Below are positions 1 through 32,000 of a stretch of 32,000 nucleotides of DNA, piece after piece. How positions within the stretch are numbered: position 1 is the first letter of the stretch; every line of letters begins with the position of its first letter. Both the position numbers and the translations under genes were made by a program. The notes below the pieces were generated by a model that was given only the letters and a program-made list of their open reading frames with translations, made no database searches and had not been told where the DNA came from. Source of the DNA: Moraxella nasicaprae (GTDB lineage: Bacteria; Pseudomonadota; Gammaproteobacteria; Pseudomonadales; Moraxellaceae); the NCBI RefSeq assembly GCF_025643275.1, contig NZ_CP089977.1, positions 240,001 through 272,000 on the forward strand, in the 5' to 3' direction.

Positions 1-369
1 CAAAAAGATTGACTTGGGAACAAGCGTATCAGATTTAGCAGGTCTATGCAGATGATTCATGGGAATTGGGTGTCAATTTATTGGGCAAAATGTTATGATG
101 GCAAACCGCAGGCTGTACAATTAACGCACTCGTCAGCCAATGCCACTATTAAAAAAACTAAATCAATTTATTGGTAATTATTGTAGCATTTTTTCCCATG
201 AAAAAGCTGGTAGTTTTGTATGCTTTGTTCATCAACTTGTGATGTTTTGTAACTGTATTGCTGATTTTTTAAACAAAAAAATTGATTAAATTTTCTTAAT
301 AAATTATCCACTAGGCAAGCTGTTATTATTTTGCTACAATGGCGGATTAGTTTTTTATCAGATGACATC

Positions 370-1044
370 ATGAACGAAACAAATCACCCAATGCCCTTAC
401 AACGCCATTTCACCCCCAAAACCCTCAATGAATTGGGTTTGATTGGCAGCAGTCTGAACATCAGTCTTAGCTATCAAGAAACCATCATCGCCAAAAGCGG
501 TATGCAAAAACTGCTAAGCAAACTTCCCTTGATGGATAAATCACCCACCACCTCCATGGATTTGGATTTAAGCTGTTTGTTATTTGACATTAATCATCAG
601 TTTATGGAGGCGATTTGGTATGGACGATTAAGAAATGACAACCAGAGCATTCGCCACAGCGGAGATGCCTTATTAGGTGCGAAAAATTTCGAACAAAGCC
701 TGATTAGCCAAGAGGAGATTCGTCTGCGTCCTGATGAGTTTGACCCTGCCACCCATCATCTGATTTTTGTGCTATCTAGCCATCATCGCCAATCTGTTCA
801 TCTTGCCAATAAAGGTGTTGTACAGCTTAGCGATAACGAAAACAACATCGCTGATAGTGTGGCACTCAGTGACCTGCCAGAATCACAAGCGTTTATTTTA
901 TGGCATCTGCACAAACACGAACAAGACTGGCAAGTCATCGCACCCATGCAGCCCATAACAACTGATTTTGTTCGTGCTGATGGCATTGAACAGCTTGCTT
1001 GGAACATTAAGCAGTATTTACACAACGCCTCAAATCGCTGGTAA
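370..1044 (+). CDS. TerD-domain (tellurite-resistance/stress TerD family) protein
   Basis: The ORF track lists 331..1044 with a TTG first codon. The first ATG is at 370 (MNETNHP...). TerD-like motifs are present: DLDLSCLLFD, HSGDALLG and IFVLSSH. No strong SD, so the start is uncertain. Confidence 0.6.
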   Translation: MNETNHPMPLQRHFTPKTLNELGLIGSSLNISLSYQETIIAKSGMQKLLSKLPLMDKSPTTSMDLDLSCLLFDINHQFMEAIWYGRLRNDNQSIRHSGDALLGAKNFEQSLISQEEIRLRPDEFDPATHHLIFVLSSHHRQSVHLANKGVVQLSDNENNIADSVALSDLPESQAFILWHLHKHEQDWQVIAPMQPITTDFVRADGIEQLAWNIKQYLHNASNRW

Positions 1045-1149
1045 ACTCATACCAAATCACGCTTTTGCCATCATCTGCCCACTATTTTTATTTGATGAGA
1101 TGATGCTTAGATAAACCATACTTGAACCAATTCGACCAAATAGCCCAAT

Positions 1150-1182
1150 AAAAAAACCCGCCTAGATAGACGGGTTTTTTTG
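1150..1182. terminator. Bidirectional rho-independent terminator between convergent TerD-like and porin genes
   Basis: Sequence aaaaaaACCCGcctagatagaCGGGTttttttt: a GC stem flanked by an A-run and a T-run, lying between the stops at 1044 (+) and 1197 (-). Confidence 0.6.
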
Positions 1183-1196
1183 TGTGGCATCTGCGA

Positions 1197-2165
1197 TTAG
1201 AATTTGTATTCTAGACCGCCACCGATGCCAGCACTACGAACTTCGGTTTTGGTTTCGCCAGAACCAGTTTCGTTATTTAGGTAAGCACCGTAGATGTGAC
1301 CTGTGGTTGCTTTGTTGAATGCGTATTTACCACCAACAACCAAGCGTTGCGTGTCAGCATCTTTAACGCCTTCTACATCAGACACGACATCAACTTGGGT
1401 GTATGCAGTCCATGGAGTTTGGGTTTTTAGCTGACCGCTAACAGTAAAGGCATTTTCTTTACCAGCTGCATATTTGCCGTGTTGATACAACGCACCAATG
1501 GTTGCTGCTGGGGTTGCGTCAAATGCACCACTCACACGAGTGAATTGATTGTTTTTGCCAGCACGGATATAAGATGCACCAGCACGGAATGGTTGATTTT
1601 CTGGCTCGTACTGAACAGCCACACCGAACGCATCACGACCCAAAGTATCTGTTGTATCATTTTCATCTAGGGTGTACATGGCAGATGCAGTGATGCCATT
1701 ATAAGTAGGTGCTACATAAGCAAAAGTGTTGTTAGCACGAGGAGAGTCGAATGACGCTAGAACATTGTCACCGCCCAATACTGCACCGTCTGTCACATTA
1801 GCATAGTCCACACGACCATCGATGGCACTTAGACGACCAGCCAATAGTGTACCGTATTGCTTATTGCTCACACCCAAGTAAGTGTCACGAGAACGGAAGT
1901 TTTTATCTTGGTCAGCATCAACATCAATGCCGTATTCTAGTTGATAAACCAAATCAGTATTGCCAGTTAGAGCTTCTGAACCTTTAAAGCCAATGCGAGA
2001 AGCATTTGAGTTTAGCGTAAAACGACCATCTTCACGCTCGCCACCTTTGACCTTGCTGGTGTTTACATCTAGGGTAAGGAATGCTTTACCATATACAGTT
2101 GGTGCAGCTTGTGCAGCAGTAACAGATAGTGCTGCGATAGCAGTTGCTAAAACTAATTTTTTCAT
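1197..2165 (-). CDS. Outer-membrane general porin (neisserial PorB / Moraxella M35-like)
   Basis: Internal ATG at 2165, preceded by the SD GGAGAAAC. Signal peptide MKKLVLATAIAALSVTAAQA. Alternating Gly/Tyr/Asp beta-strand pattern and a C-terminal ...GGGLEYKF aromatic end typical of OMPs. Confidence 0.85.
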   Translation of the reverse strand: MKKLVLATAIAALSVTAAQAAPTVYGKAFLTLDVNTSKVKGGEREDGRFTLNSNASRIGFKGSEALTGNTDLVYQLEYGIDVDADQDKNFRSRDTYLGVSNKQYGTLLAGRLSAIDGRVDYANVTDGAVLGGDNVLASFDSPRANNTFAYVAPTYNGITASAMYTLDENDTTDTLGRDAFGVAVQYEPENQPFRAGASYIRAGKNNQFTRVSGAFDATPAATIGALYQHGKYAAGKENAFTVSGQLKTQTPWTAYTQVDVVSDVEGVKDADTQRLVVGGKYAFNKATTGHIYGAYLNNETGSGETKTEVRSAGIGGGLEYKF

Positions 2166-2900
2166 GGGTTTCTCCACTCTAAATAGGCATAATGCCCTAC
2201 AAGATAACTTGTCACTCATCATCTGGCTATAAATCAAAAAATGATTGTTTGCGTAAGATGATTGGCCTTTTTTAAATTCAATCACAGCAATAACACAAAA
2301 TTACAGGAAAGTTGCAAATGATTGACAAACTTCATTGTTGTGTCCAATAGCATACCAAGTTTGAAATATTTTGCAATACCTTTTTTGATAAAAATCATCA
2401 AAATTCAAGTAAAAAAATAATTTTATTATATAAATCAATCAGTTATGATATTTTATTTTTTGATAAAATTTTAATAAATTTAACCAAAAATGTTCTTCAT
2501 GCGTGCTGACAAATTGATTTTTTGACAAAATTACATTATTTGTTACATCTTTTCATCGCCAAAAACTTGACTTTTTATCAATCACAGATAAGAGAATTGA
2601 TGAATTTTTACACAAAATATTACCCTTTTATGTCTATATTTTATCAAATATTGCTCAAAAAAATCATTTGCCATCAGCAGCTTCACGGCATCGATGCGGC
2701 TGATGGTTTGTCCGCCACATCAGATAGTATGATGTTTGTCAGTCGTGATGTCATCAATAGACTTTGGTAAATTATTTCATGGCAGACTTTGCTATTTTAT
2801 GATTTAGCCCATCAAAATTTTATGCTATACTTAGCTCCATCATCAAACCCATCAAGACAACCAATATCCATCTAATTCATTGATTTTAAAGAGTGTTTTT

Positions 2901-3578
2901 ATGAATCAAGCCAGCGATATTTTGCCAGAAGACGACCTAAAAGTCATCACCACCAATGCTCGTGCCAAGACCGACATTAGTCATATCCATGAGTTTTTGG
3001 GCTGTCAAACCTCAACCAAATGGCTGGAAGTTGCCAAAAAGAACCTACCCCTACTCATGCAAGACCACGCTAACTGTGAGAAAAAAGCGGCTGGCACAGC
3101 AATGAACCTGATTTTTCGCTATGAATTTCATCGAGATTTGCAAGAAAGTTTGGCACAGCTGGTGCGTGAAGAAATGTTACACTACGAGCAAGTCATTACT
3201 TTGATGAAAGAGCGAGGCATTGATTGGTTCCATTTGCCAGCAGGTCGATATGCCAAAGGATTATTAAAACACAAACGCACCTTTGAGCCTGCGGCAATGG
3301 TTGATGTACTGATTATTGGTGCATTCATTGAAGCTCGCTCATGCGAACGCTTTTCGGCATTGGCAGAAGTGATTGATGACGAAAAACTGGCACGATATTA
3401 TAAATATTTATTAAAATCAGAAAGTCGTCATTATGAAGACTATATCCGTTTGGCTCGCTCGATTTGTGACGAGGACATCGATGCACGAGTGGCGTTTTTT
3501 CGTGAAGTTGAAAAAGAACTGATTGACAGTCCTGATGATGAATTACGATTCCATAGTGGTGTACCAACATTTAGCTAA
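2901..3578 (+). CDS. miaE: tRNA-(ms2io6A37)-hydroxylase MiaE (ferritin-like di-iron)
   Basis: ATG at 2901 (MNQASD). Di-iron E..EExH-type motifs are present (CEKKAAG, VREEMLHYEQV, IEARSCERF, KSESRHYEDY), as expected for the MiaE family. Confidence 0.8.
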   Translation: MNQASDILPEDDLKVITTNARAKTDISHIHEFLGCQTSTKWLEVAKKNLPLLMQDHANCEKKAAGTAMNLIFRYEFHRDLQESLAQLVREEMLHYEQVITLMKERGIDWFHLPAGRYAKGLLKHKRTFEPAAMVDVLIIGAFIEARSCERFSALAEVIDDEKLARYYKYLLKSESRHYEDYIRLARSICDEDIDARVAFFREVEKELIDSPDDELRFHSGVPTFS

Positions 3579-3583
3579 ACATC

Positions 3584-3609
3584 AAAGCCCAATTTATTGG
3601 GCTTTTTTA
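3584..3609 (+). terminator. Rho-independent terminator after miaE
   Basis: AAAGCCCAA-ttta-TTGGGCTTT followed by a T-run, 6 nt after the stop codon. Confidence 0.6.
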
Positions 3610-3699
3610 TGGATTGAGCGATTGTCTTATACTAATTTTATGATAGAATCTAGCACAAATTGAATGACAATAACCATCTGATGACTGATTGAGAGGTGC

Positions 3700-5055
3700 A
3701 TGGTGAGGCGTTTGACTCTGGCTGATTATCTATTTTTTGCTCTTGACCGTGCAAAACAGCCCATGCATTTGGCGGGTGTTTGTTTTTTTGAATTACCAAC
3801 CAATGCCCCTGATGATTTTGTTAAACATCTACTCAAAGACATTGACGATGCTCGCCTGCCCAATTTTCCTTTTGACCAAAAACGCCATCAATGGATTTTT
3901 TGGCAAAATATCGAAGAATTTAACCCCCAAGAACATTGCCATTATCATCGCTTGCACACGGGTGATGATTTGGAACTGATGACACTTATCTCATCTTTAC
4001 ATGGCGAAAAACTCAATAAAAACAATCCATTATGGTCGCTACACCTGATTGATAATCTTAATCCCAATCCCCAAAATCAGGCTCGCCGATTCGTACTGTA
4101 CCTAAAAATGCATCATGCTTTGGTTGATGGTGTGGCAGCCTTGCGTCTATTTCAACGCTCATTGTCATCATCGCCTGATGATAAAAATGACTTACCTCCT
4201 TGGGCAAAAATCGTCAAAAAACGCAAAGCCAGTTTTGCCAAACATCGCCTACCTTTGAGTCAATTGCTCAAAAGCCAATGGCAAGGCATCGCTCCTGTGG
4301 CTCGTCAGCTGGTGCAAGATGTCAAAGATTATTGGCACAAAGACACTCGTTTTATCAGTAGTCTGACCGCCCCTAAAAGCATACTCAATCAACGCATCAG
4401 CGACCAAAGATTTTTTGGATTATATACCGCCCAAAAGCAACGATTTGTTCAAATCGCTCAGCGATTTGGTGTCAGCACCAATGACGCTATTTTGGCAGTA
4501 TGTGGCGATGCACTACGCCGCTATCTGACCGAACAGGGTCATTTGCCAAGCCAATCATTGATTGCTTTTGTGCCAATCTCACTTCGCACCAACGACACCA
4601 GTTTTGGCAATCAGATTTCTTTTGTGCCTGCCAATCTAGGGACATATCATCAAGATGCTCAAACTCGCCTGCAACAAGTCCATCAAAGCATGGAATACAA
4701 CAAAAATAAACTTGCTCAGTTTGGTTTTGGTGAGTCGCTAAGCTATTTAGCAGTCAATTATCTATGGGCAGGCATCAATCTGGCATCGGGCATCTACCCA
4801 CAAAAACAAGCCTTTAATCTGGTGATTTCCAATGTGCCAGGTGATGATGAGCCTCTGTATCTTAATGGGGCAAAACTGACGGCAATGTATCCAGCCTCCG
4901 TGCTGTTTGATGGGCAAGCACTTAATATCAGCTTTTGTAACTATCAAAATACACTAGATTTTGGCATCATCGCCTGCCCCATCGCCCTGCCCAACATTGA
5001 AACACTGCCAACCCACCTAGAACAAGCATTGGTGCATTATGAGCAATTATCATGA
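3700..5055 (+). CDS. Wax ester synthase / diacylglycerol acyltransferase (WS/DGAT)
   Basis: 451 aa. SD GAGAGG lies upstream of ATG 3700. The catalytic HHxxxDG motif is present as HHALVDGVAA, and the C-terminal half has the typical NVPG motif. Confidence 0.85.
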   Translation: MVRRLTLADYLFFALDRAKQPMHLAGVCFFELPTNAPDDFVKHLLKDIDDARLPNFPFDQKRHQWIFWQNIEEFNPQEHCHYHRLHTGDDLELMTLISSLHGEKLNKNNPLWSLHLIDNLNPNPQNQARRFVLYLKMHHALVDGVAALRLFQRSLSSSPDDKNDLPPWAKIVKKRKASFAKHRLPLSQLLKSQWQGIAPVARQLVQDVKDYWHKDTRFISSLTAPKSILNQRISDQRFFGLYTAQKQRFVQIAQRFGVSTNDAILAVCGDALRRYLTEQGHLPSQSLIAFVPISLRTNDTSFGNQISFVPANLGTYHQDAQTRLQQVHQSMEYNKNKLAQFGFGESLSYLAVNYLWAGINLASGIYPQKQAFNLVISNVPGDDEPLYLNGAKLTAMYPASVLFDGQALNISFCNYQNTLDFGIIACPIALPNIETLPTHLEQALVHYEQLS

Positions 5056-5074
5056 GCATCAATACTGCCAAGAG

Positions 5075-5105
5075 AAAAACCACTTTCCAAAGAAAGTGGT
5101 TTTTT
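5075..5105. terminator. Rho-independent terminator (bidirectional look)
   Basis: aaaaACCACTTT-ccaaag-AAAGTGGTttttt, 20 nt after the WS/DGAT stop. Confidence 0.6.
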
Positions 5106-5143
5106 AGGAGAAACTATGAACAAAATCAATGATAATAAAGTAA

Positions 5144-5287
5144 TCACGCACTCAATGCCAAAGGCTCAGCATTACCTTGTGATAACTTTGCCAATACCGC
5201 CAAAATCATCTCGGTAGTAATCGGCTTTTCTTTGCCTTTTGACAAAATATTCATCACGGCAGCTGGGGTCTTTTGGGTTGCTTGCAT
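5144..5287 (-). CDS. Hypothetical small protein (47 aa)
   Basis: Internal ATG at 5287 with the SD AAGGA 8 nt upstream (MQATQKTPAAVMNILSKGKEKPITTEMILAVLAKLSQGNAEPLALSA). I do not recognise a family. Confidence 0.35.
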   Translation of the reverse strand: MQATQKTPAAVMNILSKGKEKPITTEMILAVLAKLSQGNAEPLALSA

Positions 5288-5482
5288 GGTCGTTATCCTT
5301 ATTACAAAGTCATCGGTAATGCACCAAAGCACATCTTTTGACTCATCAATCTATGTGAGTTAGTATAGCCTAAGCACCCCATCTGCACAACCAAAAATCA
5401 TCAATTTCACCCCATAAAGTGTAAACACTTGTTTCATTTTTGACATCTTTTGTCATACATTTTCAAGCTGTAACAAATCAGC

Positions 5483-5518
5483 TCAAAACAAAAAACCAGC
5501 CAAACAATGACTGGTTTT
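5483..5518 (-). terminator. Rho-independent terminator downstream of suhB
   Basis: On the minus strand: AAAACCAG-loop-CTGGTTTT followed by tTGTTTTG. A tandem 10-mer (gactggtttt x2) lies next to it. Confidence 0.5.
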
Positions 5519-5544
5519 GACTGGTTTTGCTCAATCTTGGCATA

Positions 5545-6378
5545 TTAGCCAATCAAAGCATTTTCCCAAGTAGGAATGACGGTCTGCATTAGTGGCTTTA
5601 ATAATTTCATGTTGCAAGCAAAAATAGAGCCTGTGTGCATGGCATTATTTGCACCCTTATGGTCAACCACCACACCACGAGCCTCATTCACAATCAATTC
5701 GCCAGCAGCAATATCCCAAGGCTTGATGCTCATCTCAAAATAACCATCAAAACGCCCTGCCGCCACATAACATAGGTCAAGTGCCGCTGAACCCAAGCGA
5801 CGAACCTGACCGCCATTTTCACAGATGGCTTGTAAGCTGGCAAAATGCTGACGAGCAAAACTGGTGCGTACGCCATCAATCATGCGTTCATAAGGATGTC
5901 CTGTGGTAAACAAACCGCCTGAGATGGTCTTGCGGTCGCTGACGGTCAATCGACGCTGATTCATCAATGCACCCTTGCCACGACTGGCAGAAAACAGCTC
6001 ATCACGCACAGGGTCGTAAACTACGCCATGTTCGGTTACGCCATTTTTTTGGGCGGCGATGGAAACACAAAAATGTGGCACACCATGCACAAAATTTTGA
6101 GTGCCATCAATTGGGTCAATCACCCAGCACCACTCAGCATCATGCCCCTTGCCTTCTTGCAAGCCAAATTCTTCGCCCAGATAAGAATGATTTGGATAGC
6201 TTTCTTTTAGGGTAGCAATGGTCAGCTCTTCGGCATAACGGTCAATTTGTGTTACCAAACCGTCCAAACCTTTTGACTCCACTGCCAAATCTAGGCGGTG
6301 GCGGTTTTGGTGGGCTTTTAAAATCTCACGACCTACTTTTTGGGCAGCTTGTGCCGCCATGACAACCATCGGTTCCAT
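5545..6378 (-). CDS. suhB: Inositol monophosphatase family protein (SuhB)
   Basis: 277 aa. IMPase motifs are present: WVIDPIDGTQNFVHG and the GSAALDLCYVAAGRFDGY region. Confidence 0.85.
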   Translation of the reverse strand: MEPMVVMAAQAAQKVGREILKAHQNRHRLDLAVESKGLDGLVTQIDRYAEELTIATLKESYPNHSYLGEEFGLQEGKGHDAEWCWVIDPIDGTQNFVHGVPHFCVSIAAQKNGVTEHGVVYDPVRDELFSASRGKGALMNQRRLTVSDRKTISGGLFTTGHPYERMIDGVRTSFARQHFASLQAICENGGQVRRLGSAALDLCYVAAGRFDGYFEMSIKPWDIAAGELIVNEARGVVVDHKGANNAMHTGSIFACNMKLLKPLMQTVIPTWENALIG

Positions 6379-6473
6379 AATTCACCTTGCAAATATTTTT
6401 TGGTTAAATAGCGATTTTGTATTCATCATACAAAAAGAAGTGTCATTATATCCTAAAATTGGATTCTTCGCCA

Positions 6474-8588
6474 TCAGTTATCAGCAGATTTTTTGGTCAG
6501 CTGATTTAGGCGATGTAAAATACCTGCTTGATTCAGACCGCACTGGGCAAGCTGCTCAGCATGACTGGCATGAGCAATGAATGTATCTTCAATGCCAATA
6601 TTAGTTATCTTACCTGCATAGCCTACCTTGACCAGATACTCATTCACTGCCGAACCTGCACCGCCTGTGATTTGGTGTTCTTCAACCGTGATAAACCGTG
6701 TCACTCCCTGACGAATGAGCGTATCGATAAGCTGGCTGTCCAGCGGTTTAACCCAACGCATGTCCACCACCGTCATCGGTATATGGTTTTGCTTGATAAA
6801 ATCTTGACTGGCTGCCAATGCGTCATGCAAACGGGTACCAAAAGCCAGTACAGCAAATTTATCATCTGCCAGTTGTTCAAAGTCATCTGTCTGCCAGACC
6901 ACGCTTGCTTGTCCGATGGCAAAATGCTCATCATCACAGCCGACAACCCTACCCACACCTTCGCCACGAGGATAACGCACCGCTGCTGTGCCTTGATGGC
7001 GATAACAAGTGTTTAGCAGTTGATGGCATTCATGCTCATCGCTTGGTGTGGCAATGATGACATTGGGAATACAGCGTAAATATGCCAAATCAAACACACC
7101 TGCGTGTGTCGCTCCATCTTCGCCTACCAGCCCTGCTCTATCAATGGCAAAAGTCACATCAAGATTTTGTAATGCCACATCGTGAATGAACTGGTCATAG
7201 CCACGCTGTAAGAAGGTGGAATAAATCGCCACCACGGGCTTGATACGACCGCTGGTTGCCATACCTGCCGCCAAAGTCACGGCGTGCTGCTCAGCAATCG
7301 CCACATCAAAAAAACGCTGCGGATAGGCTTTGGCATATTCAACCATGCCAGAACCCTCTGCCATGGCAGGTGTAATGGCAACCAGCATATCATCACTGCT
7401 GGCGGTGTGCATGAGCCAATCGCCAAATACTTGGGAATATTTTTTCTTAGGAGTAGTGACGGTATGAGCTTTATCAGATGATGAATCCGCCTTGGGCAGC
7501 TTGCCAATCGCATGATAGCCAATGGGGTCGGCTTCGGCTGGCAAAAATCCCTTACCCTTGACCGTATGCACATGCACCAACACCGCTCCTGTCAGATTTT
7601 TGGCTCGTTCAAGCACGGTCATCAGCTTGGGTAAATCATGCCCATCAAACGGCCCAAGATAAGTAAAGCCAATCGCTTTAAATAGATTATCAGCAAATAA
7701 TTTATCGCCAATCTTTTCGGCAATCTTATCAGGTAAAGGCGATAGTGGCGTACCACTAAAAATCTCACCCAATTTTTCGCCAATCTTGCTAGGCAGACGG
7801 CTTGATACATCTTCTAAGGCCTCATTAGCCATGTGCAAATAGTGGCGAATGCGACGGTCATCAGTCGAAATGTCTCGCTTGGTCATCAAGATATTGCCAT
7901 GCTTGTCAATATCCATCGCCAACCCTCGTTGCCATAACTTTGCCAAATGACGACTAAATCCACCGATTGCCTGTGAAATTGACATGTCATTATCGTTCAG
8001 CACCACCAATAAATCAGCGTTTTGCTGAACGGCGTCATTCATCGCCTCAAACGCCATGCCACCTGTCATCGCACCATCGCCAATCACTGCCGCTACTTTG
8101 CGAGATTCGCCAAGCAGTCTAGACGCCAAGCTCATGCCCAACGCTGCTGAAATTGATGTGGACGAATGCCCCACCCCAAAAGTATCATACTCGCTTTCGC
8201 TGCACTCTGGAAAAGCGGTCAAACCTCCTTTTGAGCGAATGCTGGGTAATTGCTCACGGCGACCTGTTAGCACTTTATGCGCATAGGCTTGATGCCCAAC
8301 ATCCCACACCAGCTTATCATAAGGCGTATCTAGGACTGTATGCAACGCCACTGTCAATTCAACCACGCCCAAATTCGCCCCAAAATGTCCACCACTCACC
8401 CCTGTTGAATACAACAGATAAGCTCGCAGTTCATCGGCAAGCTGTAATAGCTGATGTTGGGATAACTGCTTTAAATCAGCAGGTGACGCCACCGTGTCCA
8501 AAATTGGCGTATCAGGACGCACGGTTGGCAGCTCTTGAAAGACTTTGGCTTGATGGGAAAGGTTGGTGTTCTGGGCTAAATCTGGCAT
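6474..8588 (-). CDS. dxs: 1-deoxy-D-xylulose-5-phosphate synthase
   Basis: Likely start is ATG 8588 (MPDLAQN...). ThDP motif GDGAMTGGMAFEAMN..NDN is present and the protein is collinear with E. coli Dxs throughout. An enlarged linker falls at residues ~213-307. Confidence 0.95.
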   Translation of the reverse strand: MPDLAQNTNLSHQAKVFQELPTVRPDTPILDTVASPADLKQLSQHQLLQLADELRAYLLYSTGVSGGHFGANLGVVELTVALHTVLDTPYDKLVWDVGHQAYAHKVLTGRREQLPSIRSKGGLTAFPECSESEYDTFGVGHSSTSISAALGMSLASRLLGESRKVAAVIGDGAMTGGMAFEAMNDAVQQNADLLVVLNDNDMSISQAIGGFSRHLAKLWQRGLAMDIDKHGNILMTKRDISTDDRRIRHYLHMANEALEDVSSRLPSKIGEKLGEIFSGTPLSPLPDKIAEKIGDKLFADNLFKAIGFTYLGPFDGHDLPKLMTVLERAKNLTGAVLVHVHTVKGKGFLPAEADPIGYHAIGKLPKADSSSDKAHTVTTPKKKYSQVFGDWLMHTASSDDMLVAITPAMAEGSGMVEYAKAYPQRFFDVAIAEQHAVTLAAGMATSGRIKPVVAIYSTFLQRGYDQFIHDVALQNLDVTFAIDRAGLVGEDGATHAGVFDLAYLRCIPNVIIATPSDEHECHQLLNTCYRHQGTAAVRYPRGEGVGRVVGCDDEHFAIGQASVVWQTDDFEQLADDKFAVLAFGTRLHDALAASQDFIKQNHIPMTVVDMRWVKPLDSQLIDTLIRQGVTRFITVEEHQITGGAGSAVNEYLVKVGYAGKITNIGIEDTFIAHASHAEQLAQCGLNQAGILHRLNQLTKKSADN

Positions 8589-8796
8589 GATTACTTGTCT
8601 TTTTCCAATAAAATAATAGCGGTGCATTTCATCATCGATGATAGTGTGGCATAATATGCACACAATGAACTAAATCACTATTTTACAAGATAGGTTGTAT
8701 TTTTGCTAGAAAAACGCCATATATTATTGTCAAATTTGCGTAAATTTTCTTGCACACTCATCATCAATCATTAAAAAAACACCTTAGGGGGCATAT

Positions 8797-9402
8797 TTGT
8801 ACCAATTCATCACCAAAGCCAACCTGCCTACCATGCATGGCGAATTTGAAATTCATATTTTTGAAAACGAAGACAAACAAGAACATGTTTTATTAACCAA
8901 AGGTTTGCCAAATCACGACAACGACACCATACCGCTGATTCGCATTCACTCTGAATGCCTAACTGGCGATGCCTTTGGCTCATTAAAATGCGATTGCGGC
9001 CCTCAGCTGAATGCTGCCATGCAAGCCATCAATGCTCATGGCTGTGGGGCGATACTGTATCTACGCCAAGAAGGTCGTGGCATTGGATTGACCAATAAAA
9101 TTCGTGCCTACGCTCTACAAGACCAAGGGCATGACACCCTAGAAGCCAATCTGCTGCTTGGACTGCCAGCCGATGCTCGCACTTATGAAATGTGCGAAGT
9201 GATGCTAAAATCGGTCGGTATCAAACAAGCTCGCCTTTTGACAAATAATCCCAATAAAGTCAAAGGTCTGACCGACATGGGCATTGACATCATCGAACGA
9301 GTGCCACTCATCGTTGGTGTCAATCCACACAATCAAGACTACCTAAATGTCAAAGGTCAAAAGATGAGCCATCACATCAGCCAGCAGGATTTAGACCATT
9401 AA
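8797..9402 (+). CDS. ribA: GTP cyclohydrolase II
   Basis: TTG start at 8797 with the SD AGGGGG 6 nt upstream. Zinc motif CLTGDAFGSLKCDCGPQL and LRQEGRGIGL are present. Confidence 0.9.
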   Translation: MYQFITKANLPTMHGEFEIHIFENEDKQEHVLLTKGLPNHDNDTIPLIRIHSECLTGDAFGSLKCDCGPQLNAAMQAINAHGCGAILYLRQEGRGIGLTNKIRAYALQDQGHDTLEANLLLGLPADARTYEMCEVMLKSVGIKQARLLTNNPNKVKGLTDMGIDIIERVPLIVGVNPHNQDYLNVKGQKMSHHISQQDLDH

Positions 9403-9435
9403 CTTGTTTGTTCTAGCTTAATATCAGGAGAAAAT

Positions 9436-10410
9436 ATGCACAGCACCGCCAAATTTGACGAACGCATCGCCCAAGTTCGTGCATTTTTATTGGAGTTGCA
9501 GACCAATATCATCACCGCCCTAGAACGCCAGGAGTCTTTGGGAGGTGTTGATGGCAAAAGTGACACCAAATTCATCAAAGATGAATGGCAACGCCCAGAA
9601 GGCGGTGGCGGTATCTCTTGCGTACTTCATGATGGTAAGGTCATCGAAAAAGCAGGCGTGATGTTTAGTCATATTCACATCAATCAAATGCCAGCGTCCG
9701 CCACCACCAGACACCCTCAGTTGGCAGGAGCCAAAGCTCAGGCATTGGGTGTATCGTTGGTTGTTCACCCAAAAAACCCACATGTTCCCACCAGTCACGC
9801 CAATGTCCGACTGTTTGTTGCCACGCCCGATGATGGTAGCGAGCCGATTTGGTGGTTTGGCGGTGGTTTTGACTTGACACCATTTTATCCTGTGCTTGAT
9901 GATGTCAAGCATTGGCATCAAGTGGCATTTGATGTCTGTCAGCCTTTTGGCGATGGGGTGTATGACCAGTACAAAGCATGGTGTGATGAATATTTTTATC
10001 TAAAACATCGTGGCGAGTGTCGTGGTGTGGGCGGGCTGTTCTATGATGATGTCAATACCGCCAGCACAGGGTGGGATTTTGAGCAATGTTTTGACTTCAT
10101 GCAAGCGGTCGGTCAAGGCTATATTGACGGCATTATCCCCATCTTTGCCAAGCGTCAAAACACCCCTTACACTGCCGAACAACGAGACTTTCAGCTGTAC
10201 CGACGAGGTCGTTATGTAGAATACAATCTGGTGTATGACCGTGGCACGCTGTTTGGTTTGCAGTCCAATGGTCGCACCGAATCCATCTTGGTAAGTATGC
10301 CACCACTAGCGGCCTGGGAGTATCGTTTTGAACCCAAGATTGGCACACCAGAGCATGAACTGACCGATTTTTATCTAAAACCAAAAGACTGGCTGTCTTT
10401 ATCATCATAA
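9436..10410 (+). CDS. hemF: Oxygen-dependent coproporphyrinogen III oxidase
   Basis: 324 aa. SD AGGAG lies upstream. Conserved [13 protein letters not shown] and [18 protein letters not shown]...[11 protein letters not shown] are present. Confidence 0.95.
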
Positions 10411-10423
10411 TCGCCCAATCAAG

Positions 10424-10457
10424 AAAACCGCTCACGCCTTACATGGGCGGTTTTTTG
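10424..10457 (+). terminator. Rho-independent terminator after hemF
   Basis: AAAACCGC...GCGGTTTTTTG, 14 nt after the stop. Confidence 0.55.
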
Positions 10458-10826
10458 TCTGTTCATCATATGATTAACCCTCTTTTTGATTGATTTTTTT
10501 AACAATGTCGATATTGGTTAATCCAATGTCATTTAACAAACACATAAAAATCATGCCACAATGTCATCAAAACAAAACCACACCATCATCATTTTTCATA
10601 GTTGATAAAACCAACAACACCAAACATCACAACTTAGCAACCTAAGCCCGCCTGCTGTCATTGTAATATTATGATTGGATTTGAGTATAAACTGTTAAAT
10701 TTGTTTTAATTTGGTTAAAAAATGGGCTTTTTATCCATTTTTTAGCTAAAATAGTTCTTCATACTTATCCGACCATCATCGTGATGATGTGTTAATGAAC
10801 TTCTAGCCACTCCAATCGAGGAAGCC

Positions 10827-11282
10827 ATGAAACTAACTAAATTTATCCTAGCAGCCACCCTATCAAGCCTTGCCTTGGTTGGTTGCACCAAGAATGAAAC
10901 CACCGCCAGCGAATCTACCAGCATTAAAGCTCGTCAAGATTTGATGCAAGATTGGCGTGGGGCAAATGAAGCCATGAAAGGCATGATGGAAAATCCTGCA
11001 AGCTTTGATGCTGCCACTTTCAAAGAGCGTGCCGACAGCATTGCCAATAGCACCGCTGAGATGTGGAAGCACTTTGAGGGTGATGCCAACAAAGGTGGAC
11101 AAGCACAAGATACAGTTTGGACAGACGCTGCTGCCTTTAAAGCAGAAGTTGACAAATTTAATGCCGCTGCTGCTGAATTATCCGCTGCTGCTGCCAATGC
11201 AAAAAGCCACAGCGATGTTGAAGCACAATTTGGTGCTATGGCAAGCACTTGCGGTTCATGCCACAAACAATTTAAAAAATAA
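10827..11282 (+). CDS. cycP: Cytochrome c' (class II c-type cytochrome), lipoprotein
   Basis: SD GAGGAAG. Lipobox LALVGC. Four-helix-bundle-like Ala-rich sequence with a single CxxCH (CGSCH) close to the C-terminus, which is the class II cytochrome c hallmark. Confidence 0.75.
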   Translation: MKLTKFILAATLSSLALVGCTKNETTASESTSIKARQDLMQDWRGANEAMKGMMENPASFDAATFKERADSIANSTAEMWKHFEGDANKGGQAQDTVWTDAAAFKAEVDKFNAAAAELSAAAANAKSHSDVEAQFGAMASTCGSCHKQFKK

Positions 11283-11290
11283 TCCAATCC

Positions 11291-11325
11291 AAAAAAACAC
11301 CAGCAATCTTGTTGGTGTTTTTTTA
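11291..11325 (+). terminator. Rho-independent terminator after the cytochrome c' gene
   Basis: aaaaACACCAGCAA-tc-TTGTTGGTGTttttttt. Confidence 0.65.
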
Positions 11326-11448
11326 TTAACGCCCAAAAAACCACCAATAATATCAACTTTCTATCAATATTTGCGACAAAATTACAGACTTAGACCAATT
11401 TTTTTGCTACACTTAGACTTATTTTGTTTTATCAAAGATTTTGGTCGC

Positions 11449-12072
11449 ATGGTCGCACTTTCTCAGCTTTTACCCACACAGTTTGTGCTGTATGCCGATG
11501 ATGGCTACGCAAGCCATGTGGTGCGTCTTTTGCTTGAAGAAAAGCAGCTGGAATACGAACTGATGTTCATCGATGATGACCGTCCTGATGAGTTGGCAGA
11601 ACTCAATCCTTATCGCACCCTACCCGTGCTTGCCAATCGTGATGTTGCCTTGTATGAAATGAATATCATCTTTGAATACCTAGAAGAACGCCATCAGATG
11701 CCAAAATTATTGCCGCACACCCCAAAAGAGCGTGCCTTAGCACGAACTTTGGCATGGCGACTACAACAAGATTGGCTGACCAACGCTTATACTCTATTGA
11801 CCCACCCAGACAGTTTTGATGTACAGGCGGCAGAGAATGCCAAAAAATCTTTATCCGATTCTTTGATTACGCTATCGCCTTTATTCGGACGACAAGAGTT
11901 TTTCTTATCCGATGAATTTGGCTGGTGTGATGTGCTGATTTTGCCGTTACTTTGGCGATTGCCACAGATGGGTATTACCCTACCCACCCATCTATGCCGA
12001 CCACTCATCGATTATCAAAACAGGCTATTTAAACGACCAAGTTTCATCAAAAGCATTGCTTTAACCATTTGA
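11449..12072 (+). CDS. sspA: Stringent starvation protein A (GST-like)
   Basis: Internal ATG at 11449 of the 355-aa track ORF. Collinear with E. coli SspA (LNPYRTLPVL, IIFEYLEERH, FFLSDEFGWCDVLILPLLWRLPQMGI). Confidence 0.9.
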   Translation: MVALSQLLPTQFVLYADDGYASHVVRLLLEEKQLEYELMFIDDDRPDELAELNPYRTLPVLANRDVALYEMNIIFEYLEERHQMPKLLPHTPKERALARTLAWRLQQDWLTNAYTLLTHPDSFDVQAAENAKKSLSDSLITLSPLFGRQEFFLSDEFGWCDVLILPLLWRLPQMGITLPTHLCRPLIDYQNRLFKRPSFIKSIALTI

Positions 12073-12088
12073 TTTTTAAGGAAATATA

Positions 12089-12475
12089 ATGACAGCCCCA
12101 AAACGCCCTTATTTTGTTCGTGCCATGCATGAGTGGCTAGAAGACAATCATTTGACCGCTTATCTGATGGTTGATGCCACACACCCTGACTTGGTCGCCC
12201 CCATTCAATACGCCCAAGATGGTCGCTTGGTGCTGGCGGCTTCATATCAAGCCACTCACGCCCTGCATATTGATAATGATAGCATTAGTTTTGCTGCTCG
12301 TTTTGGCGGTGTCTCACAAGATGTCTGGATTCCCATGTCAGCCTTGATGGGTATTTATGCCAAAGAAGAGCCTGAGCATGGACTATTTTTTGACCCAAAC
12401 GAATACGCCGATGTCACGCCTGCCAGCCAAGAAGAAAAACCTGCCAATAAAGGCGGATTGCGTTTGGTGGATTAA
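12089..12475 (+). CDS. sspB: ClpXP adaptor stringent starvation protein B
   Basis: 128 aa, 16 nt after sspA. N-terminal RPYFVRAMHEWLEDN and a C-terminal GGLRLVD ClpX-binding-type tail. Confidence 0.85.
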   Translation: MTAPKRPYFVRAMHEWLEDNHLTAYLMVDATHPDLVAPIQYAQDGRLVLAASYQATHALHIDNDSISFAARFGGVSQDVWIPMSALMGIYAKEEPEHGLFFDPNEYADVTPASQEEKPANKGGLRLVD

Positions 12476-12623
12476 GTTTCATTTTCCCACAAAAGCCGTC
12501 CAATGCGTTGTGTTTTTGGATGACTTTTTTGATATAATAAACCGTTTTATGTTGGCATGCCCACCCAAAGTATCATGATGGGGATTGATTTGCCAGTTTT
12601 TGCTAGTTTATTTTGAGGTTTTC

Positions 12624-14675
12624 ATGAGTTCTAATCGCAAAATTCTTGTCACCAGTGCCTTGCCTTATGCCAACGGCCCGATTCATCTGGGGCATTTGGT
12701 GGAATATATCCAAACCGATATCTGGGTTCGTGCCATGAAAGCGATGGGACATACCGTAACTTATGTCTGTGCTGATGATGCACACGGTACAGCCATCATG
12801 CTAAAAGCCCAAGATAATGGCATTACCCCAGAAGAACAAATCGCCAATGTCAAGGCATTGCACGAAAAAGACTTTGCAGGATTTGGTATTGGTTTTGATA
12901 ATTATCACTCCACACACAGTCCTGAAAATGAGCAGTTTTCTAGCCAAATTTACACCAGTCTTGAACAAGGTGGCTACATTTTTACCAAAGATGTAGAACA
13001 ACTGTTTGACACCCAAAAAGGTCTATTTCTGGCTGACCGTTTTGTCAAGGGCGAATGTCCAGAATGTCACGCCCAAGACCAATATGGCGATAACTGCGAG
13101 GTATGTAGCAGTACCTATAACGCCACACAGCTCATCAACCCTTATTCCACACTCAGCGACTCCACCCCTGTGGTCAAATCATCAAAACACTACTTTTTTG
13201 ATTTGCCCAAATTTGATGATTTTCTAAAATCATGGACCAAAGGCGATGGTCGTCTGCAATCTGCCATTTACAACAAACTCTCCGAATGGTTCGAGGCAGG
13301 TCTTGCTCCTTGGGATATTAGCCGTGACGCTCCTTATTTTGGTTTTAAAATTCCTAATACACCTGCTGGCGAGCCTGACAAATATTTTTATGTTTGGCTG
13401 GACGCACCCGTAGGCTACATGGCAAGCTTTAAAAATCTTTGCGATAAAACTGGCATGGATTTTGATGAATACTGGCGTAAAGATTCAAGCACTGAATTGT
13501 ACCATTTCATCGGTAAGGACATTGTTTATTTTCACGCCTTGTTCTGGCCAGCCATGCTCGAAGGTGCTGGATTTCGCACACCAACCGCCATCAATGCACA
13601 CGGATTTTTGACGGTGAATGGCGAGAAGATGAGTAAATCTCGTGGTACTTTCATCAAGGCAGAAACTTATCTTAACCATCTAAATCCTGAATATCTGCGT
13701 TATTATTTTGCCAGCAAATTGTCTGCAAGCGTTGAAGACATCAATCTTGACCTTGATGATTTTATGCAAAAAGTCAATTCCGACCTTGTGGGTAAAGTGG
13801 TCAATATCGCCAGCCGTTGTGCAGGTTTTATCCACAAAAACAATGCTGGTGTATTGGCAGATACACTCAGTGAACCAGCATTGATTCAAGAGATTATCGA
13901 TGCTGGCGATGAGATTGCCAAAGCCTATGAGGCTCGTGAATTTGGGCGTGCCACTCGATTAATCATGGCGTGTGCTGACAAAGCCAATGAATACATTGAC
14001 CTACATAAACCTTGGGCATTAAACAAAGAAGGCAAAACCGAACAAGTGCAAGCAGTTTGTACGGTGGCATTAAATATTTTCCATAAATTAGTGATTTATT
14101 TATCGCCCATTTTGCCAACCTTAACCAGCCAAGCTCGCACTTTTCTTAATGTAGATAACCTAAACTTTGCCAGCCGTCATCAGCATCTAACCGCTCATGC
14201 CATCAATGCCTTTGTGCCTTTGATGAGTCGTGTTGAAAAAGACAAAGTTGATGCCATGGTTCATGATTCCAAAGAAAATCTGGTCAACCAACCAGCCGCC
14301 TCTACAACCAATAAAGCGAGCAAAACCCAAGCGGTTAGCCAAAATGACACCACCATCAGTATTGATGATTTTGCCAAAGTAACCATGAAAGTGGCTCATG
14401 TCATTGAATGCAATGCCGTTGAAGGTGCTGATAAACTGCTACAATTCACCCTAGATGTTGGCGAAGAGCATACTCGCAATGTGTTTAGTGGCATTGCCAA
14501 ATTCTACAAACCAGAAATGCTGACTGGCAAAAAAGTTGTCTGCGTCACCAACCTAGCACCACGCAAGATGAAATTTGGCGTTTCAGAAGGCATGATTTTA
14601 TCTGCCGAAAAAGACGGACAGCTCACCGTCATTACCCTGCCTGATTCTATGCCAGTCGGTGCGACTTTGGCATGA
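12624..14675 (+). CDS. metG: Methionine--tRNA ligase
   Basis: ATG 12624 with the SD TGAGG. HIGH motif (PIHLGHL), a zinc knuckle ([17 protein letters not shown]) and KMSKS are present, plus a C-terminal tRNA-binding (EMAP/Trbp111-like) domain. Confidence 0.95.
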
Positions 14676-14681
14676 TGATTT

Positions 14682-14705
14682 GCCCTGCTTAGGCGGGGCT
14701 TTTTG
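14682..14705 (+). terminator. Rho-independent terminator after metG
   Basis: GCCCTGC-ttag-GCGGGGC followed by TTTTTG. Confidence 0.55.
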
Positions 14706-14712
14706 TTATTTT

Positions 14713-15783
14713 ATGAGAAAAATCATACACTTGGATATGGATGCTTTTTTTGCCAGTATTGAGCAAAGAGACAATCCTGCCTATCAAAACAAACCTCTCA
14801 TCGTTGGTGGCAATCCCAACGGTCGTGGCGTGGTTGCAGCCGCCAGCTACGAAGCAAGACGCTTTGGCATTCGCTCAGCCATGAGCTGTTTTGAGGCCAA
14901 GCAACGCTGTCCAGAGGCGATTTTTGTACCACCAAGATTTGAGACTTATCGTGCCGTCAGCGAACAAATTCAAGAAATCATGGCACAGCTTAGCCCCATC
15001 ATCGAGCCTGTCTCGCTAGATGAGGCGTATCTTGATGTTAGTCATCAAGACAACCATCAAGGCTCAGCAACTCTGATGGCAGTATGGCTCAAAGATGAAA
15101 TCTATCGACAGACCCATCTGACGGCATCGGCAGGCATTTCATATAATAAAATGCTTGCCAAAATTGCCTCTGACATCAACAAACCCAATGGCATCACCCT
15201 TATACCACCCAATCATGCCCAAGCCCTGATTGACGCCTTGCCCATTGAAAAGTTTCATGGCATTGGCAAGGCAAGTGCTTTAAAATTACATCAAGCAAAT
15301 ATTTATCACGGTCTGCAACTTCGCCAAACTCCTATTGAACATCTGGTTGCAATGTTTGGCAATAAACGGGGTAAATTCTATCATCAAATCGCTCATGGCA
15401 TTGACGAACGAGAAGTAAAAGCCACCCGAATACGAAAATCGATTGGCTCGGAAACCACCTTTGCTGAAAATCTACAACAGACTGAGGTGCTGCTTGATAA
15501 AATCTTTCAACAAAATCAAGAGGCTTTTGAGATTTTACAACACAAACAATTTCAAGCCCACACCATTACTCTAAAAATCAAATACGCTGATTTTAGCATC
15601 ATTACTCGCAGTCATTCGCTCAAAACTCCTTTTAAAGATGCTCATCACAGTTTTTTGTGGCTCAAAAAATTGTTCGAACAAGTCCCCAAAGAAAAACCAA
15701 TCCGACTGGTCGGTGTGACTTTTTCTAATTTTAGCAAACATGCCCCTAAGCAGCCCAGCTTATTTGATGAGCTGTCTGTCTAG
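14713..15783 (+). CDS. dinB: DNA polymerase IV (Y-family)
   Basis: ATG 14713 (MRKIIHLDMDAFFASIEQRDNP). SLDEAYLDV and the HGIGK helix-hairpin-helix region are present. Confidence 0.9.
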   Translation: MRKIIHLDMDAFFASIEQRDNPAYQNKPLIVGGNPNGRGVVAAASYEARRFGIRSAMSCFEAKQRCPEAIFVPPRFETYRAVSEQIQEIMAQLSPIIEPVSLDEAYLDVSHQDNHQGSATLMAVWLKDEIYRQTHLTASAGISYNKMLAKIASDINKPNGITLIPPNHAQALIDALPIEKFHGIGKASALKLHQANIYHGLQLRQTPIEHLVAMFGNKRGKFYHQIAHGIDEREVKATRIRKSIGSETTFAENLQQTEVLLDKIFQQNQEAFEILQHKQFQAHTITLKIKYADFSIITRSHSLKTPFKDAHHSFLWLKKLFEQVPKEKPIRLVGVTFSNFSKHAPKQPSLFDELSV

Positions 15784-16069
15784 ATGGTTTGTGCCAAATT
15801 AACAACTCGTTGATGGCAATAAATGGGCTGAGCAATGCTTATAATGCTTAAATTGACACCAAAATAAACACATCATTACCAAGCCTATTTTGTGGTTCGA
15901 CAAGCTCACTTTGAGCAAAAAACCTTTGTCTGGTTTTGAATAGAATTGACTATATTAACCAAAGGGCATGAACACCATCATTGATAAGCCACCCAATAAA
16001 ATAATCGCCCATCATCTGCCATGATGAGCAATCGCTTTGGATAACCCTGCCAAGTATCATGCAAACACC

Positions 16070-17851
16070 CTAATGCTGGCGATTTTTTTGAAAAAACATC
16101 ATCAAAATAATCACCAATAGGTACACGCCCTGCCCAAATACGCCCTGCACACTTGGATAAAACCCCAACCACTCAACACTAGGTAAATCAATGATGGTGC
16201 GTGGCAAATGATTGGTTAATTGCAATGCCAAAATACTCACGCCCAAAATCTTAAAACCAAGCACATAAATGGTCACTGTCAAAATTTTAAAGAGCATGGG
16301 AATGGGTAATTTGACAGAAGTTTTTAGTAAAATTACCGCCACAATCGCCAAAATCAATAGTGTCAAACCAATACCAAGGATAAAATCTTTCATCAAAATG
16401 TTTGGCAAAATCCCCACATAAAACAAAATCGTCTCCGCTCCCTCACGAAATACTGACAAAAAAGCAAGTAAAAACAATGAGATAAAACTACCTGTACTCA
16501 TCGCTTTACCAAGATTTTGTTTAATATAGGCATTCCACGCCCTAGTGGACGACTTAGAATGTAGCCATGCCCCCACGCCAATCATCATCGCTACTGCCAC
16601 GATACCAACCACGCCCTCCAACGCTTCACGATTTGCTCCACCTGTCAGCTGTGGAAAAAGACCGTACAAAGCAACCGCCCCCAGTACACTACCCACCAGC
16701 CCCAAACTTACGCCAGCATAAATCCATTTTTTGGCTGCTCTTTGACCGCTGGCATTTAATGCCGTGATGAGTGCCACCACAATGAGCAATGCCTCCAAAC
16801 CCTCACGAAGCAAAATCAGCATGCTATCTAGCGAAGTGTAGCGTGCAGCAGGATTGATGGCTTGTAACTCTTTGATGATATTGGTTAATTTTTCTTGGCT
16901 TGCCGTATCGCCTTTTGCCATAATGATGGGAATTTGGCTTTCGATTTGGGTGTATAAGGCAGGATTTCGGGTAGAAACTTCGCCCTCAAACACCACCCAA
17001 CTCTGGATAAATTGCCCAATCTTACCCTGAGCGTCTGCTACTTTGCCTGCCTGCAAATCATCAAGACCGCCTTGCAATAGCCTAATGCCATACGCCAAAT
17101 CAATGCTTTCATCTGCCTGTACACGCATTGGCTTGCCCAGCACATAGCCATCAATCGCCTCTTTTAGCGTGGCAAATTGACTATCCATTTGAGCAAGATT
17201 TTGGGTCTCGATTGCCACACGAAGCAGAGCCATCGCTGTTTCAATCGCTCCATAATGCCCTTTTTGCGTGTTTCGCACCACTCGTTCATTAGCAACCCAA
17301 ATGCGGTTAAACGCATCATAAGCAAGGCGTAAATTATCCACATCGCCATCGCCTCTAAATCGCTCAATCGCCTTAGCTAAATCATCTAAGGCAGGCTTAA
17401 CCTTCTGAGCAAAACGCTCATTTGCCTGTGTATAATCCACAGGATTTTGTGCTTTTTCAAGTGTATATAAAGCGGTGGAAAGATTGCCCAGATGTTCATC
17501 GGTGGGGTTTTGTAACGCTGTTTGAAAAGCTGACAACACCGATTGTCTTAATGCGTGATGCTGACCGTCAATATTAAGTACATCAAATGCCTTGTAGCTT
17601 TTTTGCAGTTCGCTGCTTGCCTGACTTATCTGTCCATCTTTAACCAGACTCATCGCATCAGAAATACTGATAAAAATAGGGCTAAAATTAACCTTTTGTG
17701 ATTGAGCGGTTTGTTTTGGCAAACTGGCTTGAACAGATGGGCTGACTTGCCGCTGATTGAGCGTGTTATCGCTGGCAAATACTGGATTAACCAGCAATAA
17801 AGGCAAGGATAATCCCAGCCGCCATAATATTTTATTACTTTTTTTCATCAT
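16070..17851 (-). CDS. efeU: FTR1/EfeU-family high-affinity iron permease with a ~340-aa N-terminal periplasmic extension
   Basis: Two REGxE motifs (LREGLEAL, FREGAETI) sit in a 7-TM C-terminal half. A signal-peptide-like N-terminus (MMKKSNKILWRLGLSLPLLLVNPVFA) is followed by a long helical soluble region. The start at ATG 17851 or 17848 is preferred over GTG 17860. Confidence 0.8.
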   Translation of the reverse strand: MMKKSNKILWRLGLSLPLLLVNPVFASDNTLNQRQVSPSVQASLPKQTAQSQKVNFSPIFISISDAMSLVKDGQISQASSELQKSYKAFDVLNIDGQHHALRQSVLSAFQTALQNPTDEHLGNLSTALYTLEKAQNPVDYTQANERFAQKVKPALDDLAKAIERFRGDGDVDNLRLAYDAFNRIWVANERVVRNTQKGHYGAIETAMALLRVAIETQNLAQMDSQFATLKEAIDGYVLGKPMRVQADESIDLAYGIRLLQGGLDDLQAGKVADAQGKIGQFIQSWVVFEGEVSTRNPALYTQIESQIPIIMAKGDTASQEKLTNIIKELQAINPAARYTSLDSMLILLREGLEALLIVVALITALNASGQRAAKKWIYAGVSLGLVGSVLGAVALYGLFPQLTGGANREALEGVVGIVAVAMMIGVGAWLHSKSSTRAWNAYIKQNLGKAMSTGSFISLFLLAFLSVFREGAETILFYVGILPNILMKDFILGIGLTLLILAIVAVILLKTSVKLPIPMLFKILTVTIYVLGFKILGVSILALQLTNHLPRTIIDLPSVEWLGFYPSVQGVFGQGVYLLVIILMMFFQKNRQH

Positions 17852-17948
17852 TGATACCACAAACCTAAAACATTAAAACATGAACGCAAATCAGCACATC
17901 ATCAGCCGCATGAATATATTTAAATCATCATCTTAAAAGATGATTAAA

Positions 17949-19148
17949 TCATTCAAACAATGCTTGCCCCAAATAACCACCTTCGCTGACACCGCCAAAA
18001 CACGCAAAAATCCCAGAGCCAATGTGTGTGGTGTATTCAGTCATCTTATCGACATTGCCAAAAGCAGATTGAATGGCACTAAACTGCATTGGTGTCTTTT
18101 GGAAACTGATGAACAAAAGTCCTGCATCAAATTGCCCACGCACAATACCACTACTATACGAATAAGAACGACGCAATAGCTGCAATCCTGTGCGTTTGGC
18201 AAGCCCTGCATGAGAGTCTTCGCCAAGCAAATAGTGACCTTTCTCATCTTTGCCATGCACATCAAGGGTGGCAAATTCATCACTTTGCCCAATCCCTGCC
18301 CCACTCTCACGATGTCTACCAAAAGTATCTTCCTGCCCCTGCAAAGAAGTTCTATCCCAAGTTTCAAGATGCATCTGAATCAGGCGAACCACCAAATACG
18401 ACCCGTTTTTGAATGCCCCTTGGTCAATCCATAGCCATTTGTTGGCATCTTTTAGAGTTTCTTTATTTGCCGTGCCGTCTTTGAAAGCAAATAGATTGCG
18501 AGGAGTGTGGCTACTCTCATCGTAGGCATTATAGCCTGATTGCGACCATTTCATGGTAATTGTTGAGCGAGCCTGACGCACCAGCTGACGCACAGCATGA
18601 AAAGCAACCTGAGGGTCATCAGCACAGGCTTGTATGCAGATGTCGCCTCCTGATAATTCAGGGCGAATCTGGTCTCGTGGGAATTTTGGCAACTCTGCAA
18701 ATTCGGGTGGTGCTTTATGTGTCAAATTTAGCTTCGCTAAAAACGAAGGACTTACCCCAAAAGTCAAGGTCAAACCATACGCCCCCAAACTATCCGCCTC
18801 GCCTGTGTCAGTCGGTGGCAAATGTGGGTTTTTATCATAAGGCTTGATATTTTCCCCACGCATCAATCTGGCGGCATATTCCGTCCAATCTTTGAACATT
18901 TGCTTGATTTCATCAAGGTTGGTGCTATGCAAATCCATCACCAAAAAATAAGCATGTCTTTGAGCAGGTGTCACAATACCCGATTGGTGCTGACCATAAA
19001 ATTCATGGGTCAAATCCGCCAAAGGCTGTTTGCCATTCGCATCAGGACTTGATGTCGCCACAGTCTCGCTGGCTTTTTGGGTGCAAGCCCCAAGTGTCGC
19101 CACACCCAGCAAACTGGCGGTTTTTAAAAATGTTCTGCGATTTTGCAT
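17949..19148 (-). CDS. efeB: Dyp-type peroxidase EfeB (Tat-exported)
   Basis: ATG 19148. Twin-arginine signal MQNRRTFLKTASLLGVATLGA. DyP-type FAFKDGTAN (GxxDG-like) region. Confidence 0.85.
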   Translation of the reverse strand: MQNRRTFLKTASLLGVATLGACTQKASETVATSSPDANGKQPLADLTHEFYGQHQSGIVTPAQRHAYFLVMDLHSTNLDEIKQMFKDWTEYAARLMRGENIKPYDKNPHLPPTDTGEADSLGAYGLTLTFGVSPSFLAKLNLTHKAPPEFAELPKFPRDQIRPELSGGDICIQACADDPQVAFHAVRQLVRQARSTITMKWSQSGYNAYDESSHTPRNLFAFKDGTANKETLKDANKWLWIDQGAFKNGSYLVVRLIQMHLETWDRTSLQGQEDTFGRHRESGAGIGQSDEFATLDVHGKDEKGHYLLGEDSHAGLAKRTGLQLLRRSYSYSSGIVRGQFDAGLLFISFQKTPMQFSAIQSAFGNVDKMTEYTTHIGSGIFACFGGVSEGGYLGQALFE

Positions 19149-19321
19149 AAAAAACTCCCAATTCCTAGTGAATAGATGACCACTCATCATCTTGATTCAT
19201 CTAACATTATCCAGCTCATCCATCCCAAGCCTAAAAATATCATGAATCTGCGATGATTTGTCCGACCATCATTCAATTTTTTTAAGTTTTATTTTGCTTT
19301 TAATATAGATAATATTAAAAA

Positions 19322-19360
19322 TATAAAAAACAAAAAGCACCAATCTTCATCGGTGCTTTT
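19322..19360 (-). terminator. Rho-independent terminator between efeO and efeB
   Basis: On the minus strand: AAAAGCACC-10 nt loop-GGTGCTTTT followed by TGTTTTTTAT, starting 9 nt after the efeO stop. Confidence 0.55.
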
Positions 19361-19368
19361 TGCATGGC

Positions 19369-20244
19369 TTACTGCATAACAATGCCCATTTGTGATAGTG
19401 GCTCGCCCAGTTTATTGACGCTTTCGGCAAGCTGAGCGATTTCTTCTTTGGTTAATTGGTCATAAGCCTTGTAGTCTTTATCGCCCACTTTTTGCCGATT
19501 AAGCAAGGCGTAAACATCGGCAAATTTGGCTTTTAAATCCGCCACTAATTGTGGATTTTTGCTTTCTAGTTTTGGGGTGAGGATTTGGAAAATCTTATCC
19601 GCTCCCTCAATATTGGCACGAAAATCATACAGGTCGGTTTTTGAGAAAATCTCTTCTTCGCCTGTGATTTTGCTGGTGGTGACTTCATTCAACAAATCCA
19701 CCGAACCTTGAATCATCAACTCAGGCGTTACTTCGGCGGTTGGGATTTTGGCTTTTAGCTCTTTGACATCGCTTAGCAGTTTGTCAGCAAGCTCTTCGGT
19801 GCCTTTGGTGGTGTTTTGTGTCCATAGAATTTTTTCGATGGTATGAAAACCTGTCCACACCTCGCCTGCCTCAAGGTCAGCCTCACGATTATCAATGCGT
19901 GGGTCAAGGTCGCCAAAACTCTCAGCAATCGGCTCTGAACGCTCAAAATACATTCTCGCCAAAGGATACAATGCTTTTGCTTCGTCCGTCTTGCCCTCTT
20001 TAAGCAAGGCAACAAACTTTTCGGTATCGACAACTAATGCGTCAATCTGAGTTTGTACCCATGCTTTATATTCAGCCGTTTCTTTGCTAAGGTCTGCTGT
20101 GGCAGCTTGCTCGGTGGTGGTCTGAGCAGCTTGCTCGGTAGCTTCTGATTGTGCTGGTTTGGTTTCTTGTGCAGGCTTATCACACGCTGTCAAAAACAAG
20201 CAAGAAGACACAGCCACTGCCAATAACGAAAGTTGTAATTTCAT
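19369..20244 (-). CDS. efeO: EfeO/EfeM-type imelysin-like (peptidase M75 fold) iron-binding lipoprotein
   Basis: SD AAGGA. Lipobox LFLTAC. The imelysin GFHxxE motif is present as GFHTIEKILW. There is no N-terminal cupredoxin domain, so this is EfeM-like. Confidence 0.8.
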   Translation of the reverse strand: MKLQLSLLAVAVSSCLFLTACDKPAQETKPAQSEATEQAAQTTTEQAATADLSKETAEYKAWVQTQIDALVVDTEKFVALLKEGKTDEAKALYPLARMYFERSEPIAESFGDLDPRIDNREADLEAGEVWTGFHTIEKILWTQNTTKGTEELADKLLSDVKELKAKIPTAEVTPELMIQGSVDLLNEVTTSKITGEEEIFSKTDLYDFRANIEGADKIFQILTPKLESKNPQLVADLKAKFADVYALLNRQKVGDKDYKAYDQLTKEEIAQLAESVNKLGEPLSQMGIVMQ

Positions 20245-20278
20245 AAAATATCCTTAGTAATAATGAAAAAGCAATGTC

Positions 20279-20307
20279 ATTATAAACTTAATAATAGTAA
20301 TTATCAA
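20279..20307 (-). promoter_or_regulatory. Sigma70-like promoter of efeO with an overlapping Fur-box-like site
   Basis: On the minus strand: TTGATA (20307-20302), 17-bp spacer, TATAAT (20284-20279). The spacer contains GATAATTACTATTATTAAG (20305-20287), which matches the Fur consensus GATAATGATAATCATTATC at 13/19 positions. Confidence 0.45.
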
Positions 20308-20557
20308 TATCAATCATCAATTTTTATCAATGACGCCATCTGGCAAACTTTTTTATTTAGCAATGTATCACACATCAGCAATATTTGATTGGAATTTTTA
20401 ATCAGATTTTCATGAAATATCTTAAAAAATCTCAAATAAAGAAAAAGTATTCATCACCGCAAAAGTTGAGCCAACATAAACGCTTATCGCTTTTTTGGAC
20501 TGTCTTGATGATAAAAACTTGGTTTTATAAAAAAATCACCAAATCCATCGCCAATCC

Positions 20558-21571
20558 TTACACCTTAATGACATCAAAATCGTTTGCCAATATCAACCGC
20601 CCATCATAGACCGACTCCACCTCCGTGCGTATGTGTCCCATATTTGGTGACGGATTATCAGGTTCATCAAACAAAGCAAATCTGGCACTAAAATGCGTCA
20701 AAATCAACATCGGCACATTTGCTTGACTGGCAAATTGACCCACCTGCAATGCACTGCTATGCATCGGGTCGATGATTCCTTTATCCAAGATTTTTTGCTT
20801 AATCTGTGCCGTATAGGTCGCTTCATGCACCAAGGCTTTTGCTCCCACCACCATGCTATCAAGCAAATTTGGTTCATCATTATCGCCTGCGATGACGATT
20901 TTATTTGTGATGACTTTGTCGTCTCGCAGTTCATCGACCGACCAAGTGCCGTACGCCCCAAGCTCAACCATCTTATCTTGGCAATGCAAAATCTTGCCCC
21001 AAAGTCGATTTTCAATGCCCAATTGTGTCAATTTTTGGGTATGAAGTTGTCGCTGATGATGGTACTGTGTGATGGCAAAGGCATAACTTTCACAGCGGTG
21101 GCGTAACGGCGTGGTACAAATACCAAGCCACCAATGCGAATCTAGGCGAATGAGGTATTCATCAGGCAAATCTTCTATATATTGCCAAGTGATTGGGTAA
21201 CTTAGGGTCAGTTGTGTTAGCTCAATCAATGACTGCATCAAGACATGGATTACTTTGGGTGCAATGATGGTTAGTGGCTGCTTTCGTCCATGCATGGCAA
21301 GCGATGCCAGCAAACCAGGCAAACCGTAACAATGGTCGCCATGCACATGCGTGATTAAAATGGCGATTAAATTTTTTGGTCGCAGTTTGGTGTTCATGAG
21401 CTGATGCTGGGTCGCCTCCCCGCAATCCACCAATATCCAAGGCGTGTCTTTTCCCAGAGCTTGTTGCCTACCAAGTAATGACACCGCCAGTGCTGAGACA
21501 TTACGATGGCGAGTTGGCACGCCACTTGATGTGCCTAAAAATTGAAGTTGATATGAATGTGGTTGGCTCAT
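20558..21571 (-). CDS. rnz: Ribonuclease Z / RNase BN (metallo-beta-lactamase fold)
   Basis: ATG 21571 (MSQPHSYQLQFLGTSSGVPTRHRNVSALAV). HxHxDH motif ITHVHGDHCYGLPGLL. C-terminal LTHFS. Confidence 0.75.
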   Translation of the reverse strand: MSQPHSYQLQFLGTSSGVPTRHRNVSALAVSLLGRQQALGKDTPWILVDCGEATQHQLMNTKLRPKNLIAILITHVHGDHCYGLPGLLASLAMHGRKQPLTIIAPKVIHVLMQSLIELTQLTLSYPITWQYIEDLPDEYLIRLDSHWWLGICTTPLRHRCESYAFAITQYHHQRQLHTQKLTQLGIENRLWGKILHCQDKMVELGAYGTWSVDELRDDKVITNKIVIAGDNDEPNLLDSMVVGAKALVHEATYTAQIKQKILDKGIIDPMHSSALQVGQFASQANVPMLILTHFSARFALFDEPDNPSPNMGHIRTEVESVYDGRLILANDFDVIKV

Positions 21572-21681
21572 TATCATCACTCTTTGCATATTTATGGGCA
21601 AAAATCAGACTGATTGATTTGCTTATTGGTTTGATACCATCATCATAATGAGGCTGATGTTTGGTAAGGTTTGATAAAATT

Positions 21682-21719
21682 AAAAAACGAACAAAAATTC
21701 TCATCTTTGTTCGTTTTTT
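21682..21719. terminator. Rho-independent terminator downstream of sodA
   Basis: Perfect 14-bp stem AAAAAACGAACAAA / TTTGTTCGTTTTTT. Confidence 0.65.
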
Positions 21720-21744
21720 CGCATGATTGATGATGGACAATCAA

Positions 21745-22359
21745 TTAAGCATTATCAAAACGCTTTTGAGCTTCGTCCCAATTCACCACATCCCAAAACG
21801 CCTTGATGTAGTCTGGGCGTTTGTTTTGATATTTTAGGTAGTAGGCATGCTCCCACACATCAAGACCGATGATTGGTGTACCTTCACAGCCAGCCACCGC
21901 TTGACCCATCAATGGGCTGTCTTGGTTGGCGGTTGAAACCACAGCAAGTTTGTCGCCTTGTTTAACCAGCCACGCCCAGCCTGAACCAAAACGAGTTGCC
22001 GCTGCCTTTTCAAAGGCTTCTTGGAATGCTTCCACTGAGCCAAAATCACGCACGATGGCATCTTTTAGCGAACCGCCAAGCGTTGTGCCAGTTTTTAGAA
22101 TGCTCCAAAATAGGCTGTGATTAGCGTGTCCACCTGCGTTGTTACGCACCGCTGTTTGCTTGTCGGCTGGCAGTTTGTCAAGGTTGGCGATGACTTCTTC
22201 TGCTGGCTTGTCCGCCCACTCAGTACCTTCTAGGGCAGCGTTAGCGTTATTCACATAGGCTTGATGATGACGGCTGTGATGAATTTCCATCGTTTCTTTA
22301 TCAAAATGCGGTTCTAGTGCATCATAGGCATAGCCTAGCTCTGGTAATGTAAATGCCAT
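21745..22359 (-). CDS. sodA: Superoxide dismutase, Mn-type signature
   Basis: 204 aa. [40 protein letters not shown] (Mn-type) and DVWEHAYYL are present. Confidence 0.9.
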
Positions 22360-22409
22360 AATAATATCCTTTGATTAGTGAATGATAGACCAAATGCAGT
22401 CTGCCTACT

Positions 22410-22438
22410 AATATAGTGATAAAGCGGTATAATTTCAA
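22410..22438 (-). promoter_or_regulatory. Candidate sigma70 promoter of sodA
   Basis: On the minus strand: TTGAAA (22438-22433), 17 bp, TATATT (22415-22410), about 50 nt upstream of the ATG. Confidence 0.35.
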
Positions 22439-22503
22439 GATGATTTTTTGGTGCTGATGAAAAAAATGTGTTTTATTAACCAAATCATCACTTTGTTTGA
22501 TGG

Positions 22504-23454
22504 CTATGCTCCCCAAAATTGCCATGCACAGCTTAATGCAATCAGCACAAACATCACTCTTCCCACGATGGCATTATGTCTAAATGCCTTAAAACAATTA
22601 AGTCGTTCACGGGTTTTGATGAGGCGGTATTGATAATTCATCATCAATATGAATGGCAGCAAACAAATCACTAAATAAAGATTTAACAAATCATGCAATA
22701 AAAACATCATGATTGCCAAAAATAGCCCTTGCAATGCCATGATAAAATGCACATCATTTTTGCCAAACCATGTTTCAAATAAAATGGCGGTGGATTTTAC
22801 CCCAATCTTAATATCATCGTCCTTATCACACATGGCATATTGGGTATCATACGCCACCGTCCAGCATATATAGGCAATAAAGGTTAGCCAGCCTGTTATC
22901 CCAACCTCTCCAATGCCTGTATTGATACCGCCCATCTGACTATTGACCGCCACAAATGCCATTGGCACCGCCCACCCAAAAGCCGCCGCCAATACCACTT
23001 GGGGCAAATGGGTATAGCGTTTCATAAACGGATAAATAAAAGCAAGAATGACCGCAATTAACGACCAATAAAAAACTTGTATCGGTAAAAATAATAACAA
23101 ACACGCCGACAACAATGCCAAGCCCACAAAAGTAAATACCGCCGTTTTGGCTTTTAAGCGTCCATCTGCTAAGGGGCGACCCTTTGTCCGCTTAACTTTT
23201 CCATCTACTTTACGGTCAGCAAAATCATTAATCGCACAACCAGCGGAACGCATTAAAAACGCCCCCAATGAGAATATCACAACAAGTTTAAGGCTGGGCA
23301 ATTTGCCATATTGACCACTTGCCAAAAACAATGCCCAAAGCGTTGGATAAAGTAATAATTCTGTACCCACAGGTTTATCAAGGCGAATCAGTTCACACCA
23401 AGCAATCAATTTTTCTTTGGCGGTCATTGGGGTGTGGGTTAAATGGTTTTTCAT
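22504..23454 (-). CDS. ubiA: 4-hydroxybenzoate polyprenyltransferase
   Basis: 316 aa polytopic protein. First Asp-rich motif [10 protein letters not shown], followed by KRTKGRPLA, and a second motif [13 protein letters not shown]. Confidence 0.9.
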
Positions 23455-23517
23455 AATTAAAAAATATTACTTATTTTTTGCCAAATGATGTACTTCTACT
23501 GCTTCGGTTAGTCTTAG

Positions 23518-24297
23518 TTAGCCATATACATCAAATCTGATGACTTCATTATTAAAACTTTGATTGGGTGATTTATCGGCAAAATTAGGAGCAGACAAGG
23601 GGCGTTTAATCACCAGTTTATCGCACTTTGCTATGGCGGTATTAAAAAGTTTTAATTCATCATCGCTATTTGGCGGATTAACCATCAAATGCAAAATTTG
23701 CATATTTTTATTAACCGCCCCCTTGTAGCTGTCATTGGGAAACATTGGGTCAAGGTAGATTAAATCATGTTTGACACCATCATTGATAATCTTATTACTG
23801 TCGCCAAAGACAATCGTAATTCTCTCCATCAGTTTTTGCCAATTTTTATGTTGGCTCATTTTTATTTTTTCAAATATGAGCATTAAAAAGACAATGGGAT
23901 TTTGTTCAATGAATGTTACCCTTGCCCCTGTACTTGCCAATATCAATCCATCAATGCCAAATCCTGCCGTGCCGTCAATCACACTCATTTCTTTATTTAA
24001 TTTACACGCCTTTAATAACAGTTCATTATTTTTCCCAGAAGAGACAATGCGTTGTTGTAGGCTTTGCCAATTTAGGCAAGTTTTAATCAGCTCATTATCA
24101 ATCATTTGAGATAACATTAAACTTTGTTTATCAAAAAATACAATGGGCAAATGATTGTCCAAACTGATATTTTTTAAAAGTTTATTATCAATCTTTGGTA
24201 CTGTGATAACAGTTAAATCAATGGGTAGCTGATATTGATTGATAACTTCATTGATAATCTTATCATCATTATGGATTGATAAAAAACACGCCTTCAT
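23518..24297 (-). CDS. rsmJ: 16S rRNA (guanine1516-N2)-methyltransferase RsmJ-like SAM-dependent methyltransferase
   Basis: ATG 24297. SAM motif VIDGTAGFGIDGLILAS, ARVTFIEQNP and IYLDPMFP match the RsmJ (DUF548) pattern. The gene is noticeably AT-rich. Confidence 0.75.
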   Translation of the reverse strand: MKACFLSIHNDDKIINEVINQYQLPIDLTVITVPKIDNKLLKNISLDNHLPIVFFDKQSLMLSQMIDNELIKTCLNWQSLQQRIVSSGKNNELLLKACKLNKEMSVIDGTAGFGIDGLILASTGARVTFIEQNPIVFLMLIFEKIKMSQHKNWQKLMERITIVFGDSNKIINDGVKHDLIYLDPMFPNDSYKGAVNKNMQILHLMVNPPNSDDELKLFNTAIAKCDKLVIKRPLSAPNFADKSPNQSFNNEVIRFDVYG

Positions 24298-24300
24298 CAA

Positions 24301-25143
24301 TTAACCCTCTATGGCATAACCAAAACCAAAAAAAGCAATTAAAACAATAATCCCTGTAACAATTCTTAAATAAGCAAAAATCATAAAGTCTTTTTTACTA
24401 ACCCACGCTACCATAAAGCGAATGCAAATTAACGCAATGATAAACGAAGTCATAAAACCGACACCCAATATCGCCCAATCATTCGCTGTTTGCATTGCCT
24501 CTTTGTGTTTAATAAGCCCAAGTAATGCCGCCCCCATAATCACAGGAATGCCCAAAAAGAATGAAAACTCCGTGCCAGCCGTGCGAGAAGTGCCAAATAA
24601 TAACGCCCCAATAATGGTCGCTCCAGAACGAGAAGTGCCGGGGATTAGGGCAAGGCATTGTGCCAAACCGATTTTAATGGCGGTTTTAAAATCGATTTGT
24701 TCGGCGGTTTGAGCGATAATGGGGCGTTTTGTTTTTTCGGCATAAATAATAAGCACCGCACCGACAATCAGCATAATTGCCACCACCACAGGGTGAAATA
24801 ATTTTTCGGTAATAAAATCTTCAAATAACAAACCAATGACCATGACAGGCAAAGTAGCAATGATGAGCGATAATCCTAATTGACGGGGTTTTTCTAATCC
24901 TTGTGCCTTACCTGTTAATAAACCCATTAAGGCATTCCAAAGTCTGCCCCAATAATCATACACTACTGCAAGCATTGCCCCCATTTGAATGACGACAATA
25001 AACAAAGCCGCTTTTTCTTTTGTCCAAAAGTTCATCAAATCTGCCGACAAAATCAAATAGCCCGTACTAGAAATCGGCAAAAACTCGGTAATGCCCTCAA
25101 CAACGCCCATAATAAAGGCTTTGATAAATAATAAAATGTCCAA
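24301..25143 (-). CDS. uppP: Undecaprenyl-diphosphate phosphatase
   Basis: TTG start at 25143. Motifs VVEGITEFLPISSTGYL and PGTSRSGATI..SRTAGTEFSFFLGIP are collinear with E. coli BacA/UppP. Confidence 0.9.
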   Translation of the reverse strand: MDILLFIKAFIMGVVEGITEFLPISSTGYLILSADLMNFWTKEKAALFIVVIQMGAMLAVVYDYWGRLWNALMGLLTGKAQGLEKPRQLGLSLIIATLPVMVIGLLFEDFITEKLFHPVVVAIMLIVGAVLIIYAEKTKRPIIAQTAEQIDFKTAIKIGLAQCLALIPGTSRSGATIIGALLFGTSRTAGTEFSFFLGIPVIMGAALLGLIKHKEAMQTANDWAILGVGFMTSFIIALICIRFMVAWVSKKDFMIFAYLRIVTGIIVLIAFFGFGYAIEG

Positions 25144-25197
25144 GTTAAATGACCTTAATGTGTTTTAATTAAAAATTTGATAGGGTTTTTAATATTT

Positions 25198-25255
25198 GGG
25201 CGAATTACAATTCGCCCCTACGGTTCATTGGTAAGGTGCGTAATAGGCACCTTAC
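25198..25255. repeat. Two adjacent perfect hairpins (REP-like element) between the small membrane ORF and uppP
   Basis: GGGCGAAT-taca-ATTCGCCC (25198-25217) and GTAAGGTGC-gtaatag-GCACCTTAC (25231-25255). Neither is followed by a clean T-run on the minus strand. Confidence 0.5.
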
Positions 25256-25440
25256 GATTGATTTAAATTTTCTTTTTCTTGAATGTTTTTAAAAAATTCT
25301 TTGGCTTCCTCCCAAACATCATCGCTAATTTCAGGATAATCATCAACTTCTCGCCAAAATTCTCCACCCCATTTTAATTCAAGATAAACACCAACAATCA
25401 TTAAAACAAGCATTGAAATTCCAAGAAATAATTTAATCAT
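25252..25440 (-). CDS. Small single-pass membrane protein (62 aa), translationally coupled to tsaB
   Basis: ATG 25440 overlaps the tsaB TGA stop (ATGA). The N-terminal TM segment is MIKLFLGISMLVLMIVGVYL, followed by an acidic tail. Confidence 0.45.
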   Translation of the reverse strand: MIKLFLGISMLVLMIVGVYLELKWGGEFWREVDDYPEISDDVWEEAKEFFKNIQEKENLNQS

Positions 25441-26105
25441 TTGCTTTTCCCCTGCTCTGCCAAAGTTTTCCAAGCATTATGGCGTAAATAGACAGGTAAG
25501 GCATTTTGGGCAGTAACACCGCCATTGGTTAAATATTCTGCATACGCCATTTTGCCAATATCACAAGCAGTCGGATTTAAGTCAATTAACTGACCGTCTG
25601 TTTTGATAAATTGACCGCCATTACCGATAATAAAATCAGCCTTTATTTCATTATCATAAGGCAATAAGGCTTCATCGCCAATTTGGGTTAATTTATCATT
25701 TTCAATTTGATAAAAACAGGCATAAACTTCATTTTGGCGAGCGTCAATACAACTGGCAATCACAGCATTATCAGAAATGCTATTTTGCATAACAAAGGTA
25801 TTGGCAAGCGTTTTTAGACTTGATACCCTCACACAAGGCAAATCAAGGGCGAACGATAAAGCCTGCACCACCGCCGTATTGATACGAATACCGCTAAATG
25901 CTCCCGGCCCTCGATTAAAGGCAAGCACATCAACATCATCAAGCGTCATCTGATGCTGGCTGAGCAGATTATCAATGATTGGCAATATGGTTTCGGTTTG
26001 TCCACGATTGCCCAAAATCGTTGTTTCGCCAATCACACCATCATTATTTAACAGTGCCACCGAGCATTGTTCAAAAACAGTATCTAATGCCAATAATATT
26101 GCCAC
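25437..26105 (-). CDS. tsaB: tRNA t6A37 biosynthesis protein TsaB (YeaZ)
   Basis: 222 aa. ILALDTVFEQCSVAL and FNRGPGAFSGIRI are typical of TsaB. Confidence 0.85.
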   Translation of the reverse strand: MAILLALDTVFEQCSVALLNNDGVIGETTILGNRGQTETILPIIDNLLSQHQMTLDDVDVLAFNRGPGAFSGIRINTAVVQALSFALDLPCVRVSSLKTLANTFVMQNSISDNAVIASCIDARQNEVYACFYQIENDKLTQIGDEALLPYDNEIKADFIIGNGGQFIKTDGQLIDLNPTACDIGKMAYAEYLTNGGVTAQNALPVYLRHNAWKTLAEQGKSK

Positions 26106-26145
26106 ACGCCACGCCTTTTTTAAATCATTACTTTAAAATCAATAT

Positions 26146-26185
26146 ACTAAAATACAACAACACCCAATGGTGTCTTGGGTGTTGT
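26146..26185 (-). terminator. Rho-independent terminator downstream of ffh
   Basis: 11-bp stem ACAACACCCAA / TTGGGTGTTGT with a 7-nt loop and a T-rich tail on the minus strand. Confidence 0.6.
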
Positions 26186-26198
26186 ACCAGATACGCCA

Positions 26199-27737
26199 TC
26201 AAAAACGCTTTTTAAAGTTTGGAGGTAACTGACTGCCCAGCTCTTGCATTTTTTTCTGCATTTCTTCCATGCTGGGCATTTCGTTGGGATTTAGCCCTAA
26301 ATCTTGCATGGACTGCCTCATTTGAGCCATGTCTGGTGCAGCATCTTGACCACCCTTACCGCCAAACAAAGGACCTGACGCCATGCCACGAGTCAGACCT
26401 TGTACTGCTTTCATCATTTTGCCCAGACCCTCGGGACGACTAATCATCTTCATCATGCGAGCCATCTGCTTGTGCTGTTTGAGCAGGCGGTTCACATCTT
26501 GGATTTGTTTACCTGAACCTGCGGCAATACGGCGTTTACGGCTTGGTGTGATTTTATCAGGATTTTGGCGTTCAAAAGGCGTCATCGAATGGATTAAGGC
26601 TTCCATTTCCTTAACCTTTTCCTCAGGCTTTGCCTCTTCCATCGCTTTTTGGATATCAGCACCGCCTAAGCCTGGCATTTTATCCAAAAATCCAGCCATG
26701 CCACCCAAATTTTTCATTTGTTGGAATTGGTTGAGCAAATCTTCAAGGTCAAACTCCCCACCCTTTTGGATTTTTTTCGCCATGCGTTCGGCTTGCTCAC
26801 GGTCGATTTTTGCCTCAACCTCTTCAACCAGCGACAACACATCGCCCATGCCCAAAATACGCTGAGCGATACGCTCTGGGTGGAACAGCTCCAACGCTTC
26901 TAATTTTTCGCCACGACCCAAAAATTTGATGGGTTTGCCTGTAATGGCTCGTACTGATAAGGCAGCACCACCTCGTGCATCGCCATCGGTTTTGGTCAAA
27001 ATCACGCCTGTCAAAGGCAAAGCATCATTAAAGGCTTTGGCGGTATTGGCAGCGTCTTGACCTGTCATACTATCAACCACAAACAAAGTTTCCACAGGAT
27101 TGACAGCGGCAGCAAGCGATTTGATTTCGTCCATCATCTCATCATCAATGTGCAAACGACCTGCGGTATCGATGATTAAAATATCTTGGTATTGTAATTT
27201 AGCCTCGTTAATCGCACGATGGGCGATGTCTAACGGCTTTTCGTCAGGGCTTGATGGCACAAAACTTGCCTTAACCTGCATTGCCACCTGTTCAAGCTGC
27301 TTAATCGCTGCTGGACGGTACACATCGGCAGAAACCAGCATGACTTTTTTGTTATGTTTTTCTTGCAAAAATTTGGCAAGTTTACCTGCGGTTGTGGTTT
27401 TACCAGCACCTTGCAGACCAGCCAATAAATACACCATGGGTGGCTTGCCTGTCATTTCCAGCGACTGATTGGCAGCACCCATCATTTCTGACAATTCGTC
27501 ATAGACGATTTTAACAAAGGCTTGACCTGGTGCCAGCTCTTTTAGCACCTCTTGACCCAAAGCCTGTTCTTTGACTTTGGCAACAAAATCCCGAGCCACA
27601 GGCAAGGCAACATCCGCCTCCAATAGTGCCATACGCACTTCACGCAGTGTGTCTTTGATGTTGTCTTCGGTCAGTTGACCTGTGCCTGCAATATTACGCA
27701 GACTGCCAGAAAGTCGTTCGGTTAGAGTATCAAACAT
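26199..27737 (-). CDS. ffh: Signal recognition particle protein Ffh
   Basis: 512 aa. GLQGAGKTTT P-loop, DTAGR, TKTDGDARGG and a Met-rich M domain are present. The C-terminus is about 60 aa longer than E. coli Ffh (453 aa). Confidence 0.95.
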   Translation of the reverse strand: MFDTLTERLSGSLRNIAGTGQLTEDNIKDTLREVRMALLEADVALPVARDFVAKVKEQALGQEVLKELAPGQAFVKIVYDELSEMMGAANQSLEMTGKPPMVYLLAGLQGAGKTTTAGKLAKFLQEKHNKKVMLVSADVYRPAAIKQLEQVAMQVKASFVPSSPDEKPLDIAHRAINEAKLQYQDILIIDTAGRLHIDDEMMDEIKSLAAAVNPVETLFVVDSMTGQDAANTAKAFNDALPLTGVILTKTDGDARGGAALSVRAITGKPIKFLGRGEKLEALELFHPERIAQRILGMGDVLSLVEEVEAKIDREQAERMAKKIQKGGEFDLEDLLNQFQQMKNLGGMAGFLDKMPGLGGADIQKAMEEAKPEEKVKEMEALIHSMTPFERQNPDKITPSRKRRIAAGSGKQIQDVNRLLKQHKQMARMMKMISRPEGLGKMMKAVQGLTRGMASGPLFGGKGGQDAAPDMAQMRQSMQDLGLNPNEMPSMEEMQKKMQELGSQLPPNFKKRF

Positions 27738-27981
27738 AAGCGTTCCGTTAAAATTTAATCATAATCAATGATGGCAATGAATGTAGCTAACTGGCATCAA
27801 ATACACCCATCAACTCAAAGCTCCAATCATCAATATCGTTACCAATATTGGCAAAAATCTATGCAATATCCACCATGATATCATCAAGCCATTCTTATTG
27901 TGCGTAAGTCTAGCATTGATTAAAGCCATTTGCAACGAATGAAGAACATTATCCCAAAAAATCAAGCCTTTATCATCTTAT

Positions 27982-28029
27982 CTTGCTTACCATTCATTTT
28001 TTATGCCTTAAAAATTTATCTTAATTTGA
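27982..28029. repeat. Left-edge imperfect direct repeat of the ffh-ypjD islet
   Basis: The blocks CTTGCTT (27982), ATTCAT (27992), ATTTATCTT (28014) and ATTTGA (28024) recur in the same order at 30119-30158. Confidence 0.25.
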
Positions 28030-28047
28030 TTTGATGGATTGCCTTGG

Positions 28048-28122
28048 CTAATCCTTAATGATATTACGGCTAAAATTAACCGTATTTGCCCCCAGTACGA
28101 TGTTAATTGCTAATGCCATCAT
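28048..28122 (-). CDS. Candidate 24-codon small ORF (MMALAINIVLGANTVNFSRNIIKD) starting inside repeat copy 1
   Basis: SD AAGGAAAT lies just upstream of ATGATG. The first 7 codons lie inside the 54-bp identical repeat. Codons 8-9 differ from copy 2 only synonymously (ATC/ATT, GTA/GTT). Confidence 0.25.
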   Translation of the reverse strand: MMALAINIVLGANTVNFSRNIIKD

Positions 28123-28153
28123 ATTTCCTTTGGGTAATAAAAAACCCACCGAT
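28100..28153. repeat. 54-bp perfect direct repeat, copy 1 (3' of paralogue A)
   Basis: atgttaattgctaatgccatcatatttcctttgggtaataaaaaacccaccgat is identical 54/54 to 28752-28805. Confidence 0.9.
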
Positions 28154-28164
28154 GAGGGCGGGTT
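28135..28164 (-). terminator. Rho-independent terminator after paralogue A (one stem mismatch)
   Basis: On the minus strand: AACCCGCC-ctcatc-GGTGGGTT followed by TTTTTATTA. It partly lies inside repeat copy 1. Confidence 0.5.
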
Positions 28165-28180
28165 TGGTCAATGAGTTTGG

Positions 28181-28594
28181 TTAGGCTGTGATAAAGGGTT
28201 GTAATTTTTTTAAACCCGATGTATCAGCTCTTAGAATCGCCTGCCTCCCATCTCCTGCTTTTAATGCAAGATAGTGGTAGGTTTTATCATCTGGTGCTGT
28301 GAGCAACCCAAGTGCCAATGTACTCAGCCCCAATCCAACCGATCCAGTTAAAGCAACCCCAGTCGCTACAACGGTTCCGACCTGATGAATGCCCCCAAGT
28401 AGCGATTGAGCGGTTTCTGTTTTATCAAGTAGATGTAGCGTTGTTCCTGGCTGATTAAGGATAATTTCTGCATTTCCTGAAAACAGCCCACGCTTTTTCG
28501 GAAAAATCAGTGCAGGAGGTAGGTGATTATTCCGTACAATCATGGGCATATTCTTGTCAAAATCATTGGACTCAAAGACTGTTATCATAACCAT
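28181..28594 (-). CDS. Hypothetical small membrane protein, paralogue A (Gly-rich hydrophobic core)
   Basis: 137-aa ORF with an alternative start at ATG 28588. Soluble N-terminal ~60 aa, then a hydrophobic core GGIHQVGTVVATGVALTGSVGLGLSTLALGLL, then a C-terminal ~35 aa with DGRQAILRAD...FIT. It has its own promoter-like and terminator elements but no clear SD. Confidence 0.6.
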   Translation of the reverse strand: MVMITVFESNDFDKNMPMIVRNNHLPPALIFPKKRGLFSGNAEIILNQPGTTLHLLDKTETAQSLLGGIHQVGTVVATGVALTGSVGLGLSTLALGLLTAPDDKTYHYLALKAGDGRQAILRADTSGLKKLQPFITA

Positions 28595-28630
28595 TTAATG
28601 CTATTTGCATTGCTTATTCATTCCATTTTG

Positions 28631-28659
28631 ATTATAAAATTAAACAAATCCAAAAACAA
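28631..28659 (-). promoter_or_regulatory. Candidate sigma70 promoter for paralogue A
   Basis: On the minus strand: TTGTTT (28659-28654), 17 bp, TATAAT (28636-28631), about 35 nt upstream of the ORF start. Confidence 0.35.
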
Positions 28660-28751
28660 GTATTATTCAATCCTTCGCTCCAAGCCCTGCAATCAGCCGT
28701 GCCATACACGCATCAAGTTCAGCTTGTCGCTCTGCTTGATACTACTCAACA

Positions 28752-28805
28752 ATGTTAATTGCTAATGCCATCATATTTCCTTTGGGTAATAAAAAACCCA
28801 CCGAT
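28752..28805. repeat. 54-bp perfect direct repeat, copy 2 (3' of paralogue B)
   Basis: Identical 54/54 to 28100-28153. Weaker similarity continues about 25-30 nt toward each upstream stop codon. Confidence 0.9.
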
Positions 28806-28818
28806 AAAGGTGGGTTTT
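28787..28818 (-). terminator. Rho-independent terminator after paralogue B
   Basis: On the minus strand: perfect AAAACCCACC-tttatc-GGTGGGTTTT followed by TTATTA. Confidence 0.7.
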
Positions 28819-28835
28819 GTAAATCATGTTGTGAT

Positions 28836-29243
28836 TTAAGAAATGTATTTTAAAAACTGCTGATATTTTTTCTTATCAAGCTGCACAACAGCAGATTTGC
28901 CATCAGTAAATTCAATATGAGTAACATAAACATCTTTGGTGTGGTTTGGTAATTTGCTGCCAAACCACAATGCCGCAAGTGCAGGAAAGACACCTGCACC
29001 AAACAGCATTGCTCCCACAGTCATGCTTAATGCACCATTTTGAACTGAATTTGCCAAGGTTTTTACTTTGTCAGTATCAACCAGTTCAAATTTTTTTACT
29101 TGGGTGGATAAATTATATACTTGGCTTTTGTTTGTTTCTTTATCGGTCATGGCAAAGAAACGACCAGTTGAAGCCCCGCCATAAAGCACAAAATCATCAG
29201 AATGCAATATCTTGATACCAAACATAGCAAATCCCATCAGCAA
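28836..29243 (-). CDS. Hypothetical small membrane protein, paralogue B (Gly/Ala-rich hydrophobic core)
   Basis: 135-aa ORF with a TTG first codon. Alternative ATG starts at 29237 and 29225. Hydrophobic core NGALSMTVGAMLFGAGVFPALAALWFG and a C-terminal DGKSAVVQLD...YIS. The architecture is collinear with paralogue A. Confidence 0.6.
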   Translation of the reverse strand: MLMGFAMFGIKILHSDDFVLYGGASTGRFFAMTDKETNKSQVYNLSTQVKKFELVDTDKVKTLANSVQNGALSMTVGAMLFGAGVFPALAALWFGSKLPNHTKDVYVTHIEFTDGKSAVVQLDKKKYQQFLKYIS

Positions 29244-29453
29244 AGATTGTCTGTACCATACTAAGTTATCCTAAAATTCAAGCAAGGGCAAGCAAATGCC
29301 TAATGCAAATAATACTGTTTTTTGGCACGGTGCTTATCAAGGAATGCCAAAACTTGCTTGCGTCGTTCAGCAAAAGGCATTAAGCTGCCTGCTGCTTGTT
29401 CATTCTCGGAAGTTGGCAAGGTCTTTTCGTTTCTGACACAATAAATTCTGTCA

Positions 29454-29490
29454 TTGACATATATTCAAAATGACATTAGAATATATGTCA
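29454..29490 (+). promoter_or_regulatory. Near-consensus sigma70 promoter embedded in a 12-bp perfect inverted repeat (candidate Arc-type operator)
   Basis: TTGACA (29454-29459), 17 bp, TAGAAT (29477-29482). The inverted repeat is TGACATATATTC (29455-29466) / GAATATATGTCA (29479-29490). Extra TGTCA/TGACA half-sites lie at 29449 and 29471. Confidence 0.6.
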
Positions 29491-29519
29491 ATAATCAATC
29501 TTAAAAAAGGTACTATTTT

Positions 29520-29732
29520 ATGTCATATTTGAATACCACCGAACTACTTCAAAATCAAGACACTTGGAAACGCTCACAAGTACGCCTGCCCAACAGCCTT
29601 TATCAAGTGGTTGCCAAATATGCAGAAGAGCAAAGTATGTCTTTAAATACTGCCATCATTCATCTTTTGGACATAGCTTTGGTTGAAGCCAACGCCAAAA
29701 AGCAAGCTCTAAACAACCAATCAGAGTCATAA
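29520..29732 (+). CDS. Arc/MetJ-type ribbon-helix-helix DNA-binding protein
   Basis: 70 aa. The segment KRSQVRLPNSLYQVVAKYAEEQSMSLNTAIIHLLDIAL fits a beta-strand, helix A, helix B layout like Arc/Mnt-family phage repressors. SD AAAAGG. Confidence 0.7.
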   Translation: MSYLNTTELLQNQDTWKRSQVRLPNSLYQVVAKYAEEQSMSLNTAIIHLLDIALVEANAKKQALNNQSES

Positions 29733-29775
29733 AACAAGCGGGTGTTTTTGCCTGTTTTATGGACTGTTGGTAAAT

Positions 29776-30078
29776 TTACACTTGCTTTGCCTGATGCTTG
29801 GCAAACATCGCCATCAGAGCTTCGGCATCTTTTTGGGCTTGCACTTGTGCCTTATGCCGTTCGTACTCTTCACGCATTTCATCGGTCATGGGGTTTGGGT
29901 CAATGGGCAAAAAGTCGCTGATGGACACCCCGTCATTACCCAGCTTGGCATACAATAGATGGGCGGTCTGAATGTCCTGACGAAAGCCGCCGAAGGGGTC
30001 TAGGCGGTCGTAGGCTTGCCATTCGATGAGTTCATTATAAGACAGCTCATCTTCAAGCTCGCCTACGGTGCGCTCTAA
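29776..30078 (-). pseudogene. Start-less remnant of a lambda-type tail assembly protein T (Phage_tail_T / tail assembly chaperone-like)
   Basis: My own minus-strand translation gives a 100-codon frame, open from a TGA at 30079-30081 to a TAA at 29776-29778. Sequence: LERTVGELEDELSYNELIEWQAYDRLDPFGGFRQDIQTAHLLYAKLGNDGVSISDFLPIDPNP... The pattern RTVxEL..S..E...W.AY.RL.PFG..R.D...A matches my memory of the T-domain family. There is no upstream G gene. Confidence 0.5.
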
Positions 30079-30118
30079 TCAATGATGTATATTGACCGTT
30101 TGTGATTGATTCATCAGC

Positions 30119-30158
30119 CTTGCTTTTGTTAATTATTCATATTTATCTTGTATTTTGA
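30119..30158. repeat. Right-edge imperfect direct repeat of the ffh-ypjD islet
   Basis: CTTGCTT (30119), ATTCAT (30135), ATTTATCTT (30141) and ATTTTGA (30152), collinear with 27982-28029. Confidence 0.25.
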
Positions 30159-30279
30159 CTATTCATCAGTTCAAATCTATGATAAATTAGCAAGCATTTC
30201 CATTAACATTGCACCATGCCCATTAACTTAATCACCCAAATGTGTGCTGATGAGCTTGATGGCAATAAAAGAGGTTTGT

Positions 30280-31071
30280 GTGCTGATTGTTTTTTTGATG
30301 ACCACCATCATCTATTCCACCAGCAGTGTGTATCTGACACATACACTACTGCAAAAAACTACCCCAAATAAGTTTGGGTTACTGGGTTTCTTGATACTCG
30401 GTGTGTGCTTGCACGGTTATCTACTATATCCACAAATAATGACTTTACATGGCTTAAACTTCAACCTGTTTAACACATTGAGCCTAACCAGTCTGTTTTT
30501 TGTGATTTTTTATGTGCTATTTGGATTGTATCGCCCCATTTTAAGTTTAGGGATTTTGGCAGTACCCATCGCACTGGCTGGTGTTAGCACAGGTTATTTT
30601 GGCAAGGCAAGTTACCAACCGATTGCCAGCCTTAATATCGGCTTGCAGCTTCACATTTTGTTATCGTTTGCCGCTTACTGCGTTTTATTGATGGCAGCCG
30701 TGCAGGGTTTTATCCTAAAATTACAAATCAAAGAACTAAAACACCAAACCATTCATCGCTTTTGGGTCAGTCGTCTGCCTGCCTTGCAAAGTATGGAAGG
30801 TCTGCTGTTTGATATGATTTTGATGGGCTTTGTCATTTTAAGCATTGCACTTGGTTTTGGATTTGTGGCAACCTATGACATCTTAGACCAGCACATCGCC
30901 CATAAAATGTTTTTTAGCTTGGCAAGTTGGGTTGTGTTTGGCATTTTGATTGCAGGGCATTATCTGCATGGCTGGCGTGGTAAGCGTGCGGCAAATTTCA
31001 CCATTTATGGTTTTATCTTACTTGCCATCGGTTTTGTGGGTTCAAAGGCGGTGCTGGAATTGATTTTGTAG
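30280..31071 (+). CDS. ypjD: Cytochrome c assembly family inner-membrane protein YpjD (CcsA-like)
   Basis: The track ORF starts at 30244. I prefer GTG 30280, which has the SD AAGAGG 5 nt upstream and gives 263 aa, the same length as E. coli YpjD. The 26-residue spacing to the LLQK motif and the C-terminal GWRGKR motif also match. Confidence 0.8.
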   Translation: MLIVFLMTTIIYSTSSVYLTHTLLQKTTPNKFGLLGFLILGVCLHGYLLYPQIMTLHGLNFNLFNTLSLTSLFFVIFYVLFGLYRPILSLGILAVPIALAGVSTGYFGKASYQPIASLNIGLQLHILLSFAAYCVLLMAAVQGFILKLQIKELKHQTIHRFWVSRLPALQSMEGLLFDMILMGFVILSIALGFGFVATYDILDQHIAHKMFFSLASWVVFGILIAGHYLHGWRGKRAANFTIYGFILLAIGFVGSKAVLELIL

Positions 31072-31352
31072 GTTGATGCTTTATTTGATGGCAGACGCTT
31101 CATCAATTTGCACAAAAAACAACAAAATATTGCCAGCATCGATTGATTTATCAGAAAAAGCCATAAAAAATAGCTTTATTTTTTCACAAATTCGCAGATT
31201 TCCTACTTGAAATCTGCCATCATATCTCCATTTATTAGCTTATGCTTATCTTTCCCAATTGTAGCTTTTTGTAGCCAAAGGGATTTTTACTGGTTTTCTG
31301 GCATTGAATGTTATAGAATGCCTGCAACTTTCACTAAGTTTTTAATGAAATT

Positions 31353-32000
31353 ATGAAAAATTTAACCACAAAGTTCTCGCTAAGCATCTTGGCAATGACA
31401 CTGACCGCTCAGGCTTTTGCCGAAGTAAAAACCACCATCATGCCAGCAGGCGGTGTCACTGTGACCGTCCAGCCAAGCACCCAAGGTAGCGAGAAGTTCA
31501 CCCAAACCACCCAAAGCACAACTTATGCCAAAAGTGGGACTTTTTATAACGCCAATAACAATCAGACCAATTATAGCTCATCAGCATTTAGCTCTTACTC
31601 AACAGAAAACTACTCCAACTATTCATCATATAGTGGCAGTGCCAGCAGAGACAGCTACGACCATCTCATTCGTGACGCCGCAGCTCGTCATGGCGTTGAC
31701 CCTGCGTTAATCAAAGCCATCATTCACACCGAATCAACCTTTGACCCTTATGCCAGATCTCGTGTTGGTGCAGCAGGTCTAATGCAACTGATGCCTGCCA
31801 CCGCTCGTGAAATGGGCGTCTGGGATGTGTACGATCCTGCTCAAAATATTGATGGTGGCACCAAATATTTAGCATTTTTACAACGCCAGTTTAGCAACCA
31901 AAATCATGTGATTGCTGCCTATAACGCAGGCCCTGGCAATGTACGCAAGTATGGCGGTATTCCACCATTTCGTGAAACTCGCAACTATGTCCAAAAAGTC
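31353..32000 (+). CDS. Lytic transglycosylase (SLT domain), 3'-partial at window end
   Basis: My own translation from ATG 31353. Signal peptide [23 protein letters not shown], then a Ser/Tyr/Asn/Thr-rich linker, then the SLT motifs [16 protein letters not shown] and [10 protein letters not shown]. No stop codon before position 32000. Confidence 0.85.

Follow-up and report, generated by a model that had tools for sequence, protein, structure and literature searches.

Within a window of 32,000 nucleotides from Moraxella nasicaprae, the interval between ffh and a ypjD-like gene (~28050-30100) holds the decayed tail operon of a Moraxella siphophage, in which two small, diverged genes are each followed by the same 54-nucleotide sequence. 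This 54-mer is the conserved downstream flank of a moron slot, comprising the terminator 3' arm, a U-run, ATTACCC, the SD and codons 1-8 of the gene for the tape-measure protein (TMP). Two such slots very probably remain stacked in the decayed prophage, with the 54-mer as the TMP-side flank that they share. The locus is a tidy instance of a known phenomenon and not a new type of element.

The remnant is bordered on one side by ffh (26199-27737, minus strand) and on the other by a ypjD/ccsA-like membrane protein gene (30244-31071, plus strand). These two chromosomal genes are neighbours in 7 other Moraxella species, about 90-360 bp apart, but the intergenic DNA is too diverged for the exact insertion junctions to be mapped against an empty ffh/ypjD site. 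The order of the units is T', an Arc-like gene, A2, flank, TMP up to codon 9 joined to a T-gene tail, promoter, A1, flank, and TMP up to codon 20 with a stop; every phage structural gene among them is truncated, whereas A1 and A2 are intact. T' (29776-30073, minus strand) is a remnant of the minor tail or tail-assembly protein T that misses about 9 N-terminal codons and has no start codon. Its translation (30073 to 29776) matches Phage_tail_T (PF06223) with 56.7 bits, at a gathering cut-off of 25.9 and an E value of 3e-15, and its DNA is 81% identical to the T gene of the intact phage contig L014. A second T-gene piece, a 3'-terminal fragment (28667-28747, minus strand; YQAERQAELDACMARLIAGLGAKD and a stop) next to the second copy of the 54-mer, is fused directly to a TMP stub; it shares 96% identity with the L014 T gene over 26 nt and 86% with the L027 T gene over 44 nt. 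Between T' and A2 lies a further insertion of opposite orientation, the Arc-like ribbon-helix-helix gene (29520-29732, plus strand; 70 aa), which matches phrog_8682 (E 4e-33) and Arc-like repressor phrogs, and Pfam Arc weakly. An inverted repeat of 17 bp, 94% complementary, occupies 29453-29492 beneath divergent promoter-like sites (plus strand, TTGACA-17-TAGAAT, 11/12; minus strand, for A2, ATGACA-17-TAAGAT, 9/12) and probably serves the Arc-like protein as its operator.

The 54-mer occurs exactly twice in the window, on the plus strand at 28100-28153 and 28752-28805, with 0 mismatches between the copies. Allowing up to 3 mismatches yielded no further match in the window, and 100 shuffles gave 0, at a chance expectation of 0. 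This bears out the first-pass annotation, which had described a 54/54-identical direct repeat about 30 nt past the stop codon of each of two paralogous genes; the distances are 27 nt and 30 nt for the minus-strand ORFs running from 28594 to 28181 and from 29225 to 28836, respectively. The weaker similarity that it had traced back to the stops corresponds to an ungapped extension of the repeat to 83 nt (28097-28179 against 28749-28831) with 89% identity, whose 9 mismatches fall at 28099 and within 28154-28176. As a mismatch-free run of at least 54 nt would have P ~3e-4 if 9 mismatches were placed at random in the repeat, the sharp edge of the identity is real. Past the gene stops, nucleotide identity between the two units falls to 19/60, in line with the earlier impression of coding DNA diverged beyond recognition, and on the opposite side of the repeat it is 4-5/30.

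Read on the minus strand, the repeat runs from the 3' arm of a hairpin and a T-run through AAGGAAAT to ATGATGGCATTAGCAATTAACAT. The first copy thus contains, in this direction, the terminator 3' arm, the U-run, ATTACCC, the SD AAGGAAAT and ATGATG with TMP codons 2-8, and the content of the second copy is identical. Compared with the terminator/TMP-start junction of L014, the first copy shows 93% identity over 88 nt. For the second copy, identity reaches 94% with L014 (51 nt) and 96% with L027 (70 nt). An exact 23-mer of the repeat had 0 matches in the genome-contig collection, from which M. nasicaprae itself is absent, the best ypjD relatives there being 59-71% identical. A 21-mer of the repeat, TTTTTTATTACCCAAAGGAAA, is present in 3 other IMG/VR contigs and 9 metagenome contigs, mostly behind a hairpin and 3-6 nt ahead of an ATG; the genes that follow it there include different TMPs, an HK97-type capsid gene, TraR-like genes and others, and GC-rich contigs are among them. 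By a rough estimate, an AT-rich 21-mer should find about 0.5-5 chance matches in a collection of such size, and terminator-plus-RBS contexts are common. We therefore rejected the recurrence of TTTTTTATTACCCAAAGGAAA, considered as a universal 'linker', as proof of a shared mobile linker.

The MALAINIV start in each 54-mer copy is the N-terminus of a Moraxella siphophage TMP. The MALAINIVLGANT start opens an ORF of 683 aa in L021 and one of at least 386 aa in L014. The 683-aa protein matches TMP_3 (PF20155) with E 1e-60 and phrog_339, tail length tape measure protein, with E 6e-141, and a protein of L008 matches PF20155 at E 1e-57; both stubs in the window align with the starts of these two proteins. 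The TMP gene of Moraxella phages is thus the full-length gene with an MMALAINIV-type start that the first-pass annotation had suggested looking for, and its picture of a variable upstream gene joined to the conserved 5' end of a downstream gene holds, with the A family upstream and TMP downstream. In the first stub (28048-28122, minus strand), MMALAINIVLGANTVNFSRNI is followed by IIKD and a stop, and TMP homology extends from 28119 to 28060, over 20 codons. In the second (28742-28774, minus strand), MMALAINIV is followed by E and a stop, and TMP homology ends at 28749, with codon 9. Judged by their sequences, both 'downstream genes' in the window are dead TMP stubs, of 9 and 20 codons. Codon 8 differs synonymously between them (ATC/ATT), at the very edge of the repeat identity.

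What stands ahead of TMP differs between phages of this lineage. In L014 and L021 the gene order is tube, chaperone, T, A gene, terminator and TMP, with an A-family gene between T and TMP, whereas in phage Mcat23 T directly adjoins TMP. The gap between T and TMP is a moron slot, made up of a promoter, one variable A ORF, a terminator hairpin with U-run, and the RBS and start of TMP. Morons in the sense of Hendrix and Juhala are extra genes between genes that are adjacent in relatives, which applies to the A genes, and they have a downstream terminator of their own, which both A1 and A2 possess.

A1 (28181-28588, with the ORF open from 28594, minus strand) encodes 135 aa with a central Gly-rich hydrophobic segment, and A2 (28836-29225, minus strand) encodes a remote homologue of 129 aa. 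Relatives of A1 are rare, only 2 having been found among 1.8 billion representative proteins; relatives of A2 occur in phages and prophages of M. catarrhalis. A direct BLASTP comparison of A1 with A2 returned nothing, yet their designation as diverged paralogues in the first-pass annotation was apt: a profile-profile comparison of A1 relatives with A2 relatives gave a probability of 94.9% (E 4.2e-8, 84 columns). The 147-aa A-family protein of L014 matches A1 by BLASTP with E 5e-6. On these sequence comparisons, A1 and A2 belong to a single family, whose members measure ~130 aa and have a hydrophobic, Gly-rich segment at their centre. The A genes have dN/dS values of 0.14-0.26 and hydropathy maxima of 1.75-1.86, and A1 and A2 are evidently real genes under purifying selection. 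Neither protein had a match in Pfam (E <= 0.01), NCBIfam or PADLOC, and the sole match in the PHROGs search was that of A2 to phrog_20920, a family without assigned function. The AF2 model of A2 was only moderate (pLDDT 69), and a fold search with it gave 0 matches; an exact-protein look-up for A1, P0001 and P0002 found none on record. We infer that the A proteins reside in the membrane and are of benefit to the host.

Both A genes are followed by a predicted intrinsic terminator. That of A1 (28142-28165, minus strand), found as a terminator-like site in the scan, has a stem of 9 bp, a loop of 6 nt and U6 at 28136-28141, with -13.7 kcal/mol. Its stem is continuous, via a G.U pair, on the minus-strand transcript only; folded as the plus strand, the region has an internal mismatch and a z of 0.14. 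That of A2 (28790-28821, minus strand) has 10 bp, a 6-nt loop and a U-run at 28788-28793, with -15.2 kcal/mol and a z of -2.7, and recurs identically in L027, behind the A1-type gene there, and in L054, behind the A2-type gene. The minus-strand parse of the repeat into terminator arm with T-run, SD and ORF start, already proposed in the first pass, is thus correct. In L014 and L027, too, the A-family gene is followed by a hairpin with U-run. The promoter-like site of A1, TTGTTT-17-TATAAT (28631-28659, minus strand), was read by eye, its -35 box being weak and the site below the scan threshold; L027 and L054 share both the -10 box, TATAAT at 28631-28636 in the window, and the TTTGTTT..TTTTATAAT context. 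The corresponding sites in relatives are TTGCAA-16-TATAAT (10/12) in L014 and TTGAAA-17-TATAAT (11/12) in L027. Each A gene is probably transcribed from its own predicted promoter, with transcription halted at the hairpin.

Cassettes in this slot are exchanged. L054, of A2-type, and L027, of A1-type, represent a metagenomic chromosomal remnant with truncations in common and flanks that are 96-97% identical; the breakpoints between them lie immediately past the -10 box on one side and, on the other, where the hairpin begins. The presence of either an A1-type or an A2-type cassette between the same flanks shows cassette swapping, and since the promoter lies inside the conserved flank, the swapped unit is essentially a promoter-less ORF. 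Homologous recombination within the flanks accounts best for the exchange, and the 54-mer flank probably also serves as a homology anchor for it. The accumulation of alternative cassettes within a conserved flank, which the first-pass annotation had envisaged, is borne out insofar as members of the A family share one slot and either type is found between the same flanks; the tandem itself, however, would not have come from a crossover inside the 54-mer.

How, then, did the tandem arise? The 54-mer is present twice because two complete slots stand head to tail, and the fusion of TMP codon 9 to the T-gene tail in the second copy indicates that these were joined as complete units. We infer a single illegitimate join, from TMP codon 9 to a point ~25 codons before the end of T, which would have stacked the slots and carried in a complete second one with no crossover inside the 54-mer. 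The partners of this join may have been two phage genomes or tandem prophages; deletions would then have removed the remaining prophage, and the 54/54 identity would stem from the generally high conservation of the flank.

One conceivable route is that the tandem formed from two side-by-side prophages, by a deletion that started in the TMP gene of the first and ended in the T gene of its neighbour, rather than from one phage with two stacked morons. The T pieces are indeed of different types, T' ending in ...AEALMAMFAKHQAKQV and the fragment in ...AELDACMARLIAGLGAKD, and in M. catarrhalis a similar fusion of a TMP head to T, a 'gene' of 68-72 aa, is found beside another prophage at a tRNA-Leu site. 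However, a single illegitimate crossover between two co-infecting phages would give the same structure, and the resulting phage would also be viable, having inherited an intact T from one of the two and TMP from the other. The window has no feature that tells the two routes apart, and we regard the side-by-side prophages as plausible but somewhat the less probable origin.

The identity of the two copies could also be due to recent gene conversion or homogenisation, either mutual or with an intact prophage elsewhere in the genome, instead of inherited conservation. In favour of this, the identity of 54/54 (57/58 to the junction) is slightly above the 94-96% between the window and L014 or L027, the mismatches are significantly clustered outside the 54-mer, and the T-gene pieces of the two units are very unlike each other. 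Yet at a background identity of 94-96%, zero differences in 54 nt are not rare (roughly 0.04-0.1). Moreover, the right-hand edge of the identity is the cassette/flank edge seen independently between L054 and L027, the left-hand edge is set by the deletion junction, and the synonymous difference in codon 8 falls right at the edge. As the same flank is 94-96% identical in unrelated sources, recent gene conversion is not needed to explain the repeat, and we consider it unlikely.

The suggestion that the 54-mer might function as a gene for a small peptide or for a small RNA (a type I toxin or cis-antisense RNA, for example) has even less to recommend it. Short ORFs do occur on both strands of the repeat (24 and 10 aa on the minus strand, 38 and 33 aa on the plus strand), together with a stable hairpin. 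However, on the minus strand the ORFs represent TMP N-termini, one cut at codon 9 and the other at codon 20, whose sequence elsewhere continues into TMPs of 683 aa or more, the plus-strand ORFs diverge past the repeat, and the hairpin of the first copy is intact on one strand's transcript only. The repeat has no Rfam match, 0 families being matched over the whole window. These alternatives, which the first-pass annotation had listed, are thus unsupported and very improbable. Least probable of all are the readings of the 54-mer as a dispersed REP/MITE element of generic type, as the attC site of an integron or as an orphan module from a polymorphic toxin/immunity locus. A direct repeat with a hairpin does lie behind each of two small genes of the same orientation, and TTTTTTATTACCCAAAGGAAA does recur in other phage contigs. 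However, the 32 kb contain just two copies, each at a TMP stub, and among the 44 loci examined TTACCCAAAGGA is found a single time in each locus and is restricted to such terminator/TMP junctions. Moreover, the repeat contains only a simple terminator stem of 9-10 bp with a 6-nt loop, without attC-like paired core sites; by Pfam, neither an integrase nor a toxin gene or domain is present among the ORFs that separate ffh from the ypjD-like gene, and the flanking homology is to phage tail genes. The toxin/immunity locus invoked as an analogy in the first pass is accordingly replaced, as a locus type, by a decayed prophage tail operon.

The A genes have a close parallel in the HK97 gene 15 moron, reportedly the subject of work by Juhala et al. 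2000 and Cumby et al. 2012. In HK97, gene 15 is flanked by the genes for the tail assembly chaperone and TMP, and its product is an inner-membrane exclusion protein (PMC3594210). The A genes occupy the same slot of a siphophage tail operon, from the chaperone side to TMP, and resemble gene 15 in encoding a small membrane-associated protein from a separate transcription unit with promoter and terminator, which for the A genes are all predictions. In both cases the moron is missing from close relatives, here from Mcat23. However, A1 and A2 have no sequence similarity to gp15/YebO and no match to YebO or any other Pfam family, their hydrophobic segment is central rather than N-terminal as in gp15, and two family members are stacked here within a decayed phage. 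As gp15 acts in this way from the same slot, the leading candidate for the role of the A proteins, which we put forward tentatively, is that they block DNA injection by related phages and so may bring about superinfection exclusion.

Other systems are more distant. As in the P2/P4 hotspots, where core genes of temperate phages enclose variable accessory or defence genes (PMC9122126), conserved phage genes bracket quickly exchanged cargo, with alternatives at the same position, but the cargo here is one small ORF of a hypervariable family, as opposed to diverse multi-gene defence systems; PADLOC returned no match here, and exchange is seen even in a dead chromosomal remnant. Integron cassette arrays likewise have short ORFs of the same orientation, each with a repeated hairpin element behind it, whereas no integrase is present here and the repeated element is a terminator with a gene fragment, not attC. 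The orphan modules of polymorphic toxin/immunity systems (CDI, Rhs) similarly form tandems of alternative cassettes that drag along pieces of a conserved neighbour gene. Here, however, toxin genes and domains are absent, what is dragged along consists of phage T and TMP gene ends, and the cassettes are related to each other instead of being toxin-specific immunity genes. More speculatively, and with considerable doubt, the slot between T and TMP together with its chromosomal remnants might be seen as a domesticated, integrase-free 'cassette trap' that captures and stacks phage A alleles, a family that would block TMP-mediated DNA injection; the T-tail and terminator/TMP-head flanks would then permit the host to capture incoming phage alleles by homologous recombination.

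An odd perfect repeat is thereby explained as the footprint of two phage moron slots, and it reveals an uncharacterised, fast-evolving family of small, predicted membrane proteins ahead of the TMP gene in Moraxella phages, whose genes are retained by their hosts after the prophage has decayed. The locus and its relatives also provide sequence-level evidence that cassettes are swapped between fixed flanks, dead remnants included. If the A proteins exclude phages, they would bear on the host range of phages within Moraxella, a genus of pathogens of the respiratory tract and the eye, and would extend the HK97 gp15 paradigm to another bacterial family. If the cassette trap proved true, the locus would be a small, recombination-driven anti-phage cassette locus that operates without an integrase.

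The 54-mer occurs exactly twice in the Moraxella nasicaprae window, at 28100-28153 and 28752-28805; a search of the window for a third match with up to three mismatches found none, as did 100 shuffles. Each copy, read on the minus strand, lies directly downstream of a gene, A1 (28594/28588 to 28181) for copy 1 and A2 (29225 to 28836) for copy 2, and comprises the 3' arm of a hairpin with its U-run, ATTACCC, AAGGAAAT and ATGATGGCATTAGCAATTAACAT. The hairpins have 9-10-bp stems (-13.7 kcal/mol in copy 1, -15.2 kcal/mol in copy 2), and the copy 1 stem is continuous, via a G.U pair, only on the minus-strand transcript, consistent with a terminator for the minus-strand genes. A2 has relatives in M. 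catarrhalis; in genomes of this species a similar hairpin and then a gene beginning MALAINIVLGANTVHFSRNI come after the A2 homologue. Among the viral contigs that we scanned for the conserved ORF start, two were informative. In the intact phage contig L021, the A2 homologue and hairpin precede a 683-aa ORF starting MALAINIVLGANTAHFSRNIQKATKN, whose product is a tape-measure protein (TMP; PF20155, E 1e-60; phrog_339, E 6e-141); in the intact phage contig L014, the slot has another gene, of 147 aa, and another hairpin, and the ORF behind them begins TTTTTTTATTACCCAAAGGAAATATTATGGCATTGGCA and is no shorter than 386 aa. Both share the order tail tube, assembly chaperone, tail-assembly gene T (PF06223), A-type gene, terminator, TMP, whereas in phage Mcat23 the TMP gene (MLSLNIVLGANTAHFSRNI...) directly follows T without an intervening gene, indicating that the A-type gene is an insertion between T and TMP and that the 54-mer, which takes in the first eight TMP codons, is its 3' boundary. 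The first-pass annotation had read the repeat as a junction between a variable gene and a conserved ORF, and with L021 this ORF has gained a full-length counterpart.

A 21-mer, TTTTTTATTACCCAAAGGAAA, made up of the terminator U-run, ATTACCC and the RBS, is found again behind unrelated hairpins in other comparison loci (L042 11412-11432; L043; L044 4380-4400; L045-L053), 3-6 nt ahead of the ATG of dissimilar phage genes, among them genes for other types of tape measure, an HK97-type capsid protein, a TraR-like protein and a virion protein with a lysozyme domain. It also ends a three-gene extra block of L042, between the TMP gene and a putative T-like gene that had no Pfam match. The 21-mer may be a junction module that these loci share, or its recurrence may in part be accidental.

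In the window, two such arrangements are joined on the minus strand. The first unit consists of T' (30073 to 29776), a T gene lacking its start and first ~9 codons (PF06223, E 3e-15; 81% nt identity to L014 T), an Arc-like gene on the opposite strand, A2, the flank and TMP as far as codon 9, where it is fused to the second unit: T tail, a promoter-like site (TTGTTT-17-TATAAT), A1, the flank, TMP to codon 20 and a stop. The copy 2 flank (28799 to 28749; 94% to L014) accordingly has only nine TMP codons and adjoins a T-gene tail (28747 to 28722) that continues ...AELDACMARLIAGLGAKD* and is 96% identical to L014 T and, over 44 nt, 86% identical to T of the metagenome contig L027. The copy 1 flank (28147 to 28060; 93% to L014) runs through T-run, SD and 20 TMP codons into IIKD and a stop. 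The block lies between ffh and a ypjD-like gene, an interval of 2.5 kb (27738-30243). In seven other Moraxella species (L033-L041), only ~90-360 bp separate ffh from the divergently oriented ypjD/ccsA-like gene next to it; the block is therefore an inserted prophage remnant of ~2.1-2.4 kb, in which the accessory genes alone are still intact. About 280 bp (27770-28048), from the ffh promoter region to the first TMP stub, had no match among the sequences examined. The locus is thus the decayed tail operon of a prophage, in which two morons are stacked, and the repeat is the conserved boundary of the T|TMP slot.

In many M. catarrhalis genomes and in phage Mcat6, the 68-72-aa 'gene' after the A2 homologue is a chimera of ~35 N-terminal TMP codons fused to T middle and tail (...DFLIIDPNPMTDEQ; L002 8468-8686; also L003-L007, L009-L013, L015, L016, L019, L020, L022, L023, L025, L026), a TMP-head-to-T join like that of the window, at another codon. 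Next to the M. catarrhalis chimera lie a tRNA-Leu gene and a prophage that encodes Abi_alpha and an S24 repressor. The Arc-like ribbon-helix-helix gene of the window (29453-29732 region, plus strand, 70 aa; phrog_8682, E 4e-33) has a strong promoter-like site (TTGACA-17-TAGAAT, 11/12) overlapped by a near-perfect 17-bp inverted repeat, a putative operator, which also overlaps a divergent 9/12 promoter-like site pointing towards A2. This unit resembles a small repressor switch, by which A2 may be controlled; the intact phage contig L021 lacks it between T and its A2 homologue. The stretch from the divergent promoter region to A2 contains a candidate 39-aa ORF (MPTSENEQAAGSLMPFAERRKQVLAFLDKHRAKKQYYLH; 29300-29419, minus strand) with no family match. 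An 18-nt inverted repeat (28650-28667 and 29308-29325, 89% complementary) that connects the upstream regions of A1 and A2 may be due to chance.

The perfect identity of the 54-mers had been attributed to recent gene conversion or strong constraint. Ungapped similarity extends over 83 nt at 89%, with nine mismatches, eight of which fall within the 26 nt closest to the upstream genes and the ninth at the far edge; a mismatch-free run of at least 54 nt has P ~3e-4 if mismatches are randomly spread. Outside these 83 nt the regions are unrelated (19/60 identical past the stops, 4-5/30 on the other side). As far as the deletion junction, the window copies of the flank are identical at 57 of 58 positions, differing solely by a synonymous ATC/ATT at codon 8. 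The slot flank of the window shares 94-96% identity with those of L014, L027 and L054 (L054 being another metagenome contig) and is still recognisable in M. catarrhalis. The repeat is bounded on its left by the illegitimate TMP-to-T junction and on its right by the cassette/flank boundary. With edges so set and a flank conserved across the lineage, perfect identity barely exceeds prediction; recent conversion is possible without being needed.

A1 and A2 did not match each other by BLASTP. Among 5.8 billion clustered proteins only A1 itself was found by an A1 search, and 1.8 billion representatives held two homologues (47% and 33% identity). BLASTP aligned A1 with the L014 slot protein (E 5e-6) across the hydrophobic segment and C-terminus, and the profile of A1 relatives matched the A2 family profile with 94.9% probability (E 4.2e-8, 84 columns), so that the 'diverged paralogues' of the first-pass annotation are rightly so called as remote homologues sharing one slot. 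Common to both are an N-terminal conserved strand motif (I.V..S.DF), a Gly-rich hydrophobic core (Kyte-Doolittle 19-residue maximum 1.8-1.9) and a C-terminal motif (DG[KR].A). With dN/dS values of 0.14-0.26 for A2 pairs and 0.23 for A1 against its L027 homologue, A1 and A2 are real genes on which purifying selection acts. A Moraxella sp. MAG (L001 9446-10390) has an A2 homologue of 95% identity in another chromosomal setting, with purH on one side, a divergent 100-aa gene on the other and no T or TMP flank left, which suggests that the A2-type gene is retained even after the phage sequence has gone entirely.

Two sets of metagenome contigs carry alternative cassettes in the same chromosomal prophage remnant. 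L027-L030 have T' (87 aa), an A1-type gene, hairpin, SD, a TMP stub (...KSKPYI*) and a convergent Cu-ATPase gene; L054-L056, with run accessions from the same numeric range, have the same T' and Cu-ATPase, and a stub (...KAKPYI*) with the same truncation point and one different residue. Their cassette is A2-type, with 89% DNA identity to window A2. Between flanks that are 96-97% identical in L027 and L054, A1-type (L027 467-929) and A2-type (L054 729-1155) cassettes thus alternate in different metagenome samples, supporting, with refinements, the proposal of alternative cassettes within a conserved flank. The left breakpoint lies right behind the -10 box of a TTGAAA-17-TATAAT promoter (11/12) and the right one where the terminator hairpin begins: the stop-to-hairpin stretch is specific to cassette type (window copy 1 like L027, copy 2 like L054), and from the hairpin onward the sequence is common to all. 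As both alleles share the T and TMP truncations, the swap most likely postdates prophage decay; we infer homologous recombination within the flanks as its mechanism. Hotspots of variable cargo bracketed by conserved phage genes are already known (PMC9122126).

Beyond the anatomy, homologies, cassette polymorphism and purifying selection that we have shown, each A gene would be an autonomous, moron-like transcription unit, insulated by its terminator from the former late operon, and the A proteins would be membrane proteins kept for their benefit to the host. The closest precedent, HK97 gene 15, was the first moron to be named; situated between the genes for the tail assembly chaperone and TMP, it codes for an inner-membrane protein that stops DNA entry in a tail/TMP-dependent manner (PMC3594210). 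Superinfection exclusion is a possible role of the A proteins, though somewhat short of probable, given where they are encoded, their size, membrane character and hypervariability, and their persistence in at least four decayed contexts (the window, L001, L027/L054 and M. catarrhalis L002); some other envelope-related role in lysogenic conversion is about equally likely. The A proteins may act like gp15, yet they stand outside its family: comparison with gp15/YebO and PADLOC families gave no sequence or fold link. Morons at this position of the tail operon and the retention of useful prophage genes are already known. Modestly new are a hypervariable, uncharacterised family of proteins associated with the T|TMP slot of Moraxella phages, a stacked moron pair made by a TMP-head-to-T-tail join, and evidence of allele replacement inside a dead remnant.

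What the first reader, a model, noticed from the sequence alone, without database searches (positions are those of the whole stretch)
28181..29243. Two extremely diverged but collinear paralogous membrane proteins: a candidate uncharacterised phage-derived exclusion/immunity family
ORF A (28181-28594, 137 aa) and ORF B (28836-29243, 135 aa) lie head-to-tail on the minus strand. Each has its own promoter-like element and its own rho-independent terminator, which is a moron-like layout. Their nucleotide sequences do not align, yet the proteins are collinear. The shared parts are an N-terminal I-x-[VI]-[FL]-x-S-[ND]-D-F (ITVFESNDF / IKILHSDDF) and an anchor [LF]-x-L-[LV]-D (LHLLD / FELVD). From that anchor, tails of 80 and 79 residues align without gaps. 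Each tail holds a 26-34 residue Gly/Ala-rich hydrophobic core (GTVVATGVALTGSVGLGLSTLALGLL / GALSMTVGAMLFGAGVFPALAALWFG). Each also holds a C-terminal module D-G-[RK]-x-A-[IV]-[LV]-x-x-D ... [LF]-x-x-[FY]-I-[TS]. I do not recognise the family. There is no signal peptide or lipobox. The setting is a prophage remnant next to an Arc-like repressor, which recalls the P22 immI/sieA neighbourhood. This suggests superinfection exclusion, abortive infection, or an immunity/pore-forming function, but that is inference only. Two copies held at such divergence suggest diversifying selection rather than simple decay.
Basis: partly seen in the sequence, partly recalled or inferred. Interest (0 to 1): 0.75.

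Follow-up and report, generated by a model that had tools for sequence, protein, structure and literature searches.

The report
Two-allele phage moron gene family
Two barely similar small genes lying side by side in a Moraxella chromosome are leftovers of one uncharacterised phage gene family that always sits between the phage tail-chaperone and tape-measure genes. A known phage-exclusion gene of phage HK97 occupies the same slot, so they probably protect the cell against other phages, but this is untested.

Summary
ORF A (28181-28594) and ORF B (28836-29243) are intact, head-to-tail genes on the minus strand, and each ends in a strong terminator. Their DNA does not align and direct BLASTP finds nothing. 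They are still true distant homologues, linked by an intermediate sequence, by profile comparison and by a decoy-calibrated HMM search.

The setting is not a P22 immI/sieA-like region. It is a composite prophage remnant in Moraxella nasicaprae: tail protein gpT, an Arc-like module, B, a tape-measure (TMP) 5' stub fused to a gpT 3' end, A, then a second TMP 5' stub. In intact-looking phage tail modules both types occupy the same gpT|TMP slot. That slot is where the HK97 gp15 superinfection-exclusion moron lies. In one metagenomic chromosomal locus, A-type and B-type ORFs replace each other between flanks that are 96% identical.

The family is very small and almost confined to Moraxella. It has no Pfam, NCBIfam or PADLOC match, only a distant PHROG of unknown function. 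The B lineage is under purifying selection. The fold model suggests a PH-like beta domain split by a Gly/Ala-rich, only marginally hydrophobic hairpin. Exclusion or defence is the best guess by positional analogy and is unproven.

The parts
29776..30078 (-). Remnant of phage tail assembly protein gpT (100 codons, no start codon of its own, 5'-truncated; gpG is lost). This is unit 1 of the composite remnant.
   Evidence: Pfam Phage_tail_T E=3.2e-15, 56.7 bits, above the cut-off. tblastn to L009 gpT residues 8-95 gives 65% identity, E=6.6e-34. 80% nucleotide identity to L041 gpT. Frame checked.
29415..29734 (+). Arc-like (ribbon-helix-helix) regulator module. CDS 29520-29732, preceded by a 40-bp palindrome at 29453-29492 that contains the promoter TTGACA-17-TAGAAT. 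It is an independent insertion between gpT and B.
   Evidence: phrog_8682 E=3.7e-33 and Arc-like PHROGs E=8e-6. Pfam Arc E=0.015, below threshold. Promoter scores 11/12. Inverted repeat I4. 87% nucleotide identity to Mcat15. Absent from L041 and L045.
29255..29281 (-). Weak promoter-like element upstream of B (TTGAAT-15-TATGGT). The -10 element is shared with the solitary copy in L002, which has TTGAAA-17-TATGAT.
   Evidence: Read from the sequence. Not reported by the consensus scan. Inference only.
28836..29243 (-). ORF B, the B-type slot gene. Probable start is ATG 29225, giving 129 aa. Layout: beta-rich N-terminal half, Gly/Ala-rich uncharged core at residues 64-90, C-terminal strand-strand-helix module.
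   Evidence: phrog_20920 E=3.6e-9. dN/dS 0.14-0.26. AlphaFold2 pLDDT 70.7.
28791..28818 (-). Rho-independent terminator of B (10-bp stem followed by a T-run).
   Evidence: RNA fold dG -15.2 kcal/mol. Sequence checked. Part of direct repeat D1.
28742..28774 (-). 5' stub of a tape-measure gene (MMALAINIVE*), preceded by its ribosome-binding site. This is the end of unit 1.
   Evidence: Matches the TMP N-termini MALGINIVLGADTV (L009) and MALAINIVLGANTV (L042).
28667..28741 (-). 3' end of a second gpT gene (…AELDACMARLIAGLGAKD*), fused directly to the TMP stub. This is the start of unit 2.
   Evidence: tblastn to L009 gpT residues 90-108, 68% identity, E=1.3e-4. Frame checked. 86% nucleotide identity to L003 and L045.
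28631..28659 (-). Promoter-like element upstream of A (TTGTTT-17-TATAAT).
   Evidence: Read from the sequence. Homologous position to TTGAAA-17-TATAAT in L003, L041 and L045. Not reported by the scan.
28181..28594 (-). ORF A, the A-type slot gene. Probable start is ATG 28588, giving 135 aa. Same three-part layout as B, with the uncharged core at residues 70-99.
   Evidence: Relatives P0007 (47%), P0036 (39%) and P0008 (33%). All invariant family columns are retained.
28142..28165 (-). Rho-independent terminator of A.
   Evidence: Terminator scan. dG -14.7 kcal/mol.
28048..28122 (-). Second 5' stub of a tape-measure gene (MMALAINIVLGANTVNFSRNIIKD*). This is the end of the phage remnant on the ffh side.
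   Evidence: tblastn to L009 TMP residues 1-20, 75% identity. 92% nucleotide identity to L041 and L045. Translation.

Best explanation
**What it is (shown).** A and B are two deeply diverged versions of one phage gene family. Its home is the slot between the tail assembly chaperone gene (gpT) and the tape-measure gene (TMP) of Moraxella siphophages. Each version is a self-contained cassette: a sigma-70-like promoter, a 129-138-codon ORF, a strong terminator, then the ribosome-binding site and start of TMP.

The window holds a 2-kb composite prophage remnant wedged between ffh and a ccsA-family gene. Two such cassettes, from two phage lineages, were left in tandem after everything else was deleted. 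The junction is a TMP 5' stub fused to a gpT 3' end. An Arc-like regulator module has additionally inserted upstream of B.

**How it probably works (inferred).** The cassettes are transcribed from the repressed or defunct prophage. The protein is a small beta-rich, possibly PH-like, cytoplasmic domain. It is split by a 27-32-residue Gly/Ala-rich hairpin that anchors it in, or dips it into, the inner membrane.

Its role is probably to stop related phages at or after DNA entry. That is what HK97 gp15, in the identical slot, does in a tail-dependent way. Alternative alleles (A-type and B-type) would then give different specificities, and carrying both would broaden protection.
For: **Slot**
- A-type P0036 lies between Phage_tail_T and a 1268-aa TMP.
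- B-type P0005 lies between Phage_tail_T and a TMP of at least 1257 aa, in a syntenic tail module.
- The window contains gpT and TMP fragments flanking both ORFs.

**Cassette anatomy**
- Terminators have dG -14 to -15.6 kcal/mol in 7 loci, and promoters read TTGAAA-17-TATAAT or TATGAT.
- GC content is 37% for B and 43.5% for A, against 51-54% for the adjoining gpT DNA.

**Homology of A and B:**

**Signs of function**
- dN/dS is 0.14-0.26 in the B lineage.
- Intact copies survive in remnants that have lost every other phage gene.
- One copy is solitary, between sppA and purH.
- A copy is widespread in M. catarrhalis, next to Abi_alpha and a cI-like repressor.

**Allelic replacement:** flanks are 96.3-96.8% identical while the ORFs cannot be aligned.

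**Precedent**
- HK97 gene 15 sits between the chaperone and TMP genes with its own terminator. It encodes an inner-membrane exclusion protein whose effect depends on the tail region (PMC3594210; annotation).
- Other morons in or near the late/tail genes give anti-phage defence: Tab (PMC10884400) and P-FimU (PMC12952977).

**Fold and topology**
- The AlphaFold2 model of B packs the N- and C-terminal parts into five strands, a helix, two strands and a C-terminal helix.
- PH domains dominate the non-significant Foldseek lists.
- Lys-rich sequence follows the core, and there is no signal peptide.
Against: - No experiment or expression data of any kind exists. No sequence or fold match to any known exclusion or defence protein was found: PADLOC gave nothing, and hhalign to HK97 gp15 gave 0.3% probability.
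- Membrane insertion is uncertain. The Hessa-scale sums are positive. The commonest M. catarrhalis allele has an Arg inside the core and an altered DG[KR] motif.
- The gene is as diverged as the phage structural genes around it. It may be a long-standing phage function rather than a host-protective add-on.
- The window's own promoters are weak.
- The fold assignment rests on one model of moderate confidence from a shallow alignment. The model of A failed, with pLDDT 49.8.
Confidence: 0.5

Rival explanations
1. Abortive-infection or pore-type effector. The Gly/Ala-rich (glycine-zipper-like) segment oligomerises into a membrane lesion when a phage infects. The cell dies and the population is protected.
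For: - The core has glycine-zipper-like spacing.
- In M. catarrhalis the gene lies beside Abi_alpha and the cI repressor.
- In the window, B is paired with a divergent Arc-like repressor carrying a strong operator-like palindrome. This could keep a toxic product low.
- The distant relative phiOH2 gp01 carries an automated 'mechanosensitive channel' label.
Against: - The Arc module is not part of the cassette in phages.
- No antitoxin-like partner is conserved.
- Cassettes appear constitutive, with near-consensus promoters. That is hard to reconcile with a toxic pore.
- There is no PADLOC hit.
- The channel label is unsupported by any Pfam hit.
Confidence: 0.15
2. A phage life-cycle function rather than host protection. 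Examples are an accessory factor acting with the tape measure or chaperone during tail assembly or DNA injection, a counter-defence, or a lysis-timing factor.
For: - The gene keeps the same slot in two phage lineages whose gpG, tube and TMP proteins share only 29-36% identity. The gene itself is equally diverged. This looks like long co-inheritance with the tail module.
- The distant relative in Geobacillus phage phiOH2 lies directly after the holin and endolysin genes.
- Tab-type defences are paired with counter-defences encoded in late operons.
Against: - A terminator stands between the gene and TMP, and the gene has its own promoter.
- Mcat15 carries five unrelated genes in the same slot and no family member.
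- Intact copies under purifying selection persist where no tail genes remain.
Confidence: 0.15
3. Lysogenic-conversion factor unrelated to phages. Examples are envelope stress tolerance, a change in pilus or surface phenotype, or a host-interaction trait of these mucosal bacteria.
For: - Morons have diverse host-directed roles (PMC3594210).
- The family is restricted to Moraxella and is kept in chromosomes without phage genes.
- There is no link to any defence family.
Against: - Alternative, unalignable alleles at one locus and tandem carriage of both types are typical of specificity-driven conflict genes rather than housekeeping-like traits.
- The slot-specific precedent is exclusion.
Confidence: 0.15
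4. Chance resemblance or decaying junk. A and B are unrelated or dead ORFs in a rotting prophage, and the collinearity reflects only a shared hydrophobic block.
For: - Direct BLASTP gives E=28.
- A B-type HMM does not retrieve window A itself.
- An A-type HMM built without P0008 is only marginal.
- A is known from a single genome.
Against: - The transitive and profile links are strong, and all decoys score lower.
- Both ORFs are full length and keep every invariant column.
- dN/dS is well below 1.
- Both types occupy the same slot in intact tail modules.
Confidence: 0.03

Closest known systems
HK97 gp15 moron (superinfection exclusion; YebO-like)
   Same: - Identical genomic slot: gpT stop, short spacer, small ORF, terminator, TMP start (PMC3594210).
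- A small protein with a hydrophobic segment.
- The cassette is separated from TMP by its own terminator; gp15 is reported to be expressed from the HK97 prophage, which is only inferred for the Moraxella cassettes.
   Different: - No sequence relationship (hhalign probability 0.3%).
- gp15 is 62 aa with one strongly hydrophobic N-terminal helix (Hessa sum -1.5).
- A and B are 129-135 aa with a central, marginally hydrophobic Gly/Ala-rich core flanked by beta-rich halves.
- The function of A and B is untested.
phrog_20920 / Geobacillus phage phiOH2 gp01 (unknown function)
   Same: - Distant homologues. B hits the PHROG at E=3.6e-9. hhalign of the family to gp01 gives 87% probability, E=3.8e-6, over the C-terminal module.
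- Same order of parts: an acidic anchor, a Gly-rich core, then K-x-K-G-V-Y-V…F-K-D-G-K.
- Located at prophage ends.
   Different: - 115 aa with a shorter N-terminal half.
- Firmicute phage; positioned after the lysis cassette, not in the tail operon.
- A-type proteins reach this PHROG only at E=0.06-0.14, or not at all.
P22 immI region / SieA
   Same: A prophage-borne small hydrophobic protein near an Arc-family regulator.
   Different: - No ant, mnt or sieA relatives are present.
- The Arc-like gene is an independently mobile module.
- The genes belong to the tail operon, not to an immunity region.
Tab / Tai tail-assembly blockers and P-FimU (late-operon morons giving defence)
   Same: [quoted passage not shown]
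- Tab acts through the tape-measure protein (PMC10884400).
- P-FimU lies next to the chaperone gene (PMC12952977).
   Different: - Unrelated proteins in different slots.
- Tab acts on tail assembly of the invading phage rather than at the membrane.
- No counter-defence partner is seen beside A or B.
Bacterial PH-domain proteins (e.g. PDB 3b77)
   Same: - Predicted seven-strand plus C-terminal-helix arrangement.
- PH, GRAM and PTB folds, including 3b77, fill the top Foldseek ranks.
   Different: - No significant score: best E=0.017, TM-score 0.28-0.43.
- No Pfam bPH hit.
- Here the hydrophobic hairpin is inserted inside the domain, between strand 5 and strand 6.

Membership tests
Phage moron (sense of Juhala/Hendrix; PMC3594210) | Lies between two genes that are adjacent in related phages | tested here: met
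   - The gene lies between gpT and TMP in L009, L041 and L042.
- The same slot holds other cargo in Mcat15.
- No related Moraxella phage with an empty slot was found. Direct gpT-TMP adjacency in other siphophages rests on general knowledge, not on a test made here.
Phage moron (sense of Juhala/Hendrix; PMC3594210) | Own terminator | tested here: met
   Hairpin plus T-run with dG -14.2 to -15.6 kcal/mol after the ORF in the window (both genes) and in L003, L009, L013, L041 and L045.
Phage moron (sense of Juhala/Hendrix; PMC3594210) | Own promoter, expressed from the repressed prophage | tested here: inconclusive
   - TTGAAA-17-TATAAT or TATGAT is present in L003, L041, L045, L013 and L002.
- The window copies are weaker and were missed by the scan.
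- No transcript data are available.
Phage moron (sense of Juhala/Hendrix; PMC3594210) | Base composition differs from the flanking phage genes | tested here: met
   B is 37.0% GC and A is 43.5% GC, against 51.5% and 54.4% for the gpT fragments.
HK97 gp15 / YebO family | Sequence similarity to gp15 | tested here: not met
   hhalign of the family profile against gp15 gives 0.3% probability.
phrog_20920 | Significant match to the PHROG profile | tested here: met
   - B scores E=3.6e-9 over residues 40-134, and P0003 scores 1e-8.
- A itself has no hit. It belongs only by transitivity through the A/B homology.
Any curated family (Pfam, NCBIfam, PADLOC, PDB sequences) | Match at or above the curated threshold | tested here: not met
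   Only sub-threshold noise was found.
Superinfection exclusion protein | Expression in a lysogen blocks infection by other phages without loss of adsorption | not testable with these tools
   Positional analogy only.
Integral inner-membrane protein | At least one segment hydrophobic enough to insert | tested here: inconclusive
   - Uncharged runs are 27-32 aa, and Kyte-Doolittle 19-residue maxima are 1.7-2.2.
- The Hessa-scale sum is +1.4 to +3.6, against -1.5 for gp15.
- pLDDT is below 50 over the core.
PH-like fold | Significant structural match to PH-domain structures | tested here: inconclusive
   - The top PDB hits are PH, GRAM and PTB domains with probability 0.8-0.97 but E of 0.017 or worse and TM-score of 0.43 or less.
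P22 immI-type immunity region | arc/mnt/ant gene set with a linked sie gene | tested here: not met
   Only an Arc-like gene is present. It is a separate module shared with Mcat prophages, where it sits next to other cargo.

The most novel reading that the evidence does not exclude
The gpT|TMP slot of Moraxella siphophages may carry a previously unknown exclusion system with swappable specificity alleles (A-type, B-type and intermediates).

The proposed protein is a PH-like cytoplasmic domain split by a re-entrant glycine-rich membrane hairpin. It would recognise the incoming tape-measure or tail-tip complex at the inner membrane and block DNA entry. Bacteria would domesticate single or stacked cassettes as minimal defence genes.
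Probability: 0.25. Interest if true: 0.65.

Novelty: new variant of a known kind. Interest (0 to 1): 0.45.

Why it matters
HK97 gp15, the first element to be called a moron, remains mechanistically unsolved. A second, unrelated protein family in exactly the same slot would help in several ways:
- It has natural alternative alleles, stacked copies and domesticated solitary copies.
- It would give a comparative handle on why the chaperone/tape-measure junction attracts such genes.
- It would help show how tail-dependent exclusion works.
- It also gives a concrete, testable candidate phage-resistance gene for Moraxella. Phage biology there is poorly known, and M. catarrhalis carries a B-like copy in many isolates.

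If the genes have nothing to do with phages, the finding is a tidy example of prophage decay and cassette exchange and little more.

Tried and rejected
**Pairwise tests of A against B**
- Direct BLASTP found nothing.
- Full-shuffle permutation tests gave only modest z-scores (3.3-4.9). They are biased by the co-located hydrophobic block.

**Database searches that gave nothing usable**
- Pfam, NCBIfam and PADLOC on A and B gave nothing at threshold.
- A PDB sequence-profile search gave nothing.
- tblastn of A and of P0008 against 50,697 phage records gave no match.
- A-type searches of IMG/VR and JGI metagenomes found no relatives. The mixed alignment was too variable to scan with.
- The one genome-contig scan returned only one locus. 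The empty ffh/ccsA site in other Moraxella could therefore not be examined.
- Rfam gave no family at gathering score. A sub-threshold Trp_leader hit is just the terminator hairpin.

**Structure**
- Foldseek against PDB and BFVD gave no significant hit.
- The AlphaFold2 model of A was too poor to use, with pLDDT 49.8.

**Leads judged spurious or unsupported**
- P0009, a 1292-aa repeat protein hit by A at E=2e-5, was judged spurious because of low-complexity Ig-like repeats.
- The idea that the Arc-like gene regulates B as part of one unit was dropped. Phage cassettes lack it.
- Weak C19orf12-like Pfam hits (E=4e-4, 17.7 bits against a cut-off of 30) concern only the Geobacillus relatives. They are kept only as a lead.
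- The Ariff et al. 2015 paper on M. catarrhalis prophages does not discuss this gene.
Full report
**What is in the window**

The window is Moraxella nasicaprae chromosome. ORF A (28181-28594) and ORF B (28836-29243) lie head to tail on the minus strand. They sit in a 2.5-kb gap between ffh (26199-27737) and a cytochrome-c-assembly-family gene (30244-31071; Pfam E=2.3e-18). The NCBI-annotated products (135 and 129 aa) and the family alignments place the real starts at ATG 28588 and ATG 29225.

The two ORFs share no alignable DNA; the best blastn hit has E=0.24. Each is followed by the same 83-nt sequence, 89% identical between the copies. This repeat consists of a strong rho-independent terminator (dG -14.7 and -15.2 kcal/mol) followed by a ribosome-binding site and the opening codons MMALAINIV….

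**Are A and B related?**

Pairwise evidence is weak:
- BLASTP gives E=28.
Full shuffles overstate significance when both proteins carry a hydrophobic block at the same position.

An exhaustive phmmer search of 1.84 billion representatives with A found only three real relatives:
- A itself.
- P0007, 47% identity, E=2.5e-23.
- P0008, 33% identity, E=1.5e-11.

P0008 bridges the two types. It aligns to B over 123 residues at BLASTP E=2e-10.

Further links between the two types:
- hhalign of the A-type alignment against the B-type alignment gives 95.5% probability, E=1.3e-8.
- An HMM of four A-type proteins scores all eleven B-type proteins tested at 19-29 bits. The best of 20,000 shuffled decoys scores 11.7 bits.
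- A-type P0036 against B-type P0005 gives a direct BLASTP E of 4.4e-5.

Two weaknesses remain:
- A B-type HMM recovers P0008, P0007 and P0036 but not window A itself.
- Without P0008 the A-type HMM is marginal.

Window A is therefore the most divergent member, and the link is transitive. P0008 is A-like at both ends, not an obvious chimera. I accept homology.

**How big is the family?**

It is very small. A profile search of 5.8 billion clusters returned 36. Every one that carries an organism name is from Moraxella (M. catarrhalis, M. nasicaprae, Moraxella sp.); the rest are unnamed metagenome or read-assembly contigs.

There is no Pfam, NCBIfam, PADLOC or PDB-sequence match. B matches phrog_20920, of unknown function, at E=3.6e-9.

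A probable member of that PHROG is gp01 of Geobacillus phage phiOH2:
- It is 115 aa and lies after the holin and endolysin genes at the prophage end.
- It shares the Gly-rich core and the C-terminal module (hhalign 87% probability, E=3.8e-6).
- Relatives again sit at prophage ends.

**What is the setting?**

The decisive evidence comes from related loci:
- A-type P0036 lies between a Phage_tail_T gene (the frameshift extension of the tail assembly chaperone) and a 1268-aa TMP_3 tape-measure gene.
- B-type P0005, 87% identical to B, lies between Phage_tail_T and a tape-measure protein of at least 1257 aa, in a syntenic tail module.

The L009 tape-measure protein begins MALGINIVLGADTV… and the L042 one begins MALAINIVLGANTV…. 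The 83-nt repeat in the window is therefore the cassette terminator plus the 5' end of a tape-measure gene.

Read along the minus strand, the window contains the following:

| Order | Coordinates | Feature |
|---|---|---|
| 1 | 30078-29776 | Nearly complete gpT remnant (Pfam Phage_tail_T E=3.2e-15; 80% nt identity to the L041 gpT) |
| 2 | 29772-29229 | 544-bp insertion carrying the Arc-like module |
| 3 | 29225-28836 | ORF B, then its terminator |
| 4 | 28774-28742 | Tape-measure stub, MMALAINIVE*: ten sense codons and a stop |
| 5 | 28741-28667 | 3' end of a second gpT (…AELDACMARLIAGLGAKD*), fused in frame to the stub |
| 6 | 28588-28181 | ORF A, then its terminator |
| 7 | 28122-28048 | Tape-measure stub of 24 codons |

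No tRNA or integrase is present. This is a composite remnant of two phage cassettes. The simplest origin (inference) is two related prophages in tandem, with a deletion from the tape-measure gene of one to the gpT gene of the other, followed by loss of everything outside.

The gpT C-termini support separate origins. Unit 1 ends like the gpT upstream of B-type cassettes (M. catarrhalis, L041). Unit 2 ends like the gpT upstream of A-type cassettes (L003, L009).

**Moron anatomy**

In seven loci the ORF is followed by a hairpin of dG -14.2 to -15.6 kcal/mol and then immediately by the tape-measure start.

Promoter-like elements upstream:

| Locus | Element | Note |
|---|---|---|
| L003, L041, L045 | TTGAAA-17-TATAAT | The -35 lies in the loop of a hairpin after gpT |
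| M. catarrhalis (L013), L002 | TTGAAA-17-TATGAT | |
| L009 | Extended -10, TGcTATAAT | Followed by a perfect 10-bp palindrome |
| Window A | TTGTTT-17-TATAAT | Weaker; missed by the consensus scan |
| Window B | TTGAAT-15-TATGGT | Weaker; missed by the consensus scan |

GC content is 37.0% for B and 43.5% for A, against 51.5% and 54.4% for the gpT fragments.

The slot is variable. In prophage Mcat15 the gpT and tape-measure genes are separated by five unrelated genes, and no family member is present.

This is exactly the layout of the HK97 gene 15 moron. There the order is the G-T frameshift product, 57 nt of spacer, gp15 (62 aa), an annotated terminator, and the tape-measure gene 12 nt later. 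[quoted passage not shown] Its product inserts into the inner membrane and blocks genome injection in a tail-dependent way (PMC3594210). gp15 has no sequence relationship to the family (hhalign 0.3%).

**Paralogues or alleles?**

The two phages carrying A-type (L009) and B-type (L041/L042) genes are syntenic but old relatives:

| Protein | Identity, L009 vs L041/L042 |
|---|---|
| 115-aa protein | 46% |
| Tube-like protein | 36% |
| gpG | 29% |
| gpT | 67% |
| TMP | 34% |
| Slot gene | about 29% |

The A/B divergence is no greater than that of the backbone. It needs no special diversifying selection in the window.

Two metagenomic contigs, L003 and L045, show the same chromosomal remnant next to a copper-type P-type ATPase gene:
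- Their flanks are 96.3-96.8% identical.
- L003 carries A-type P0007 and L045 carries B-type P0004.
- The breakpoints lie about 35 nt upstream of the start and 6-13 nt after the stop.

This is clean allelic cassette replacement within a population. It is what one expects of specificity alleles in a conflict system.

Other evidence that the genes are functional:
- The B lineage is under purifying selection: dN/dS 0.26 against the 95%-identical copy in L002, and 0.14-0.18 against M. catarrhalis.
- Copies persist where no other phage gene remains. In L002 the copy is solitary between sppA and purH, with homology confined to window 28836-29262.
- In M. catarrhalis a B-like gene sits at a fixed site next to ppk2. 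It is again followed by a tape-measure stub fused to a gpT fragment, with a different breakpoint. Then come Abi_alpha and a cI-like repressor.

**The protein**

AlphaFold2 on a 33-sequence alignment gave B a mean pLDDT of 70.7 and pTM of 0.63. The predicted elements are:
- five strands (residues 4-48);
- a helix (51-62);
- a low-confidence hydrophobic stretch (63-81);
- a helix (82-91);
- two strands (99-117);
- a C-terminal helix (118-128).

Seven strands plus a C-terminal helix is the PH-like pattern. PH, GRAM and PTB domains fill the top Foldseek ranks: USP37, MTMR6, Rtt106, ICAP1 and the bacterial PH protein 3b77. Nothing is significant, with best E=0.017 and TM-score 0.43 or less. The model of A failed, with pLDDT 49.8.

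Features of the hydrophobic core:
- It is 27-32 uncharged residues, rich in Gly and Ala, with a central G/P break.
- It is preceded by acidic sequence and followed by Lys-rich sequence.
- There is no signal peptide.

These features, together with the model packing both halves into one domain, suggest an in-in hairpin. That is inference. The core is only marginally hydrophobic: Kyte-Doolittle 1.7-2.2, but a Hessa-scale sum of +1.4 to +3.6, against -1.5 for gp15. The commonest M. catarrhalis allele also has an Arg within the core. "Membrane protein" is therefore plausible but not shown.

**The Arc-like gene**

The Arc-like gene (29520-29732) hits phrog_8682 at E=3.7e-33 and Arc-like PHROGs at E=8e-6. 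Its palindromic promoter (29453-29492) reads TTGACA-17-TAGAAT.

Together they form a module found at 72-73% protein identity in ten M. catarrhalis prophages. In Mcat15 the module is 87% identical in DNA. It sits between other tail genes, divergent from a KilA-N-like gene. Intact B-type cassettes lack it. It is a neighbour by insertion, not evidence for a P22 immI-like region.

**Function**

Nothing here tests function. The best-supported reading is a prophage-expressed moron protein acting at the inner membrane against incoming related phages. It rests on:
- the slot precedent of HK97 gp15;
- other late-operon morons giving defence (Tab, PMC10884400; P-FimU, PMC12952977);
- the cassette anatomy;
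- retention after prophage decay;
- purifying selection;
- allele replacement and stacking.

I put about 0.9 on the anatomy, family and slot conclusions, and about 0.35-0.4 on exclusion or defence. Three rivals remain open:
- an abortive-infection pore;
- a phage life-cycle role, suggested by long co-inheritance with the tail module and by the post-lysin position of the Geobacillus relative;
- a phage-unrelated conversion trait.

**Verdict**

Noticed in passing
window 29415-29734 (+); L031 3895-4266: An Arc-like regulator gene with a 40-bp perfect-arm palindrome that contains its own near-consensus promoter. The module is 87% identical to one in M. catarrhalis prophage Mcat15, where it sits between tail genes and faces a KilA-N-like gene. 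It behaves as a small mobile regulatory module of unknown target.
   Followed up: partly
window 28667-28774; L013 8468-8686: A junction of a tape-measure 5' stub fused to a gpT fragment occurs both here and in M. catarrhalis, at different breakpoints (after codon 9-10 against after about codon 45). Recurrent formation of this odd junction suggests repeated tandem-prophage deletion or some cassette-stacking process.
   Followed up: partly
L002 5982-6408 (window 28836-29262): A 95%-identical copy of B sits alone between sppA and purH in another Moraxella. Homology starts at the -10 element and stops exactly at the stop codon, with no gpT or tape-measure flanks. How such a minimal unit moved is unexplained.
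   Followed up: partly
L003 vs L045 (whole contigs): The same chromosomal remnant beside a Cu-type P-type ATPase carries either an A-type or a B-type ORF between flanks 96% identical. This is a natural allele swap.
   Followed up: yes
L032 (Mcat15 record 30416-33249): In Mcat15 the gpT|tape-measure slot holds five other genes. They include a 59-aa protein with a signal peptide, a 212-aa membrane-anchored protein and a 335-aa Bro-N/antirepressor-like protein. The slot is a cargo hotspot.
   Followed up: partly
L013-L021, gene at 8001-8405: The commonest M. catarrhalis allele (P0028) has an Arg inside the hydrophobic core. It also has DDSKSAILLQL in place of the conserved DDGKSAILQL. Within-species comparisons give 6.5 non-synonymous against 1.5 synonymous differences, which is too few to interpret. 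This could be decay or a specificity change.
   Followed up: no
L030 3384-3731 (phiOH2 gp01, NC_021784 355-702): This distant relative is annotated 'small-conductance mechanosensitive channel', with no Pfam support. Three of four relatives give weak sub-threshold hits to Pfam C19orf12-like (best E=4e-4, 17.7 bits against a cut-off of 30). This may reflect a shared glycine-zipper hairpin.
   Followed up: partly
L009 1716-1772: Upstream of A-type P0036 lies an extended -10 (TGcTATAAT) followed by a perfect 10-bp inverted repeat (CTTACTATCA aa TGATAGTAAG). It looks like an operator, which hints at regulated rather than constitutive expression in that phage.
   Followed up: no
L013 8770-9609 and neighbours: In M. 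catarrhalis the B-like gene heads a degraded prophage. Its next genes are Abi_alpha and a cI-like S24 repressor, and further downstream a SocA_Panacea-domain gene. Together they form a small cluster of defence-type genes.
   Followed up: no
window 27738-28047 and 30079-30243: The AT-rich stretches (33% and 30% GC) between the remnant and ffh or the ccsA-family gene have no recognisable coding remnant, att repeat or tRNA. The original integration site and ends of the prophage could not be defined.
   Followed up: partly
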